Shown here: piece after piece, positions 1-64,000 of the stretch
How positions within the stretch are numbered: position 1 is the stretch's first letter
Layout: each line of letters starts with the position of its first letter
Assembly (NCBI GenBank): GCA_965222155.1
Contig: CBDCTH010000012.1
Coordinates: 448,001-512,000, forward strand
From: Gammaproteobacteria bacterium
Lineage (GTDB): Bacteria > Pseudomonadota > Gammaproteobacteria > Eutrophobiales > Eutrophobiaceae
Reading direction: 5' to 3'
Length of the DNA stretch: 64,000 nucleotides
The notes under the pieces: generated by a model
Told to the model about the DNA's origin: nothing
What the model saw: only the letters and a program-made list of their open reading frames with translations
Databases searched by the model: none
Made by a program: the position numbers and the translations under genes

Positions 1-2
1 AC

Positions 3-1142
3 ACCCGCAGCTTCAGCGCCCTGCCCAGCGGTCTGGGCGAGTTGACCCGCTGGTTGCTTGGCTACCAGGTCAGCGCCGCGCTGATGGCGGCCACCGGCGT
101 CTACTGGGAGGGGGTCTTCGATGCGCTCGACGGCGCCGGCATTGAACCGCGCCTGGTGCCTGCCCAGCACGTCAAGCAACTCAAGGGACGCAAGACCGAT
201 ATCGCCGACAGCGTCTGGCTGGCGCGTATCTGCCAGTTCGGTCTGTGTACGCCCAGTTTCGTGCCGCCGCCGGCGTTCCGCGACCTGCGCAAGGTGTCAC
301 GCCAACGACGCAAGGTCGTGCGCCTGTGTGCCACCCTGCGCACCCGCACCCATCACATCCTCGACCGCGCCGGCCTGCGGGTGGGCGGCGTGCTCTCGGA
401 CCTGTTCGGCGCCAATGGCCGGCGCATTCTTGACGGGCTTGCCGCCGGCCGCTCGCGCGAGGACATCCTGGCCGCCCTCTCACGTCATGTCCGGCCCCGG
501 CTGGCCGACCTGTGCGATGCGCTCAGCACCCAACTCGCCCCACACGCCCGCTTCATCCTCCGGGACCAGTTGGACGCTTTCGAGCAGGCCCGCGCACGGC
601 GCAACGCCTACGACGCCTTCATCCAAGACCGACTGGCGCCGTACCGCAACCAGATTGACCTGTTGACCACCCTGCCCGGCATCGACCGGGACTCGGCTTG
701 CGCCATCCTCATCGAACTCGGTCCCGACATCCATGTCTTCCCCTCACACCGGCACTGCGCCGCCTGGGCCGGCCTGTGCCCCGGCAACAACGAAAGCGCC
801 GGCAAGAAACGCACCGGCACAACCCGCAAGGGCAACACCGTCCTGCGCAGCATCCTCGTCGAGTGCGCCCACGGCGCCGCCCGGACTATCCAGTGCCAGT
901 GCCAGGGCTACCACAAGGCCCTCACCGTGCGGCGCGGCGACAAGCGGGCGAGCGTCGCCAGCGCCCACAAACTGCTGCGTATCATCTACCGCATGCTCGC
1001 CACCGGCCAGGTCTACCGCGACCCCGACACCGACTACGAGGCGCTCTTGGTCAAGCGCAACGCACCCCGCTGGATAGCCATGTTGAAAAAACACGGCATG
1101 GACCCGGCAACCCGGTCGACAACGACCCAGGCCACCGCCTGA
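3..1142 (+). CDS. IS110-family transposase/recombinase, 5'-truncated by window edge, probably degenerate
   Basis: Frame open from base 3. Motifs M(A)ATGVYW, GRKTDIADSVWLA, LPGID, WAGLCPGNNESAGK, AHKLLR. The usual catalytic Glu of MEATGxYW reads Ala. Confidence 0.93.
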   Translation, partial: TRSFSALPSGLGELTRWLLGYQVSAALMAATGVYWEGVFDALDGAGIEPRLVPAQHVKQLKGRKTDIADSVWLARICQFGLCTPSFVPPPAFRDLRKVSRQRRKVVRLCATLRTRTHHILDRAGLRVGGVLSDLFGANGRRILDGLAAGRSREDILAALSRHVRPRLADLCDALSTQLAPHARFILRDQLDAFEQARARRNAYDAFIQDRLAPYRNQIDLLTTLPGIDRDSACAILIELGPDIHVFPSHRHCAAWAGLCPGNNESAGKKRTGTTRKGNTVLRSILVECAHGAARTIQCQCQGYHKALTVRRGDKRASVASAHKLLRIIYRMLATGQVYRDPDTDYEALLVKRNAPRWIAMLKKHGMDPATRSTTTQATA

Positions 1143-1350
1143 CCACGGCGCCGGGCGGCCTGCACTGCCCGGAGAACAGCCGCCGCGCCGTAGCGTAAGC
1201 CTGACCCGGCCGCAGGCCCTAACGCGGGGCAGCCTGCAAGACCATAACGGGCAGCGCTGTAGCGCATCCTTCCCCGCCGGTCAGACCGAACCGGCAGGCT
1301 TGTCGCGCCCTGATGCCTGGGATACACTAAAAGTTACACAGCAAATATCC
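1143..1350 (+). ncRNA. candidate IS110 bridge/seek RNA-encoding right end
   Basis: Non-coding and hairpin-rich. Block 1187-1233 aligns by eye at 37/48 to 63817-63864 (minus). IS110/IS1111 non-coding ends are known to encode guide RNAs. Confidence 0.45.
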
Positions 1351-1378
1351 GAGGGCGCATCAAGCGCAGTCTGTAATG
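1350..1378. repeat. partial copy of palindromic element A (IS110 insertion site)
   Basis: cgagggcgcatcaagcgcagtctgtaatg matches 49662-49678 and the reverse complement of 57394-57416. Confidence 0.75.
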
Positions 1379-1632
1379 GCGACATGGTAAGAACATTGTA
1401 ACTTCTCAATAACCCCGTGCAAACGGTATTTTTCGCTGAACTCCCTGAGTTGCATGCACTACTATGCAGTCTATGGAGTCAGATACGATTATTCAAGGTC
1501 GCAGTGTTACCCCGCAGGCCATCCCTCCCAAGGAAATATGCCCCTTATGGTCAGAGTATGCCCAAATCCGGCATGAATCACTGTATTGACCTCGATTTAG
1601 CGGGAGTGCCTTTGGAAAATACTCTGTCTGTC

Positions 1633-1661
1633 TTGACAAGCCAACTCACAGGTGGGATAAT
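1633..1661 (+). promoter_or_regulatory. sigma70 promoter of vapBC (probably leaderless)
   Basis: TTGACA-17-GATAAT, with the ATG 7 nt after the -10 box, no Shine-Dalgarno, and a near-palindrome gggataatccc over the -10. Confidence 0.6.
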
Positions 1662-1667
1662 CCCCCC

Positions 1668-1901
1668 ATGAGTGCGACACGAGCAGATGCCAAGAAACGC
1701 ATCGTCATTCCAGGAGCCAGACCGGGGGATGTCTTCGATATCCAACGACAGGGGAATGAACGATATGTGCTCGTCCGCCTGCAGCGGCCTGATTCAACGC
1801 CAAGGAAGAGCCGCGCAGCGTGTCTTGAGGCGATGGCCCGGTCGCCGCTGCGTTTGACGCTTTCGTGGGAACAACTGCGACAGATCACGCGCGAGCCATG
1901 A
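1668..1901 (+). CDS. putative antitoxin (AbrB/VapB-like)
   Basis: 77 aa, N-terminal D-x-KKRIVIP swapped-hairpin-like motif, ATGA overlap with the downstream PIN gene. Confidence 0.65.
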   Translation: MSATRADAKKRIVIPGARPGDVFDIQRQGNERYVLVRLQRPDSTPRKSRAACLEAMARSPLRLTLSWEQLRQITREP

Positions 1902-2314
1902 TGTTTCTCGACACCAACGTCTTGATCTATTCATCAGAGGACGGAGTACAGCACCATGACTGGGCGCGGCGGATCATTGCCGACGCCGTATCTACCGACG
2001 GGGCGGCCATCAATGCCGTCTGTCTTGCCGAGGTCTGTGTTGGTGAGGAAGACCCGGCGACTGTGGCGGACCGTATCCGTGGTTGGGGCGTTGAGATTCT
2101 TGATGTGCCGGTTGCTGCTGCGGAAGTCTGTGCAGCGGCATACCAACAGTACCGGGAACGAAGGTGGCAACAGTCTGGTAAGGACTCGCCACGCACTCCC
2201 TTGCCAGACTTCTTTATCGGAGCTCATGCCCAGATTATGGACTGGGCACTGGCGACAGCGGACATATCCAGAATCAGGACATATTTTCCATCCGTGTCGC
2301 TGATAACACCCTGA
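1898..2314 (+). CDS. vapC: PIN-domain VapC toxin
   Basis: FLDTNVLI, LAEV, LPDFFIGAHA, LATAD and RTYFP motifs. Confidence 0.9.
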   Translation: MMFLDTNVLIYSSEDGVQHHDWARRIIADAVSTDGAAINAVCLAEVCVGEEDPATVADRIRGWGVEILDVPVAAAEVCAAAYQQYRERRWQQSGKDSPRTPLPDFFIGAHAQIMDWALATADISRIRTYFPSVSLITP

Positions 2315-2328
2315 GCACAGGATGTGAC

Positions 2329-2470
2329 AGGATGGGGTCAGACCAGTTTAATCTGTCACAACTTACTGATAATAAAGATAAATCATCTTTATAAGCAGGC
2401 TATCAAGCGGTTAGACTGTGGTTTTTTATGGGCAAAACAGATGGTTATGTTGGTCCGACTCTGGTTGGGG
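2329..2470 (+). mobile_element. minimal (internally deleted) RAYT-derived element
   Basis: Near-identical to both ends of the 19.68-20.05 kb element, joined at the microhomology caaaacag. Confidence 0.85.
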
Positions 2471-2472
2471 GA

Positions 2473-2577
2473 CATGAAATCCGGATGCTGACGCTCTATG
2501 ACAAATCGGAACGCTCGACGATTCCCGGTCATACACTCAAACAAATAGCGGATGCCATTAAACATGAAAAAGCGTGA
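2473..2577 (+). pseudogene. C-terminal remnant of HigB-2/RelE-type toxin
   Basis: HEIRMLTLYDKSERSTIPGHTLKQIADAIKHEKA*, overlapping the antitoxin start. The N-terminus is replaced by the RAYT-derived element. Confidence 0.65.
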
Positions 2578-2720
2578 TATCGGGGCTGAAATACTTGAAG
2601 GCATTGATGAAATTCAAGCGTACAAGAAGGGCAAGATTAAACTGAAGGCGACTAGGCTTTCTGCGCCGTCAAAGCCAAAAGCCATTCGCTCTAAGTTAGC
2701 TCTGTCACAATCGGCATTTG
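2564..2720 (+). pseudogene. HigA-2-type HTH antitoxin, truncated by IS21 remnant
   Basis: MKKRDIGAEILEGIDEI...AIRSKLALSQSAFA, then the sequence switches to IS21. Confidence 0.75.
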
Positions 2721-3492
2721 CCAGCCAGTCGGGGAGTGACTGGGTCCAAGTGGTGTAGTTGGAGGCGCCCAGGACCGCGACAAAGAGCTGGGCCTGGCGC
2801 ACCTCACCGGTCCCTGCATCAATCACCGGCACAGTGGTACCGCTGTAATCGACAAAGCACTTCTCACCGGCCTTGTGAGATTGCCGCAGGGTGCGCCGCT
2901 GTGGGCCGCACCAGTGCCGGTAGCGGTCACAGCACTGGGAGTAGCTGTAACACCGGTTCGGGTAGCTTTGGGTATCCTCTTCCTACAGCAGCCGTTTGGT
3001 TACATGCGGACGGTTCAGTTCCGGGTGCATTGCCGGCCAGTCCGGAACCTGCTGGCGCCGGCGGCTGCCGGTATCGGTGCCGGGCTAGAACAGTGGGGCC
3101 AACCGGGTGTCATCCAGGTCCGCGGGGAGCGGCCAGCCCAGTTGCAGGGCCTGGGCCCGGCTGAGCAGCTTCTGGATGCCGCCGATACTCAGCTTGGTGC
3201 TGCGGCTGATGTCACGGCTGGACAGACCGGCTGCGTGCCGGCGCCGGAGTACGTCTCGTAGTTTACGCATTGTTATCCTCTTGCCTGGCATGGTGGGTGC
3301 CTCCAAAAAAGGAGAGCGCCTGCCAGAGGGTTACAAGTTCAATGCGTTGAGTGTGATTCCGGTTGATTGTGAACGGTGATTCCGGGAGCGTGAACAGTGA
3401 TTCCGAAAATGACCGGGAAAGTGTTCACGTTCAACCGGAACAGGTGTTCACGTTCAACCAGAATGAGTGTTCACGATCAGCCGGATTACGCA
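2721..3492 (-). mobile_element. IS21-family remnant (frameshifted istA 5' half plus left end)
   Basis: MPGKRITMRKLRDVLR start at 3291 and AQLFVAVLGASNYT motif. The end begins TG (3492) with multiple gtgaaca/ccgg subterminal repeats at 3355-3490. Confidence 0.9.
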
Positions 3493-4205
3493 CCGGCCCA
3501 GGTTGAGTGCACCAGGGTAGTGCGAGGTCCGGTTGATATGAACGGAGGCAAGCCGGCGTATTCGCCACCTTGTTCTGCCAGTTTTGCCAACGTGGCAGCA
3601 GCGACGTCGTTTTCATTGGCGCCTTCGTGTGATGCTGCAAAAGCCGAGTGCATGGCAGCACTGCAAATTTTCCCCGCCTGGCGGGTATAGACCAATTCTT
3701 TTTCTGATTTAATCATCCGTAGCTCCTCTACCAGACCTGAAGCATCGCTAATCGACCCTGAGCGCTGTAGTGCATCAGTCAGTTCAAGGTATTGAGATGA
3801 TGTAATAAACCAGGCGTTCGTTTCCAAACCGATACGTTTATTTTCATAGCCCAATTCACTGATTAAGGCTAACAGGACTGTCACTGGATTATCTGTATCA
3901 CCATATGAGCAAGTCTTACGCTTCCAACTACGGCCCAGGGTGTTAAATGATTCAATCTTGCGGGTAAATACCACAGGATCATGCTCATGGGTGACAACAC
4001 AGGCCTGTAAGTAGTAGTAACCGGGCGTATCGTGGCCGGTTAAGTAATATATATTCTCTGGAGTGAAGGAGATGAACGCATCGAGCTCTTTTTCGTTCAT
4101 GAGCTGATGACAGGCATTCAGTCGTCGCTGGTATTCTCCGTCTGAGAAAGGAAGATCCATGATCAATGGATCTGTCCTGGTTTCAATCAGTGAAGTTTTA
4201 TTCAT
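3493..4205 (-). pseudogene. M24 (creatinase/Xaa-Pro peptidase, ectoine hydrolase-like) gene truncated by IS21
   Basis: PFSDGEYQRRL, PENIYYLTG, LRMIKSEKE and SGPRT..H motifs. The frame ends at the IS21 terminus, so the C-terminal catalytic part is missing. Confidence 0.8.
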
Positions 4206-4382
4206 TAGTATCGTCCGCTAGTTATTGAGTAAGTCCAGCAACGAGATTTTTGCAGTCTGCCTGGATCAGTTCAGGGGGAGAACACCACCACCACCACAAA
4301 GTCTGTTTTCTATCCGGAAAAATGGCATTTATCTCCGGGGCGAGATAATTCCAGGCCAGCTTAATGGAGGAAGAATACAAAG

Positions 4383-4673
4383 TCAGCCCGTTTGAACGCG
4401 CTCCATGCGACTGTAGATTTGCCTGTTCTTTTGTTCCAGTTCCCATAAGTTCAGTTTAGCCTGCATGGCCAGCCAGAACTCGGGCGTGCTACCCAGCACA
4501 CAACTCAGGCGAATGGCCAGATCTTCAGTGACGTCACCACGCTCGTTTACGACTTTCGACATGGTATTGCGCGCAACACCACATCGCTCGGCCAGTGAAC
4601 TGACAGATAATCCGGTTTCAGGCAGGATGACATTTCTAATCAACGCGCCCGGGTGTGAGGGTTTACGGCTCAT
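4383..4673 (-). CDS. higA: HigA family antitoxin
   Basis: PSHPGALIR...LAIRL...TPEFWLAMQ motif. Confidence 0.9.
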   Translation of the reverse strand: MSRKPSHPGALIRNVILPETGLSVSSLAERCGVARNTMSKVVNERGDVTEDLAIRLSCVLGSTPEFWLAMQAKLNLWELEQKNRQIYSRMERVQTG

Positions 4674-4855
4674 CAGTGATAATCCTCCAGGTTTACATCG
4701 ACAACATCTTCACCATCCATCTTCCAGGTAATACGCCAGTTGCCAGTAACACGAACGTTGTATTCGCTCTTTCTTGCGCCTTTCAGTTTGTGAAAATACA
4801 GTCCTGCGATATCCATCTCTTCCGCCTTTAAACGCATGTCTGTTTTTTCCGGCAT
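4673..4855 (-). pseudogene. higB: HigB (plasmid-killer type) toxin, N-terminally truncated
   Basis: FHKLKG...VRVTGNWRITW...VNLEDYH is present, but the N-terminal region typical of ~92-aa HigB is absent. Confidence 0.75.
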
Positions 4856-4888
4856 TTTGATAAAGGTATAACAAATGATAAAAAAAAG

Positions 4889-6190
4889 TTACTGGCCCAA
4901 GATGCCGAAATAGACAAAGGTCACACCGAAAATTCCCATTACCAGAATGCCCAGCAGACTCCAAATTTCTATGATTTTGGAATGCCTGTGTTCCGGGGCT
5001 ACATCCGATGAAAACATGGCACGGTGATTCATATATGCCATCAATGGGCTGGTCAGGAAGGCAACACTGGTAGCAAAGTCAATGAAAGCCCGGAAAGAGC
5101 TTGTAAACAGCATGAGTACCGTAGCCGCACCAACGCACTGAATAATGATCAGGTGTACGTAATATTTGTTTTCGTGTGCGACAGACTTCTCGCTCCGCTG
5201 TATCAGTGTTTCGTTAGTGAGTTCCGTCTTACTATGTTGGTGATGAGTGACTAAAGAGCTGATACAGCGTGGATATGCATCGATAATCGTCAGTAAGGTA
5301 GACAACATCACAATAACAGCTACAGCCGAAATGATGGGATAGGTAAAACTACCGATCGCGGATGTAAAGAGGGAGATCAACTGTGCAGCAAAGCCATTGG
5401 GTGAATCCGCAACCTCAATACCCGGCTGGTACATGAGCACCGTACCTAAAATTAAAAAGCCGAGAGCCAAAATAGCTGTTATTGCATAGCCGAGATTAAA
5501 GTCAAAGCGTGCGTTTGCAGGGGTAAACGCCTTGCCGATATCTTTCGACTTTGCACAAACCCAGAGGGATTGAAATACGGCTACGCCCAGTGGAGAAGGC
5601 ATCCAACCGGTCAGGGCTATAATAAACAGCAGGGTAGCCCGGTCCATCTCTCCGGGAAGCTTTAAAGACGCTCTGCTCCAATCGATATCAGGTATAATCA
5701 GGGTGATGGCCAGGACAAGAATCGCGACCAGTAGCGCGATAAAACCCTTGGAAACCTGTTCGAATAGATGATACCCACCGCCGATAAGCAGCACAGCGCA
5801 TAATACCAGCAGAATCATTACTACCACACCGGGGTTGAGGTCCAGCGACAAGGCACTACCGACCAGACCGGCGGTTACCAGTGCAATGGCGGCAGTAGCT
5901 ACAAATATGTTTACTAACGTGTCAAATCCTAATACCGCAATCGCCCAACGACCTTGGCGGAAGTAGCTGTCAACCAGGCTGAAACCCGACGCGGCGGCGT
6001 ATTCAGAGCCAAAGCGAAATGCCGGGTATTTGACAATACAGGCAATCAAAATAAAGCTGGCCATGGCCAGACCGAAGCTGGCGCCGGCTCGGGTCGATTG
6101 TACCAGATGCGAAGTACCGATGGAGGCAGCGGCAAACAGGATCCCTGGGCCAATCTTGGCTCCCAATGACCTGAGAGTAGATTCATTCAT
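4889..6190 (-). CDS. NRAMP-like (APC superfamily) membrane transporter
   Basis: GPGILFAAASIGTSHLVQSTRAGA signature, ~11 hydrophobic segments, GWMPSP. Confidence 0.85.
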   Translation of the reverse strand: MNESTLRSLGAKIGPGILFAAASIGTSHLVQSTRAGASFGLAMASFILIACIVKYPAFRFGSEYAAASGFSLVDSYFRQGRWAIAVLGFDTLVNIFVATAAIALVTAGLVGSALSLDLNPGVVVMILLVLCAVLLIGGGYHLFEQVSKGFIALLVAILVLAITLIIPDIDWSRASLKLPGEMDRATLLFIIALTGWMPSPLGVAVFQSLWVCAKSKDIGKAFTPANARFDFNLGYAITAILALGFLILGTVLMYQPGIEVADSPNGFAAQLISLFTSAIGSFTYPIISAVAVIVMLSTLLTIIDAYPRCISSLVTHHQHSKTELTNETLIQRSEKSVAHENKYYVHLIIIQCVGAATVLMLFTSSFRAFIDFATSVAFLTSPLMAYMNHRAMFSSDVAPEHRHSKIIEIWSLLGILVMGIFGVTFVYFGILGQ

Positions 6191-6288
6191 AATAATGGGA
6201 CCTTATCATTAGTATTCGATGAAATCTTTTGCTCAGGCATCTCGTCACTAAATCCTTCGTAAATTTTTACTTTCTGTTCTTTATCCAT
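6187..6288 (-). CDS. 33-aa ORF coupled to the transporter start (leader peptide or deleted-gene remnant)
   Basis: MDKEQKVKIYEGFSDEMPEQKISSNTNDKVPLL*, purine-rich RBS-like region upstream, ATGA overlap with the ATG at 6190. Confidence 0.35.
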   Translation of the reverse strand: MDKEQKVKIYEGFSDEMPEQKISSNTNDKVPLL

Positions 6289-6383
6289 GTCTCTATCTCT
6301 CACTTAATCGAATTATCATCAAACCCGCTAAGTATCGCAGTTGACGTCATTGACATCTGTATGGTTTTTTCTACTATAGTTTA

Positions 6384-7951
6384 GTCGCCCCTGAAAAACT
6401 CAATAAATCGTCCTAACTGATTGATCATATTGATGTAAGTTGTATTTTTTCCTGGACTGATAGTGCCGGTTTTGGTATCATGGACCTTCATTTTCTTGCA
6501 ATATCGGAGATAAAAATGACGCCCAGACAACCTGACGCCGCTACCCGCACCTCAACCGACCTGTTCCGCGAACGCCTGGACACTATGCTCAACCAACGCC
6601 ATGCCTTATATCGCCTGGCCGACCTGGTGGACTGGTCGGTGTTTGATAAGGCATTCGGTGCGCGGTACTGCCCGGACAACGGTTGTCCGGGGAAACCGAC
6701 CCGGTTGAGGGTGGGGTTGCACTATCTGACGCATTGTTATGGGTTATCGGACGAGGCAGTGGTGTCGGGTTGGGTGGAGAATCCGTATTGGCAGTATGTC
6801 TGCGGGGCGGTGTACTTTCAGCATGAGGCGCCGGTAGACCCGAGCAGCCTGACGCGCTGTCGCCAACGCATTGGGGAGTCGGGGTGTGCGCGGATTTTAC
6901 AGGTGACGGTGGCGCTGGGGGTGCAGAGCAAGGCAGTGAAGACGACGGACTTCAAACGGGTGACGGTGGACACCACGGTACAGGAGATAAGCGGTGAGTT
7001 ATCCGACCGACAGCAAGTTGCTGAATCGGTCCCGGGTGCGGTGGGTACGGTTATGTCACAAACAGGGGGTGGTGTTACGCCAGAGCACTGCCCGCAAGGG
7101 GCCGCGGGCGTTACAACAGGCGAACCGCTACGGTCATGCCAAACAGTATCGGCGGCTGCGGCGCGAGGTGAAGCGGTTACGCACGTACCTGGGCCGGGTG
7201 GTGCGTGACAGTGAGCGTAACACCGCTGGCAATCCGGCACAGCAGCGTATCTTTGCCGATGAATTGGCCTTAGCCAAGCGACTGCTGGCGCAGCAGAAAC
7301 AGGATAAACACAAGCTGTACAGCCTGCATGCCCCGGCGGTGGAATGTATCAGTAAAGGGAAGGCGCACAAGCGGTATGAATTCGGGGTGAAGGCGAGTAT
7401 TGCCACCACGAACAAGAGTAACTTCGTGGTGGGGGGTATGGCCTTGCCGGGCAGTCCGTATGACGGGCACACCTTGAAGGAAGCCCTGGCACAGGTGCGG
7501 CGCTTGACCGGGACGAGTATTGATGAGGCGTTTGTGGACAGGGGCTATCGGGGGCATGATGAAACGGCGAGTACGGTGTATATCTCCGGGCAGAAGCGCG
7601 GCATTAAAACCCAACGATTGAAACGGTCGCTCAAGCGCCGCCAGGCAATTGAACCGGTGATCGGTCATTTGAAAGCCGACGGGCTGTTAGGGCGCAATCA
7701 CCTGAAAGGGACACAAGGCGACCAATTAAATGTCCTGTTGAGTTGTGCCGGCCACAACCTGCGCCTGATCCTGAGACGGCTCAGGTTTTTTTGTCTCGAA
7801 AAAAGGATACTTATACTGGCTTGGCTCCGCGTGTTGGTGCCCGCAGCGCGTCTGTCAGGCGTCGGCACACAGTTGAACCGAAAGCTGGCTGGTCTGGCTC
7901 CGCTACCGGTACCCATAATGGCAGCTTGAAACCGGGTTTTTCAGGATCGAC
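6384..7951 (+). mobile_element. IS5-family element
   Basis: TIRs gtcgcccctgaaaaac / gtttttcaggatcgac, with direct repeat tagttta on both flanks (6377-6383, 7952-7958). Confidence 0.92.
6516..7929 (+). pseudogene. IS5-family transposase, frameshifted
   Basis: ENPYWQY, VDTTVQE, ECISKGKAHKRYEFG, VDRGY and IEPVIGHLK motifs. +1 insertion near 6988 (caggagataagcg where QEKA is expected). Confidence 0.9.
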
Positions 7952-8189
7952 TAGTTTAGTGCTTTCTGCCTTGCTTCCTACACCATTTCCGGAAGCATAG
8001 TTGGTGCATAGACATGTGTTAGGTATTCTAGAATATTGCCGACAAAAAACATAAAATAACATCCAAATCAGTGACCTGCCCCCGACGACGCGCCCGATGT
8101 TTGAGTTAGAGTTCGGGTTCAATGTATAACGTCTTGACCTTCAGTTGGCTCAACCAGTCACGTAAGACATGGGCCTGGAACGAGCGCCC

Positions 8190-8250
8190 TGGATGACAGC
8201 CTGCCGGGAAATATTATCACCTGCGCCTGCATCCGTTTTCCTGCGCGAAA
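8190..8250 (+). pseudogene. possible fragment of AAA_14/DUF4143 ATPase
   Basis: Frameshifted DSLPG/KYYHLRLHPFS resembles the DSLxGRYxxxRLHPFS motif. Very short. Confidence 0.3.
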
Positions 8251-8538
8251 TGACCCGCAAAAAGTATGATATTGCCGCTCATGACTTATTGGATGATATA
8301 TTTGATATCGTTGAATTGGGCAAATATAAAATGCTGATAATCAGTGCAGATGAGTTTCTTCGCTACCTGATATAACTCTTTTTTCTCACCCGTAGAGTCC
8401 CAAAATTAAGCAAAATTAAATGTGGGAATAAAATATTATTACAATACTTTTTAATTCTAAATCAATAAGATATAAAGTTAGTACTATTGCGTCCCTGGCC
8501 ATACTTTTACACGATCCCCGAACTGATGTCGTAGGTCT

Positions 8539-9228
8539 TTATCTGGATACCTGGAAGCTGGGGCCGTCGGCCAGCTTTAACATGTTGCCATCGAACGTCG
8601 CTTCGAAGGTCTCATCGGTAGCGTAGTCGGCCTTACCGTCACGGACTTCGAACCAGCGCATGGCCTCGAGCCGAATGTCGTGCTCTTTCCTTTTGTAACG
8701 GCCGGACCCCGCGAGCCAACCGCCCTCGGGCTCGGTCACGAGGACGAAATGCTGGTCGGTTAGAGCCAGCATCCCACGGTCCAAGTCGATGAGATCTGCT
8801 TTGTTGGTGGGGACTTTGACCAGCTTTTCGGTGGCCCCGTTGGCGAAGCTGAGGAAGAGATTCTCGCCCGATCGTTTGTAGCCGACGTCGTGGCTGGTAT
8901 TCGACCGTGCCGCCAGGAGAGACTCCCCGGCCGGCGTAACCACGATGCCGGTGTCAACGTCGAACCGCACGATGTCCTTCGACTTGAATTGGTACCTGCC
9001 GATGTGGGCGTCCGTGAGTTGCTCTTCCATGGGCTCGCTGCCGTGCATCGCCTGGTGAACGAACCGCCCTTCATTAAAAAGAAACAGTCCGACCAGTGGC
9101 TTGACCCCATGCGTCGGCCTATCGAACGACTCGTAGATCCAGAGCCCGGCGATTTCGTCGGCGGAAGCAAGGCGCGCTGCGGCGAAACATACGAAAAGCG
9201 TCAGAGCCAGTGCGAATTTCGTCTTCAC
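8539..9228 (-). CDS. exported protein, possibly two lipocalin-like beta-barrel repeats
   Basis: Signal peptide (ASA-D), IAGLW motif, repeated G-hydrophobic...F...GRY segments. Confidence 0.65.
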   Translation of the reverse strand: MKTKFALALTLFVCFAAARLASADEIAGLWIYESFDRPTHGVKPLVGLFLFNEGRFVHQAMHGSEPMEEQLTDAHIGRYQFKSKDIVRFDVDTGIVVTPAGESLLAARSNTSHDVGYKRSGENLFLSFANGATEKLVKVPTNKADLIDLDRGMLALTDQHFVLVTEPEGGWLAGSGRYKRKEHDIRLEAMRWFEVRDGKADYATDETFEATFDGNMLKLADGPSFQVSR

Positions 9229-9317
9229 GCGGCGATTATATCACGCTAATATTCATTACTTCCCCCCTGAACGAGAATCAACTCCTGCTGCTGAAGGACG
9301 CGCTCGATTTTGATAGA

Positions 9318-9420
9318 AAAAAGGGGGTTTTAAGGAGAAATAACAGGCATAGATGGCACATAAACTGAACTGAAACAAATAGTTAGGCAGGTCCGACCCT
9401 ATCCTGACTATCCTGATAGA
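9318..9420 (+). repeat. divergent right end of the RAYT-derived element
   Basis: aaggggttttaagga..ataacag.cata..ataaact...ggtccgaccct aligns with 19962-20043 and is followed by a ctatcctga stutter. Confidence 0.65.
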
Positions 9421-9466
9421 GTAGTCGAACCGGAAGTGCCGCATTACAAAACGAGGATAAAACGAT

Positions 9467-10153
9467 ATGGGTGGGTTAGTGATGGTCCGTAATTTTTTTA
9501 GCAGTGTCGTCCTGTCACTATTTTGCCCTGCTTTGTATGCAGAAGATTGGGTGCCGGTGTATGAGGAACCGCGGCACAAACTGGCGTTTGAGAATGATCA
9601 TGCCATGATCCTGAATGTTAATTTACCACCCGGTTATGTGAGTCTCTACCATGAACATAAGATTGACCTGCTTTACGTCACGATAGTGGGGACGAAAGTA
9701 TGGGCAGAACCCCTGGGTGGGGAAAGAAGAGAGGCAGACGTTAAAACCGGTGATTTGAGATTCAGTTCTGATAACCACGGCTTACCTCACGTCCATCGTG
9801 TGGGGAATATCGGTACAACCCCCTTCCATGTTATTGGCATCGGCATTAAGGACAGCATATCTAATGACACGACGGCACTGGAGGGCAATACCAGTGCTAT
9901 GACTTTGGTCATGGAAAAACCCCATGCCAGTGTCTACCGGGTCCGGTTGCAGCCGGGAGAGAAAACGGGGCTCCATACGCATCACCTTCCCTATACGAAG
10001 GTTTATCTGTCCGTTGGGAACGTATTGGATAGCAACGGAAATATGCAGCAGGTCGAGGCCGGTGATTTTCTCTGGCAGGCGGGTGGTGCGAGTCACGGCT
10101 ATGAAAACGCGGGTGATAACGAAATTACGATTATAGAAATGCTGTGGCGATGA
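9467..10153 (+). CDS. exported bicupin-like protein
   Basis: Signal peptide, two cupin-type motif pairs (PPGYVSLYHEH...HRVGN and QPGEKTGLHTH...HGYEN). Confidence 0.75.
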   Translation: MGGLVMVRNFFSSVVLSLFCPALYAEDWVPVYEEPRHKLAFENDHAMILNVNLPPGYVSLYHEHKIDLLYVTIVGTKVWAEPLGGERREADVKTGDLRFSSDNHGLPHVHRVGNIGTTPFHVIGIGIKDSISNDTTALEGNTSAMTLVMEKPHASVYRVRLQPGEKTGLHTHHLPYTKVYLSVGNVLDSNGNMQQVEAGDFLWQAGGASHGYENAGDNEITIIEMLWR

Positions 10154-10169
10154 CAGGCACAAACAGAGG

Positions 10170-10300
10170 TGGAGCAAAAAGCTGTTGGTTGTGGTGCTGT
10201 TTGATGAATTCGAGTTGCTGGATGTATTCGGCCCACTCGAAATGTACGGCATGGTGCCCGAGAGTATTGAGATCTGTATGGTCGCAGAAAATCCCGGCGA
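10170..10300 (+). pseudogene. DJ-1/PfpI family N-terminal remnant
   Basis: Frameshifted KAVG/VVLFDEFELLDVFGPLEMYG. Confidence 0.7.
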
Positions 10301-10334
10301 ACTGGGACCCTTTCGCTAAAGTTTATGGTCTGAT

Positions 10335-10450
10335 CTAAGGGATGAATACTTGAACAGTCATGAGTTTGGATCGCTCGAGGTTGCACGTCGGAAGATCGAA
10401 GCTTGGCGGATCGACTATAATGACCATCGGCCGCACAGTTTTCTGGGCAT
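10335..10450 (+). mobile_element. IS3-family transposase C-terminal remnant
   Basis: LRDEYLNSHEFGSLEVARRKIEAWRIDYNDHRPHSFLG. Confidence 0.8.
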
Positions 10451-10564
10451 CGATATCGATGTGGCATGAACCGTGAACTGCATTGGTCGGATGGTGACGC
10501 ATCATAGTCAGATAGCGCTAACAGATAGTTGCAAATTTATAGAATCCCGTTACCTTATACACCG

Positions 10565-11212
10565 ATGAATATCCAGCCTGATCCAGCTAAAGTATCCGCC
10601 CTGTCACCGGGAACGGCAGTTTATTCCAAGGGCAGACAAAAACTGCATGAAATACTCAAGGTAGCCACAGAGGTACTTGCTTTCAAAGGCTACAGCGCGT
10701 TTACCATGCGTAATATCGCATCGAGGCTGGGCATTACCCACAGAAACCTCCAATACTATTTTAAAACAAAGAGCAGCCTGTTCCAGGCAGTGGTCGAATA
10801 CATGATCGAACTGGAACTGCAGACTGCTCGTGAAGCCGTTGACAGGGAAGATTTGACCCCGGAAGATAAGTTCAGCGCCTTCATCAAGTACAGCATACGG
10901 GATAATGAAATCCCACTTATCCGCGGTTTTCAGTTTGAGCTCTGGGCATTGGCCACCCGCGATAAGTTCGCGGCCGAATGCCGGGACAGGACGACGAATG
11001 CGTACTGTGATTTTATCGTGTCATTGATCGAACCTCTAACGCCACGGTTAAGCGAAGCAGAACGAAATTCAAAGGCCGCCATTATTCTTTCCCTGTTACA
11101 GGGATCTCCCCTGATTACCAATCTTGGTGGAAACGGCAGTGTTGACATTGAGAATATCGAGCAAAGTTTCCTGGATGAAGCCTTTGCCATCCTCACCTTT
11201 TCCAGCTCCTGA
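10565..11212 (+). CDS. TetR/AcrR family transcriptional regulator
   Basis: N-terminal HTH GYSAFTMRNIASRLGITHRNLQYYFKTK. Confidence 0.92.
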   Translation: MNIQPDPAKVSALSPGTAVYSKGRQKLHEILKVATEVLAFKGYSAFTMRNIASRLGITHRNLQYYFKTKSSLFQAVVEYMIELELQTAREAVDREDLTPEDKFSAFIKYSIRDNEIPLIRGFQFELWALATRDKFAAECRDRTTNAYCDFIVSLIEPLTPRLSEAERNSKAAIILSLLQGSPLITNLGGNGSVDIENIEQSFLDEAFAILTFSSS

Positions 11213-11277
11213 TTGTCGCAGCGGTAGCCCTGGCCGTCTCAACTCTGAATACCCGGGACTCGCAGGGAAATTTTTTC

Positions 11278-11323
11278 TTGACCTTTTTCTACACTCGGCT
11301 AAAATTAGCCTAACGGCTAATAA
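11278..11323 (+). promoter_or_regulatory. promoter with overlapping palindromic operator (copy 1)
   Basis: TTGACC-16-TAAAAT overlapped by ggctaaaattagcctaacggctaa. A near-identical copy lies at 17564-17610. Confidence 0.75.
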
Positions 11324-11347
11324 TGTGATGTAGTTCGCTTATTACAC

Positions 11348-11695
11348 ATGAAAGACAAATATGAACTCTATGATCTCAAAGTGGAAGTCATAGCCGATGA
11401 TGACGGCAAGCCCATGGTGTGCCAACACAAGGAGGGTGACTATTTTACCGTCACTGATGATGATCTCATCGAATTCCCTCCTGGTGTGCGTTTTCCCATG
11501 TATTCACTGGCAGCGATTCTACCCCTGCTACCGGCCAAACAACGGGAAACGCAAAAATTCGACTGGATGAGTACCGATGCCGTCATCGCCTGTCCGGACC
11601 CCAACTGTGGTGGACGTTTTCTTATCACTCGCGGGGAGAAGCGTGTATACCGCCACAGCGAGAATACCCTGACTCCCACACCTGAGGGCGATTAA
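11348..11695 (+). CDS. TIGR04076 family protein
   Basis: ELYDLKVEV, CxHxxGDYF, YSLAAILPLLPAKQR and IACPDPNC motifs. Confidence 0.85.
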   Translation: MKDKYELYDLKVEVIADDDGKPMVCQHKEGDYFTVTDDDLIEFPPGVRFPMYSLAAILPLLPAKQRETQKFDWMSTDAVIACPDPNCGGRFLITRGEKRVYRHSENTLTPTPEGD

Positions 11696-11783
11696 CTAAT
11701 ATGAAACTTTTTTTTACAGTGCGTGGGACGGTGTCCGGTAAATTGTGAACATTGACCATTCGTGATATAGGAGGGGAAAAGAA

Positions 11784-14049
11784 ATGCCAGTCATAAACAA
11801 AACCATTTTCAGTTGTGTTGCCGCTTTACTTGTTTCTGTCTTGAGCGTACCGCTTGTCACCGTGCAGGCCCAGAACAACAATAATGAACTGGTCCTGGAG
11901 GAAATCGTGGTCACGGCACGCAAACGCGAGGAAAATCTGCAGGATGCGCCCATCTCCATCACAACATTCAGCGCTGAAGATATCGAGGCGCGTCACATAT
12001 TGAATATAGGAGATGTCGGTCAATTTACTCCGAACCTGCAGTTCAACCAGGTCGCACCTAACTCCGGCTTTGCCAATTCTTCAGACATCTCCATACGCGG
12101 TATCGGATAAAGTGATTTTGTACTTGTCATCGATCCGGGTGTAGGGATATTTCTTGATGGCCTATACATCAGTCGATCGGTGGGCGCCCTTCTCGATACC
12201 GTGGACGTGGGTAGCATCGAAGTCCTGAAAGGCCCTCAGGGGACAATTTTCGGCAAGAACACTATCGGTGGAGCGTTGGTCATCAACTCCGCCAAACCCA
12301 GCCAGACGCCCGGCGCTTCCATGAGTGTTACCACCGGCAGATATGATCGACTTGATTTTCGCGGCAGCTTCAATGTTCCGCTATCCGAAAACCTGGCCGT
12401 TCGCGGCAATATCTCGCGCCAGAGGCGTGACGGGCACCTGACTCATCTTACCACTGGAGAGAAACAAGGTAACAAGGATTCCGTTGCAGGACGGTTTTCG
12501 GCACTCTGGACACCAACGGAAGACTTTGAACTGCTTGTAGCCGTTGACGGCAGTACGGCCAATGAACAGGGCCCTAATGTACTGAATATTACTATGAGTG
12601 ATAGCCCGGCGACGGATGGCGTATTTGGGAGATTGCATAATTCGCTGTTCAGTGGTAATCCGCTGGTCTGTGACAATGCCAATGCCGACCCGGCGCGCTT
12701 TATGACGCCGGAATGTTACAACAGCCAGTACGCCGCGCCGGACAAGGAGAGTAATTATGCAACAGGCCCGAATGTATCCGACGTGGATATCTGGGGTGTC
12801 ATGGGTAATGCCTCATACAGGATAAACGACAACGTTTCAATAAAATCCATTACGGCTTACAGAGAGATATCCGGGTTCTCAGGACGCGATCTCGACAGCA
12901 CGCCAGTCTTCATCTGGAACAACGATATCACTTATGATCAGCAGCAGTTCAGTCAGGAGATCCAGTTAACCGGTACGGGCTTCGATGATCGTCTGAATTG
13001 GTTGCTCGGCGCATTTTATATGAGAGAAGAAGGTGACAGCGCCGATACGGTTTCCATTAATATTGGAACCCTTTTCTCCGGAGGAGCCATCGATAACGAC
13101 ACCTGGGCGGTCTTTACCTAGTTGAATTATGACGTCACCGAACGCATTACCCTGAATTTTGGCGCCCGTTACACGGACGAGACAAAACGCTGGACACCTG
13201 ATCAGAGTTTTGGCGGAGCGCCGCTGCTGCCCAATGTGGAAGCTACTACCGGCGGAAGTGAATTCACACCCGCGGTGACCCTTCAGTACGCCTTCACTGA
13301 TGATATTAACGGTTATTTTACCTATTCAAAGGGTTTCAAGGGGGGAGGCTATACTCAACGTATAGGTCCGCCCGGCATACGACCTGCGCCGGGACAGGAT
13401 CCAAGAGAAGTCATTCCCACATTCAAACCGGAATTCGCGGAAAACTTTGAAGTCGGATTTAAAAGTGAACTATTCAACCGCCGAGTGCGTCTCAATGGCG
13501 CCGTTTTTTATACCGATTACACGGATCTTCAGATTAATGTGCGCATCGGTTTTGTCCCGACGGTACGCAACGCCGGGGATGTTGAACTCTACGGTGGTGA
13601 GCTCGAATTTGAAGCGCTGGCGACAGACTGGCTAAGGCTGAATGGTGGTCTCGGTTATGTCAGCCACGAATTCGAAAGAGTTGGCGCTGACGCCGTGGGA
13701 ATAACGATTGATAGTAAACTACCCAATGCTCCCGAACTTTCCGGTACAGTCGGATTTACCGTTTATGGACACTCTTGCCCTCAAGATTCGGGGTGATCTT
13801 TCCTACAAGAGCAGTATGTACAAGGATTCCGCCAACACCCGCATATTGAAGGAGAACGGCACTACGCTCATCAACCTGTCGGCGAAGTTGTCCCACATCA
13901 ATTCGGGCTGGCACATGATCGCCGGCGGCACCAACATTACTAATCGGAAGTACATAACTTCCGGTCTGCTATCGGGCGGTGGCGGTTACACCTCGGCCAC
14001 TTTCTCCCGCGGCGCCGAATGGTACCTGAGCCTCGGTTACGAGTTCTAA
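11784..14049 (+). pseudogene. TonB-dependent receptor, disrupted
   Basis: LEEIVVTARKREENLQD, IEVLKGPQGT and C-terminal YEF. In-frame TAA at 12108-12110, in-frame TAG at 13119-13121, frameshift near 13760. Confidence 0.92.
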
Positions 14050-14060
14050 AATGACAACGA

Positions 14061-14093
14061 ACTGCCGCCCGAAGGAACAGGGCGGCAGTAGTT
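14061..14093 (+). terminator. GC-rich stem-loop after the receptor gene
   Basis: actgccgccc/gggcggcagt 10-bp stem with only a weak U-tract. Confidence 0.45.
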
Positions 14094-14208
14094 TGCAGGG
14101 AAAAGGACCCTGAGGTTTATCTTTTGTCGGATGTATTTCGTTTCCATAGTTATTATCATTCAAATATGGTGATTGCCAGGCCACGAGACAATTGCCAAAT
14201 CCGTAATC

Positions 14209-15570
14209 ATGAGCGCAACTGCAGCAAGTCTGGCTAATCACCAGCGCCCTCCCTTAAGGTACGCGTGGTATGTGGTTTTCATATTAATTCTGGCTTATAT
14301 CACCGCCTTTCTGGACCGGTTGATCCTAAGCCTGCTGGTGGACCCCATCCGTGAAGACCTGAATATCAGTGATTTTCAGATCGGTCTGCTGCAGGGCTTT
14401 GCCTTTGCCCTGTTCTATTCACTTTGCATCCTGCCTGCAGGCTGGCTCATTGACCGATACAACCGGCGCAACCTGCTGCTAGCCGGTATATTCATCTGGT
14501 CCATGATGACCATAGCGTGTGGCCTGTCGAAGAATTTCGAACAGCTCTTCCTCGCCCGTATGGGTGTGGGGATCGGTGAAGCGGTACTCAATCCCGTTGC
14601 CTATTCACTCATCTGCGATTACTTCCCGAAGAAGAAGTGGCCGGCGGCTATCGGTGTGTACTCTGTGGGAGGCGCCATAGGCGCTGGTCTTGCTTATATG
14701 TTCGGCGCGGCGGCTGCCACGGTCACCCTGACCATGGGAGCGGGTCAGGAGTTTCCTATTGTGGGCTATGTCGCTGCCTGGCAAGCGCCTTTTATTATTG
14801 TCGGCGCGCCGGGCCTCATTGTTGTCCTGCTGTGCATGACTATTGCCGAACCGATTCGCGGTATACAGGAAGCGATCAGGACGACAGGTGAGAAACTGTT
14901 GCCGTTTTTCCGTGAGCGCTGGCGGTTATGTATATGCTATTGTCTTGGCATCGGACTTCTCAATGCCTTCAGCTATGCCAACTTTTCCTGGATTCCTACT
15001 TATTTTGATCGCATTCATGGATGGCCGACTAACGAAACGGCCATCTACCTGGGTATCCTCATGCTCACTTTCGGTACCGCGGGCATCCTGTCCGGTGGTT
15101 ACGGCGCCATCTACCTGCAAAAGTACTTCAGGGACTCCACTCTACGCCTGGCAATGTTCACTGCCATTCTGCTGGGGCCTCTTAGCGTTACTGCCGCACT
15201 CATTTCAAACCCCTGGATATCGCTGGCCCTTTACGCCCCGGTCTTTTACTTCATGACAGCCTTTGTCTCCCTCGGGCCTACAAGCATTCAGTTGGTTACC
15301 CCCACAGAGTTCAGAGGCAGAGTGACGGCCTTTGCGCTGCTGGGCACAAACATACTTGCGATCTCCATTGGGCCGGTTTCCGTAGCTACAGTAACCGATT
15401 ATCTTTTTCATGATGACATGATGGTGCATAAATCCCTGGCCATTGCCGCTGGAGGTCTGGCCCTGTTCTCGGCCCTGTTCCTATACCTGGGGCTGAAACC
15501 CTACCGCAGGGCACTGGACCTGGCAGCGCAGAAGGAAGAACCGCCATCACCGGAACTCAGCCGTGCCTGA
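14209..15570 (+). CDS. MFS transporter (spinster-like)
   Basis: FLDRLILSLL, GWLIDRYNRR and ARMGVGIGEA motifs, ~12 transmembrane segments. Confidence 0.92.
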   Translation: MSATAASLANHQRPPLRYAWYVVFILILAYITAFLDRLILSLLVDPIREDLNISDFQIGLLQGFAFALFYSLCILPAGWLIDRYNRRNLLLAGIFIWSMMTIACGLSKNFEQLFLARMGVGIGEAVLNPVAYSLICDYFPKKKWPAAIGVYSVGGAIGAGLAYMFGAAAATVTLTMGAGQEFPIVGYVAAWQAPFIIVGAPGLIVVLLCMTIAEPIRGIQEAIRTTGEKLLPFFRERWRLCICYCLGIGLLNAFSYANFSWIPTYFDRIHGWPTNETAIYLGILMLTFGTAGILSGGYGAIYLQKYFRDSTLRLAMFTAILLGPLSVTAALISNPWISLALYAPVFYFMTAFVSLGPTSIQLVTPTEFRGRVTAFALLGTNILAISIGPVSVATVTDYLFHDDMMVHKSLAIAAGGLALFSALFLYLGLKPYRRALDLAAQKEEPPSPELSRA

Positions 15571-17548
15571 TAGCTCAAGAATAAAGATAACGATCAATGA
15601 ACGAGCAGTTATCGCCGATGGGATGGAATTCGGGGCCAGCGGCGCCTATGAAAGATGTCAAGGGAAGGCCAATTTCACTATTCACCCTGAATATCACGGC
15701 TTTTCTCAAATCGTCGACCTGGCTCACGCGGAGTATAACAACGAAGGCTGCGTGGAGTTTTCCACGGACCTCTGCATATTAAAACCCCTCGACCTGGTCC
15801 GAGGGAACCGACGTTTGCTCTATGATGTAGTTAACCGGGGTAATAAGCGTGTGCTGGTGGATTTCAATGAGGCAATGGAAGGTGAGAACAATTGTCTTGC
15901 CAATGATCTTTCAGGACGAGCAGCGCTGGGCAACGGTTTCCTGTTACGCCAGGGCTACACTATTGTCTGGTCGGCCTGGCAGGGTGACATCCAGGCTGGC
16001 AATCATCGCATGAGCATGGACTTGCCCCATGCCAGGGGAATCAAAGGACAGTTGAGGACGGAACTCATTACCGAGGAATCCAATGTACATTTTCTGCCCC
16101 TGAGTGGTAACCCCTGGACGCGGAGTTATGAAAGCGTATCCCTGGATACGACGCTGGCCACCCTGACCTGGCGCGAACATGAAAATGATCAACGCACGCC
16201 CTTGTCACCCGATGCCTGGCAATTTGGCTATCCGGACGACCAGGGGAACATAGTCCCTTCGGCAGGTCACTGTTACATAAAACAAGGATTTAAACCGGGG
16301 TGGCTTTATGAACTTATCTATACGGCTTGTGAACCGCCGGTTATGGGTCTGGGATTTATCGGTGTGCAACAGCTGGTTTCCTTTCTCATGTCCGGGGAAG
16401 ATGATGATTCCGGTAATCAAAACCCCCTGTATGACAGCAGGGCAAGACTGGAGAAAGCCTATGCCTACGGCATCTCTCAAAGCGCCCGCTTCCTGCGGGA
16501 GTTTGTCTACAGGGGTTATAACGCAAGTCCGAACGGCCGGAGAGTCTTTGACGGCATACTGGCCCATGTGGCCGGGGCGGGACGTGTGGTGCTTAACTAC
16601 CGCTTTGCCCAGCCCGGCCGCTTCCCCAGACAACATGCGGATCATCTTTATCCCTCAGACCAGTTTCCCTTCGCCTACCAGGTTATCAATGATCCGCTGT
16701 CGGGCAGGACCGATGGCATATTGAAGCGGCCCGACACGGACCCCCAGGTGATACACAGCCAGACATCGGCGGAATACTGGGAGAGAAGAGGTTCTCTGGT
16801 GCATACGGATCCCCTCGGTAATGACCTGCCGTCTCATGAGACGGCCAGGGTTTATCTGTTTTCTTCCGCACCCCATGTACCCTGTCCTGAAGCCAGCCTG
16901 GTTGCCGATGCCCAGGCCTATTCAAAGAACCGGCTCAATACCACACCCCTGCTACGGGCTCTGCTTGTGGCCCTGGATGAGTGGGTGACAGAAGGAATCG
17001 AACCACCGCCGGATAACGTTCCTCGAGCGGATGATGGTACAGCCGTGACAGCGGAACAGGCCAGGGAATTGTTTCCCTGTATAAACGATGTACGGTTTCC
17101 AGGCAGCCACAACCGGCTTTTCATCCAGGATTTCGGTCCGGGTTACGAACACGGCCTGATGGACCGGGAGCCGCCGGAGGAAGATAGACAGCGGGAATAT
17201 ACTGTACTCGTTCCAAAGACTGATGCTGACGGCCTGGAAATCGCCGGTCTGCGCATTCCTGACGTGGAAGTTCCCCTGGCCACTTGTACGGGCTGGAACA
17301 TGCGGCCACCGGGGCGTGCGGGCAATGATCAGTCCGGTGTGTTGGGAGGCCGGTTTTCCTTCGCCGCAACGGAAGAGGAACGAATAAATAACGGCGACCC
17401 ACGGCCTTCCATTGAATCCCGATACAGGAACCATGAAGAATATTTTCAGCGCGTCAGGGAAGCTGTACAGAATCTGGTCAACCGACGGTTGTTACTGGAT
17501 GATGACGCCGAGGGGTATATCACGGCGGCAGAAGAAACCGGGAAGTGA
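15563..17548 (+). CDS. alpha/beta hydrolase domain protein (Abhydrolase_10-like)
   Basis: YDVVNRG, GISQSARFLR nucleophile elbow, EYWERRGSL, GDPRPSIESRY. Confidence 0.85.
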   Translation: MPDSSRIKITINERAVIADGMEFGASGAYERCQGKANFTIHPEYHGFSQIVDLAHAEYNNEGCVEFSTDLCILKPLDLVRGNRRLLYDVVNRGNKRVLVDFNEAMEGENNCLANDLSGRAALGNGFLLRQGYTIVWSAWQGDIQAGNHRMSMDLPHARGIKGQLRTELITEESNVHFLPLSGNPWTRSYESVSLDTTLATLTWREHENDQRTPLSPDAWQFGYPDDQGNIVPSAGHCYIKQGFKPGWLYELIYTACEPPVMGLGFIGVQQLVSFLMSGEDDDSGNQNPLYDSRARLEKAYAYGISQSARFLREFVYRGYNASPNGRRVFDGILAHVAGAGRVVLNYRFAQPGRFPRQHADHLYPSDQFPFAYQVINDPLSGRTDGILKRPDTDPQVIHSQTSAEYWERRGSLVHTDPLGNDLPSHETARVYLFSSAPHVPCPEASLVADAQAYSKNRLNTTPLLRALLVALDEWVTEGIEPPPDNVPRADDGTAVTAEQARELFPCINDVRFPGSHNRLFIQDFGPGYEHGLMDREPPEEDRQREYTVLVPKTDADGLEIAGLRIPDVEVPLATCTGWNMRPPGRAGNDQSGVLGGRFSFAATEEERINNGDPRPSIESRYRNHEEYFQRVREAVQNLVNRRLLLDDDAEGYITAAEETGK

Positions 17549-17563
17549 CACCGGAGTTTTATC

Positions 17564-17610
17564 TTGAAATATCGTTACAGTTGGCTAAAATTAGCCTACT
17601 GGCGAATAAA
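17564..17610 (+). promoter_or_regulatory. promoter with overlapping palindromic operator (copy 2)
   Basis: TTGAAA-16-TAAAAT overlapped by ggctaaaattagcctactggcgaa. Confidence 0.75.
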
Positions 17611-17671
17611 TTTTTTGGATATCCCTTGGTACCTGGCCTGAGGACGATTAACAAAAGAGAAAACGGTAACC

Positions 17672-18814
17672 ATGGAAACAATTGAACTAAGACCCGGTTT
17701 TGCCATTCCCCGCCTGTTGAAAGGCAACTGGCAGATAGCGGAAGACCACAGCGACAGGGAGTTCGACGAAAACGGTCTGGTGGAGGATCTCATCACCTTT
17801 GCCGAAGTCGGCATGACCACTTATGTCTGTGGTGATATTTATGTGGGTGTGGAGGCAAAGCTCGGTAAATTCCGCCGAATCTATAAAGACCGTTTCGGTG
17901 AAGAGGCAGCCGGCAGGATCAAGGTCTTCACAACCTATGTGCCGTACTTCCTCGAGGAAGAAAACCTCAGGAATCACAGTTTCTCGGACGTGGAGAAGAT
18001 CATCAACCGTTCCCTGGAGCGGCTTGGTCAGGAATGCATCGACCTCATACAGATGCACTGGTGGGAATTCGCCATCCCGGGCCACGTGGACATGGCGCTG
18101 CACCTGCAGAAATTGCAGCAGGCAGGCAAGATAGACAAGCTGGCGGTGACCAATTACGACGTTGAGCACACAAAGGAGATCCTGGATGCTGGAGTCGATC
18201 TGGTTTCCAACACCGTACAGTATTCCCTCACGGACCGCCGGCCGGAGAACGGGATGGTGGACCTCTGTGCCAGACATGACATGAAACTCCTGTGTTACGG
18301 CGCCCTGGGTGGTGGACTCTTCAGTGAAAAATGGCTGGGCATTGCCGACCCGGGCACGCCGGCTTTCGAGAACGTATCCCTGGACAAGTACTACCGCATC
18401 GTCTGTGATTTTGGCGGCTGGGCACTATTCCAGGAACTGTTGCAAGTCCTCAAGGACATCGGCGCTAAACACGGTGTGAACATCGGCAACGTGGCCGTCC
18501 GTTATGTGCTGGAGCGTGACCAGGCAGGCGCCGTGATCGTTGGAGCCCGTCACACTCGTCAACTGCAGGAAAACCTGCGGGTGTTCGATTTTTCGCTGAA
18601 TGAGGAAGACTACGGAAAAATTAATGCCATACTGGTTGAAAGCACGGGTCCCAACGGAGATATCTACAGTGTAGACAGGGAGGAAAACAGGGATGCCCTG
18701 GAGGAACCGAAGACGGAGTACTTCGATGTGGAGAACGGCAGGCTGGTGCGGAAAATCCGGGAACCAGTGTCCGTGCCAGAACCCTATGGGCACCATTTAG
18801 CGGCTGAACACTGA
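17672..18814 (+). CDS. aldo/keto reductase family protein
   Basis: GNWQ, DIY, SLERLG..IDLIQMHWW, QYSLTDRRP, IVGAR. The usual catalytic Lys position reads VFTTYVP. Confidence 0.88.
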   Translation: METIELRPGFAIPRLLKGNWQIAEDHSDREFDENGLVEDLITFAEVGMTTYVCGDIYVGVEAKLGKFRRIYKDRFGEEAAGRIKVFTTYVPYFLEEENLRNHSFSDVEKIINRSLERLGQECIDLIQMHWWEFAIPGHVDMALHLQKLQQAGKIDKLAVTNYDVEHTKEILDAGVDLVSNTVQYSLTDRRPENGMVDLCARHDMKLLCYGALGGGLFSEKWLGIADPGTPAFENVSLDKYYRIVCDFGGWALFQELLQVLKDIGAKHGVNIGNVAVRYVLERDQAGAVIVGARHTRQLQENLRVFDFSLNEEDYGKINAILVESTGPNGDIYSVDREENRDALEEPKTEYFDVENGRLVRKIREPVSVPEPYGHHLAAEH

Positions 18815-18881
18815 CAGGAAATCCCGAACCTGGTTTTATGTTAAGAAGAAGACAATTATTGAAATGCAGTGCTTCGGTCAT

Positions 18882-18915
18882 AGTAATTCAGGACACCCAC
18901 AAATCATGATGGGTA
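18882..18915. repeat. ggacaccca-family repeat (direct copy 1 flanking the coiled-coil gene)
   Basis: agtaattcaggacacccacaaatca, 22/25 identical to 19473-19497 and the same family as 44204-44310. Confidence 0.7.
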
Positions 18916-19089
18916 GTGTCAATATTTTCGTTATAAATGGATAACCTGCGGCGATTTGTGATAAAATCCACAAGCTCCAGGAAAAAATGTGTGGACAGGT
19001 TCAACGCATAGAATTATATTAAAGATAACTCAGAACCGGTAGATAACGGGCACGCGCTGACTACACAAGGAGACTAAGGAAAATACATC

Positions 19090-19440
19090 ATGTCAATGGA
19101 ATTAATTGCCTTAATCGGTATCGGCGTGACGGTAATCAGTATCGGCGTTGCGCTGGCCGCTCTTATCCTGAATACTCAACGTAACCTGCGGTCTGATATG
19201 CAGGCTCAGCGGGACGAGACCCAAGCAGAATTCAAGGCCGCGCAGGCTGATATGCAGGCCCAGCGGGACGAGACGCGGGCAGAATTCAAGGCCGTGAGGA
19301 CGGAGATGCAGGCCCAGCGGGAAGTAATAATCAGTTTACTGGAACGCATGGCACACCTGGAAGGATTGCTTGAGGGTCTGCGAGAAGCGATCACAGGCCG
19401 ACGCGTGGCTGAAGATGCGGGGAAATACGATCCGCGCTGA
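19090..19440 (+). CDS. small membrane-anchored coiled-coil protein with 54-bp internal repeat
   Basis: RBS aagga, N-terminal TM helix, ~2.4 copies of DMQAQRDETxAEFKAxxx, C-terminal ERMAHLEGLLEGLRE. Confidence 0.8.
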   Translation: MSMELIALIGIGVTVISIGVALAALILNTQRNLRSDMQAQRDETQAEFKAAQADMQAQRDETRAEFKAVRTEMQAQREVIISLLERMAHLEGLLEGLREAITGRRVAEDAGKYDPR

Positions 19441-19472
19441 ACACCGGCGCCAACCTCTCGCACATTGTCCAG

Positions 19473-19497
19473 AGTAATCCGGGACACCCATAAATCA
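19473..19497. repeat. ggacaccca-family repeat (direct copy 2)
   Basis: agtaatccgggacacccataaatca. Confidence 0.7.
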
Positions 19498-19678
19498 ACG
19501 CCTTGTGCTGTGAGACCCGTCATGTCGACGGGCAGCATTACGCGCTCGAGCGCAAGGCGCGCATCGAATGGCTCAAGGGCGGTGCCGGGGAGACCTGCCG
19601 CATTCTTTCCAACGCCCGCTGCCTGTCCGAAGGCATCGACGTGCCGGCGCTGGCCGCGGTGCTGTTCATGGAACTGGG
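19498..19678 (+). pseudogene. internal fragment of a type ISP restriction-modification SF2 helicase
   Basis: HVDG...CRILSNARCLSEGIDVPAL.AVLF helicase motif V region. Confidence 0.75.
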
Positions 19679-20050
19679 AGGATGGGGTCAGACCAGTTTA
19701 ATCTGTCACAACTTACTGATAATAAAGATAAATCATCTTTATAAGCAGGCTATCAGGCGGTTAGACTGTGGTTTTTTATGGACAAAACAGGCATTTAAGG
19801 AGGAAGCATCATGCCAAGAGCTAATCGTATCTTTTTACCGGGCCACATCTGGCACATCACCCACTGGTGTCATAACAAAGAAGTCCTGCTTAAGTTTGCT
19901 AATGACCGACAACGTTGGTTGCAAGGAAGACCTTGCCTGTTACAGCCTCCATTATCATAGCAAAATGGGGCTTTTAAGAGAATATAACAGCCATAAATAG
20001 AAAATAAACTAAGCAAAACAGATGGTTATGTGGGTCCGACCCTGGTTAGG
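19679..20050 (+). mobile_element. non-autonomous RAYT (HUH Y1 transposase) derivative, copy 1
   Basis: Ends ggggtcagacc / ggtccgaccc. RBS plus ORF 19811-19960 MPRANRIFLPGHIWHITHWCHNKEVLLKFANDRQRWL matches a RAYT N-terminus. Confidence 0.85.
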
Positions 20051-20405
20051 GGGGTCCGAATAAAGATAAATCATCTTTATAAGCAGGCTATCAGGCGGTT
20101 AGACTGTGGTTTTTTTATGGACAAAACAGGCATTTAAGGAGGAAGCATCATGCCAAGAGCTAATCGTATCTTTTTACCGGGCCACATCTGGCACATCACC
20201 CACTGGTGTCATAACAAAGAAGTCCTGCTTAAGTTTGCTAATGACCGACAGCGTTGGTTGCAAGGAAGACCTTGCCTGTTACAGCCTCCATTGTCATAGC
20301 AAAATGGGGCTTTTAAGAGAATATAACAGCCATAAATAGAAAATAAACTAAGCAAAACAGATGGTTATGTGGGTCCGACCCTGGTTAGGGCTGGTTAGGG
20401 TTAGG
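20051..20405 (+). mobile_element. tandem second copy of the RAYT derivative
   Basis: Near-identical duplicate with ORF 20150-20299, partly deleted left end, and terminal stutter ctggttaggg-ctggttaggg-ttagg. Confidence 0.85.
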
Positions 20406-20437
20406 ATTTGTGAATTTAAAATGAACAGAGTTGCGGG

Positions 20438-20902
20438 TTACAGGTTCTCCGCGATCACCCTCGGGGTCAGGATGAGTTCCTTCATATCGTTGCCCGGTGA
20501 TACCAGTTCCGCATAGCTGGTTTCCTGATAATAGGTCCGGTAATCCGGGTGGATGACCCAGAGTTCTATGAATTCAGGGCCTTCCATTACCAGTCCCTTG
20601 TCGTGGTTGAACAGGAGGCCCGTTTCAAATCTGCGTTGCCCGGCAATCCGGACGGTCTTCACGCCCGGCGCTTCGCCGACGCCTGCGACCGGCTTGCAGA
20701 AATCACCGCTTTCCCGGCTGCGGCAACGCAAGTGGTAGTTGTCGACAGGTTGATGCGTGCTACTGTCTATAGCCTTGAAGCGGATAGGGATGATTTCCAG
20801 CCGATTGATTTGACTACGTTTCCACAGGCCGTGGTAGTCACCTGTCAGGAAGCCCCCTAACGCGGCTGCCAGGCAAGTCAGTGTGATGATAAGGGTTTTC
20901 AT
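20438..20902 (-). CDS. hypothetical membrane-anchored/exported protein
   Basis: MKTLIITLTCLAAALGG hydrophobic N-terminus, co-oriented downstream of cysQ. Confidence 0.6.
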   Translation of the reverse strand: MKTLIITLTCLAAALGGFLTGDYHGLWKRSQINRLEIIPIRFKAIDSSTHQPVDNYHLRCRSRESGDFCKPVAGVGEAPGVKTVRIAGQRRFETGLLFNHDKGLVMEGPEFIELWVIHPDYRTYYQETSYAELVSPGNDMKELILTPRVIAENL

Positions 20903-20921
20903 CGACGGGTCACCAGTCTGT

Positions 20922-21710
20922 TCACAAACGGTTTTCCCACCCGAATGCCGGGTCGGCAACCACGACGAAGTCCGGGTTTAACAAGGATTCCTTGGCATTA
21001 TAGCGCAAGCGGTTAAAACCGGTGTCCGTTACCCCGCCTCCCGCTTCCTCGACGATGCACTGGCCGGCGGCGCTATCCCACTCCGAGGTGGGTCCGAAGC
21101 GTGCGTATATATCGGCAATTCCTTCAGCCACCAGGCAGAATTTCAGGGAACTGCCGATTGCTATAGTCTCGATCTGGTCACCCATCTTCCCGAAGAACGC
21201 CTGCTGCCGCTTGTTGCCGTGAGAGCGGCTGCCGGCGATGACCAGGGCGTCAACCCTGCTGGCCTTTGCCTTGATTCTGAGGCCCGCAGCGCCGTTGCCC
21301 TGCTTGTAGGCCCCCTCGTTTCTGGCCGCATAATAACAAAGATCCTTGACCGGCGCGTAAATGACGCCCAGAACGGGATAGTTTTCCCGGATCAGGGCGA
21401 TATTCACGGTGAACTCTCCGTTGCGTTTGATGAACTCGCGGGTGCCGTCAAGGGGGTCTACCAGCCAGTATTGATCCCAGGTTTTCCTGGTCGAGTAAGG
21501 GATATGTGCAGATTCCTCGGACAACACCGGTATATCCGGAGTCAGCAGCGCGAGCCTGCTGCAGATCACGTCATGGGAGGCCAAGTCCGCCCTGGTGAGG
21601 GGCGACCTGTCGGTCTTGTTGCGGACCTCGAAGTCCGTCACATAGACTTCCATGATTTTATCCGCCGCTTCCTTTGCGATTACTGCAGCGGCTTCAGTTA
21701 ATTCTGACAT
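20922..21710 (-). CDS. cysQ: 3'(2'),5'-bisphosphate nucleotidase
   Basis: SPLTRAD, LSEE, VDPLDGTREF, GSSLKFC, EWDSAAG. Confidence 0.95.
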   Translation of the reverse strand: MSELTEAAAVIAKEAADKIMEVYVTDFEVRNKTDRSPLTRADLASHDVICSRLALLTPDIPVLSEESAHIPYSTRKTWDQYWLVDPLDGTREFIKRNGEFTVNIALIRENYPVLGVIYAPVKDLCYYAARNEGAYKQGNGAAGLRIKAKASRVDALVIAGSRSHGNKRQQAFFGKMGDQIETIAIGSSLKFCLVAEGIADIYARFGPTSEWDSAAGQCIVEEAGGGVTDTGFNRLRYNAKESLLNPDFVVVADPAFGWENRL

Positions 21711-21722
21711 AGTTATTTTGGG

Positions 21723-22403
21723 TTAGATGCGCCGGCAATAAATCAGTTCCCATACCCGGTTGTTCAATTCAAGCCCGCGCTGTTCGAACTTCGTCAGCGA
21801 CCGCCACAGGGGCCGTGGACTGAAGTTGCCGCGCCCTGCCAGGTTGATCAGGCCGGTTTCGGCGTCACATACGGCCAGCATGTATTCTGCCAAATCCCGG
21901 GAATCGGTGGCAAGGTATAATTGCCCCTCAAGTTTCATCCTGCTTGTGAGTCTGTTGATAAAACCAGGCTGCACGAGGCGGCGCTTGTGGTGGCGTTTTT
22001 TGGGCCACGGGTCCGGGAAATGGATATAGATGGACGTCATTGACTCTTCCGGTATCTGCCGGTTGACGACGTCGACGATGTCATGGTTGATGACCCGGAT
22101 ATTGGTAAGCCCGTATTCGGCAACACCGTATAACAGACGCCCGATGCCGGGACGATGTACTTCAACGGCCAGGTAATCAATTTCAGGGTTCGCCCTGGCC
22201 AGCCTGAGTGTAGTCTCGCCCATGCCCGTGCCGATATCCAGCACCCTGGGCGCCTCCCGGTTAAATAGTGTATGCAGGTCCAGCGTTTCATCCTGGTAAT
22301 CGATGCCGAAGTCAACCCAATATCGATCTATGGCAGCAGCTTGTGCTTTCGTGAGTCGGCTCTGTCTTAATACGTAACTTTTGACAGAGTGTTTAAATGG
22401 CAA
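21723..22403 (-). CDS. trmB: tRNA (guanine-N7)-methyltransferase
   Basis: LDIGTGMG, FPDPWPKKRHHKRR, TKFEQRG. Confidence 0.96.
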   Translation of the reverse strand: MPFKHSVKSYVLRQSRLTKAQAAAIDRYWVDFGIDYQDETLDLHTLFNREAPRVLDIGTGMGETTLRLARANPEIDYLAVEVHRPGIGRLLYGVAEYGLTNIRVINHDIVDVVNRQIPEESMTSIYIHFPDPWPKKRHHKRRLVQPGFINRLTSRMKLEGQLYLATDSRDLAEYMLAVCDAETGLINLAGRGNFSPRPLWRSLTKFEQRGLELNNRVWELIYCRRI

Positions 22404-22433
22404 TGTTTACAACCAGCTTGCACGCGGCGCGGG

Positions 22434-23219
22434 TTAGCTGAAGAAGGTCCCGTCGATAGGGGATGACGCGCTGGCATAAGCGCGTCTCGGCATACGCCCG
22501 GCCAGGTAAGCCTGCCGTCCTGCTTGTATGCCCTTGTTCATTGCTGACGCCATTAATACTGGATTTTTAGCCTCTGCGATCGCCGTGTTCATCAATACAC
22601 CGTCACAGCCGAGTTCCATGGCAATCGCCGCGTCCGAGGCGGTGCCGACCCCGGCATCCACCAAAATCGGCACACCGGCGTTTTCGACAATCGTTCTGAT
22701 GTTATAGGGGTTGCGAATGCCCAGTCCGGAACCGATAGGAGCGGCCAGCGGCATGACTGCGATACAGCCCAGTTCTTCAAAGCGCAGCGCCATGATAGGG
22801 TCATCGTTGGTATAAACCATCACCTTGAAATTATCCCTGATGAGTATCTCCGCAGCCTCCAGGGTTTGCGGGATATCCGGGTACAGGGTTTTTTTGTCGC
22901 CCAGCACCTCCAGCTTTACCAGGTCATGACCATTGAGCAATTCACGCGCTAACCGACAGGTCCGCACCGCCGAGTCCGCATCAAAACAACCTGCCGTGTT
23001 GGGAAGGATGGTAAACCTGTCGGGGCTGATATAGTCAAGCAGGTTGGGTTCATCCTTTTCCTGGCCGATGTTGGTGCGACGAATCGCTACCGTGACAATT
23101 TCCGCCCCACTGGCTTCAATCGCCAGGCGGGTTTCTTCCAGGTCTTTGTACTTGCCTGTACCGACCAGCAGGCGGGACGAGTAAACCTTATCGGCGATGA
23201 TTAATGTGTCTTCTGGCAT
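22434..23219 (-). CDS. thiG: thiazole synthase
   Basis: [32 protein letters not shown]. Confidence 0.97.
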
Positions 23220-23270
23220 TACTGAATTTTCTCATATGTGAAAATATGTATCGACAGTGTATATGTAGCC

Positions 23271-23375
23271 GCAGGTTCGGGCAGGCTATTTAAGGCTATC
23301 ATCCGCAGGGATAGCGGATGGTAAGCGTACAGGGATGTATTCACAGCGGGCCTTAAACAGCCTGCCCGAACCTGC
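23271..23375. repeat. 105-bp palindromic REP-like element in the thiS-thiG spacer
   Basis: 26-bp inverted arms gcaggttcgggcaggctatttaaggc / gccttaaacagcctgcccgaacctgc, preceded by GTAG. Confidence 0.85.
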
Positions 23376-23401
23376 CTCCACAGTTCATTCAGGATACCTG
23401 T

Positions 23402-23599
23402 TTACCCCCCGCCGATTGCGGTGACTATTTCTATTTGATCCCCGTCCGCCAGTCGATGCTGATCAAAGGCGCTGCGCGAGACGATTTCCCTGTTGATTTC
23501 CACAGCTACATTGTCCTCAATTTCCAACGCTGAAATTAGATCGGACACCGTCGCCACGTTTGCCAGGGATGTTTTTTCACCATTAACCAATAAATTCAT
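23402..23599 (-). CDS. thiS: sulfur carrier protein ThiS
   Basis: MNLLVNGE...EIVTAIGGG C-terminal GG. Confidence 0.95.
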   Translation of the reverse strand: MNLLVNGEKTSLANVATVSDLISALEIEDNVAVEINREIVSRSAFDQHRLADGDQIEIVTAIGGG

Positions 23600-23666
23600 G
23601 GATGCTATTATACAAAATCTTTTCACTCCCGGCGCAGCTCATTGTAAGATAGACCGGTTGACCCTT

Positions 23667-23737
23667 GCGGGTGTAGTTCAATGGCAGAACATCAGCTTCC
23701 CAAGCTGAGAACGTGGGTTCGATTCCCATCACCCGCT
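23667..23737 (+). tRNA. tRNA-Gly (CCC), CCA not encoded
   Basis: gcgggtg acceptor stem, anticodon arm tcagc-ttCCCaa-gctga, T-loop ttcgatt, U discriminator. Confidence 0.95.
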
Positions 23738-26400
23738 TAACTGAACAATTCCAACTGGTTCCTGAGGGCTGCCTGGGCGGCGGCAAGGCGGGCGATAGGT
23801 ACTCGGAACGGGGAGCAGGAGATATAGTCCAGTTGTACCGACTGGAAAAAATTGATCGACTCCGGGTCACCCCCATGCTCGCCGCAAATCCCGCATTTTA
23901 ATTCCCGTTTTACCGATCTGCCCCTGTGTACGGCCTGTTCGACCAGTTGGCCGACGCCGGCGACGTCCATAGTCTGAAACGGGTTCTCCTCCAGCAGGTT
24001 TTTCGCCAGGTATTCGGACATGAAGCTGCCGATATCGTCCCTGCTGTAGCCCAGGGTCATCTGGGTAAGGTCGTTGGTGCCGAAGCTGAAGAAGTCGGCA
24101 TGCACGGCGATGTCGTCCGCGGTAATGGCAGCCCTGGGTACCTCTATCATGGTGCCGATGGGAATATCCAGTTTACCGGTGAACTTTTTCTTGAGTTTCA
24201 CCTGGCTGATAACCTGCTCCACTTTTTTCCTCAGCATGGACAGCTCGCTTTCCAGCCCCACCAGCGGGATCATAATCTCCGGTTGCGCATTGATGCGTTT
24301 TCTCCTGCAGTTGATGGCCGCCTCGACGATGGCGGCCACCTGCATTTCCAGGATTTCCGGGTAGGTCACGGTCAACCGGCAACCGCGATGACCCAACATG
24401 GGATTGACTTCGTGCAGCTGGTTGACCCGCCGGATAATCCTGTCGATGCTCACCTTCATGCTCCGGGCAAGCTGACGCTGCAATTTTACGTCCTCCGGCA
24501 GGAATTCATGCAGCGGCGGGTCCAGCAAGCGTATCGTGACCGGCAGGCCGCGCATGGTGCTGAAAATCCCCTCGAAGTCCCGGCGCTGGAAAGGCAGCAG
24601 TTTTTTCAGCGCCGCGCGCCGCGCAGTCTCGTCCTCGGCGAGGATCATCTCACGCATTGCCGCGATACGATTCTCACCGAAGAACATGTGTTCGGTCCGG
24701 CAAAGCCCGATCCCCTCGGCGCCGAACTCCAGGGCCGTGGCTGCATCCATAGGGGTATCTGCGTTGGTGCGTATCACCAGTTTCCGCGTCCTGTCGGCCC
24801 AGGCCATCAGTGTTTTGAATTCTCTTGTGAAGGTAGGCGGCTGCATGGCGACTTCGCCCAGCATGATTTCGCCGTTGCTGCCGTCTATACTGATGATATC
24901 CTCCTGAGTGATTATCCTGTTCCTGATAGTCAGGGTCTTGCGTTTAGCGTCGATAATCAGATCGTTTGCGCCGGTTACGCAACACTTTCCCCAGCCACGC
25001 GCCACGACCGCAGCATGACTGGTTGACCCGCCTGTGGAGGTCAATATCGCCTCGGCGACGTGCATGCCGTGAATATCCTCGGGGCTGGTCTCCCGCCTGA
25101 CGAGAATGACGGGTTGACCGTTTTCACTCTGCTCAACCGCTTCATCCGCGCTGAAAACAAGATAACCGGACGCGGCCCCGGGCGATGCCGGCAGGCCCGT
25201 AGTCAGTACGTTCCGCTTTGCCTTGTGGTCGAAGGAGGGCAGTAACACCTGGTTCAGGTCATTGGCGGGGACACGCAACAACGCGTCCTTCTGGTTGATT
25301 AGGGTTTCCTTGACCATATCCACCGCAATTTTTATCGCCGCTGCGCCCGTCCGTTTCCCGGTACGCGTCTGTAACATGTACAACACGCTTTTTTCGATGG
25401 TAAATTCGATATCCTGCATATCCTTGTAGTGGGCTTCCAGGATATGTTTCACCTTGAGCAGTTGCTCATAGATCTCCGGGCGCCACTTTTTCATCTTGGC
25501 CACCGGCTGCGGCGTGCGAATGCCTGCAACCACATCTTCTCCCTGGGCGTTGATCAGGAATTCCCCGTAAAATTGATTTTTCCCTGTGGTCGGGTCCCGG
25601 GTAAAGGCGACGCCGGTGCCAGAATCGTTGCCCATGTTGCCGAATACCATGGACTGGATATTGGCCGCGGTACCGATCAGTCCGCGGATGTTGTTTATCT
25701 TGCGATAAGCCTGCGCCCGGGGAGTGTTCCAGCTTTGAAACACCGCTTCGATGGCCTTCTCAAGTTGCTCATGGGGCGCCTGGGGAAATGTTTCACCACT
25801 GTATTGTTTATAGACCTTCTTATAGGCGGCGATTAGCTTTTCCAGGCCCTCTTCGTTCAAGTCGGCATCCTCACTGACCCCGTACTGTTGTTTGATCCGG
25901 GTGAAATGGGCCTCGAAATGCTCATGTTCGACACCCATGACCACGTTGCCGAACATATTGATCAGGCGCCGGTAGGCATCCAGCGCGAAGCGCCTGTTGC
26001 CCGTTTGCCGGCCAATCCCGATTACGGATTGGTCTGTCAGGCCCAGGTTCAGGATCGTATCCAGCATGCCCGGCATACTCGCGGCCGCGCCGCTCCTGAC
26101 GGAGACCAGTAACGGGTTGTCGTCGTCACCGAACCTCTTGCCGGTCTCCTTCTCCAGACGGGTCATGTTCAGCCTGATACTGCCCTGCAGCCCCTTCGGG
26201 AGCTTGCCGTCACTCTGGTAGTACTCGGCACATGTGGTGGTGGTAATGGTGAAACCCGGCGGGACGGGCAGGCCGATGCTGGTCATCTCAGCCAGGTTGG
26301 CGCCCTTGCCGCCGAGTAGACTTACATCATTCCGGCCGCCTTCGGATAATTGGTTGCCGAAGTAATAGGTGCGCTTTACGTTGTTCAGCTTGCTGGTCAA
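23737..26400 (-). CDS. ppdK: pyruvate, phosphate dikinase
   Basis: GGKGANLAEM, LVSVRSGA, GGSTSHAAVVARG, GLCRTEHMF, SFGTNDLTQ. Confidence 0.97.
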   Translation of the reverse strand: MTSKLNNVKRTYYFGNQLSEGGRNDVSLLGGKGANLAEMTSIGLPVPPGFTITTTTCAEYYQSDGKLPKGLQGSIRLNMTRLEKETGKRFGDDDNPLLVSVRSGAAASMPGMLDTILNLGLTDQSVIGIGRQTGNRRFALDAYRRLINMFGNVVMGVEHEHFEAHFTRIKQQYGVSEDADLNEEGLEKLIAAYKKVYKQYSGETFPQAPHEQLEKAIEAVFQSWNTPRAQAYRKINNIRGLIGTAANIQSMVFGNMGNDSGTGVAFTRDPTTGKNQFYGEFLINAQGEDVVAGIRTPQPVAKMKKWRPEIYEQLLKVKHILEAHYKDMQDIEFTIEKSVLYMLQTRTGKRTGAAAIKIAVDMVKETLINQKDALLRVPANDLNQVLLPSFDHKAKRNVLTTGLPASPGAASGYLVFSADEAVEQSENGQPVILVRRETSPEDIHGMHVAEAILTSTGGSTSHAAVVARGWGKCCVTGANDLIIDAKRKTLTIRNRIITQEDIISIDGSNGEIMLGEVAMQPPTFTREFKTLMAWADRTRKLVIRTNADTPMDAATALEFGAEGIGLCRTEHMFFGENRIAAMREMILAEDETARRAALKKLLPFQRRDFEGIFSTMRGLPVTIRLLDPPLHEFLPEDVKLQRQLARSMKVSIDRIIRRVNQLHEVNPMLGHRGCRLTVTYPEILEMQVAAIVEAAINCRRKRINAQPEIMIPLVGLESELSMLRKKVEQVISQVKLKKKFTGKLDIPIGTMIEVPRAAITADDIAVHADFFSFGTNDLTQMTLGYSRDDIGSFMSEYLAKNLLEENPFQTMDVAGVGQLVEQAVHRGRSVKRELKCGICGEHGGDPESINFFQSVQLDYISCSPFRVPIARLAAAQAALRNQLELFS

Positions 26401-26406
26401 GACGTC

Positions 26407-27861
26407 TTATTCCTGACCGGTCCACAGGTCCATAAAGGTATTGACAGGCATGGCCTCAAGCGCAGGCCGGCTTGCACAGGCCGCGAGGATAGCGTCTTTC
26501 CGGGCCGTGGAGAAGTGCCCGGCTACCGCGTTGTTGAACTTTTCCAGCAACAGGGGAATGCCCTTTTTGCGCCGTCGCCGATGACCGACAGGGTATTCGA
26601 CGACTACCTTATCCGTCCTGGAACCGTCCCGGAAAACCACCTGCACCGAATTGCCTATGGCGCGTTTATCCGGGTCATGATAATCGATAGTGAACTGCCT
26701 GTTTTCCGTTACCTCCATCTTGTCCCTGAGTGCATCGATACGCGGGTCCGCGGCAACGTCATCTTCGTAATCCTCTGCGACCAGTCGACCGAAAATCAAG
26801 GGTATTGCCGTCATGTATTGAATGCAGTGATCACGGTCGGCAGGATTATCCAGCGGGCCGGTCTTATCGATAATCCGCGCCCCGGCTTCCTGTGTTTCCA
26901 CTATCACTTTGTCTATTTCCTCCAGGCGATCTTTCACCTGTTGGTGCAGCTCCATGGCCGCTTCGACCGCGGTCTGTGCATGAAACTCTGCCGGAAATGA
27001 GATCTTGAATAATATGTTTTCCATGACATAACAGCCAAACGGCTGTTCTACGAGAATATCATTTCCTTTGAACAACACCTCCTGAAATCCCCAGTGTCCG
27101 GCGCTCAGCGCCGAGGGGTAACCCATCTCGCCGGTCAGCGAGATGAGGGCATGGCGCACTGCCCGGCTGGTCGCATCGCCTGCCGCCCAGCTTTTTCTCG
27201 AACCGGTATTGGGCGCATGACGGTAGGTGCGTAACGCGCCGCCGTCGATCCAGGCATTGGAAACGGCATTGATAACCTGTTCCCGAGTACCGCCCAGCAT
27301 TTTAGTGACCACGGCTGTGCTGGCGATGCGAACGAGCAGGACATGGTCCAGGCCGACACCGTTAAAGCTGTTTTTCAGGGCGAGTACACCCTGGATCTCA
27401 TGGGCCTGGATCATGCCGTTGAGGACGTCTGCGATGGTCAGCGGGTCTCGCCTTGCGCTGATATTTTCCAGGCTGAGATAGTCGGCGACCGCAAGAATAC
27501 CGCCAAGATTATCGGAAGGATGTCCCCATTCTGCAGCCAGCCAGGTGTCGTTGAAGTCCAGCCAGCGCACCTGCGCGCCGATATTGAATGCCGCCTGCAC
27601 CGGGTCCAGCCGGTAGTTGGTGCCGGGCACCCGCGCCCCGTTCGGCATTTCGGCTCCGGGCACCACCGGCCCCAGCATCTTTGTGCAGGCAGGAAATTTG
27701 AGCGCCATCATAGCGCAGGCCAGGGTATCCAGCAGGCAGTAAAATGCAGTACTGCGCGCCTCCTCGCTTGCGGTCTCGCCGCCCAATACATAATCGGCAA
27801 TATTCTGCAACAGCACATCGGCCGAGGGCCTTTTGGCGTCTCGTACGCCCATATTTGACAT
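26407..27861 (-). CDS. prpD: 2-methylcitrate dehydratase
   Basis: [33 protein letters not shown]. Confidence 0.97.
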
Positions 27862-27932
27862 GTGTGAGTCTCTCCAAAGTTTGTATCAGTTTAATATCAT
27901 ATTCATTGTCCGGCAAAAAAGATAAACAAAGA

Positions 27933-28097
27933 GTCGCCCCCGGCTTACGACATGCCGGGGCAGGCTCCGGCGACACAGTATCATACTGGATGCCGGGACA
28001 AGCCCGGCATGACGACGGGGGTCAAACCCGGCATGACGACAGGGGTCAAACCCGGCATGACGACGGGGGACAAGCCCGGCATGACGACGGCTGGGGG
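27933..28097. repeat. REP cluster: hairpin carrying module C plus 4x 24-bp half-REP tandem
   Basis: ctggatgccgggacaagcccggcatgac followed by caa(a/g)cccggcatgacgac(g/a)gggg repeats. Confidence 0.85.
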
Positions 28098-28116
28098 CGA
28101 CACATTTTGCAACCTG

Positions 28117-28854
28117 TCAATGACCTTTTTTCGCCGCTGCATTCTGGACTGCCGTCAAGATGCCGCGCAGGATATTATATTCATTGCCGTCCAATCGGGT
28201 GCGATTGAACAGGCGTTTGAGGCGGCGCATCAGACGGCGCGGTTGCTCCGGGTCGAGATAGCCGATGTCGGACAGCGTATCCTGGATGTGTTGATAAAAG
28301 TATTCCATCTGTTCCGCTGTAACCGGGGATTCCGGATTATCGCGGGCAGTTTCCGTTTCTTGCCGGGCGAGATACTGCTTGCCGATTTCATAGCAGATAA
28401 TCTGTGCCGCCGAAGCAATATTCAGGGAGGAAAAATCCTTATTGGTCGGTATGCGGATCATGGCATGGCATATTTCCAGTTGTTCATTGGACAGTCCGGA
28501 ACTTTCGCGTCCGAAAACGACAGCCATGCCGGCTGTGGTGTTGACACGGGCGATGATCTGCTCTGCCGCAGCTTCAGGTGTGACCTCCGGCCAGGCGATG
28601 CTTCTTGCACGCGCGCTGCTGCCGAACACAAGTTCACAGTCCGCAACCGCTTCTTCAAGACTTGGAAATACCTGGCTGTGGGCCAGAATATCGTCCGCAC
28701 CCGCGGCCCTGGCGGAGCATTCCGCACTGGGAAAGCGCTGGGGGGACACCAGTACCAGTTGTTCCAGGCCCATGGTCTTCATTGCCCGGGCGGTGGCGCC
28801 GATATTTCCCGGGTGTGTCGTATTTACCAGGACAATCTTTACGTTTTCCAGCAT
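28117..28854 (-). CDS. trmJ: tRNA (cytidine/uridine-2'-O)-methyltransferase
   Basis: HPGNIGATARAMKTMG, FGRESSGLSNEQL, SSLNIASA. Confidence 0.93.
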   Translation of the reverse strand: MLENVKIVLVNTTHPGNIGATARAMKTMGLEQLVLVSPQRFPSAECSARAAGADDILAHSQVFPSLEEAVADCELVFGSSARARSIAWPEVTPEAAAEQIIARVNTTAGMAVVFGRESSGLSNEQLEICHAMIRIPTNKDFSSLNIASAAQIICYEIGKQYLARQETETARDNPESPVTAEQMEYFYQHIQDTLSDIGYLDPEQPRRLMRRLKRLFNRTRLDGNEYNILRGILTAVQNAAAKKGH

Positions 28855-28890
28855 ATAATGAATCTCCGGAACCGGTTTCAGTGATGTAAG

Positions 28891-28986
28891 ATATTTGGGG
28901 TCAGAGTAAAATACTTGATAGTACAGCAACATAATCTATCGGATTAACCGTATTTTTACTCTGACCCCAAATATCCCCCAATATCC
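28891..28986. repeat. ggggtcagagtaaaa palindromic repeat in the trmJ/suhB divergent spacer
   Basis: atatttggggtcagagtaaaa ... ttttactctgaccccaaatat plus a terminal stutter. Confidence 0.85.
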
Positions 28987-29004
28987 TAACCGTAGGAGAA
29001 AAAA

Positions 29005-29781
29005 ATGCACCCTATGATGAATATAGGAATCCGCGCAGTCCGTTCCGCAGGTGATTTTATCACCCGCTGCATGGACCAATTGCAGGGTATCGCAGTCACG
29101 GAAAAAAGTCGTAATGATTTTGTCAGTGAAGTCGATAGACGCGCGGAACTGATGATTATCGAAGGCCTGCACAATGCTTATCCCGACCACGCCATTCTGG
29201 CCGAGGAAAGCGGTGCGCAAGGGGATGGCGATTACCAGTGGATCATCGACCCGCTCGACGGCACGACGAATTTCCTGCATGGATTTCCCCAGTTTGCAAT
29301 CTCGGTTGCATTAAAGCACAAAGGCATCCTTGAGCAGGGCATTATTTATGACCCGCTACGCCAGGAATTGTTCACTGCGAGCAGGGGCGACGGCGCCCAC
29401 CTGGATGGACGGCGCATCCGTGTTACCCGGCTGAATACGCTTGAAGGCGCACTGATCGGCACCGGGTTTCCGTTTCGATCGCTGGACAAGCTCGATACCT
29501 ATATTGAAGTATTCCGAAAATTGACTGCCGTCACTGCCGGCATAAGACGGCCGGGAGCGGCCTCCCTGGACCTTGCCTACGTCGCCAGTGGTCGTCTGGA
29601 CGGGTTTTGGGAATACGGATTGGAACAATGGGACATTGCCGCCGGGGCCTTGCTGATCCAGGAGGCCGGAGGATATGTCAGTGACATAGACGACGCCAGT
29701 CCCTGGAAGGATACCGGTAACATCGTTGCGGGAAATCCCATCGTCCATGACCTGTTGCTGGATGTAATCCGCGCTGCATAA
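29005..29781 (+). CDS. suhB: inositol monophosphatase / antitermination factor
   Basis: MHPMMNI, WIIDPLDGTTNF, WDIAAGALL. Confidence 0.95.
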   Translation: MHPMMNIGIRAVRSAGDFITRCMDQLQGIAVTEKSRNDFVSEVDRRAELMIIEGLHNAYPDHAILAEESGAQGDGDYQWIIDPLDGTTNFLHGFPQFAISVALKHKGILEQGIIYDPLRQELFTASRGDGAHLDGRRIRVTRLNTLEGALIGTGFPFRSLDKLDTYIEVFRKLTAVTAGIRRPGAASLDLAYVASGRLDGFWEYGLEQWDIAAGALLIQEAGGYVSDIDDASPWKDTGNIVAGNPIVHDLLLDVIRAA

Positions 29782-29833
29782 TATTTGGGGTCAGAGTAAA
29801 AACTCATTGAGTTTTTACTCTGACCCCAAATAT
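29781..29833. repeat. ggggtcagagtaaaa palindrome
   Basis: Perfect 25-bp inverted repeat directly after the suhB stop. Confidence 0.88.
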
Positions 29834-29887
29834 ACCTATACAGCTATTCTTTGCAGGTGATAAACTGTTCGATGATGTGGTCACCGC

Positions 29888-30112
29888 TCACGATGTTTTG
29901 CCTGCTGCCGACTCTTTGTGTTCATCACAGCAATAATAGCGCGTTGCGTGTTTTATCGCGGAGGTGTGCGGGATGTATAACCGGCAATAATCGCATTGGA
30001 CCATTTTCGCGATGCGGCTTTCGTCTCCCTCTGGTTTTTCCCCAGGAAAAAACCGCTTGAGCAAGGCGAACAGCAAAACCAGTAATGCAATTATAATTAA
30101 CAGGCGTAACAC
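29888..30112 (-). CDS. PP0621-family small membrane protein
   Basis: N-terminal TM helix, MVQCDYCRLYIP...YYCCDEH. Confidence 0.8.
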   Translation of the reverse strand: MLRLLIIIALLVLLFALLKRFFPGEKPEGDESRIAKMVQCDYCRLYIPHTSAIKHATRYYCCDEHKESAAGKTS

Positions 30113-30255
30113 TTTTTCTAAAGACGTATAATCCGCGTTCCCGACGATTTTCTTGTAAAACACCGGTGCATAGAGTGAAGTAATATAATATCCGGGTTGC
30201 TATCCGGTATCCATGCTGCATTGTCTGCAAAGCAATGATAATGAGAGTTTAGGAG

Positions 30256-31425
30256 ATGAATCTACACGAATACCAGGCAAAAATTCTTTTTTCAGAATTC
30301 GATATACCCGTACCCAAAGGAAAATCTGCCGGTTCCGTAGCGGACGCCCTCGAAATTGCCGACGAACTGGGCGGTAACCGCTGGGTCGTAAAAGCCCAGG
30401 TTCATGCCGGGGGACGCGGTAAAGCCGGAGGTGTAAGACTGGTAACCGGCAAACAGGAACTGGAAGATTATGTCAACAGTCTGCTGGGTACAATCCTGGT
30501 TACAAAACAATCCGGGGCTGAAGGTAAACCGGTAAATTGCGTGCTGGTTTCAGCTCTGTCGGATATCGAGACCGAGTTGTACCTGGGTATGCTGGTTGAC
30601 AGGAGCCGGCGCCGGATTGCGGTTATGGCCTCCGCCGCCGGAGGAATGGATATAGAAGAAGTCGCCGCGACGGAACCCGAAAAGATATTCACCTTCGCCA
30701 TCGACCCGGTGATGGGACTACAGCATTATCAATGCCGGGCTTTGGGTATTTCGCTGGGACTGGATGGATCGCAAAGCAAACAACTGACAAAAATTTTGTC
30801 GGGCCTGTACCGGCTGTTTGTCGACAAGGATCTCAGCCTGATTGAAATAAATCCCCTCGTCATTACCAAAGAAGGAGATCTGGAAGCCCTGGATGCCAAG
30901 GTTGCCGTGGATGATAATGCCATATATCGTCAGGCGGAACTGGAAAGCTGGCGGGATCCGAGCCAGGAAGATGAGAAAGAGAATAAGGCCAAGGTATTCG
31001 ACCTGAATTACGTCGCGCTGGATGGCGATATCGCCTGCATGGTGAACGGGGCCGGCCTGGCCATGGCAACCATGGATATCATCAAGTTGCATGGCGGCGA
31101 TCCCGCCAATTTTCTGGACGTGGGCGGCGGGGCGACGACGGAACGCGTTACCGAAGCCTTTAAGCTGATCACGTCGGACACGAAAGTAAGGGCGATCCTG
31201 GTCAATATCTTCGGCGGCATAGTTCGCTGCGACCTGATAGCAGAAGGAATTATCGCGGCAGTCAGGGAAGTAGGGCTCGATATTCCGGTTGTGGTCAGGC
31301 TGGAAGGCACCAGGGTTGAAGAAGGTAAGCTGCTGCTCAATGAAAGCGGCCTGAAGATCACGTCGGCCGATGGTCTGAGTGATGCCGCAGATAAGGTTGT
31401 GGCGATGAGTCGGGGAGAGAACTGA
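30256..31425 (+). CDS. sucC: succinyl-CoA synthetase beta subunit
   Basis: [34 protein letters not shown]. Confidence 0.98.
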
Positions 31426-32297
31426 TGGCTGTCCTGGTGAATAATGATACAAAGGTAATCGTCCAGGGATTTACCGGGCGCCAGGGCACTTTCCATGCAG
31501 AACAGGCGCTCGAATACGGGACGCAAATAGTCGGTGGCGTTACCCCGGGGCGCGGTGGCCAGACTCACCTGGACAGGCCTGTGTTCAATACCGTAAAAGA
31601 GGCGGTCATGGAAACCGCCGCGGACGCAAGTATGATAATGGTCCCGGCGGCGTTTGCGGCGCAGGCAATTACTGAGGCTGCCGAGGCCGGAATCAGGCTC
31701 ATAGTCTGTATCACCGAAGGCATCCCGATTATTGATATGGTCAGGGCCCGCGCCAGCATCGACCTGTATCCTGGAGTAAGGTTGATCGGCCCCAACTGCC
31801 CCGGCATCATTACGCCGGGGGAATGCAAGATAGGCATTATGCCGGGCCATATCCACAAGCCCGGTTGTATCGGTATCGTTTCCCGCTCGGGCACTTTAAC
31901 CTATGAGGCGGTACACCAGACCACACTGGCCGGACTTGGCCAGAGCACCTGTATCGGCGTCGGTGGCGATCCGATACACGGCATGAATTTCATTGATTGC
32001 CTGGAGCTGTTTCAACAGGACCCAGCCACAACCGGCATCATCATGGTGGGCGAGATAGGCGGCAGCGCCGAAGAGGAAGCGGCAGAGTTTATCGGACAGT
32101 ATGCCAATAAACCCGTAGTAGGTTATATTGCTGGCGTTACTGCGCCCCCGGGAAGGCGCATGGGACATGCCGGCGCGATTATTTCAGGCGGCAAAGGGAG
32201 TGCGAGCGACAAATTCTCCGCGCTTGATGCCGCCGGCGTAACAACCGTCAAGTCACCTGCCGAACTGGGTGAGGCTATTGCCGCAAAATTAAAGTGA
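31425..32297 (+). CDS. sucD: succinyl-CoA synthetase alpha subunit
   Basis: QGFTG..GTFH, GPNCPG, RMGHAGA. Confidence 0.98.
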
Positions 32298-34153
32298 ACA
32301 GAGTCGCTATTGCCCAGGTTGATTTGTGTGTCGGCGATATAGACGGTAATACGGAACTGGTTCTTGAATACATTTCCAGGGCCAGAGGCAGCGCCGGCGC
32401 AGATACGATAATATTCCCCGAGTTGGCCCTGACCGGTTATCCGCCGGAAGACCTGTTATTGCGTCCTCATTTCCACGTACAGGTGGAACAGGCCTTGCAA
32501 CGAGTGATGCACGGGTCGCAGGGCATAAGCGTTGTCCTCGGCTATCCGACGCAAAAAGAGACGCGCCTGTATAACTCCTGCAGTCTGGTCAGGGACGGGG
32601 AGGTCGTCACAACCTACCATAAAAGAAACTTGCCCAATTACGGTGTTTTCGACGAAAAACGTTATTTTACCGAGGGAGAAGAGCTGAATCTGGTTGAAAC
32701 CCCGGACCTCAAGGTTGCGCTGAGTGTATGTGAGGACCTGTGGACCGAAGACCACGTCAGCGAAGCAGCCGGCGCCGGGGCGGAGCTGCTGATCAATATC
32801 AACGCCTCTCCCTACCACACAGACAAATCCAGTGTCAGGGAGGTACTGCTGAAGCGCCGCGCCGTTGACCATAATATAGCGATCATCTACGTCAACCTGG
32901 TGGGCGGCCAGGATGAACTGATATTCGACGGTGGTTCCCTGGTCATAGATTGCCGTGGTGAATTCGTCTTCAAAGCCCCGCAGTTTGAACAGGGTCTGTA
33001 CCTGGTGGAGCTGGGACGGGCGGCGGCAGGCGCTATTACCGTGGAAGCCAAATCAGTGCAGTGTCCGCCCCTGGACTTTACCGAGAGCGTCTACCGGGCA
33101 CTGGTGCTTGGCGTCAAGGATTACGTGTTGAAAAACGGTTTCAAGGGTGCGGTTATCGGTTTGTCGGGCGGTATCGACTCGGCGCTGACCCTGGCTATCG
33201 CCGTGGATGCGCTCGGTCCGGAAAACGTTGAAGTGCTGCTGCTGCCGTCCCGTTACACTGCCGCCATGAGTGTCGAAGACGCACAGGAAATGGCCGATAA
33301 GCTGGGTGTCTCCTGCCATACGGTGAGTATTGAAAAACCTTTTTCGGCGTTCGCGGAAATTTTGTCACCGGTTTTCAAGGATCTCCCTATGGCCCGGACT
33401 TCTCACCAGGTGATGCGCCCTTGCTTGTCTTTTTTGCGCCAGTGGGCACGTGTTCCCTCAACCATAGCTACGGCTATGCGTTCGTTCGCAGGCGCCCACT
33501 GGCGCAAAAAATCCGGCGCATTCATTGCGCCCATCCCTGGGCGCAACCCTACGGGCGGCTGTCGCCGTGCAAATCGGCTATCCTGCCGATTTGTCATCGC
33601 ATCACTTGGTGAGAAATCCGAGCAGGACACGACCGAAGAAAATATCCAGGCCCGCTGCCGCGGATTGTTGCTTATGGCCGTATCCAACAAAACCGGCAAG
33701 CTGGTTTTGACGACGGGCAATAAAAGTGAAATGGCGGTGGGTTACGCAACCTTGTACGGGGATATGGCCGGTGGGTTTGCGCCGCTCAAAGACGTGCCGA
33801 AAATCCTGGTCTACAAACTGTCCCGCTGGCGCAACCGGACCGGGGAAATCATTCCGCAACGGATCATCGACCGCCCGCCCAGTGCGGAGTTACGTTTTGA
33901 CCAGAAAGACGAAGACTCCCTGCCTGGCTATGACGTGCTGGATCCGATACTGGAAAAATACATTGAGATGGACCACACTCCGGGTGAGATTATCGAAGCA
34001 GGCTATGACCGGGATACTGTCTACCAGGTGATCAGGCTGGTGGATAAAAATGAATACAAGCGCCGCCAGGCCGCTCCCGGCGTCAGGATCACAGAACGCG
34101 CCTTCGGTCGCGACCGGCGTTATCCTATTACTTCCCGCTACCAGGAAATATAA
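32294..34153 (+). CDS. nadE: glutamine-dependent NAD+ synthetase carrying a ~78-aa in-frame repeat insertion
   Basis: Nitrilase domain (FPEL, CED) and synthetase SGGIDS, EENIQAR, TGNKSE. 619 aa, against ~541 aa without the insert. Confidence 0.95.
33392..33623. mobile_element. element A (MITE-like) inside nadE
   Basis: 26-bp TIRs gcccggacttctcaccaggtgatgcg / cgcatcacttggtgagaaatccgagc. Homologous to 49533-49775 and 57309-57646. Confidence 0.92.
33524..33595. repeat. module B (72 bp, three hairpins) nested in element A
   Basis: attgcgcccatccctgggcgcaa...caaatcggctatcctgccgatttgtc with TC duplicated at the junction. Second copy at 57420-57491. Confidence 0.88.
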
Positions 34154-34170
34154 CCCGCTGATAAAACATA

Positions 34171-34310
34171 TATCCGCAGATTATGCAGATAAACGCAGAT
34201 AAAAATATCAGGTTATAAATGTTAAATTTAACGTTATTCCTGTACCTTACGCCACTGCACCACATTAACAAGAATCCTTAACCTGTGGAAATCTGCGTAA
34301 TCTGCGGATA
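34171..34310. repeat. 140-bp element with gcagat-subrepeat inverted ends between convergent nadE and bamD
   Basis: tatccgcagattatgcagat ... atctgcgtaatctgcggata. Confidence 0.8.
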
Positions 34311-34317
34311 ATATCCT

Positions 34318-35103
34318 TTACTCAACGACTATATCTTTTATGTCGTAATAACCGGGATGGTTCGGGTAGTTCAATTCCAGGACGCGCACGGTGTCCACGG
34401 ACAAGTTCGGCATTTCCAGGATTTTGTAGGTTTTGGCCATCAGCACCAGGGCATCGGGTACCGAAGGCGTGCGCGGATAGGACTCCACCACGGTCCTTGC
34501 CCGGTTGAGCGCCGCCAGGTACGCACCTCTTTTCAAATAATAGTTTGCCACATGTATTTCGTGCCGGGCGAGGCGGTTGCGCAGGAATACCATCCGTTTT
34601 TTCGCGTCCTCGGTGTATTGGCTCTGGGGGTATCTTTCCAGTAGTTCGGAAAAAGCCTGGAATGCAGTCAGGGCGGCGCCCTGGTCGCGCTGGCTTGAAT
34701 CTATCGGTAAAAATCGCTCCGTCAAGCCTTTGCCGCGGTTAAAGTTTACCAGCCCCTTCAGGAAATAAGCATAATCGACGTGAAGGTTCTGGGGATATAG
34801 ACGGATAAAGCGGTCACAGGCCGCCATTGACGACTCAAATTCTTCAGTCTTGTAATAGGCGTAGGCCAGGTCCAGCAGCGACTGCTGCCCGTAAACACCG
34901 AATGGAAAGCGGGTTTCGAGAAACTCGTAATACTCAACCGCCTTGCTGTAATAACCTGAATCGAGCGCACCCTTGGCTTCGGAGTAGAGCCGTTCCACCG
35001 TCCAGTTCTTGGTTTCATTGTTGTCCTTATCGCCAAACCAGGCACAACCGCCAAGCAGCAGGATGACTGCACAAATACAGGGTATAATTCTATGGCTATA
35101 CAT
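34318..35103 (-). CDS. bamD: outer membrane assembly lipoprotein BamD
   Basis: Lipobox LLGGC, TPR-like repeats, DRFIRLYP, RNRLARHE. Confidence 0.95.
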   Translation of the reverse strand: MYSHRIIPCICAVILLLGGCAWFGDKDNNETKNWTVERLYSEAKGALDSGYYSKAVEYYEFLETRFPFGVYGQQSLLDLAYAYYKTEEFESSMAACDRFIRLYPQNLHVDYAYFLKGLVNFNRGKGLTERFLPIDSSQRDQGAALTAFQAFSELLERYPQSQYTEDAKKRMVFLRNRLARHEIHVANYYLKRGAYLAALNRARTVVESYPRTPSVPDALVLMAKTYKILEMPNLSVDTVRVLELNYPNHPGYYDIKDIVVE

Positions 35104-35265
35104 CTTGAGTTCGGTTCATATCGGTCCGCCCCTGAATAATCGCACAGAATAAAAGCCTATAGCAATATTTATGCGTTCAATAGCCCTGATTATGTATTGA
35201 CAGATCGTGATATACTGCTGCTTTTTCCGGTTTTTCAGGCATGAGTGAGTTTGAGGATACACTAA

Positions 35266-35871
35266 ATGAAGAAAGATGGAGTTAACAGTGAGCGACGCCG
35301 TTTTCTCACCACGACTGCATCCGTTGTAGGCGGTGCAGGCGCCCTGGCCACCAGTGTGCCGTTTGTGTCGACGTTGACGCCAAGCGCCAAGGCCAAAGCA
35401 ATCGGCGCCCCGGTTGAAGTCGATATCGGCGATTTGGAGATCGGGGAGCGAAAAATAGTCAAATGGCGCGGTAAGCCGGTCTGGATCCTGCGCCGTGGTG
35501 ATGCGGCCATAGACGAACTCAGCGAGTTGGATGAAGTGGTCAAGGACCCGGCATCAGAAGTCGAACAACAACCGTTTTATGCGAGGAACGAGTACCGTTC
35601 ACAGCGCGCGGAATACCTGATCGTGCTGGGGATTTGCACCCACCTGGGTTGTTCCCCCGTTTACGCCAGAAAAGGTGAAGGGGAAGCCCACCAGCTCGGT
35701 GAAGACTGGCGGGGAGGGTTCTTCTGTCCCTGTCACGGCAGCCGTTTTGACCTGGCCGGCAGAGTTTTCAAAGGTGTGCCGGCGCCCACCAACCTGGTGG
35801 TGCCGCCGCACCAGTACCTGAGCGATACCCGGGTATTGATCGGTGATGATTCGGCTGTCGTCCAGTCATGA
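35266..35871 (+). CDS. petA: ubiquinol-cytochrome c reductase Rieske subunit
   Basis: Tat RRRFL, CTHLGC, CPCHGS. Confidence 0.97.
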   Translation: MKKDGVNSERRRFLTTTASVVGGAGALATSVPFVSTLTPSAKAKAIGAPVEVDIGDLEIGERKIVKWRGKPVWILRRGDAAIDELSELDEVVKDPASEVEQQPFYARNEYRSQRAEYLIVLGICTHLGCSPVYARKGEGEAHQLGEDWRGGFFCPCHGSRFDLAGRVFKGVPAPTNLVVPPHQYLSDTRVLIGDDSAVVQS

Positions 35872-37088
35872 ATAAACGGTTAATGGCATTACGCGACTGG
35901 GTGGACGCGCGCTTTCCGTTGATGCGGTTATGGAATGAGCACCTGGCCCGGTATTACGCCCCGAAAAATTTCAATTTCTGGTATTTCTTCGGCTCATTGG
36001 CCCTGTTCGTCCTGGTGATCCAGATTATTACCGGGATCTGGTTGACCATGAACTTCAAACCGTCCGCGGAACTCGCTTTTGCCTCGGTCGAGTACATCAT
36101 GCGCGACGTGGAGTGGGGCTGGTGGATACGTTACATGCACTCGACCGGCGCTTCCGCATTTTTTATCGTGATCTACCTGCACATGTACCGGGCCATGCTG
36201 TACGGTTCCTACAAAAGGCCCAGGGAGTTGCTCTGGATCATCGGCATGCTCATTTACTTCACACTGATGGGAGAGGCGTTCTTCGGCTATTTGCTGCCGT
36301 GGGGGCAGATGTCTTACTGGGGCGCCCAGGTAATCATCTCGCTGTTCGGCGCGTTGCCGATTGTCGGAGACGAACTTGCCTTGTGGATACGGGGCGATTT
36401 CGTCGTATCGGACGTGACCCTGAACCGATTTTTCTCCCTGCACGTCATCGCCTTTCCCCTGGTGCTGTGCGGCCTGGTCGGCGCGCACCTGATCGCCTTG
36501 CACGAGGTTGGCTCAAATAATCCGGATGGAATTGAAATAAAGAACTACAAGGACGCCGACGGTATCCCGCTGGACGGCATCCCCTTTCATCCTTACTACA
36601 CCGTCAAGGATATTGTCGGGGTCGTGGTTTTTTTGATCATTTTTTGTGCGGTTGTATTTTTCAAACCCGAGATGGGCGGCTATTTTCTCGAAGCAAACAA
36701 TTTTATCCCTGCCGACCCGCTCAAGACACCGGAACACATAGCGCCGGTGTGGTATTTCACCCCGTTCTATGCCATTTTGCGGGCCGTGCCGAGCCAGGTC
36801 GGTGGTGTTATCGCCATGGGAGCGGCAACGTTGCTGTTCTGTTTTCTCCCCTGGCTGGACCGGAGTCCGGTCAAGTCCATCCGCTACCGGGGCCGGAATT
36901 ACAAGATTGCCCTGGCTTTATTCACGGTCAGTTTTATTGCATTGGGCTGGCTGGGGCTGCAAGCCGCTACGACGAACTACACCTGGATGGCGCGCTTGTT
37001 TACAGTGATTTATTTCCTGTTTTTCCTGTTGATGCCGTTTTATACCGGCTCCGATAACGATAAACCCGTACCGGACAGGGTGACATGA
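35868..37088 (+). CDS. petB: cytochrome b
   Basis: RYMHSTGAS, GYLLPWGQMSYWG, PVWYF. Confidence 0.98.
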   Translation: MNKRLMALRDWVDARFPLMRLWNEHLARYYAPKNFNFWYFFGSLALFVLVIQIITGIWLTMNFKPSAELAFASVEYIMRDVEWGWWIRYMHSTGASAFFIVIYLHMYRAMLYGSYKRPRELLWIIGMLIYFTLMGEAFFGYLLPWGQMSYWGAQVIISLFGALPIVGDELALWIRGDFVVSDVTLNRFFSLHVIAFPLVLCGLVGAHLIALHEVGSNNPDGIEIKNYKDADGIPLDGIPFHPYYTVKDIVGVVVFLIIFCAVVFFKPEMGGYFLEANNFIPADPLKTPEHIAPVWYFTPFYAILRAVPSQVGGVIAMGAATLLFCFLPWLDRSPVKSIRYRGRNYKIALALFTVSFIALGWLGLQAATTNYTWMARLFTVIYFLFFLLMPFYTGSDNDKPVPDRVT

Positions 37089-37882
37089 TTATTACTCGTA
37101 TTCCAATGCCGAAATGGGGACGGAATTTAATTCCGTCCCCTGTTATTTTGCTGTTGCTGCTGGCGACAAACCCTTGCCTGGCTGCCGGCAACAACGGCCA
37201 CATGCTCCACGCTGATGTTGACCTGTCCGATAAGAAATCATTACAGCGCGGCGCCCGTACCTTTGTAAATTATTGCCTCAGTTGCCATTCCGCCTCGTTT
37301 ATGCGCTACAACCGCCTGGGTAGAGACCTGCACATAAGTGAGGACATCCTGAAGGAAAATTTCATGTTCGGGACGGACAAAATGGGCGATACCATGACAG
37401 TTGCCTTGAACAGGCAGGAAGCAGAAAAATATTTCGGGGTAGCTCCTCCGGATCTTTCAGTAAGCGCGCGCGCGCACGGCGCAGACTGGTTGTATACCTA
37501 CCTGATGACGTTTTATCGGGATACATCCCGCCCCAATGGCGTCAACAACCTGGCTTTCGAGGATACTGCAATGCCCCACGTACTCTGGCAGTTACAGGGT
37601 TGGCAGGAACCCGTGTATAAGGAAGTAACTCATCGGGACGGCAGGATAAGCAGGATGATCGACTACCTGGAAGTTGTGAACGAACCGGTCGACAAGCCGA
37701 AACCCTACCAGGATGAAAGCTATGAGGAGACGATAACCGATCTGGTGAATTTCATGGTCTACCTGGGGGAGCCTATCAAACTTAAACGCAAGACAATCGG
37801 CGCCTGGACCATAGCGTATCTTCTGGTGTTACTGGTTTTGGTATACCTGCTCAAGCGGGAATACTGGCGCGACGTACATTGA
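37085..37882 (+). CDS. petC: cytochrome c1
   Basis: CLSCH heme motif, PPDLS, C-terminal anchor ending KREYWRDVH. Confidence 0.96.
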   Translation: MIITRIPMPKWGRNLIPSPVILLLLLATNPCLAAGNNGHMLHADVDLSDKKSLQRGARTFVNYCLSCHSASFMRYNRLGRDLHISEDILKENFMFGTDKMGDTMTVALNRQEAEKYFGVAPPDLSVSARAHGADWLYTYLMTFYRDTSRPNGVNNLAFEDTAMPHVLWQLQGWQEPVYKEVTHRDGRISRMIDYLEVVNEPVDKPKPYQDESYEETITDLVNFMVYLGEPIKLKRKTIGAWTIAYLLVLLVLVYLLKREYWRDVH

Positions 37883-37889
37883 ACAACAA

Positions 37890-38528
37890 GTGAATACTTT
37901 ACCTAATGGCGGGCCGGTGATGGTCCTGTATTCCAACATAACCGGCCCGGTCAGTCACTGTGTGCGTCTGGCGCTGGCGGAAAAAGATATCGATACAGAG
38001 ATAAAATATGTCCACGAGGACAGTATTCCTGAAGAACTGGCGGAGTTAAATCCATACAACACGGTTCCCACCCTGGTAGACCGTGAACTTACTTTGTATG
38101 ACGCTCAAATCATACTGGAATACCTGGATGAACGTTTTCCTCATCCACCGTTGATGCCGGTTGACCCCATGTCTCGCGCCATAAACAGGCAATTGAGGTA
38201 CCGGATTATGCGGGATCTGTACAACCTGGTCGAAGAGATGGTCGATGAAAATGAAATTGCCGCAGCAAGCGCCAGGAGAAGCCTGCGCAACAGCCTGATG
38301 GCGATTGAACCGGTTTTCTCTCAAATGCCTTATTTTATGTCTGATAATTATACCCTGGTGGACTGCTGTATGGCGCCTTTGCTGTGGCGTCTTGAAGCCT
38401 ACAATATCAGGTTACCCAATAGCGCGAAGGCGTTGCGCAAATACGCACAATCGCTGTTTGAACGCGACGCGTTCCAGTCCAGCATGTCTGAACCGGAACG
38501 TGATATGTGTGAGCGTATGACGGCCTGA
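37890..38528 (+). CDS. sspA: stringent starvation protein A
   Basis: LNPYNTVPTLVDREL, EYLDERFPHPPLMPV. Confidence 0.93.
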   Translation: MNTLPNGGPVMVLYSNITGPVSHCVRLALAEKDIDTEIKYVHEDSIPEELAELNPYNTVPTLVDRELTLYDAQIILEYLDERFPHPPLMPVDPMSRAINRQLRYRIMRDLYNLVEEMVDENEIAAASARRSLRNSLMAIEPVFSQMPYFMSDNYTLVDCCMAPLLWRLEAYNIRLPNSAKALRKYAQSLFERDAFQSSMSEPERDMCERMTA

Positions 38529-38554
38529 TACAGCGGCGTATATTTGGGGTCAGT

Positions 38555-38760
38555 CAGGGCAAACGCATACTTTTGAATTCAGATGTTTCTGCCCGATTCC
38601 GTCATTCTGGCGCAGGCCAGAATCCAGTGAATAACTCTTCATTACCCTGAGCATGCGCTGTTGTTTGACTGGATGCTGGCATTCGCCAGCATGACGGGCG
38701 GTGTTTTCCGGTTGGTTTCCTGTCTTCTGCAACAGAATCCAAAAGTATGCGGTTGCCCTG
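38555..38760. mobile_element. 206-bp MITE (CAGGG ends, ISAs1-like) carrying a REP pair, inserted into a ggggtcag palindrome
   Basis: 26-bp TIR cagggcaaacgcatacttttgaattc / gaatccaaaagtatgcggttgccctg, 10-bp TSD tggggtcagt (38545-38554, 38761-38770). Confidence 0.9.
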
Positions 38761-38820
38761 TGGGGTCAGTGTAAAAACTCTATAAGTTTTTACACTGACC
38801 CCAAATTTGAATATGATAAT

Positions 38821-39459
38821 TTACTGCGTTTCAGTCTCCGCTTCCTCCGTTTCTTCCGCTTCCGTGTCATCGGCCGGTTCCCTGTACTCGAAAAGTTTTA
38901 CTACTTTCTGTACGCCCCCGGTGCGCCGGGCGATTTCCGTTGCTACGTCAGCTTCCTGCGTGGAAACCAGACCCATGAGGAAGGTAACGCCGTTCTCGTT
39001 TACAACTTTTATATGCAGGCTGCTCAGGTTTTTTTCCGCAATGATCTTTGCTTTTATCTTGGCGGTAACTACGGTGTCCGCACTGCGCGAGATAAGTGAA
39101 CTGGGGGCGGCAATTACGATTTCATCGTATACCCGGGTCACTTTTTCAACGTTTTTTACGAGGTCAATCACGGCCTGTCGATCCTCTTCGGTCGGCGCTT
39201 CCCCGCTGACCAGGACCGAGGTGTTATAACTGGTGAAATTGATATGCACCCGTTTGTTCAAATCTTTTTGATTCGACAACGCCAGGCGGGATTTAATCTC
39301 AATGGCTTCGTCTTCTATGAAAGTACCGGTCGTCCTCCGATCTGACGTCAGTGTTGTGACCGCGGTGGTGGCGCCGGTTACTGCTATGGGCGCGCAGCCT
39401 TGTAATACGAACAGCTGCGCAAGGAGGATGATTAACAGGTGGTAGTGTTGTATTTTCAT
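38821..39459 (-). CDS. dolP: BON-domain lipoprotein (YraP/DolP)
   Basis: Lipobox LQGC, DRRTTGT, two BON domains, position after gmhA. Confidence 0.88.
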
Positions 39460-40049
39460 GTAGCTGCTCCGAGTAGTTTATGGTCGATCAGGTCACAAAG
39501 TGAATGGATTATCATGAGGTGCACCTCCTGAATCCTGGCTGTAGAGTCAGCCGGCACACGCAGTTCAATATCGGATTTCAGCAGGATATTGGCAACCTGT
39601 CCGCCTGTCTTGCCGGTCAAAGCTATGACGTGCATGCGTTTGTCCTGGGCGGCGTCAATTGCATGAATAATATTATGGGATTCTCCGCTGGTGCTGAACG
39701 CCAGCAAAATATCATCCGGATGCCCCAGCGCCCGGATCTGCCTGGAAAAAATATCGGCAAACTGGTAATCATTGGCTATCGACGTTAATACGGATGAGTC
39801 GGTAGTCAGGGCGATGGCCGGCAGCCCCGGCCGTTCCAACTCAAAACGGTTGATCATTTCTGAAACGAAGTGCTGGGCCTCTGCGGCAGAACCGCCATTG
39901 CCGCAACTGAGAATTTTATTGCCGTTCATCAGGCAGGCGACCATTAATTCAGCGGCGCTTGCTATTAACGGAGCGAGGCTGTTCCCGGACTCAACTTTGA
40001 CCCGGATGCTCTCAGCAAAAATATCCTTCACGCGTTGGGCAAAATCCAT
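39456..40049 (-). CDS. gmhA: phosphoheptose isomerase / DiaA (SIS domain)
   Basis: [26 protein letters not shown]. Confidence 0.88.
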
Positions 40050-40063
40050 CAGTGAAATCCTGG

Positions 40064-40432
40064 CTAGAATGCCCCCTTGAACCACTCGATCTTCATCCCG
40101 TGCTCGCTCCTGCCGATTAACGTGATAACGTCAAAACGCCAGTTACAATGGTTCAATACGGATGTTTTCTGCATAAAGACCTGGCTGGTTTTCCTGATTT
40201 TATTTCTCTTTGAATTATCTATGGTCTCGACCGGATGTAAAAAAGCACTATTTTTTCTCGACCTGACTTCAACGAATATAATGGTATTGTTTTCCCGCAT
40301 GATCAAGTCAATCTCACCGAACCTGGAGCGAAAGTTACGCGCCAGCAAAGCCAGGTCATGTTTTTGCAGGTAGCGTAACGCCATATCTTCAGCCATCCTG
40401 CCGAATTCGGCCCGGGAATTATCTGGCGCCAT
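40064..40432 (-). CDS. yraN: YraN family endonuclease-like protein
   Basis: [26 protein letters not shown]. Confidence 0.93.
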
Positions 40433-42278
40433 GGTTGTCCAGTAATTCCGGTTTACCGTTGATAATTTTTCCCCAGGGTAATTTTCTGTTGATCCGGCCG
40501 ATTTCGGTCATGCTGAGAATTCCCGTTTCCCCATTGAAACCGGCGACGCGCTCAAACGCCAGACGGGGAAGATGCGGGATAAGGTTAAAGGCATCCACCC
40601 CCATTGCATATAAACGCTGATAAACGGATGTATCGGCCTGGAAATTATCGTTGATGTGGGATTTTATCGATGAGTTTTCGCCATGAGGAAATAATATCCA
40701 GGGCAAGTCTGGAAACATGACTCCGTCCATATCCACATCGGCCTGTGGGTTTACACTGCCGGTAAAGATATGCGAGGTAGCATATACCGGGATTTCCTCG
40801 GCTTTGTGGAAGCGTAACTGCGGGATGATCTGGCGTCCGGCAATGGGAAATGCGGCCATGAAAATCACGTCCACGTCCTGGCGCCGCCGGGTCTGGTTTT
40901 CCAGTCTCCGGTTGAGTATCTGGCGCAGCCGTTGCGCCCGGAAATCACTGTCGTCCACATTCAACAACTGTTCCACCGGAGCGGAATAATCGTTATTCTG
41001 AGGGTCATAATCAACCATTTTCAGTATTTCCCCGCCCAGCGCCGCCCAGTTTTCCCGGAATGCGCCGTACAAGCGCAGACCCCACAGGTCATTCGGAATA
41101 ATGACCAGGGCTCTGCCGTACCCGTCCGCAAAAGCCCGTTCAGCAACCTGGCGCGCCTCGTCTTCCGGAGACAATCCGAATTGCATCAGGGTCGGGACTA
41201 TATTTCCATCAGCGCCGGTTTCCAGTTCGGCTACAGACTGGATCCTGTTCAAGGCCAGTGTCGGTACGGACAGGCCGGTCGAGGTGGATAACTTCGTCAA
41301 TGCCTGTTTTTCCAGCGGTCCGACAATGAAATCTGCGCCTTCCGCCACAGCCCGTGAGTATGCCTGCTCAATGTTCAATGAGTTTGCCTCATATATTTTA
41401 ACCAGGGGTTTGTTCTGGTCCGAGTTATACCAGGCTGAAATAAAGCCGTCCCTGATTGCTTCGGCGGCTTTCCGGTAACCCCCGTTCAACGGCAACAGCA
41501 GGGCAATCTGGCCTGGTCGCAGGTTGTAGCGCCGGGCCGTGGCGTGCATCTGCCCGATGATGCTGCGATTGGCAGGATGCGCAGGATATTTGTCCTGCCA
41601 GGCAGCCAGCGCGCGCGACAATGGTCCAGGATCAGGCAGCAAAGTCCGATTGATAAGCGCAAGCTCCAGCCAGCCGGACAATGCCTGCGGGTCTGAGCGG
41701 TGCAGTTCGCCCAGGTTTTCCTTATCCACCTTGTTCAGGTCTTCCCAGATCTTCGTGCTATTGGCCTGCATAGCGGCGCCCTGCGGTAAATAGGCGTTAT
41801 AACTGATGCGTGTTTCAGCCGCATTGATATAATCCGCCTGCTGTTCATAAGCAAGCGCAGTTAACCGGTAACGCTGCGCCTGCAGTGAAGCCGGGGTGGT
41901 GGCTGGGAAATCATGCAGCAGGAGGTCCAATGCTGCTCCCGGCTGCTTATTCAGCAACTGAAGCTCGGCCTGCAAAAGCGTCTTCAACGTATTGCTGTCC
42001 GTACGCTGCGGTTTTGTTGTGGATAATAACTCTCCAGCCTCAGCCGGCCGCTTCATTGAAACCAGGGTTGCCACGGCCTGTAGACGATAGATATCGGATT
42101 TATCCGGGTATAATTCCGCCAGGCGCTGATATTTCTCGACCGCGCGTTGATACTGGCCGTCGCTTAATAACTGCCTGATTTCCATTTCCGGATCGACGGG
42201 CAGCGCCGCTTTCCTGGTCTCCAGCGTACAGCCCTGTAACAATACGATTATGAGCAGGATTTTGAATGAATTTTGCAT
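40419..42278 (-). CDS. lpoA: penicillin-binding protein activator LpoA
   Basis: Lipobox LQGC, GWLEL, YPAHPA, IALLLPL, RLYAMGVDA. Confidence 0.92.
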   Translation of the reverse strand: MQNSFKILLIIVLLQGCTLETRKAALPVDPEMEIRQLLSDGQYQRAVEKYQRLAELYPDKSDIYRLQAVATLVSMKRPAEAGELLSTTKPQRTDSNTLKTLLQAELQLLNKQPGAALDLLLHDFPATTPASLQAQRYRLTALAYEQQADYINAAETRISYNAYLPQGAAMQANSTKIWEDLNKVDKENLGELHRSDPQALSGWLELALINRTLLPDPGPLSRALAAWQDKYPAHPANRSIIGQMHATARRYNLRPGQIALLLPLNGGYRKAAEAIRDGFISAWYNSDQNKPLVKIYEANSLNIEQAYSRAVAEGADFIVGPLEKQALTKLSTSTGLSVPTLALNRIQSVAELETGADGNIVPTLMQFGLSPEDEARQVAERAFADGYGRALVIIPNDLWGLRLYGAFRENWAALGGEILKMVDYDPQNNDYSAPVEQLLNVDDSDFRAQRLRQILNRRLENQTRRRQDVDVIFMAAFPIAGRQIIPQLRFHKAEEIPVYATSHIFTGSVNPQADVDMDGVMFPDLPWILFPHGENSSIKSHINDNFQADTSVYQRLYAMGVDAFNLIPHLPRLAFERVAGFNGETGILSMTEIGRINRKLPWGKIINGKPELLDNHGAR

Positions 42279-42356
42279 TCGCTTATTCTATAGCGAAAAG
42301 GCAGGGCAGACCATATTTCCTGCCCCCCATCATCCCTGACAAAAGTGGAGTACGTC

Positions 42357-43205
42357 ATGCCAACTGAACCGGGCACCTTATATATAGTGGCAACGCCTAT
42401 CGGCAACCTTGAAGATCTGAGCCCGCGCGCGCAAAGAATCCTGTCCACGGTTGATCTGATCCTGGCAGAAGACACTCGCCACAGCCGCAAGTTATTGACC
42501 GCATTTCATATCAAAACCGAGATGCTCGCCTGCCACGAGAACAACGAGGAACGCTTGACGCCGCAGGTAATCAGTCGGCTTACCGCCGGCGCCAACGTTG
42601 CCCTGGTTGCCGACGCCGGTACTCCGCTAATCAGCGACCCCGGGTTCAAGCTGGTCAGACAGGCCCACGCTGAGAATATTCCCGTGTCTCCTGTTCCCGG
42701 CCCGGCAGCGTTGATCGCGGCCTTATCAGCCGCCGGTATCGCTCCCGCGAAGTTCCTGTTTGAAGGCTTTGCCCCGAGCAAGGCCGAGGCCCGGCTCAAG
42801 CACCTGCAAAAACTGTCCGCTGCAGACCACACCATGATTTTTTATGAAGCCCCGCACCGGATAAAAACTTTTCTGGCCGACGCCGCGTCTATCTTTGGTG
42901 AGGATAGACAAGCGTCCGTCGCCCGGGAGTTGACTAAAAAGTTTGAAACCATACGCTGCGGGACGCTGGGCGGGCTGATTGAGTGGATGAATAATGACCC
43001 CGACCAGGGCCGCGGCGAATTTGTCATCATCATCGCCGGCGCCGCCGGCAAAAAAACCGACATGCCTGAATTGGCAGCCATGTTGAAAGTGTTACTCAAA
43101 TCCCTCACCTTGAAACAAAGCGTACAGGTAGCAACCGAACTGACCGGCGGCAGCAGGAACGAAATATACGACCTTGCCGTAACCCTGCAGCAAGACAGTT
43201 CGTAA
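42357..43205 (+). CDS. rsmI: 16S rRNA C1402 2'-O-methyltransferase
   Basis: LYIVATPIGNLED, DAGTPLISDPG, ARELTKKFE. Confidence 0.97.
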   Translation: MPTEPGTLYIVATPIGNLEDLSPRAQRILSTVDLILAEDTRHSRKLLTAFHIKTEMLACHENNEERLTPQVISRLTAGANVALVADAGTPLISDPGFKLVRQAHAENIPVSPVPGPAALIAALSAAGIAPAKFLFEGFAPSKAEARLKHLQKLSAADHTMIFYEAPHRIKTFLADAASIFGEDRQASVARELTKKFETIRCGTLGGLIEWMNNDPDQGRGEFVIIIAGAAGKKTDMPELAAMLKVLLKSLTLKQSVQVATELTGGSRNEIYDLAVTLQQDSS

Positions 43206-43296
43206 CAAAGGGGGAGTGCTTGAACAGGTTACTGCCTCCGCTTATCATTGCAGACCGCGCAAATACAGGTTTACGTGGTAAACATAGTAACGATAG

Positions 43297-43440
43297 GAAT
43301 TATGAATTATGGGGACACAATACTTAATTATCCCACCGTGAATTCTGCTGAATTAAGTATTGTGTCCCCATAACTTAAATTCTGCTGAATTAAGTATTGT
43401 GTCCCCATAACTCCCCGGCACTCCCCCCATAACTCCCTCC
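43297..43440. repeat. ggggacacaatact palindrome with duplicated, stuttered right arm
   Basis: ttatggggacacaatacttaatt / aattaagtattgtgtccccataa. Right arm repeated at 43378-43412, then ccccataact. Confidence 0.85.
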
Positions 43441-43445
43441 CCGTC

Positions 43446-43686
43446 GTCATGCCGGGCCTGACCCCCCGTCCGTCATGCCGGGCTTGACCCCCCCTCCGTC
43501 ATGCCGGGCTTGACCCCCCGTCCGTCATTCCGGGCTTGACCCGGAATCCAGTGAAACAAGGTGTCGCCTCCGGCGACACGTTATCTGACTGGATTTCCGT
43601 CCTTTGGTTCGTCAACGGCACATCCCCCTGCTTACAGCATGCAGGGGCAGGCTATGTGCCACTACTCGGCATTCGCCGGAATGACG
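43446..43686. repeat. REP doublet with 3 tandem half-REPs and nested modules
   Basis: gtcatgccgggc(c/t)tgacccccc x3, then gtcattccgggcttgacccggaatccag ... ctggatttccg[insert]gcattcgccggaatgac. Confidence 0.85.
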
Positions 43687-43735
43687 ACAGAGTAGTCCCC
43701 AGAACTTCCTCAGAACTCTGGTGGCGGGGGCGGGC

Positions 43736-43764
43736 TTGACGCTGTTTCCGTTCCAACCTAGTAT
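43736..43764 (+). promoter_or_regulatory. rnpB promoter
   Basis: TTGACG-17-TAGTAT, 7 nt before the RNA 5' end. Confidence 0.7.
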
Positions 43765-43770
43765 ATTAAT

Positions 43771-44146
43771 GGGAGTCAGCCGGGCAATCGCTGTCGGAAC
43801 GGATTGATTTTTTATCAATTCCGGTTCGGCAGAGGAAAGTCCGGGCTCCACAGGGGCAGGGCGCCAGGTAATTCCTGGGCGGCGCGAGTCGACGGAAAGT
43901 GCAACAGAAAGTATACCGCCCGGCCACTTACCCCAAGTGGCCGGGTAAGGGTGAAATGGTGCGGTAAGAGCGCACCGCGTGGCTGGCAACAGGCACGGCA
44001 TGGTAAACCCCGCCTGGAGCAAGGCCAAATAAGGGGGCGATAATGTGGCCCGCATTGTCCCCGGGTAGGCTGCTGGAGGTGTATGGTGACGTACATCCTA
44101 GATGAATGATTGTCCTGGACAGAACCCGGCTTACAGGCTGACTCCC
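43771..44146 (+). ncRNA. rnpB: RNase P RNA (type A)
   Basis: gaggaaagtccgggctcc, ggaaagtgcaacagaaa, ggtaaaccc, acagaacccggctta; P1 gggagtcagcc/ggctgactccc; position between rsmI and mraZ. Confidence 0.97.
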
Positions 44147-44181
44147 ACCTTGTTCCCCCGGTTTATTCCTGAATCCACACT

Positions 44182-44449
44182 CTTTTCTTAATAAAGTTTT
44201 ACCGTAAATCCAGGACACCCATCGTAAATCCAGGACACCCATAAATTCACTTTGCAGAAAGAAACGGGCCGGGTCTCAACCTGCCTAATTTTATGGGTGT
44301 CCTGAATTTGGCTTCCCTGAATTTGGCTTCCCTGAATTTGGCTTCCTGAATTTGGCTTCCTGAATTTGGCTTCTGAATTTGGCTTCTGAATTTGGGCTGA
44401 CTCCATTTTCTCCAGATATAAATCTGTCCCCTTTTCTTAATAAAGTTTT
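44182..44449. repeat. composite repeat insertion with a shortening tandem array, flanked by a 19-bp direct repeat
   Basis: cttttcttaataaagtttt at 44182-44200 and 44431-44449; ggacacccat palindrome; 7 copies of tgaatttgg at 44301-44397. Confidence 0.85.
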
Positions 44450-44563
44450 TCAACTTCATAATATAAAAAGACTTATATCTCAAATATTCACGGTTTGTTC
44501 CTTTCTCACCGGCTAAGTATTTGTAAGACGGGCAAATTTTTGCCGGAAAGTTACAAGATTTGC

Positions 44564-44626
44564 TTGACATTACAGCGTCTTGGTTCCTATAGTTACGAAA
44601 TGTGGGAAAAAGTGGGTAAATGTGGA
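44564..44626 (+). promoter_or_regulatory. dcw promoter and MraZ-binding direct repeats
   Basis: TTGACA-18-TATAGT followed by three GTGG boxes at 10-bp spacing. Confidence 0.85.
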
Positions 44627-44652
44627 TTTAAATGTAACAGAAGGGTTTAACA

Positions 44653-45111
44653 ATGTTCCGGGGTTTCAGCAGCGTAAGTCTTGACAGCAAAGGCAGGTTA
44701 GCCGTGCCCAGCCGTTTTCGTGAACGGCTCATGGGGATTGCCGACGGTTGCCTGGTGCAGACCCTCAACCCGTTGGACCGGTCCCTGTGGCTGTATCCGT
44801 TACCCGAATGGGAACTCATTGAGGAGAAACTGGCGGTGTTGTCCGATTTTGACAAGCAGAGTCGCAGGGCCAAGCAGATGATGCGCGGCTATGCGGCCGA
44901 TTGCCAGTTGGATGCCCACGGGAGAATCCTGGTCCCTGCTGAACTACGCAACCACGCCCACCTCGATAGGCAGGCCGTCATCCTGGGGCAGGGCAACAAG
45001 TTCGAAATCTGGAACAGGGCAAGCTGGGAGGAACAGCGTGACAACTGGTTGAATATGGTGGGTGATGAAGAGGGAACACCGACCGGAGCATTACAATCAT
45101 TGTCCTTATGA
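44653..45111 (+). CDS. mraZ: transcriptional regulator MraZ
   Basis: MFRG..SLDSKGRLAVP, LDAHGRILVP. Confidence 0.97.
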   Translation: MFRGFSSVSLDSKGRLAVPSRFRERLMGIADGCLVQTLNPLDRSLWLYPLPEWELIEEKLAVLSDFDKQSRRAKQMMRGYAADCQLDAHGRILVPAELRNHAHLDRQAVILGQGNKFEIWNRASWEEQRDNWLNMVGDEEGTPTGALQSLSL

Positions 45112-45126
45112 CGCCCTGGTATTGCA

Positions 45127-46071
45127 TTGTTGAAATTGAATGAGTACGCACATAAACCGGTATTTCTCGATGAGGTATTGGATGCGCTTGCACTACGATC
45201 GGATGGCTGTTACGTGGACTGCACGTTCGGCCGCGGCGGCCATAGCATGGCAATCATGCAGCGGCTTGGCAGCCGGGGTCGTTTACTTTCTTTCGACAAG
45301 GACCCGGAGGCTGTCAGCTTTGCCCAAAACAAGTTTGCCGGCAACAAACGCTTCAACTGTTTCCACGGTTCTTTCACACGTCTGGCTGAGGTCATAGGAC
45401 AAATGGGCTTAATGGGAGCGATCGATGGCTTGTTATTTGACCTCGGCGTTTCTTCGCCGCAACTGGACGATGCCGGTCGAGGTTTCAGCTTTCTCAGGGA
45501 CGGCAGGCTTGATATGAGGATGAACCCCGATGAAGGTTTGAGTGCGGCGGACTGGGTCAATCAAGCGAGCGAAGCGGAATTGAAAACCGTATTGCGTCAT
45601 TATGGCGAAGAGAGATATGCCGGACGAATTGCCCGGGCCATTGTGACTGTGCGTTCCGAAAATGCCGTCACGTCCACCCGGCAACTGTCCGAACTGATTA
45701 AGGCCGCGGCGCCGACCACTGAGAGAAACAAACACCCGGCGACCCGTTCATTCCAGGCCATCAGGATCCATGTAAATCAAGAACTGGAAGAGTTAAAGAC
45801 GGTACTGGCCCAGGTGACCGAGGTCTTGCGCGACGGGGGAAGACTGGCCGTGATCAGTTTTCATTCCGGGGAAGACAGGATTGTAAAAAGGTTTATACGG
45901 GAACAATCCCGCGCCGACCCCTACCCCAGCTACCTGCCCATTTCCGTCAGTGAAATCAAACCCAGGATGCGAGCGGTAGGTCGACCGATCAAGTCCGGTG
46001 AAGCGGCAAACCAGGCCAACCCGCGGGGACGGAGCGCAGTATTGAGGATCGCGGAAAAATTGCCGCAATGA
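45127..46071 (+). CDS. rsmH: 16S rRNA m4C1402 methyltransferase
   Basis: DCTFGRGGHS, DLGVSSPQLD, ISFHS.EDRIVK. Confidence 0.97.
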   Translation: MLKLNEYAHKPVFLDEVLDALALRSDGCYVDCTFGRGGHSMAIMQRLGSRGRLLSFDKDPEAVSFAQNKFAGNKRFNCFHGSFTRLAEVIGQMGLMGAIDGLLFDLGVSSPQLDDAGRGFSFLRDGRLDMRMNPDEGLSAADWVNQASEAELKTVLRHYGEERYAGRIARAIVTVRSENAVTSTRQLSELIKAAAPTTERNKHPATRSFQAIRIHVNQELEELKTVLAQVTEVLRDGGRLAVISFHSGEDRIVKRFIREQSRADPYPSYLPISVSEIKPRMRAVGRPIKSGEAANQANPRGRSAVLRIAEKLPQ

Positions 46072-46331
46072 AATCGTCCGTTATCCTGCTCCTCATTTTT
46101 ACCGTACTGGTTTCGGCCGTATCGGTAGTGCAGTCGCAACACGCCTCGCGCAGGGTGTTTATGGAGATAGAGCAGTTGAAGATGGAGCGGGACCTGTTGA
46201 ATGAAGAATGGGGCAGACTCCAGATTGAACAGAGCATCTGGGCGATGGATGAGCGGGTGGAGGATATGGTAAAGGAGGAATTAGGCATGCATGTGCCGGA
46301 TAACGGCGCCCGGGTCTTTTTAGTGCCGTGA
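46068..46331 (+). CDS. ftsL: cell division protein FtsL
   Basis: TM helix, EWGRLQIEQ, dcw position. Confidence 0.92.
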   Translation: MKSSVILLLIFTVLVSAVSVVQSQHASRRVFMEIEQLKMERDLLNEEWGRLQIEQSIWAMDERVEDMVKEELGMHVPDNGARVFLVP

Positions 46332-48040
46332 AAACACGCGTCCCTGAATCCGGCTATACCGGTCGCAAGTGGTTCCTGCTGGTGTTGTTCGGTATTGCTG
46401 CAGCCGCGGTTGTCTGCCGGGTGTTCTATCTGCAGATATTGAACAAGGATTTTCTGATAAACGAAGGCGACGCAAGAGCCATCCGCAGCGTTACCATCCC
46501 GGCATACCGGGGCACGATTACCGACCGGAATGGCGAGCCCCTGGCCGTCAGCACGCCGGTGGCGTCGATCTGGGCCGTGCCGGGGAAAGTCCTGGATTCA
46601 GCCGCCGACCTGAGTGAACTGGCCGGTCTGCTGGACACGTCGGTAGCTGAGATACGCCAGTTCCTGGCCGGCCGGCAGGACAGGAATTTCGCATATATGA
46701 AGAGACACGTGCCACCCGACGTAGCGCGCCGGGTGCGGGCGCTGAAAATTCCGGGGATCAATACCAGCAAGGAGTACAAGAGATATTATCCGGTCGGTGA
46801 GGTGGCTTCTCACCTGGTCGGTTTTACCAATGTCGATGATGAGGGACAGGAGGGCATAGAACTTGCCTTCGATGACTGGTTGCGGGGCGTTCCGGGTAAA
46901 AAACGGGTATTGAAGGACCTGTATGGTTCAGTCGTCAAGGATATTGAAAACATCAAACAACCCGTTCCCGGCCAGTCCCTGACCCTGGCGCTGGACCAGC
47001 GCCTGCAATACCTGGCATACAGGGAATTGAAATCAGCGGTGATAAACCACAAGGCCAGGGGCGGGATGCTGTTGTTGATCGGAGTCAAGACCGGTGAAGT
47101 GCTGGCCCTGGCGGTACAGCCACCGTTCAATCCCAATAATCGCGCGCATCTTAAAGGCAACCTGTACCGGAACCGTGTGGTAACGGATGTATTCGAACCC
47201 GGTTCCAGCATGAAACCGTTCACCATCGCGGCGGCGCTGATCTCCGGGCTTTACCAACCGGAAACCATGATCGATACAGGCCCCGGACGTATGACAATCG
47301 GCCGTTATTCGATCAGTGACCTTAACAATTACGGGACCTTGAGCATCAGTGACGTGATCCGCAAGTCGAGTAACGTCGGCACCACAAAAGTCGCGCTGGC
47401 ACTGGGTCCGGAACGGCTTTGGGAGTTACATCATAAGATCGGTTTCGGCAGCCTGACCATGAGCGAATATCCGGGAGAAGCGGCGGGGACGCTCAATAAT
47501 TATGCCGACTGGTCCAGGCTGGACCTGGCGACGGCTTCATACGGGTATGGCATCTCGGTGACCGCCATGCAGTTGGCGCAGGCCTATTCCGTGATTGCGT
47601 CCGGCGGTCTGTTATATCCGATCAGCTTTCAGAAAGTGACCGCTGTTCCCGCCCACCGGCGGGTCATGCCGGAAATGGTTGCGTTTGAGGTGAACAGGAT
47701 GATGCGGGCAGTGATCGGGCCGGGTGGCAGCGGCAGGCGGGCGGCGGTCAACGGTTACCATGTTGCCGGTAAAACAGGCACCGTGCATAAGACGTCGGAC
47801 TCCGGTTATGCCGAGGACAGTTATGTTTCACTGTTTGCGGGATTTGCGCCGGCAACGGAACCTCGCCTGGTTCTGGTCGTCGTCATCGATGATCCCGGAA
47901 CAGGGCAGTATTTCGGTGGCCTGGTCGCGGCGCCGGTGTTCGCCAATGTGATGGAGGGGGCGTTGCGGATAATGAATATTCCCCCTGATAACCTGATTGG
48001 ACTGAAGCAACAGACGTTGCTTGTGAACAATACCAGGTGA
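46328..48040 (+). CDS. ftsI: peptidoglycan transpeptidase PBP3
   Basis: EPGSSMK, KSSN and KTG motifs. Confidence 0.96.
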   Translation: MKTRVPESGYTGRKWFLLVLFGIAAAAVVCRVFYLQILNKDFLINEGDARAIRSVTIPAYRGTITDRNGEPLAVSTPVASIWAVPGKVLDSAADLSELAGLLDTSVAEIRQFLAGRQDRNFAYMKRHVPPDVARRVRALKIPGINTSKEYKRYYPVGEVASHLVGFTNVDDEGQEGIELAFDDWLRGVPGKKRVLKDLYGSVVKDIENIKQPVPGQSLTLALDQRLQYLAYRELKSAVINHKARGGMLLLIGVKTGEVLALAVQPPFNPNNRAHLKGNLYRNRVVTDVFEPGSSMKPFTIAAALISGLYQPETMIDTGPGRMTIGRYSISDLNNYGTLSISDVIRKSSNVGTTKVALALGPERLWELHHKIGFGSLTMSEYPGEAAGTLNNYADWSRLDLATASYGYGISVTAMQLAQAYSVIASGGLLYPISFQKVTAVPAHRRVMPEMVAFEVNRMMRAVIGPGGSGRRAAVNGYHVAGKTGTVHKTSDSGYAEDSYVSLFAGFAPATEPRLVLVVVIDDPGTGQYFGGLVAAPVFANVMEGALRIMNIPPDNLIGLKQQTLLVNNTR

Positions 48041-49563
48041 TGATGTTGCCCGTAAACAAGCGTCAAAGCGGTTTTCCATTGCAGATGCTGCTGGAAGGTC
48101 TGACTGATGCACGGGTCGAGGGTGATATTTCAGTTCAGGGGATCAGTTCGGACAGCCGTGAAATTCGCCCGGGTGATTTGTTTCTCGCCTGCCGGGGACC
48201 GAACACCCGCGGCAGCCTGTTCATCAACGCTGCGCTCAAGGCAGGGGCCGCGGCAGTGGTCGTGGATGAGGAATTGCTGTCCGACCTGGACCGGTGCCGG
48301 CCGGCGCTGTTTCCGGTAGCGGATTTACGCGCTAAACTGGGATTGATTGCCGGGCGGTTTTACGGCGATCCCACAAAACAGCTGCACCTCACCGGCGTTA
48401 CGGGAACCAACGGCAAAACCAGCGTAAGCTGGTGGCTGGCGAAACTCCATTCACTGCTGACGCGGACACAGGCGGGTTTGATCGGCACCCTGGGATACGG
48501 GTGTTATCCGCGCCTGCAATCCGGGCTTAATACAACCCCGGGCGCAGTCAGTTTACAGCGCTTGTTTGCCGGCTTCGTCGAAGCGGGCGCGGACACGGCG
48601 TTCATGGAGGTATCATCCCATGCCCTGGATCAGGGGCGCGTCAGCGAAGTCGATTTCGACGTTGCCGTGTTCACCAACCTGAGCCGGGACCATCTGGATT
48701 ACCACCGGAGCCTGGACGAGTACTTCCGCGCCAAACAAAAACTGTTTGCATTCAATTCATTGCGCGCTGCCGTGGTGAACTGTGATGACCCATACGGGCA
48801 GGCAATACTACGCGCTCTGCCGGCGGGCATAGAGGCGATCAGTTACGGTTTATCAGGCAATCCGCAACAGTCGGTTCAGCCTCTCGTCAGGGCAAGGCCG
48901 GCGCCGGGCGCTGAGCTTATCCTGGATATTACCAGTCCCTGGGGCAACGGCCAGGTGCGGCCGGGGGTAACGGGAAAATTCAACGTCGGCAATATACTGG
49001 CGCTGGTTTCGGTGCTGGGGCTGGCAGGGTTCCCGCTTGAGCGCATCCTGGAAAAGCTGGACAACATCGGCCCGGTACCGGGTCGTATGGAGAGTTTCAG
49101 ACGCGCAGACGGCGCCCAAATCGTCGTTGATTACGCCCATACCCCCGCCGCCCTGGAACAGGCCCTGGCAAGTCTGCGGGAATGTTGTGCGGGGCGGTTG
49201 ATCTGTGTTTTCGGCTGTGGCGGCGAACGGGATAAGGAAAAGCGGCCGCAGATGGGAGAACTGGCGGAACAACTTTCCGACGAAGTAATTTTAACTGATG
49301 ACAATCCGAGGTCTGAAGCCGGCGATGACATTATCGAGGCCATCCTCTCCGGCATAACCGCCAAGGGTTGCGCCACTATAGAGCGCAACCGTTCCAGGGC
49401 CATCGAGCTGGCGCTGGGGCGGGCCGGGCCCGCTGACGTGGTATTGATTGCCGGCAAGGGACATGAAACCTGTCAGGAAATTGCAGGTACGCGCTATCCC
49501 TTCAACGATCTGCAGCAGGTCAGGCAGTTGCTAGCCCGGAATTCTCACCAGGTGATGCGATGA
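48037..49563 (+). CDS. murE: UDP-MurNAc-tripeptide synthetase (C-terminus supplied by element A)
   Basis: GTNGKTS, MEVSSH, DYAHTP, DNPR, AGKGHE. Confidence 0.96.
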   Translation: MMMLPVNKRQSGFPLQMLLEGLTDARVEGDISVQGISSDSREIRPGDLFLACRGPNTRGSLFINAALKAGAAAVVVDEELLSDLDRCRPALFPVADLRAKLGLIAGRFYGDPTKQLHLTGVTGTNGKTSVSWWLAKLHSLLTRTQAGLIGTLGYGCYPRLQSGLNTTPGAVSLQRLFAGFVEAGADTAFMEVSSHALDQGRVSEVDFDVAVFTNLSRDHLDYHRSLDEYFRAKQKLFAFNSLRAAVVNCDDPYGQAILRALPAGIEAISYGLSGNPQQSVQPLVRARPAPGAELILDITSPWGNGQVRPGVTGKFNVGNILALVSVLGLAGFPLERILEKLDNIGPVPGRMESFRRADGAQIVVDYAHTPAALEQALASLRECCAGRLICVFGCGGERDKEKRPQMGELAEQLSDEVILTDDNPRSEAGDDIIEAILSGITAKGCATIERNRSRAIELALGRAGPADVVLIAGKGHETCQEIAGTRYPFNDLQQVRQLLARNSHQVMR

Positions 49564-49775
49564 TCGCGCCGGATTTTTGCCGCCAGCGGGTGCCTGCGAC
49601 CGAAAGCATAGCCGTAGTTCTGGTTGAGGGAGCACGTGCCCGCTGGCGGCAAAAAGACAAGCGAGGGCGCATCAAGCGTAGTTTATTCAGATGATATTGT
49701 AGACATGTTACCGCAACCTATTGACAGCAAACAAGTATTAGATGGCAACAAGCGGCTTGGTGAGAATTCCGGGCT
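49533..49775. mobile_element. element A between murE and murF
   Basis: TIR agcccggaattctcacca / tggtgagaattccgggct with a long internal hairpin. Confidence 0.92.
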
Positions 49776-49787
49776 GGGGTACGCGGG

Positions 49788-51143
49788 GTGATCAGTATGC
49801 GCTTATCAGCCGCCTGCGCCGCACTGGACGGAAAACTCATCGGAGCAGACAGGGTATTCAGCGGTTGCAGCTATGACAGCCGCACACTGCTGCCCGGTGA
49901 GCTGTTCATCGCCCTGCGCGGGGCGGCGCGCGACGGCCACGATTTCATATCTGTCGCCAGTGCAAAAGGCGCCGGCGCGGCCCTGGTGGACCGGGATGCT
50001 GCCTATCCGCTGCCGGTGATCAAGGTGGATGACACCAGGAAACAATCAGGCCTGCTGGCCGGACACTGGCGCGCCGGGTTCAACCTGCCGATCATTGCCG
50101 TGACGGGCAGCAACGGCAAGACCACGGTCAAGGAAATGATCAATGCCATCCTGTCTATCAATGCGGAGGTCCTGTTCACCCAGGGTAATTTCAACAACGA
50201 CATAGGCGTGCCGTTAACCCTGTTCAGGCTGGCGCGCGGGCAACGTTTTGCCGTTATCGAGATGGGCGCCAATCACCCCGGGGAGATAAGCTGGTTAAGC
50301 CGGATTACCAGACCCGAGGTAGCGCTGATTACCCAGTGCGCCCCTGCCCACCTTGAGGGTTTCGGATCCGTTGCCGGTGTGGCCGAGGCCAAGGCCGAGA
50401 TCTACGAAGGACTTGCGCCCGGCGGTACGGCAGTCGTCAATATTGATGACGACTACTGCGGATTATGGCTTGAGCGTTCCCGCCGGAACCGGCAAATCAC
50501 GTTCGGCATGGGTGCGCAAGCCGACGTGACCGCCGCCAACGTCAACACGGATCTTGCCGGGGGGCGGACCCGGCTTGAACTGGAATTCCGCGCCGGAAAG
50601 GTTTCCATGGAATTAAGTCTTTACGGCAGCCATAACGTGCTAAACGCGCTGGCGGCTGCGGCCTGTTGTATTGCCGTCGATACTCCCCTGGAACAGATTA
50701 AGGCAGGTCTTGAGAAAGTACGGCCCATCAAGGGCAGGATGCAGTTGAAGACCGGGCTGCAGGACACGCGCATTTTTGACGATACCTACAATGCCAATCC
50801 CAATTCCCTGACCGCGGCGCTCAAGGTGGTGCGTGAACTGCCGGGGCGTACCTGGTTGATACTGGGTGACATGGGTGAACTGGGCAGCGACTCTGCCAGA
50901 CTCCACGAAGAGGCCGGCGCTCAGGCCCGGGCGCTTGGTATTGAGCGTCTGTACGGAATTGGTGAACTTGCCATGCATTCGGCCACAGGTTTCGGCGCCG
51001 GCGCCAGACATTTCGGCCTGATGGATGACCTGCTTGAGACCCTGCGCCGGGAACTGCGCCCGGGCGTGAATATACTGGTCAAAGGCTCCCGATCCATGGC
51101 TATGGAGCGGGTAGTCAGCGGGCTGACCGGGGAGGGTGGCTGA
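49788..51143 (+). CDS. murF: UDP-MurNAc-pentapeptide synthetase
   Basis: [29 protein letters not shown]. Confidence 0.96.
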
Positions 51144-52225
51144 TGTTATTGTGGCTGGCCGAATATCTCACCCCGTTCTACAGCGGGTTTAATGCATTTC
51201 AGTACATTATCACGCGCACGATTCTGGGCGCTTTGACGGCGTTGTTTGTGACGTTGTTGATCGGGCCGGGACTGATCCGTTACCTGGATAAATACCGGAT
51301 AGGCCAGGAAGTGCGGGATGACGGCCCGGAAACACACCTGCAAAAAGCCGGCACCCCGACTATGGGCGGTCTGCTGATCCTGCTCTCCATTTCCTTCAGT
51401 ATCCTGTGCTGGGCCGACCTTTCGAACCGGTTTGTCCAGGTGGTTTTCGTCGTCATCCTGGCTTTTGGACTGCTCGGCCTGGTGGATGACTATCGCAAGA
51501 TCGTGCGCAAGGACTCCAAGGGGCTCAGCGCGCGCTGGAAGTATTTCTGGCAGTCGGTATTCGGGCTGTCCACTGCCGTGTTCCTCTATGCCAGTGCCGA
51601 AGTACCGGCCGAGACACGCCTGATACTGCCGTTCATCAAATCCTTTGATTATGAACTGGGCTTGTTGTTTATCGTGACGAGCTATTTCGTCATCGTCGGA
51701 TCAAGCAACGCGGTAAACCTCACGGACGGTCTGGACGGACTGGCGATCCTGCCGACCGTCATGGTGGTCGGCGGCCTGACCGCGTTTGCCTACGTGGCCG
51801 GCAATATCAGGTTTGCCGATTATCTCGGTCTTCCCTATGTGCCGCAGGTTGGAGAAATCTGTATCGTCTGCGCCGCCATTGCCGGTTCCGGCCTTGGCTT
51901 TCTCTGGTTTAACACCTACCCCGCCCAGGTGTTCATGGGAGACATCGGCGCTTTGTCACTGGGCGCCGCGCTCGGAACCATTGCAATCGTCATCAGGCAG
52001 GAACTTGTGCTGTTCATCATGGGTGGCGTATTCGTCGTTGAAACGGTTTCCGTCATATTGCAGGTAACGTCATACAAATTGACCGGCAGGAGGATATTTC
52101 GCATGGCGCCGTTGCACCACCACTACGAATTGAAAGGCTGGCCTGAGCCGCGGGTTATCGTACGGTTCTGGATCATCACGGTGATCCTGGTACTGATCGG
52201 GCTGGCGAGCCTGAAGATCAGGTGA
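51143..52225 (+). CDS. mraY: phospho-MurNAc-pentapeptide transferase
   Basis: [24 protein letters not shown]. Confidence 0.98.
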
Positions 52226-52246
52226 CGGAGGATTGAGTGTTAATAC

Positions 52247-53653
52247 ATGAGCTTGACAAAGATGCAGGCTGTACCTGATCCGGGTAACCACGGCATGAGT
52301 GAAATTGCACAACGGTTCGACACGCTGGTGTTAGGCCTGGGCAAGACCGGCTTATCCTGTGTCAGGTACCTGGCGGGTAGCGAGGAAAACCTGGGAGTCG
52401 CTGACTCCGGCCAGACCCCGCCTGAACTTGACAACCTGAAGCAACTCTATCCACAGGTGCCGTTCTTCCCTGGCGAATTTCAGTCCGACCTGCTGCGCCG
52501 GGCGCACAGGCTGATTATCAGTCCGGGTATATCTCCGGCCGATCCGGCAATCCGCGCGGCGCGCCGGGCAGGGGTGGAAATCCTGGGCGACGTAGAAATT
52601 TTCTGCCGCAATATCAACGCGCCGCTTATTGCAGTAACCGGTTCCAACGGCAAGAGCACGGTTGTCAGTTTACTTGCACGGATGCTCAGGCGCGCGGGTC
52701 TGCGGGTGGGCCTGGGGGGGAATATCGGCACGCCGGCGCTGGATTTACTGTCACAGCCTGCGCCTGATTATTATGTATTGGAATTATCCAGTTTCCAGTT
52801 GGAGACCCTGCGCTGTCACAGGCCCGTTGCCGCGACGGTACTCAACATATCGGCCGATCACCTTGACCGCTACGAGGATCTGCGGGACTACGCGCGCGCC
52901 AAGGAAAATATCTATGCCGGCGGCGGCGCGATGATCATCAATCGGGATGATGAGGCCGTACTGGGCATGTTACGCCCGGAGCGCGAGGTGGTCAGCTATT
53001 CCCTGAAGCGGCCTGAAGCCGATTTCAGCGTCAGCAGCCGGAATGGAGAAAACTGGTTGATGTATAAACAGGATGCGTTGATAAAGCAATCGGAACTCAA
53101 GATCTACGGCATGCATAACCTGGCAAATATCCTGGCGTGCCTTGCGCTGGGCAGGTCAATAGACCTGCCCATGCCCGCCATGCTGGGGGCGTTGCGGGAT
53201 TTTACCGGGTTACCCCATCGCTGTGAGTGGGTGGCCGGGATCAACGGGGTCAACTGGTTTAATGATTCAAAAGCGACAAATGTCGGCGCCACGCTGGCCG
53301 CGCTGTACGGCTTGGCGGATAAACGCAGGAACATACACCTGATTGCCGGTGGCGACGGCAAGGGCGCAGATTTTTCAGCGCTGCGGAGTGCATTTGAGAA
53401 GCACGTCAGGTCAATCATATTGCTTGGCAACAGCGCAAAAGAAATTGCCGGCATTGTCCCGGACTGGGAAACCGTATATTACGCGACCAGCATGGCGGCA
53501 GCGGTGAGCACCGCATTCCGGCTTGCGCAGCCGGGAGATACGGTATTGCTGTCGCCCGCTTGCGCCAGTTTCGATATGTTCAGGGATTTCGCTGATCGGG
53601 GTGACGCGTTTAAACGCTGTGTTGCCGGGATTTTACCGGGAGCCGGAAACTGA
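52247..53653 (+). CDS. murD: UDP-MurNAc-L-Ala:D-Glu ligase (start may be 52295)
   Basis: GSNGKST, ELSSFQLE, NDSKATN, SPACASFD. Confidence 0.96.
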   Translation: MSLTKMQAVPDPGNHGMSEIAQRFDTLVLGLGKTGLSCVRYLAGSEENLGVADSGQTPPELDNLKQLYPQVPFFPGEFQSDLLRRAHRLIISPGISPADPAIRAARRAGVEILGDVEIFCRNINAPLIAVTGSNGKSTVVSLLARMLRRAGLRVGLGGNIGTPALDLLSQPAPDYYVLELSSFQLETLRCHRPVAATVLNISADHLDRYEDLRDYARAKENIYAGGGAMIINRDDEAVLGMLRPEREVVSYSLKRPEADFSVSSRNGENWLMYKQDALIKQSELKIYGMHNLANILACLALGRSIDLPMPAMLGALRDFTGLPHRCEWVAGINGVNWFNDSKATNVGATLAALYGLADKRRNIHLIAGGDGKGADFSALRSAFEKHVRSIILLGNSAKEIAGIVPDWETVYYATSMAAAVSTAFRLAQPGDTVLLSPACASFDMFRDFADRGDAFKRCVAGILPGAGN

Positions 53654-54843
53654 TGCAGAAACTACAGGCAATCAGGGTTCAGGATGTAAAAACAGCAAGC
53701 TGGCACGAACATGACCCGTGGCTGATTTTGGTCCTCATGTTCCTGCTGGTTGCGGGAATCGTGATGGTTGCGTCCGCCTCCGTTGCCCTCGCCGAACGGC
53801 TGCACCATGATCCGTTCTACTATTTCCGCCGCCAGGTTATCGCCGTTGTGATCGGCCTGGCGTTTGCCGGTCTTATTATGAAAACCCCGGTGTCCATATG
53901 GGAGAAGATGAGCACGCCGTTGTTGTTCGCGGCCATCATGTTGCTCGTGCTGGTATTGATTCCCGGGATAGGCCGGGAGGTCAACGGCAGCGTGCGCTGG
54001 ATCAGGCTGGGTCCCGTTAATTTTCAGAGTTCGGAACTGGCCAAGGTCTGTATTATTACCTATACCGCCGCGTACCTGGTACGTCATGCCGGCCATTTAC
54101 ACCTGACTTTTACCGGCTTTATGCGGCCCATCGGAATCGTGACGCTCATCTCGGGCCTGTTGCTGCTGGAGCCGGACTACGGCTCGGTCATCGTGATCTT
54201 CCTGACGACAATCGGTATGTTGTTCATGGCGGGTATTCCGGTAGGCCGTTTCTTTCTGTGGATACCGGTGATGGTTGCCGCATTGGGCGCGCTGGCGGTT
54301 TTTCCCTCCTATCGCATGGCCAGGTTGAAGGCGTTTATCGACCCGTGGCAGGACCCGTTCAATTCAGGCTATCAGCTTATCCAGTCACTGATCGCATTCG
54401 GCAGGGGCGAGTGGTTCGGGGTCGGCCTGGGCAGCAGCGTGCAGAAACTGTTTTATCTGACACAGGCCCATACGGACTTTATTTTTGCCATTTCCGCAGA
54501 AGAACTGGGCCTGTTGTTCACCCTGCTGGTTACGCTGGCGTTTTTCGTCTTCGTCTGGCGCGCGTTCAGTATTGCCGGGTACGCCTACCAACTGGGGAAA
54601 AACTTTGCCGCGTACATGGCCTACGGTATCGGTCTGCTCATCGGCATACAGGCGTTTATCCACATGGGCGTGAACGTGGGCTTATTGCCCACCAAGGGAC
54701 TGACCCTGCCCTTGTTCAGTTATGGCGCCAACAGCATTGTCTTCAGTTGTATCCTGGTGGCAATCCTGTTGCGCATTGATTTGGAAAACCGTTATCCCCG
54801 GGGTATCAGGATACGCAGACAGGTGGTAGACCATGAAGGCTAA
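53653..54843 (+). CDS. ftsW: SEDS glycosyltransferase FtsW
   Basis: Q.SELAK, GYQLIQSL, HTDFIF, PTKGLTLP. Confidence 0.96.
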   Translation: MQKLQAIRVQDVKTASWHEHDPWLILVLMFLLVAGIVMVASASVALAERLHHDPFYYFRRQVIAVVIGLAFAGLIMKTPVSIWEKMSTPLLFAAIMLLVLVLIPGIGREVNGSVRWIRLGPVNFQSSELAKVCIITYTAAYLVRHAGHLHLTFTGFMRPIGIVTLISGLLLLEPDYGSVIVIFLTTIGMLFMAGIPVGRFFLWIPVMVAALGALAVFPSYRMARLKAFIDPWQDPFNSGYQLIQSLIAFGRGEWFGVGLGSSVQKLFYLTQAHTDFIFAISAEELGLLFTLLVTLAFFVFVWRAFSIAGYAYQLGKNFAAYMAYGIGLLIGIQAFIHMGVNVGLLPTKGLTLPLFSYGANSIVFSCILVAILLRIDLENRYPRGIRIRRQVVDHEG

Positions 54844-55912
54844 CCCGATCATGATCATGGCGGGGGGGACCGGCGGACATGTTTACCCGGCGCTGGCAGT
54901 GGTTGATTACCTGCGCGCACAGGACATACCACTGTTCTGGCTGGGAACGCCGCGCGGGATCGAGAACCGGGTTGTGCCGGAACAGGGAATAGAACTGTTG
55001 ACCGTCAGGGTGAGCGGGGTACGCGGCAAGGCAATTTCAAGCAAGCTGGTTGCGCCACTGAAAATACTGATAGCGATACTCCAGGCCCTGTCCATTTGTA
55101 TTCGGCGGCGGCCGGCGGCGGTCCTCGGAATGGGCGGGTTCGCCAGCGGTCCCGGCGCTATTGCAGCGTGGTTGTTACGCATCCCGTTATTGATCCATGA
55201 ACAGAACAAGGTCGCCGGTACGACCAACAGGATACTGTCCCGGTTCGCCGTGAAGGTGATGCAGGGGTTTCCGGATACTTTCAAGGCCGGCGCCAGGGTT
55301 GTTACCACGGGCAATCCCGTGCGGCGCGAGATCGTGGGACTGCCCGGACCGAAAATCGCCGGGACGCCGAACCGGCCTAATGTCCTGGTGCTGGGCGGTA
55401 GCCTGGGCGCGCAACAACTGAACCGGGTTGTGCCCCTGGGCCTGAACAGGTTGCAACGCAGGTTAAAGGTAAACGTCTGGCATCAATGCGGAGAGAAAAA
55501 CCAGATTGAGACGCAGCGTCTCTATGGGGGTCTGCAACTGGACGAGGTCAGGATCGATGCGTTTATTACCGATATGGCATCAGCCTACCGCTGGGCGGAT
55601 ATCGCCGTGTGCCGGGCCGGCGCGCTGACGATTGCGGAATTATGCGCGGCGGGACTGGCATCGATACTGATACCGTTTCCCCACGCCATAGATGACCATC
55701 AGACAGCCAATGCCCGTTACCTCAGTGACTCCGGCGCCGCGCTACTGCTCCCGGAAACTGAATTGACCAAAGCCAGGATCGAGGACTTGTTGTGGCAGCT
55801 TTGCAGCACGGAGAACAAACTGTTCGAGCTGGCGCAAAAAACCCGGCTGCATGCCTATCCGGATGCCGCGCAGGCAGTAGCTTCATTGTGCCTGGAGCAA
55901 GCTTATGCCTGA
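54833..55912 (+). CDS. murG: lipid II GlcNAc transferase
   Basis: GGTGGHVYP, GGSLGA, RAGALT, DDHQTANA. Confidence 0.97.
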   Translation: MKANPIMIMAGGTGGHVYPALAVVDYLRAQDIPLFWLGTPRGIENRVVPEQGIELLTVRVSGVRGKAISSKLVAPLKILIAILQALSICIRRRPAAVLGMGGFASGPGAIAAWLLRIPLLIHEQNKVAGTTNRILSRFAVKVMQGFPDTFKAGARVVTTGNPVRREIVGLPGPKIAGTPNRPNVLVLGGSLGAQQLNRVVPLGLNRLQRRLKVNVWHQCGEKNQIETQRLYGGLQLDEVRIDAFITDMASAYRWADIAVCRAGALTIAELCAAGLASILIPFPHAIDDHQTANARYLSDSGAALLLPETELTKARIEDLLWQLCSTENKLFELAQKTRLHAYPDAAQAVASLCLEQAYA

Positions 55913-57335
55913 TGGGCACAACATGGGTCGCGTCAGGCATATCCATTTTGTCGGTATTGGCGGAGCCGGCATGAGCGGGATAGCCGAAGTCCTGCATAAC
56001 CTGGGCTATACGGTGTCAGGCACGGACCTGAAGCAGGGCAACAGCACGGAACGGCTTGCAGACATGGGTGTCGAGGTGCGCTTTGAACACGAAGCGGAAT
56101 GTGTGAACGGCAGCGACGTGGTTGTTTATTCAAGCGCGATCCCGGCAGACAATCCGGAGTTGTCGGCAGCGCGCCGACAACGCATACCGATCATCCCGCG
56201 GGCCGAGATGCTGTCTGAACTGATGCGTTTCAGGGAAGGGGTTGCGGTAGCCGGCACCCACGGCAAGACGACAACAACCAGCCTGATCGCCAGCCTGCTG
56301 GCGGAAGGCATGTTCGACCCGACCTATATCATCGGTGGGCGCTTGAACATGACAGGTTCCCATGCCCGGCTCGGCAAGGGGAAATACATGGTAGCCGAGG
56401 CGGATGAGAGTGATGCCTCCTTCCTGCACCTGCAACCTGTCTATGCCGTGCTGACGAATATCGATGCCGATCACCTGGAGTACTGTGGCGGCAGTTACCA
56501 GGCGTTGCAAAACAACTTTATAGACTTCCTGCACTGCCTGCCGTTTTACGGTCTGGTGGTCATCTGCAGCGATGACGCCGGTATCCGCGGTATCGTCACC
56601 CGCATAAACCGGCCTTATGTCACCTATGGGATTGATTCCGACGCGGATTACCGGGCGGAAGCGATTCAATATGACGGGCCGACAACCCGGTTCAACATAG
56701 TGCGCCGCAACCAGGATGACGCGTTCCGGGTAACGCTGAACCTGCCGGGCCGGCATAACGTCCTGAATGCCCTGGCGGCAGTGGCGCTGGCTATCGAACT
56801 GGGCGTGTCGGAACAGGCAATAAGCGCCGGATTGGCAAACTTCCAGGGCATAGACCGCAGGAGTTCGATCCTGGGTGATATCCATATCGACGGCAAGACC
56901 GTATTGCTTATCGACGATTATGCCCACCACCCCAGTGAAATAGCCGCTATCAATAATGCTCTTGCTGACGGTTGGCCCGGCAGGAAAGTGGTCGTCGTGT
57001 TTCAACCGCACCGGTATACCCGTACCCGGGATCTTTTCGAAGAGTTCTGCCAGATATTGTCGGAACTCGACAGCTTGATTCTGCTTGACGTCTATCCCGC
57101 CGGGGAGCGCCCCATCAAGGGCGCCGACAGCCGTTCCCTGAGCCGGGCGCTCAGGGTCAGGGGCAAGGTGGAGCCTATTCTCGTCAACAATGAAACGGAA
57201 TTGCTGGCCGTGCTGGAAAACCTTACGGCGCAGAACGATATCCTGTTGCTGCTGGGCGCAGGAGATATCAGCGCCCTCGGTAGCCGGTTGCTCGACGTGT
57301 ACGGCACCAGCCCACATTTCTCACCAGATCGCTAG
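55905..57335 (+). CDS. murC: UDP-MurNAc:L-Ala ligase (C-terminus supplied by element A)
   Basis: GIGGAGMSG, GTHGKTTT, EADESD, DDYAHHP. Confidence 0.97.
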   Translation: MPDGHNMGRVRHIHFVGIGGAGMSGIAEVLHNLGYTVSGTDLKQGNSTERLADMGVEVRFEHEAECVNGSDVVVYSSAIPADNPELSAARRQRIPIIPRAEMLSELMRFREGVAVAGTHGKTTTTSLIASLLAEGMFDPTYIIGGRLNMTGSHARLGKGKYMVAEADESDASFLHLQPVYAVLTNIDADHLEYCGGSYQALQNNFIDFLHCLPFYGLVVICSDDAGIRGIVTRINRPYVTYGIDSDADYRAEAIQYDGPTTRFNIVRRNQDDAFRVTLNLPGRHNVLNALAAVALAIELGVSEQAISAGLANFQGIDRRSSILGDIHIDGKTVLLIDDYAHHPSEIAAINNALADGWPGRKVVVVFQPHRYTRTRDLFEEFCQILSELDSLILLDVYPAGERPIKGADSRSLSRALRVRGKVEPILVNNETELLAVLENLTAQNDILLLLGAGDISALGSRLLDVYGTSPHFSPDR

Positions 57336-57646
57336 TTGCCCTCCGATAATTTATTGCTATCAATACATAATGATAATTCACTTACTATATAGACATTACA
57401 GACTGCGCTTGATGCGTTCATTGCATCCATCCCTGGACGCAACCCTACGGGCGGCTATCGCCGTGCAAATCGGCTGTCCTGCCGATTTGTCTCGCTTGTC
57501 TTTTTCCCGCCAACGGGTACGTGCTCCCTCAACCAGAGTCCCAGCTATGCTTTCGGTCCCCGTATCAAGTACGGGGCAGACTCCGGCACCCGTTGGTGGG
57601 AAAAATCCTGCGCGATCATCGCATCACCTGATGAGAAATGCGGGCT
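57309..57646. mobile_element. element A between murC and murB with nested modules B and C
   Basis: TIR agcccacatttctcaccag / ctgatgagaaatgcgggct. Module B at 57420-57491, module C at 57558-57582. Confidence 0.9.
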
Positions 57647-57660
57647 TCGGGGCGATTGAG

Positions 57661-58584
57661 ATGCTTATGGAAACTGTTTCGACACGCCTGAACAGCCGGC
57701 CTGAGAAAGCGCCGGGGCGCGGCCTGCTCAAAACAGGCGAGAAGATGTCCAGGCATACTTCATGGAAAGTCGGCGGACCGGCAGACCGGTTTTATGTCCC
57801 TGCCGATGAGGACGACCTGGCCGGCTTCCTCGCGGCACTGGCGGATGACGAACCTGTTACCTGGATTGGCCTGGGCAGTAACGTACTGGTACGGGACGGC
57901 GGTATCAGGGGGACGGTCATTTCAACAGCCGGCATGAAGCAAAGGCTTGAGTTGATTCCCGACAACGCAGTACGGGCGGGCTGTGGCGTGGCTTGCGCAA
58001 AAATCGCCCGGTTCAGCGCCGGGGCCGGATTGGCCGGCGCTGAATTCCTGGCGGGTATCCCGGGTTCAGTGGGGGGTGCGCTGGTCATGAATGCCGGCGC
58101 CTTCGGCGTCGAGACCTGGAGCATCGTCGAACAGGTGGAAACGGTTACGCGTAACGGCAGGCGGGTTCAAAGACCGGGCGCTGACTTTGCAACCGGTTAC
58201 CGCCAGGTCGACCTGGCGGATGGCGAATGGTTCGTCAGCGCGCTGTTGCGGCTTCAAGCCGATGCTGACGGAAAAGCGCAGCAGCGTATCAGGGAATTGC
58301 TGGCCAGAAGAACTGAAACCCAGCCGACCGGGAAGTTCAGTTGCGGCTCCGTATTCAAGAATCCCGCGGGTGATTTCGCCGGGCGCCTGATCGAGCAGTG
58401 CGGTTTGAAAGGCTTTGCCGTTGGCGATGCCCATGTGTCGGACAAACATGCGAACTTTATCATCAATGCCGGCAAGGCGCGCGCAGGGGATATCGAGGCC
58501 CTGATATTACACATACAGGCAACCGTTAAGGAGATGACGGGTATCAGATTAATCCCGGAAGTAAGAATCATCGGTGCATCATAG
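57661..58584 (+). CDS. murB: UDP-GlcNAc-enolpyruvate reductase
   Basis: HTSWKVGGPA, GLGSNVL, GIPGSVGGA, GSVFKNP, KHANF. Confidence 0.95.
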   Translation: MLMETVSTRLNSRPEKAPGRGLLKTGEKMSRHTSWKVGGPADRFYVPADEDDLAGFLAALADDEPVTWIGLGSNVLVRDGGIRGTVISTAGMKQRLELIPDNAVRAGCGVACAKIARFSAGAGLAGAEFLAGIPGSVGGALVMNAGAFGVETWSIVEQVETVTRNGRRVQRPGADFATGYRQVDLADGEWFVSALLRLQADADGKAQQRIRELLARRTETQPTGKFSCGSVFKNPAGDFAGRLIEQCGLKGFAVGDAHVSDKHANFIINAGKARAGDIEALILHIQATVKEMTGIRLIPEVRIIGAS

Positions 58585-58603
58585 AAAAGGTACGGACTCG
58601 GAC

Positions 58604-59566
58604 ATGCACACAAAAAGCAGGCAATACGGCAAGGTCGCCGTGTTGATGGGAGGACGCTCGGCAGAGCGGGAAATATCCCTGCAGACTGGCGCGGCGATCC
58701 TGGCGGCCCTGCGTCGGCAAGGTGTGGATGCATGGAAAATCGACGCGGGTGAGAACGTGGTAAGCGACCTGATCGGAGCCGGTTTTGCGCGTGTCTTCGT
58801 CGCATTGCACGGGCGCGGTGGTGAAGATGGCGTCATCCAGGGCGCCCTCGAATCCCTGAACCTGCCCTATACGGGAAGCCGCGTACTGGGTTCGGCCGTA
58901 TCCATGGACAAGGTGAGGTGTAAATGGATCTGGCAGAACCAGGGCCTGCCGACCCCGGAATTCAAGCTGATCCGCGCTGTGCAAGACCTGGAAACCGTAG
59001 CCGAAGAGCTCGGTCTGCCGCTCATGATGAAACCGGTGCATGAAGGTTCCAGTTATGGCGCCGCAAAAGTGGTTACTGCGCAAGGATTGCATGGGGCCTG
59101 GCTGAACGCGGTCGAATACGACAGCGAAGTAATGTGCGAACGCTGGATCGGCGGCGGCGATTACACCGTGGGTATATTGAACGGGTATGCCCTGCCCGCA
59201 ATTAAAATAGAGACGGAGCGGGATTTTTATGACTACCAGGCGAAGTACCTGGACGATACTACCCGTTATCTCTGTCCCTGCGGTCTGCCGCAGGAGCTGG
59301 AAAAAGACCTGGCCGACCTGGCGCTGAAGGCGTTCGATTCAATCGGCGCCGGCGGCTGGGGCAGGGTTGATTTTTTACTGGATGAAAACCGCAGTCCTTA
59401 CCTGATCGACGTGAATACGGTCCCCGGTATGACCGGTCATAGCCTGGTGCCCATGGCGGCGCGACAAGTGGGAATAGATTTCGACAGCCTGGTCCTGCAG
59501 GTGCTGAATACGAGCATGTCGGAGAATGAACCGGCCGGTGTGGGGGCGCAATATGCAAATCGGTAA
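58604..59566 (+). CDS. ddl: D-alanine--D-alanine ligase
   Basis: GGRSAEREISL, LHGRGGEDG, YDYQAKY, NTVPGMT. Confidence 0.96.
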   Translation: MHTKSRQYGKVAVLMGGRSAEREISLQTGAAILAALRRQGVDAWKIDAGENVVSDLIGAGFARVFVALHGRGGEDGVIQGALESLNLPYTGSRVLGSAVSMDKVRCKWIWQNQGLPTPEFKLIRAVQDLETVAEELGLPLMMKPVHEGSSYGAAKVVTAQGLHGAWLNAVEYDSEVMCERWIGGGDYTVGILNGYALPAIKIETERDFYDYQAKYLDDTTRYLCPCGLPQELEKDLADLALKAFDSIGAGGWGRVDFLLDENRSPYLIDVNTVPGMTGHSLVPMAARQVGIDFDSLVLQVLNTSMSENEPAGVGAQYANR

Positions 59567-60314
59567 TGATGTGATGACCGGCGCTGATTTGGCCGTTGCG
59601 CATTCGCAAAAATATCTCACCGGGATATTGACGCTGGCCGTGTGTATAGCGCTGGTGCTGTTTGCCTGGTCGAAAATTCCCTGGTCGGGATTCCTGCCGA
59701 TTAAACGCGTGGAGATTGCCGGAAATTTCGTCCACTTGTCTCCTGCTGAACTGGAACAACAGGCAGCGGAGATTATCCGGGGTGGTTTTATTACCGTGAA
59801 CGTCGCCGGCATAAAGCGGGAATTACTCCGGGAAGAATGGATCAGCGAGGTCGTGGTCAGACGGGTCTGGCCGGACAGCCTGATGATTTTTATTACGGAA
59901 CATGAACCCGTGGCCCTGTGGGGCAGTAACGCCCTGATCAGCAACGAGGCAGGCATTTTCTCTCCGGCACAGGATTCCTTCCCTCCGGGGCTGCCGTTCC
60001 TGAGTGGACCTCAGGGTAGTGAAGAGGCGGTGTTGAAGAAATACGAGTTTCTGAAAACGGAATTATCGCGCCGGGATATGGAAATCGACATGCTTGTGCT
60101 GACCGAAAGAAGGGCCTGGCAATTCAAATTGGCAGGCGGCCCAGTCGTCTTGCTGGGGAGAAAAGATGTGGAAGACAGGTTTAAACGGTTTTTCAGTTTT
60201 GCAATCCCGTATCAGGCTGACAGGTTGATGCAGGCAAAATCGATTGATATGAGATATACGAACGGGTTTGCGGTCAAATGGATCAAGGAATCCAAATTTA
60301 TTGTTTCCAGGTGA
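59553..60314 (+). CDS. ftsQ: cell division protein FtsQ
   Basis: TM helix, POTRA domain (VRRVWPD), IDMRYTNGFAV. Confidence 0.93.
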   Translation: MQIGNDVMTGADLAVAHSQKYLTGILTLAVCIALVLFAWSKIPWSGFLPIKRVEIAGNFVHLSPAELEQQAAEIIRGGFITVNVAGIKRELLREEWISEVVVRRVWPDSLMIFITEHEPVALWGSNALISNEAGIFSPAQDSFPPGLPFLSGPQGSEEAVLKKYEFLKTELSRRDMEIDMLVLTERRAWQFKLAGGPVVLLGRKDVEDRFKRFFSFAIPYQADRLMQAKSIDMRYTNGFAVKWIKESKFIVSR

Positions 60315-60320
60315 GAGGAG

Positions 60321-61541
60321 ATGACTAATCTAATTGTTGGGCTCGATATCGGGACGTCCAAGGTTGTCTCGATAGTTGCAGAGGTATCCGAGGAAAACGA
60401 GGTCGAAATCATCGGTCTGGGGTCGTGCCGGTCGCGCGGGTTGAAGAAAGGTGTGGTAGTCAACATCGAGTCGACGGTGCAGACCATCCAGAGCGCCATA
60501 CAGGAAGCCGAGTTGATGGCGGGTTGTAATATCCACGCCGTATTCACGGGGATTGCGGGCAATCACATTCGCAGTCTGAATTCCCATGGAATAGTAGCGA
60601 TCCGCGACAATGAAGTGACGGCCGGCGATATCGAAAGGGTCATTGATGCCGCGCGGGCCGTCGCCATACCGGCAGATCAGAAGATACTGCATATTATCCC
60701 CCGGGATTTCATCATTGACGGCCAGGAAGGCATCAAGGAACCCATAGGCATGTTCGGTGTGCGGCTGGAAGCGAAGGTGCATATAGTGACCGGCGCGGTC
60801 AGCGCCGCCCAGAATATCATCAAGTGCGTGCGCCGCTGCGGCCTGGAAGCAGACGATATCGTCCTGGAGCAAGTGGCGTCGAGCTACTCGGTATTGACGG
60901 AAGATGAAAAAGACCTGGGAGTCTGTCTGGTGGATATCGGTGGAGGTACGACCGACCTGGCCGTCTTTACCAATGGCGCAATCAGCCACACCGCGGTGAT
61001 ACCCATAGCCGGCGACCAGGTTACCAACGACATAGCCGTCGCGTTACGCACACCTACACAAAATGCCGAAGAGATTAAGGTCGAACACGCCTGCGCGCTG
61101 GCGCAACTGGCTAATTCCGACGAGACCGTCGAAGTTCCCAGTGTCGGCAACCGGCCGGTACGCCGGATGTCCAGACAGACACTGGCGGAAGTCGTCGAAC
61201 CCCGCTACGAGGAGTTGTTTTCCCTGGTGCAGGCTGAATTGAGACGTAGCGGTTATGAGAGGTTGATCGTGGCCGGCATTGTGTTGACGGGCGGCAGTTC
61301 CAATATGCAGGGCGTTGTCGAACTGGCCGAAGAAGTCTTTCACGTACCTGTCAGAGTGGGGACACCGCAGTATGTCGGCGGCTTGGTTGAACTGGTCAGG
61401 AATCCGATTTATGCAACCGGCGTCGGGCTGTTGCTGTACGGCCTGCGCCAGCAACTGGATCGCACCCAAACGAAGCGTATTGATAGCCGGACGACCAGTA
61501 TCTGGAATCGAATGAAGAGTTGGTTTCAAGGTAACGTTTAA
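60321..61541 (+). CDS. ftsA: cell division protein FtsA
   Basis: GLDIGTSKV, VDIGGGTTD, C-terminal amphipathic helix. Confidence 0.98.
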   Translation: MTNLIVGLDIGTSKVVSIVAEVSEENEVEIIGLGSCRSRGLKKGVVVNIESTVQTIQSAIQEAELMAGCNIHAVFTGIAGNHIRSLNSHGIVAIRDNEVTAGDIERVIDAARAVAIPADQKILHIIPRDFIIDGQEGIKEPIGMFGVRLEAKVHIVTGAVSAAQNIIKCVRRCGLEADDIVLEQVASSYSVLTEDEKDLGVCLVDIGGGTTDLAVFTNGAISHTAVIPIAGDQVTNDIAVALRTPTQNAEEIKVEHACALAQLANSDETVEVPSVGNRPVRRMSRQTLAEVVEPRYEELFSLVQAELRRSGYERLIVAGIVLTGGSSNMQGVVELAEEVFHVPVRVGTPQYVGGLVELVRNPIYATGVGLLLYGLRQQLDRTQTKRIDSRTTSIWNRMKSWFQGNV

Positions 61542-61573
61542 CGATAGTTCTTAAAATCCTGGAGGAAGATAAA

Positions 61574-62716
61574 ATGTATGAATTAGTCGATGCCGCAAGT
61601 CAAGCGGCGGTAATAAAAGTAATCGGGATTGGCGGCGGTGGCGGTAATGCCGTTAATCACATGTTGAAGGCCGAAATTGAAGGCGTTGATTTCATTTGTG
61701 CGAATACGGACTCCCAGGCACTGAAGGCCTCGAATGCGCGCAATATCATACAACTGGGAAACAGTATTACCAATGGTCTGGGCGCCGGGGCCGACCCGGA
61801 GATCGGGCGCCAGTCGGCACTGGAGGACAGGGACAGGATTATGGACGTGCTGGATGGCGCGGACATGGTATTCATTACTGCCGGGATGGGCGGCGGCACA
61901 GGTACCGGGGCTACGCCCATAGTCGCGCAGGTGGCAAAGGAAATGGGTATTCTGACCGTGGCGGTGGTTACCAAACCGTTCTCTTTTGAAGGCAGAAAAC
62001 GTTCCGATATCGCCAATAACGGAATCCGGGAACTCAGCCAGTACGTTGATTCACTGATCACTGTCCCCAACGACAAACTGGCGGATGTATTAGGTTCGGA
62101 CGTGCCCCTGATGAGTGCGTTTGAGGCAGCCGATGACGTGCTCCTTGGGGCGGTCCAGGGTATTGCCCAGGTAATTACCTGCCAGGGCTTGATCAACGTT
62201 GACTTTGCCGATGTCAAAACCGTGATGGGAGAAATGGGTATGGCGATGATGGGATCCGGGAAAGCCAGTGGCGAGGACCGCGCCAGGGCTGCGACGGAGG
62301 CCGCGATAAGCAGTCCGTTACTGGAACACATTGACCTGTCCGGCGCCAAAGGCATACTGGCCAATATCACTGCCGGTATGGATTTTTGCATAGGCGAATT
62401 TAACGAAGTGGGAAATATCATCAAGACTATTGCCGCTGATGAAGCGACGGTGGTCGTGGGAACCGTTCTCAATCCGGAACTCAGTGGTGAATTATGGGTT
62501 ACCATCGTTGCTACCGGGCTCAGCCATCCCGGGGATGAGATGTCACGACCTAAACTGGTCGCATCGAACAGCGCTGGTGTGGGTACCATGGACTATGGTA
62601 AACTTGAGCGCCCCACAGTAATTCGTAACAAAGTCGCCAATGCTGAAATTGCCCCTGTTAGTGATGATCCTGATTACCTTGAGATTCCTGCTTTTCTCAG
62701 GAGGCAGGCTGATTAA
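61574..62716 (+). CDS. ftsZ: cell division protein FtsZ
   Basis: [24 protein letters not shown]. Confidence 0.99.
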
Positions 62717-62718
62717 TC

Positions 62719-63636
62719 GTGATTAGACAGCGCACACTCAAAAATGCGATCCGGGCGCAGGGAGTCGGTCTGCATACGGGCAAAAAGACCAGCATCACCA
62801 TACGTCCGGCAACGGTGAACACAGGCATTATCTTCCGCCGCGTGGATCAGGATCCACCACTGAACATTCCTGCGGATATGACCAATGTGGGGAGCACCCA
62901 GCTATCTACTACGCTGATCAAGGACGGAGTCAGTATTTCCACGGTAGAACACCTGTTGTCGGCCCTCGCTGGATTCAGCATTGATAATGCCTATATCGAT
63001 GTGAGCGCGGAAGAGGTGCCGATCATGGATGGCAGCGCGGGTCCTTTTGTCTTTTTGATCCAGTCCGCAGGGGTGCAGGAACAGGATGAAGAAAAATGTT
63101 TTCTGCGGATAAAACAGGAGTTACGCGTTGAAGACGGTGATAAATGGGCAATGCTTCAACCTTATAACGGGTTCAAGGTCGGTTTTACTATCCAGTTCGA
63201 TCATCCGGTTTTCCAGGACAGGCACTGCCGTGCGGAAATTGATTTTTCCACCACGTCATTTGTCAAGGAAGTCTGCCGGGCCAGGACCTTCGGCTTTATG
63301 AAGGATTTTGATTTTTTGCGGGAAAGAAACCTTATCCTGGGTGGCAGTCTGGATAATGCGATCGTTGTTGACAGCGAGCAGGTCGTCAACGAAGAAGGCT
63401 TACGCTACCAGGATGAATGCGTCAGGCATAAGATTCTCGATGCGATAGGCGACTTGTATCTGCTCGGTCATAACTTGATCGGTTCATATCAGGGCTATAA
63501 ATCCGGGCATGAGCTTAATAACCAACTGCTGCGCAAATTGACACTCACCCGGGATGCCTGGGAAATCGTCAATTTCGGCGAGGAAATCGCAGAATCGGTT
63601 TCCTATATCCGGCCGCTTGCTGCCGTGGGATTATGA
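62719..63636 (+). CDS. lpxC: UDP-3-O-acyl-GlcNAc deacetylase
   Basis: [22 protein letters not shown]. Confidence 0.98.
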
Positions 63637-63689
63637 CAGCGGTTCCTGTTGACAGGGTTTTGGGAGCTGTCTGTCCGTTCCGAGGGCCA

Positions 63690-64000
63690 GGATATTTGCT
63701 GTGTAACTCATTAGGGAGATAGGCGATGCCAGCGCGCAAAACCCCCACCCCGTCCGAAAGAGGGCGGGTTGACCATGCTAACACGGTGTTGTGGCGAAAC
63801 TCTCTGTGCCATGATAGCTGCCCCGCGATTATGGCTTCATGTCGGATCAGGTTTGCGCCACGGCACCTGTGATAGCAGCATATTGCCACAGCTCTGCGTG
63901 TGAACCAACCAACGCCGGTATGTAACTAAAACTCTGGAGATGCAGTGTTATCCACAGCCTCCTCAGAGTGACTACTGTCCCGTCCTGGTGTAGTCTGCTT
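63690..64000 (-). mobile_element. divergent, degenerate IS110 right end (inverted, runs off window)
   Basis: Reverse complement ends agttacacagcaaatatcc (identical to 1332-1350) and shares the 1187-1233 block. Upstream sequence weakly resembles the transposase C-terminus (DY...WI..LQ.F.YIPA). Confidence 0.75.

Follow-up and report, generated by a model that had tools for sequence, protein, structure and literature searches.

A 72-nt hairpin module without TIRs, probably mobile on its own at TCAT sites, in one genus of Gammaproteobacteria

A 72-nt module, here called B, is very probably mobile independently of the larger elements in which many of its copies lie. Independent mobility had been proposed in a preliminary description of two copies in the window, that is, the whole 64,000-nt stretch of DNA analysed here, and is now supported by insertions in 18 sequence contexts, by pairs of filled and empty sites both within and between genomes, and by a contig from the public sequencing run X5 that lacks the 72 nt.

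Both copies in the window are 72 nt long, differ at 5 of 72 positions and occupy different sites of a host MITE, element A, as had been described (Table 1). Copy 1, at 33.5 kb, lies close to the right TIR of A (ggcgcaTTC[B]atcgcatcac), and copy 2, at 57.4 kb, to the left of the inner hairpin of A (gatgcgTTC[B]tcgcttgtc). The A element at 49.5 kb, said to be empty at both positions, is indeed uninterrupted through all three sites (a, b and c) that B occupies in A across the genome. On the left, the unit common to the B copies consistently reaches TTC, which brings it to 75 nt. Within the window, the pattern caaatcggc-N6-gccgatttgtc is found at the two B loci only (4 strand-wise matches as compared to 0.02 expected from 100 shuffles). 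Comparison of the left end, ATTGCGCC, with the reverse complement of the right end, GACAAATCG, confirms that the two ends are not complementary and that B is without TIRs; it also contains no ORF.

Table 1. Coordinates of module B, its hairpins, host element A and nadE in the window
Feature	Position	Strand	Description
nadE (glutamine-dependent NAD+ synthetase)	32294..34153	+	619 codons, open through A and B
Element A, short form	33392..33623	+	MITE, 26-nt imperfect TIRs; hosts B copy 1
TIR arms, short-form A	33392-33417/33598-33623		88% complementary
Module B copy 1	33524..33595	+	72 nt; site c of element A; shared repeat begins at TTC 33521
B copy 1 H1	33525-33533/33538-33546		9 bp; DNA fold
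B copy 1 mini-stem CCC-NNN-GGG	33547-33549/33553-33555		3 bp; DNA fold
B copy 1 H2	33556-33559/33564-33567		4 bp; DNA fold
B copy 1 H3	33570-33578/33585-33593		9 bp; DNA fold
Element A, long form without B	49533..49775	-	18-nt perfect TIRs, 49533-49550/49758-49775
Element A, long form, AT-rich left part	57309..57646	+	hosts B copy 2; between murC and murB
TIR arms, A at 57.4 kb	57309-57327/57628-57646		
Module B copy 2	57420..57491	+	72 nt; site b of long-form element A

Three hairpins had been assigned to B, but the DNA fold gives four consecutive ones, namely H1, a mini-stem, H2 and H3, with z-scores of -4.3 to -6.5 and none of 200 shuffles as stable. The single compensatory change noticed earlier in hairpin 1 is present in copy 2 (C:G to T:A), next to one A.C mismatch. 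Among 73 distinct indel-free copies, exchanges of both partners are seen at the paired columns 10-23 (GC 57, AT 8), 11-22 (CG 39, TA 26), 12-21 (CG 63, AT 8), 38-47 (GC 63, AT 9), 56-69 (CG 68, TA 5) and 58-67 (TA 38, GC 33), a covariation showing that the hairpins are kept up by compensatory changes. Hairpins adjoin both ends of the module, H1 beginning 1 nt past TTCA and H3 stopping 2 nt short of the right end, and the two are unrelated to each other. At gathering thresholds, an Rfam search of the window returned RNase P and one tRNA only, and a permissive scan of 33380-33640 (E up to 10) gave three chance-level hits (MIR1222 twice, Xoo1), far under gathering scores.

A genome-wide search, as had been recommended, revealed 69 copies in this genome: 69 left ends are each paired with a right end 57-196 nt off, 33 of the pairs being plain and the others carrying nested inserts. 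A full-length B profile gave 72 hits. The nested modules comprise inserts of 27-30 nt in the H1 loop with a further insert of ~27 nt inside them, one of about 130 nt ahead of H3 and one of 45 nt within H3. Copies of B occur in both orientations and within genes, IS elements and other repeats. The module is restricted to one genus: matches over positions 1-75 or 2-75 were obtained in 15 of 18 sampled genomes of this genus, and a pattern scan of genome contigs encountered the B core in only four assemblies, all titled 'Gammaproteobacteria bacterium'. A distant blastn search of the plasmid collection with A and B gave no match.

Filled and empty states of the same site are found at several places. 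Each of two ISAs1-like transposase paralogues carries B at a place where its counterpart has none, the native sequence being TTCAT in both cases. At the start of proA, B is present in this genome and in G006, and the site is empty (TCAT) in G014, G002, G004 and G010; in G032 it holds a degraded B that itself contains another module. The start of trpB is filled in this genome only, the empty counterparts in G032 and G014 reading ..TTCAT and ..CGACAT, and an IS605-like element has B in its LE hairpin in G004 and G031 but not in G016. On the reverse strand, the H1 loop of the proA and trpB copies contains AGGAGG, 6 nt ahead of an ATG supplied by the TCAT of B.

The copy in nadE bears out the description of B as a frame-preserving unit: B amounts to 24 codons, copy 1 lies within an intact 619-codon frame, and A and B together add 78 in-frame codons. 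Positions 33388-33624 stand in place of 3 nt (CGT) in the closest relative. The product matches NCBIfam NF010588 with 748 bits (cut-off 479) in two stretches, and PDB 4f4h aligns to NadE residues 2-362 and 444-618, with 3 chain residues opposite residues 363-443. In 21 of 22 other genomes of the genus the nadE flanks abut without an insert; nadE was not found in G011 (83% complete).

Run X5 provides further alleles of this locus. A 225-nt contig (depth 79.5) joins 33526 to 33599, skipping 72 nt, and continues into unique nadE sequence, although the only record of this allele without B is a short metagenome contig, possibly a chimera, whose path leads through repeated sequence. A 268-nt contig (depth 73.6) runs into A from the nadE side, and a third (depth 30.9) skips the whole 237 nt and has CGT in between. 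Run X4, of low depth, and runs X6-X23 do not enter into this evidence. A related strain carrying A but not B in nadE implies that B was gained or precisely lost there on its own, and the allele fits gain as well as precise loss.

By their flanks, 133 two-ended copies pooled over genomes form 18 clusters, the contexts referred to above. Boundaries proved consistent and recur far beyond the two positions in the window, with exact borders in 18 unrelated contexts. The left border is TCAT in 18/18 contexts, the base before it being T (12 contexts), C (5) or G (1), and the last three bases of B are GTC in 14, GTT in 2, ATC in 1 and GTG in 1. Immediately to the right of B, 7 of the 18 contexts continue with AT, about 1 being expected by chance. 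Further out the flanks are unrelated, so that TCAT and a weak pyrimidine preference are all that is shared.

Insertion had been placed at TTC sites with duplication of TC, of which the duplication remains acceptable, TC fitting all contexts, whereas the site was drawn too narrowly, the preceding base being T, C or G and TCAT invariant. Because all empty sites found outside A read TCAT, the duplication can be read as TC (all contexts) or as TCAT (7/18). Duplications of 0, 2 or 4 nt are all compatible with the borders, and the motif layout also fits a TAM/TEM arrangement without duplication; insertion 3' of TTC alone would leave the downstream enrichment of AT unexplained. At locus L007, two adjoining B copies have one GTCAT in common. 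Within A, the usual empty triplets are CTC at site a (41), ATC at site c (72) and CCC at site b (77), counts from fuzzy patterns that include background matches. As these are not TTC, insertions at a, b and c require rare variants or later change. Two landing places, site a of A and the LE hairpin of the IS605-like element, are hairpin loops.

These borders bear on whether a dedicated mobiliser is needed at all. Template switching guided by microhomology, or illegitimate recombination, could act on TCAT, a 4-nt direct repeat on both sides of many donor copies. Such a process, aided by the strong hairpins and combined with gene conversion among A copies, would be in line with TCAT on both sides in 7 of the 18 contexts, with the uniform TCAT of the empty sites outside A, with the GTCAT common to adjoining copies and with the lack of any B-linked transposase in 23 genomes; on this view the X5 allele reads as a deletion from one near-repeat (TCATTGC) to the other (TCATCGC). 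We nevertheless consider this unlikely, since exact borders in 18 unrelated contexts and many species are rarely to be expected from 4 nt of homology, the right side offers only TC or less in 11 of the contexts, and hairpins with compensatory change suggest recognition by something. It is highly improbable that B is immobile alone, travelling only in composites and differing in position through recombination between A variants: identical borders where proA and trpB begin, which is unique sequence, and within IS genes with empty paralogues speak against it, as does the nadE::A contig short of exactly 72 nt, even though most copies do lie within A or other repeat families, A+B composites have multiplied and the size classes of A rise in steps of ~72 nt.

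Selection on B as an RNA or DNA signal (a terminator, RNA stabiliser, protein-binding site or portable 5' leader) could explain its conservation, and the covarying hairpins and the AGGAGG 6 nt ahead of ATG at proA and trpB are compatible with such a role. With no Rfam family match, and with copies in both orientations in genes, IS elements and repeats that no single signal function fits, a chiefly selected signal is improbable as an explanation, and it would leave the arrival of the copies unaccounted for. Transfer by an IS110-family (DEDD) recombinase through a 2-nt TC core seems a shade more improbable still. This chemistry was one of two suggested earlier, and B does lack TIRs and has TC on both sides in most contexts; IS110-type genes were detected in 14 of 23 genomes of the genus, two of them here, one at the left edge of the window and one with a stop codon. 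The window-edge gene, however, is single-copy with no B ends in its surroundings, and seven of the nine genus genomes with no IS110 match gave B matches. B has no ORF and hence encodes no DEDD transposase, and we know of no gene-less IS110 derivatives. The unrelated flanks beyond TCAT also contrast with the insertions of the 1801-bp IS110 of G005, the one such element with mapped targets: of 4 copies with junctions read, 2 (L183, L185) lie at a single long, specific site belonging to another repeat, and a third (L173) adjoins an intact copy of that site.

Our preferred explanation, held tentatively and as a whole at somewhat less than even chances, is that B is a TIR-less, non-autonomous 72-nt module mobile at TCAT, most likely through an HUH enzyme acting in trans. 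B adds a net 72 nt at a short site, 5'-(T/C)TC^AT-3', in many unrelated places, with NTCAT at the left border of a filled site and GTC, in many cases GTCAT, at the right border. The landing places include other repeats (three sites of A), IS transposase genes, hairpin loops and ATGA start codons, and A+B and similar composites then multiply as units. Cutting and joining would take place between C and A of (T/G)TCAT at both ends, by an enzyme supplied in trans for which a single-strand HUH protein (Y1, IS200/IS605- or RAYT-like) recognising the terminal hairpins is the likeliest candidate. Such a mechanism predicts a circular or single-strand junction of ..GATTTGTC joined to ATTGCG.. and, of the two chemistries suggested earlier, offers the better analogy, IS110 being unlikely in view of the unrelated flanks; an HUH-type mechanism specifically is a little more doubtful than the explanation as a whole. 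In its favour are the lack of TIRs with hairpins adjoining both ends, the similar short motifs of left flank and right end, the use of TTCAT as a TAM by an IS200/IS605 element, the entries into hairpin loops and the two RAYT-like Y1 genes of this genome.

The search for larger elements with B ends and a transposase, also recommended in the preliminary description, found none among Y1, IS110 or IS91 elements, and no cognate transposase emerged. In this genome no kb-scale pair of B ends encloses a gene, true left ends having a right end at most 196 nt away or being truncated. Comparison of the B profile with 27 Y1 loci from 23 genomes gave one hit only, the insertion into the IS605-like LE hairpin, which is not an element end; B as the left end of that element (G004/G016/G031) was rejected, the intact G016 copy showing insertion into the LE hairpin loop. 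Classical IS200-type TnpA (over 100 bits) was found in 3 of 23 genomes, and G005, a single contig 98% complete, has at least 30 B matches and no Y1 match. Two RAYT-like Y1 genes of this genome score 72.8 and 71, under the NCBIfam cut-off of 80. They were dismissed as mobilisers, their flanks being unrelated to B and one having inverted repeats of its own; no B-like sequence was detected within 1.5 kb of the RAYT-like genes, either in this genome or at the 27 Y1 loci of the 23 genomes.

TnpB (PF07282) was not detected in this genome. IS91 (Y2), considered as many copies follow GTTC, was lacking in 21 of the 23 genomes of the genus, and an IS110 near B in G005 was discarded, as it targets the hairpin of a different repeat ~40 nt from B, which makes its proximity a by-product. 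Across the genus, the occurrence of B followed no pattern with respect to Y1, IS110 or TnpB. Relative to the replichores defined by GC skew, B orientation is unbiased (24+/15- and 10+/8-), a weak test because most copies ride within A.

Among known systems, B is best regarded as a variant of the REP/PATE/RPE-like small elements, itself new. PATEs (palindrome-associated transposable elements; PMC3119063), which are gene-less IS200/IS605 derivatives, resemble it in having no TIRs and hairpins at both ends. They also share with B a short left-flank motif and a similar right-end motif (compare TAM/TEM), with an insertion readable without true duplication. TTCAT is the documented TAM of an IS200/IS605 element, and IS200/IS605 insertion proceeds without target-site duplication (PMC10055086). 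Unlike PATEs, B has neither an IS with its ends nor a cognate TnpA in the 23 genomes, its border motifs abut the hairpins, it is very small (72 nt) with four hairpins, and it has no replication-strand bias in the weak test above. In IS608-type ends a guide tetranucleotide lies between motif and hairpin (PMC8266576); with only 1 nt between TTCA and H1, the canonical guide layout looks impossible on the left of B.

REP, BIME and REPIN sequences are, like B, short abundant palindromic units in mosaic composites, and RAYT-like genes are present here as well. The mobility of REP elements is ascribed to a single-copy Y1 enzyme, RAYT or TnpA-REP, working in trans (PMC8266576, PMC3337134, PMC2817692). 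Their hairpins, however, follow a GTAG-type tetranucleotide, whereas in B TTCA precedes H1 and CGTG precedes H3; and B does not qualify as a REP doublet, H1 having no relation to H3. In a REPtron the REPs flank the RAYT gene, around which B is not clustered, and REP mosaics are alternating REP/iREP arrays where those of B are nested insertions. Rickettsia palindromic elements (RPEs), like other intragenic MITEs, are described as small palindromic repeats lying in frame in housekeeping genes that stay open (PMC10969869). A+B in nadE likewise adds 78 codons in frame to an open gene, and this copy alone has the RPE-like combination of an in-frame repeat in a conserved gene, no stops and orthologues without the insert. 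A+B has no sequence relation to RPEs, however, only 2 of 84 A elements in this genome lie in long open frames, and B is mostly a guest of repeats.

Classical bacterial MITEs, such as Correia and ERIC, belong to the same size class as B and are similarly numerous; like B, they have no transposase gene and fall into size classes through internal insertions. In contrast to B, they have TIRs and a target duplication of fixed length, the work of a DDE transposase, features that fit the host element A instead. We see a small chance that B and the smaller modules nested in it form an undescribed class of TIR-less hairpin elements, moved by a trans-acting enzyme outside the recognised transposase families or domesticated; these would target TCAT-like sites in single-stranded loops, build mosaics by recursive nesting and be able to establish themselves at start codons and, in frame, within essential genes, there evolving a ribosome-binding site. 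Nothing relevant turned up in a full-text literature search on such elements among sponge-associated bacteria and on nested TIR-less MITEs, which is no proof of absence in print.

REPs, PATEs, RPEs and MITEs are abundant, and the movement of few of them is understood. The genus studied here amounts to a natural experiment, in which a 72-nt unit has exact borders, many filled and empty site pairs, recursive nesting and an in-frame copy in an essential gene. One species-level group holds three alleles (no insert, A alone and A+B), so that both the mobiliser and the effect, harmful or beneficial, of the 78 additional NAD synthetase residues are open to direct testing. In these uncultured bacteria, nested repeats of this kind also interrupt assemblies from short reads and can pass for gene disruptions.

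As for the host element, the ends of A resemble those of a 1766-bp IS. Its occupation by B, pooled over all genomes, is highest at site a, with 40 cluster members as compared to 18 each at sites b and c. At 57.4 kb, the murC ORF (55905-57335) stops within A, the murC stop codon thus lying inside the element.

As put forward in the preliminary description, the window carries two units of module B, each 72 nt long, which occupy different positions within copies of element A, and a further copy of A is empty (see table). The sequences of the two units differ at 5 positions. A window scan with the previously described hairpin-3 motif returned 4 strand-wise matches against 0.02 expected, all at these two loci. 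The anatomy initially ascribed to B was correct overall and was adjusted in two respects: folding yielded four hairpins in a row instead of three, with stems of 9, 3, 4 and 9 bp (z-scores -4.3 to -6.5), the 3-bp mini-stem lying between main stems H1 and H2, and the shared repeat begins three bases earlier, at TTC. Likewise, the reported compensatory change in H1 is present, once, in copy 2, whose H1 additionally contains one mismatch. The host A is an ordinary MITE, with ends (TAGCCCGGAATTCTCAC..) similar to those (TAGCCCGCATATCTCAC..) of a 1766-bp insertion sequence (IS) present twice in the genome; this IS is a candidate for the parent of A or for its mobiliser. Genome-wide, A-end motifs number about 408.

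Features in the window and elsewhere in its genome (G000; contigs C4 and C12)
Feature	Position	Description	Remark
Module B, copy 1	window 33524-33595	72 nt	
Module B, copy 2	window 57420-57491	72 nt	
Element A, short form	window 33392-33623	MITE-like, with terminal inverted repeats (TIRs)	hosts B copy 1
Element A, long form	window 57309-57646	MITE-like, with TIRs	hosts B copy 2
Element A, long form	window 49533-49775	MITE-like, with TIRs; opposite orientation	without B
nadE frame	window 32294-34153	open, 619 codons	A+B inside, at 33.5 kb
murC frame	window 55905-57335	enters left end of A (57309-57335) and terminates inside	last residues and stop codon come from A
IS110-type (DEDD) transposase gene	window 1-368; start G000:C12:447925	straddles left edge of window	single-copy in genome
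B at proA-like and trpB-like starts	G000:C12:2987953-2988024 and G000:C12:56482-56553		outside window
1766-bp IS	G000:C12:1242098-1243863 and G000:C4:218572-220337	409-codon open frame	
Second A-type element in long open frame	G000:C12:629653-629808	156 nt = 52 codons	outside window
RAYT-like gene	L011 1420-2290 (G000:C12:2623858-2624728)	own inverted repeat GGGGACACAATACTTAATT on both sides	

The claim that B is mobile on its own, independently of A, was substantiated by three sites within A, IS genes, the proA and trpB starts, an IS605-like element and contigs of the public sequencing run X5. Within A, B lies in the loop of the element's large hairpin (site a, cacgtgTTC[B]cctcaacc) and at two further positions, site b (gatgcgTTC[B]tcgcttgtc) and site c (gcgcgTTC[B]atcgcatc), the usual empty-site triplets being CTC, CCC and ATC, respectively, as retrieved with fuzzy search patterns that include background matches. 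Outside A, all empty sites found read TCAT. Of two ISAs1-like transposase paralogues, each carries B at a site that is unoccupied in its counterpart, with TTCAT as the native sequence in either case, and an IS5-like transposase gene also holds B (three copies). Moreover, B lies exactly at the proA and trpB start codons. The proA start is filled in this genome and in G006, empty with TCAT in four relatives (G014, G002, G004 and G010), and occupied in the closest relative, G032, by a degraded B that itself contains another repeat, of 45 nt; the trpB start holds B in this genome only and is empty in G032 and G014. The IS605-like element is intact in G016, and its versions in G004 and G031 contain a diverged B within the left-end hairpin loop.

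At the proA-like and trpB-like starts, the ATG corresponds to the CAT of B's TCAT border. The H1 loop of both copies has turned into CCTCC, with the H1 stem kept via paired changes, so that AGGAGG is displayed in a hairpin loop on the mRNA strand, 6 nt upstream of the ATG.

In run X5, position 33526 is linked directly to 33599, with 72 nt skipped, in a 225-nt contig (depth 79.5) that extends through the right end of A into unique sequence of nadE; another contig (268 nt), comparable in depth (73.6), runs from nadE into A, and a third (depth 30.9) skips the entire 237 nt and reads CGT instead. Hence, three nadE alleles exist, namely an insert-free one, one carrying only A and, in this genome, one carrying A and B; the A-only allele is represented by a single short contig that spans repeated sequence and is compatible with gain as well as precise loss of B. 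In runs X1 and X3, zero-mismatch contigs tile the A+B allele at uniform depths of about 157 and about 200; these runs may be the source sample and do not count as independent support for this allele.

Two stretches of the nadE product match the NAD+ synthase family (748 bits, cut-off 479). In the alignment with PDB 4f4h, residues 2-362 and 444-618 are covered, and the solved chain has 3 residues between these two parts. The empty site of the closest relative reads ..ctccc CGT ggatac.., and 237 nt here replace these 3 nt (CGT), which lengthens the gene by 234 nt net, equivalent to 78 codons, 54 of them from A and 24 from B. The flanks abut in 21 of the 22 other genomes of the genus; nadE was not found in G011 (83% complete). 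The frame-preserving character attributed to B holds for the nadE copy. Because nadE is single-copy here, selection has probably filtered for in-frame, stop-free insertions; a length divisible by three would also arise by chance in one case out of three. Only 2 of 84 A elements lie in long open frames. The frame around the second such A-type element has 240 codons before and 198 after it and looks like that of a membrane protein.

The genome around the window (4.55 Mb, 12 contigs, 53% G+C) contains 69 B left ends with a right end 57-196 nt downstream, and the full-length B profile gave 72 matches. Of 18 sampled genomes of the same genus, 15 contain B, the alignment usually covering positions 1-75 or 2-75, and only one of 12 other-family genomes gave a match, a weak one. 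In a pattern scan of a genome contig collection, the B core turned up in four assemblies, each bearing the title 'MAG: Gammaproteobacteria bacterium'; Rfam held no family matching B, and nothing similar was found in a plasmid collection.

Plain units account for 33 of the 69 copies. A further 14 carry 27-30 extra nt within the H1 loop, 14 have about 56 extra nt there, owing to a second module lying within the first, one shows intermediate spacing, and seven bear a further insert of ~130 nt (left-to-right spacing 187-196 versus 59), which is mostly a module directly before H3, the total counting the H1 modules too. The junction ambiguity of the H1-loop module is at most 1 nt, and it therefore makes no duplication. 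A ~27-nt module sits in this module's own hairpin, and a 45-nt repeat lies within the 3' arm of H3; such fixed-place guests occur genome-wide (e.g. C12:2225558, C12:215872 and C12:3120608) and at locus L024 of G032. What is unusual is that at least four different small modules nest recursively, each occupying a fixed position within the next. Literature searches on such elements listed no description of this arrangement, a result that is not proof of its absence from print.

In other species, B belongs to further repeat families with extra hairpins of their own (loci L116-L121 and L126 in G005 and G010; L153-L162, L125 and L130 in G007, G010 and G004). One such larger family reads ..cgtcACTCAT[B]GTCccgcgaaggcgggaatccagt, and its left flanks are unique sequences, which suggests that the mobile form in these species may be this longer unit.

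Loose single-linkage on either flank grouped 133 two-ended copies into 18 clusters. All 18 have TCAT at the left border, preceded by T (12), C (5) or G (1); the final three bases of B are GTC (14), GTT (2), ATC (1) or GTG (1), and AT directly follows B in 7 clusters. At locus L007, one GTCAT is common to two adjacent copies. A unit ATTGCG...GATTTGTC joined 3' of NTC fits all contexts, as does, equivalently, a 70-nt unit with TC duplicated on its flanks; the preferred targets read TCAT, leaving TCAT on both sides. Mechanistically, a (T/G)TCAT-like pentamer would be recognised at both ends and broken between its C and A.

A set of 103 indel-free copies, drawn from this genome and from loci of relatives (73 distinct sequences), showed double changes in all three main stems, namely at columns 10-23 (GC 57/AT 8), 11-22 (CG 39/TA 26) and 12-21 (CG 63/AT 8) of H1, 38-47 (GC 63/AT 9) of H2, and 56-69 (CG 68/TA 5) and 58-67 (TA 38/GC 33) of H3, these counts being cells rather than independent events since the sequences are related. 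One-sided intermediates were present on both strands, so that covariation does not tell the selected strand, or a DNA from an RNA form.

By analogy, the anatomy of B most resembles that of gene-less IS200/IS605 derivatives: like these, B lacks TIRs, preserves its terminal hairpins by covariation, bears similar short motifs at both borders, enters hairpin loops, occurs as head-to-tail copies and has a scar-free empty allele. TTCAT is documented as a target-adjacent motif of this family, whose members insert without duplication and excise without scar (PMC10055086). In B, unlike in these derivatives, the motifs are directly adjacent to the hairpins, and the search for a cognate transposase, the defining partner, was negative. 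B works like PATE (gene-less IS200/IS605 derivatives) or REP-type elements, yet failed those membership tests for these classes that were feasible. Its residence in nadE is paralleled by Rickettsia palindromic elements (PMC10969869).

Owing to the two differences from IS200/IS605 derivatives, we only tentatively suggest that an HUH-type enzyme, of single-strand-type chemistry, might mobilise B in trans. This genome contains two RAYT-like genes (72.8 and 71 bits, cut-off 80) plus one Y1 fragment, none with B-like flanks. Some Y1 match was obtained in 15 of 23 genus genomes and a classical IS200-type TnpA in only 3; over 27 Y1 loci from these 23 genomes, the B profile matched only once, at a B inserted in an IS605-like left-end hairpin and not at an element end, and G005 yielded zero Y1 matches against at least 30 for B. 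B showed no replication-strand bias in this genome. Spread by microhomology or template switching, which would need no dedicated enzyme, seems rather unlikely. IS91, absent from 21 of the 23 genomes, was discarded. IS110 is present in 14 of them and is a highly improbable mobiliser, as the G005 element targets a long specific site in another repeat and the gene at the window's left edge is single-copy. The remaining probability falls to an unrecognised enzyme.

The G005 IS110-family element (1801 bp, 10 copies with the same score) lies within a hairpin of another repeat family (ctctaaaaatgcc, between ..ccgt and acgg..) in two of the four copies with junctions read (L183 and L185), and a third copy (L173) adjoins an intact copy of this site; in L183 and L184, a B copy is located about 40 nt from the element. 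Many unrelated 80-190-nt repeats surround the IS110-type gene at the window edge. Downstream of the RAYT-like gene at L011, its last ~130 nt, including the inverted repeat, are duplicated in tandem.

Follow-up and report, generated by a model that had tools for sequence, protein, structure and literature searches.

How a conserved metabolic enzyme comes to carry a repeat element in the middle of its coding sequence is the question raised by the nadE gene in the 64,000-nucleotide stretch of gammaproteobacterial DNA analysed here (the window). An earlier note had described in this gene a 232-bp element bounded by terminal inverted repeats and translated as a 78-residue insert, and had compared it with the Rickettsia palindromic elements (RPEs). 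That palindromes can lie in frame within essential genes has been clear since the RPEs, and the history and the cost of such inserts are thinly known. The nadE insert is a real and well-documented variant of this known phenomenon, and its value lies in a natural series of nadE alleles, which is new here, and in a small nested module.

The repeat element inside nadE

The nadE gene (32294..34153, forward strand) encodes a glutamine-dependent NAD+ synthetase of 619 aa, compared with 541 aa in relatives. The product has the nitrilase and synthetase domains and the conserved motifs of the PRK13981 type, and scores 748 bits against NF010588, above the cut-off of 479. When we aligned it with NadE homologues, 79 residues were found between FKDLP and DTTEEN where relatives have a single residue, so that the gain is indeed 78 residues (about 366-444). 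The element that adds these codons together with a 2-bp duplication is a short copy of a miniature element, here called element A, with a nested module B; it occupies 33392..33623 on the forward strand, and the coordinates and reading frame claimed for it were right. It is bounded by 26-bp repeats at 33392..33417 (forward strand) and 33598..33623 (reverse strand), of which the right one differs at two positions from the usual sequence of the family, and RNA folding places a long inner hairpin of element A at 33430..33511 (forward strand). The whole element folds far better than expected (z = -11.4, with none of 200 shuffles as good). The left copy of the duplicated target (33390..33391, forward strand) is TG, where the family usually has TA, and the right copy (33624..33625, forward strand) has changed to AG, and thus the two copies are no longer identical.

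The site was empty in 27 of 29 related loci and unreadable in the other two. In G019, the closest species representative, it reads CCC GTG GAT, which makes the net gain here 234 bp. The insert is also present in contigs from sequencing runs, whereas a lack of read support would have undone the earlier claim: in runs X2, X3 and X4, which come from three studies, both junctions, left and right, are crossed by contigs that have 0-1 differences, and the element is not skipped in any joint, although such contigs drop rare variants and none of them spans the full insert by itself. Independent assemblies carry the A insert in nadE as well. The RNA run X18 held other copies of the repeat and unrelated pieces only, without this strain.

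The possibility that this nadE is a decaying duplicate of an intact copy elsewhere did not survive examination. In a profile search of the genome it was the sole full NadE copy, and two other PF02540 matches were rejected as a second NadE, since their alignments (34.8 and 27.8 bits) are confined to the N-terminal portion of the model. E43, K110 and C146, which we take to be the nitrilase triad, and the motifs SGGxDS, EENIQ.R and TGNKSE are conserved over 46 NadE sequences. In the comparison with G019, dN/dS is 0.18 for the whole gene and 0.12 for the part downstream of the insert, and the values for the other 14 pairs in the genus are 0.10-0.14. Lineage-specific changes comprise 19 synonymous and 9 conservative-looking replacement changes here, and 13 and 6 in G019, which is an equal ratio. 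These results indicate that nadE is under purifying selection. In the established pathway, NAD synthesis runs through NadE. Since nadA, nadC and a nadD-like gene were found in the genome, and searches of the genome for the salvage or bypass entries PF04095 and PnuC (PF04973) gave no match, NAD synthesis should pass through NadE in this organism also. The essentiality of NadE is stated in passages of PMC7196632 and PMC6946656.

We then placed the loop by structure prediction. In the AlphaFold model, the insert is a low-confidence segment between two helices (347-361 and 447-467) of an intact two-domain fold, with pLDDT values below 50 for residues 367-444, and the rest of the model resembles 4F4H, 5KHA and 3N05. 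When the insert was modelled alone, the pLDDT was 43 and no confident fold was obtained; such low values are expected for any sequence without homologues and are no proof of disorder. The insert is strongly basic, with 14 Arg and Lys against 2 Asp and Glu. The equivalent loop in 3N05 is 6 residues shorter. A metagenome scan with one of the insert-bearing proteins (P0003) as query yielded 79 readable distant NadE sequences (43-56% identical), among which the loop length is invariant in 78 and none carries an insert. NadE is a dimer, and the helix that begins two residues after the insertion site presumably carries substrate-binding residues. Because the length of this loop is so nearly invariant and the site lies so close to that helix, a cost of the insert is likely.

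Element A, module B and related repeats

The genome has 131 clusters that contain A, and in 83 copies of the family both ends are present. The long form is about 241 bp and contains an AT-rich segment, as in the copy at 49534..49774 (241 bp, reverse strand), which lies at a gene junction and whose site is empty in G019; the short form is 160 bp and accounts for 6 of the 83 complete elements. The earlier note had taken the nadE copy to have lost the AT-rich segment. Its absence was confirmed, but it is not specific to nadE, and since the short form is a standing subfamily, a loss of the segment as an adaptation to nadE is ruled out. A short A with its 2-bp duplication adds 162 bp net, or 54 codons, and five of five plain short copies are open in the nadE frame. 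The frame of nadE is intact after two insertions, as had been noted, but this outcome is in part inherent in the elements, whose net gains (162 bp for short A, 72 bp for module B) are the same at any site. Among 51 nested A copies, six are both a multiple of three in length and open in the nadE frame, one of them being the nadE copy. The A peptide was matched in 20 of 22 other genomes of the genus, and with the peptide as query in none of 58 genomes of the same family outside the genus. In a relative (G010), long-form copies also occur in head-to-tail arrays with a 243-bp period (L142, L146).

The ends of element A led us to the IS1380 family. Three elements of this family in the genome (C4:218570-220339, C12:1242096-1243865 and C12:3474027-3475669) share 15-17 of their first 17-18 terminal bases with A, and have TA-containing flanks in common with it; the left repeat of the nadE copy belongs to this conserved end. 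They match PF13701 with 402 bits and NF033539 with 314 bits against a cut-off of 180, the latter tested on one element, and the two whose sequences were inspected seem to carry frameshifts or to be shortened. Unlike these elements, A has no transposase, substitutions often set its flanks apart from the empty site, and no likeness was found beyond the ends. Element A is short, transposase-less and multicopy, with 83 complete copies and both filled and empty sites, and based on the terminal bases common to A and the transposase-bearing elements it is best read as an IS1380-type miniature element (MITE).

Comparison with 1.6 of the 3.5 Mb of G019 gave 37 short-gap pairs of filled and empty A sites. 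The net gain was the element length plus 2 bp in 19 of the 37 pairs (4 bp if the outermost bases are counted as target), and around the 83 complete copies an exact 2-bp duplication was found in 50 and an exact 4-bp duplication in 28. The target-site duplication of IS1380 is 4-5 bp. In 18 clean pairs, substitutions occupied 53 of 180 positions within 5 bp of the junctions against 49 of 1080 positions at 11-40 bp, which is about six times denser beside the element, and in two coding cases outgroups indicate that the filled allele is the one that changed at the junction.

The resemblance to RPEs was examined in detail. RPEs are described in the available part of PMC10969869 as elements of about 150 bp, with nearly half of their copies in open reading frames, and an RPE-bearing guanylate kinase (Gmk) is translated into an active enzyme (Abergel 2006, as given in a passage of PMC2229807). 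Element A is likewise a palindrome of about that size with a long stem-loop and one open frame, inserted in frame in conserved metabolic genes: short A has 160 bp and the strong fold given above, and the same peptide frame is used in the unrelated NadE, an MFS transporter and YidD. In contrast to nearly half of RPE copies, however, 3 of about 80 complete A copies lie inside open reading frames, in a scan that can miss short genes. A also differs from RPEs in its host class, the relatives of the host being labelled Gammaproteobacteria, in ends that can be traced to IS1380, and in that the nadE insert grows by nested 72-bp modules and its translation is a prediction. We do not file A as an RPE, given how many fewer of its copies are intragenic and how its ends lead to IS1380; it works like one but appears to be a different family, set apart by these two features.

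Other repeats are known to enter proteins. Intragenic REP clusters of the GTAG/CGTC families contribute up to 82 aa in frame in the accessible portion of PMC3733652, and in-frame fusions of ERIC and YPAL are described in the part of PMC2759123 available to us. The repeat-derived stretches in known proteins reported in these portions are 20-82 aa and include fusions in signal-peptide regions, so that the size and setting of the nadE insert are not unprecedented. Unlike REP, A has no GTAG/CGTC tag, and the RU fusions to conserved domains in those portions are at protein ends, whereas the nadE insert is inside the catalytic domain. In the full texts searched, with subscription journals and supplements outside the search, we found no report of element A, module B, a MITE in nadE or nested growth inside an essential enzyme.

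The earlier note spoke of a protein-invading family. The in-frame, RPE-like behaviour stood, but the word invading overstated it, since those 3 of about 80 complete copies are the ones read through. When the coding sequences were scanned for A, only two of 151 A or B clusters were internal with coding sequence on both sides: nadE, and a short A in the nadE frame in the central loop of an MFS transporter (C12:629651-629810, L111), a site that is empty in each of the 13 relatives possessing the gene. The third case, at codon 4 of yidD, was verified in the genome and had been missed by the cluster scan because the gene is short. Element A is mostly at gene junctions, other high-scoring cases lie on stop codons or near starts, and no internal copy with a stop inside a host gene was seen among the 151 clusters. 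The same frame is also open upstream of murB, as the earlier note had stated, in a long-form A with nested B (57310..57645, forward strand), but an ATG of murB's own lies at 57661/57667, and the MurB domain begins at residue 18. We rejected murB as a second invaded gene; the element overlaps the end of murC, to which it supplies the last codons, and lies outside murB.

A HMMER search with the insert against 1.84 billion representatives, which is weak for short inserts in long proteins, gave 19 matches and no further invaded enzyme; of the 10 inspected, 8 look like chance open reading frames over the repeat and 2 are unrelated repeat proteins. A search among shorter proteins, with the same weakness, gave three matches including one N-terminal fusion. 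In relatives, none of 20 long-frame candidates was an internal insertion with coding sequence on both sides and several were N-terminal; their long open frames are mostly N-terminal fusions, for example of LolB and a BON-domain lipoprotein. No internal A was found among the best 14 of 28 clusters in 1.6 Mb of G019, save a 24-nt in-frame remnant.

Module B (33521..33595, forward strand) is a 75-nt hairpin element without terminal repeats. It stands in place of a 3-nt target, and the 72-bp (24-codon) gain described before was thus borne out; the empty targets replaced elsewhere are TTC, CTC and CCC, and ATC at the nadE position. In the first profile search the genome gave 70 matches to B, most of them nested in A at no fewer than three positions. 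Some copies lie in frame in transposase remnants: in DDE transposase remnants it occurs at one codon (C12:36531, 2186713, 3368962 and 3196550), in frame in three, and another nested module disrupts the fourth. With an exact pattern, B was found in no fewer than 95 stretches of other genomes, usually within other palindromic repeats. Its carriers include Methylococcaceae and the cultured Rhodanobacter, Luteimonas and Pseudoxanthomonas, which exposes B as a small element of wide distribution. On the opposite strand, the hairpin that lies outside the pattern used for the search reads CANGGATG; this holds for 60 of 86 distinct copies, and the stems change in pairs across copies. The GGA hairpin loops, which we take to resemble a CsrA site, are on the antisense strand in nadE. 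A CrtC-like protein (P0004 cluster) has B by itself as an in-frame polymorphism close to its N-terminus (391 versus 415 aa). We rejected tRNA as its main target, as 2 of 59 loci scanned fit; in Luteimonas, B was seen inside an apparent tRNA-Ser 3' repeat beside a tRNA-Ser gene (L265, L302). Long open reading frames across B in other taxa were left out of our counts, and many of them look like GC-rich shadow frames.

The inner hairpins of YPAL (RU-2) have GGA loops that resemble those of module B. Among 150 of 720 candidates in this genome scored against RF02770, however, the best reached 24.1 bits against a cut-off of 70, and there was no match at the nadE insert itself. Small hairpin elements with a preference for other repeats as targets also include the short insertions that lie within ERIC repeats, and the small dispersed repeats known from cyanobacteria; B resembles them in these traits and may be one of them.

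Allele series and spread of the insert

A search with the insert as query found two more NadE clusters, and a series of natural alleles emerged: an empty form of 541 aa, a form with A only of 595 aa, the form with A and B of this genome (619 aa), and a form with A and a different 24-codon module, also of 619 aa. Of 17 close NadE sequences, 11 have A only (54 extra residues), 2 have 78 extra residues, 3 are cut within the insert and 1 ends short of the site; none is empty, but all were found through the insert and these counts are no allele frequency. All 13 full insert alleles are in frame and free of stops. In this genome B sits after KKSGA, while in P0006 the other module sits a few codons earlier and matches a second repeat family of this genome, which occupies the equivalent place in intergenic A copies. 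The two 78-residue alleles are thus independent. That both of the open nested alleles keep the frame gives a hint of selection for frame, a weak one, because many of the 51 nested copies are long-form or multiply nested. Four natural alleles of one easily assayed enzyme, with 0, 54, 78 and a different 78 extra residues, bring three things within direct experimental reach: the cost of a junk loop, its fate (purging, neutrality or selection), and the way in which new loops grow by nesting.

To follow the spread, a protein tree was built from the host part of NadE only, with 17 rows, fragments and some near-identical rows being left out. G019, which is empty, falls within a well-supported group that also contains 9 insert alleles, and P0017, which bears the insert, falls outside it; a single clade of insert alleles was rejected on this tree (p-AU 0.010). 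Since the insert alleles do not form one clade, spread of the insert by recombination is suggested. An old insertion with a precise loss in G019 is the alternative, and recombination explains the pattern best. P0017 and P0003 differ at 56 of 540 host residues and at 3 of 55 insert residues, with flanking residues common to both, which fits recombination but would also fit constraint. Between this genome (P0001) and P0003, on the other hand, 10 of 55 insert residues and 23 of 540 host residues differ (p = 0.0004), and by this comparison the insert has drifted faster than the host in this genome, which speaks for relaxed constraint.

Origin of the insert and alternative explanations

Based on these observations, we suggest the following course of events, which as a whole probably accounts for the insert. 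An IS1380-family transposase, as the shared ends suggest, would have inserted the 160-bp short A into the codon just before the nadE helix. With the 2-bp duplication the element makes 54 codons, and as its frame has no stop, the gene stayed open. The insert would then be translated and borne at the protein surface as a disordered, basic loop, with the result that the enzyme presumably works and the allele would be close to neutral. Hairpin modules with a preference for other repeats could next have landed in it: B was added here and a related 72-bp module at another position in P0006, the two alleles being observed and the order of events being our reading. Additions that break the frame would be lethal, and none was seen among the alleles. 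Finally, homologous recombination may have moved the insert-bearing stretch between related lineages. The RPE-like in-frame insert proposed by the earlier note therefore lies in an intact and apparently essential gene, as proposed, with its translation deduced from the sequence, and the essential enzyme seems to tolerate a growing junk loop of 54 to 78 residues, much as in Rickettsia.

The insert may instead be useful and have spread between lineages under selection: its long hairpin would tune the stability or translation of the nadE mRNA, with RNase III as one conceivable route, or its basic loop would change feedback or the binding of partners. It is shared by host lineages 10% apart in protein and is nearly unchanged between them, and passages of PMC7196632 describe dimeric NadE as regulated by feedback and PII. 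Partial deletions of A at several other sites in G019 show that removal is possible, yet runs X2, X3 and X4 contained no empty allele. However, the insert changes faster than the host protein in this genome and gives no coding signal (scoring -0.26 per codon, compared with +0.4), G019, which falls among the insert alleles, does without it, and the CsrA-type loops of B are antisense in nadE; we consider a useful insert quite unlikely. If, on the other hand, the insert were removed or skipped after transcription, its terminal repeats would pair and allow RNA processing or ribosomal bypass, or the loop would be clipped from the protein. Both ends do fall in one stem of -136 kcal/mol and the host loop is normally of fixed length, but no Rfam or Pfam family, including ribozymes and introns, matched the insert, the duplicated target copies no longer match, and removal would not require the open, in-frame state of 13 of 13 full alleles or the lack of stop-bearing internal copies. 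As the RPE in guanylate kinase is moreover translated in an active enzyme (passage of PMC2229807), removal seems to us highly unlikely.

A further reading is that nadE is dead or dying, or that the insert is an assembly error; the genome does have 7.3% contamination and its NadE a longer end branch in the host-protein tree than close kin (0.028 versus 0.002-0.018). This is largely refuted and very improbable, since both junctions were crossed in three studies, the A insert is present in independent assemblies, searches of the genome gave neither another NadE nor a salvage entry, and the ratio of synonymous to replacement changes is that of G019. Going further than the tolerated translated loop that we prefer, one could also imagine a two-tier system of frame-adapted parasites, in which the first in-frame insertion is a heritable landing pad inside the essential enzyme, module B and its kin, widespread in Gammaproteobacteria and brought in by some recombinase, act as a ratchet of 24 codons, rewritten junctions block clean excision, and a favoured or driving allele spreads across species. 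Such a system would build new protein loops with an undescribed insertion chemistry, and we regard it as unlikely.

Several further placements of these repeats were observed. In relatives, A lies at leucine codons in lipoprotein signal regions (BON-domain, TPR and LolB; L145, L138 and L143 in G006, G007 and G010), where an end of A can supply a new ATG and a basic stretch, and an empty BON-domain gene is at 38821-39459 of the window. A composite element at C12:800186-800588 splits a gene judged by eye to encode an NtrY-like kinase two codons after its start, and the 24-nt in-frame remnant in G019 (L162:10585-10610) lies in an NtrY-like kinase gene, apparently after a frame-restoring deletion. 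On stop codons, at C12:1966123-1966435 and C1:54017-54209, A gives Dxr-like and FwdB-like proteins (by eye) a short C-terminal tail, and a stretch derived from A or B lies at the predicted N-terminus of LpxB in P0005, upstream of the domain and perhaps untranslated. The other repeats of the window, at 27988-28112, 43436-43539, 44288-44408 and 19772-20390, are short tandem palindromes, a 13-15-bp tandem tract beside the RNase P RNA (43772-44149), and a 280-bp direct repeat.
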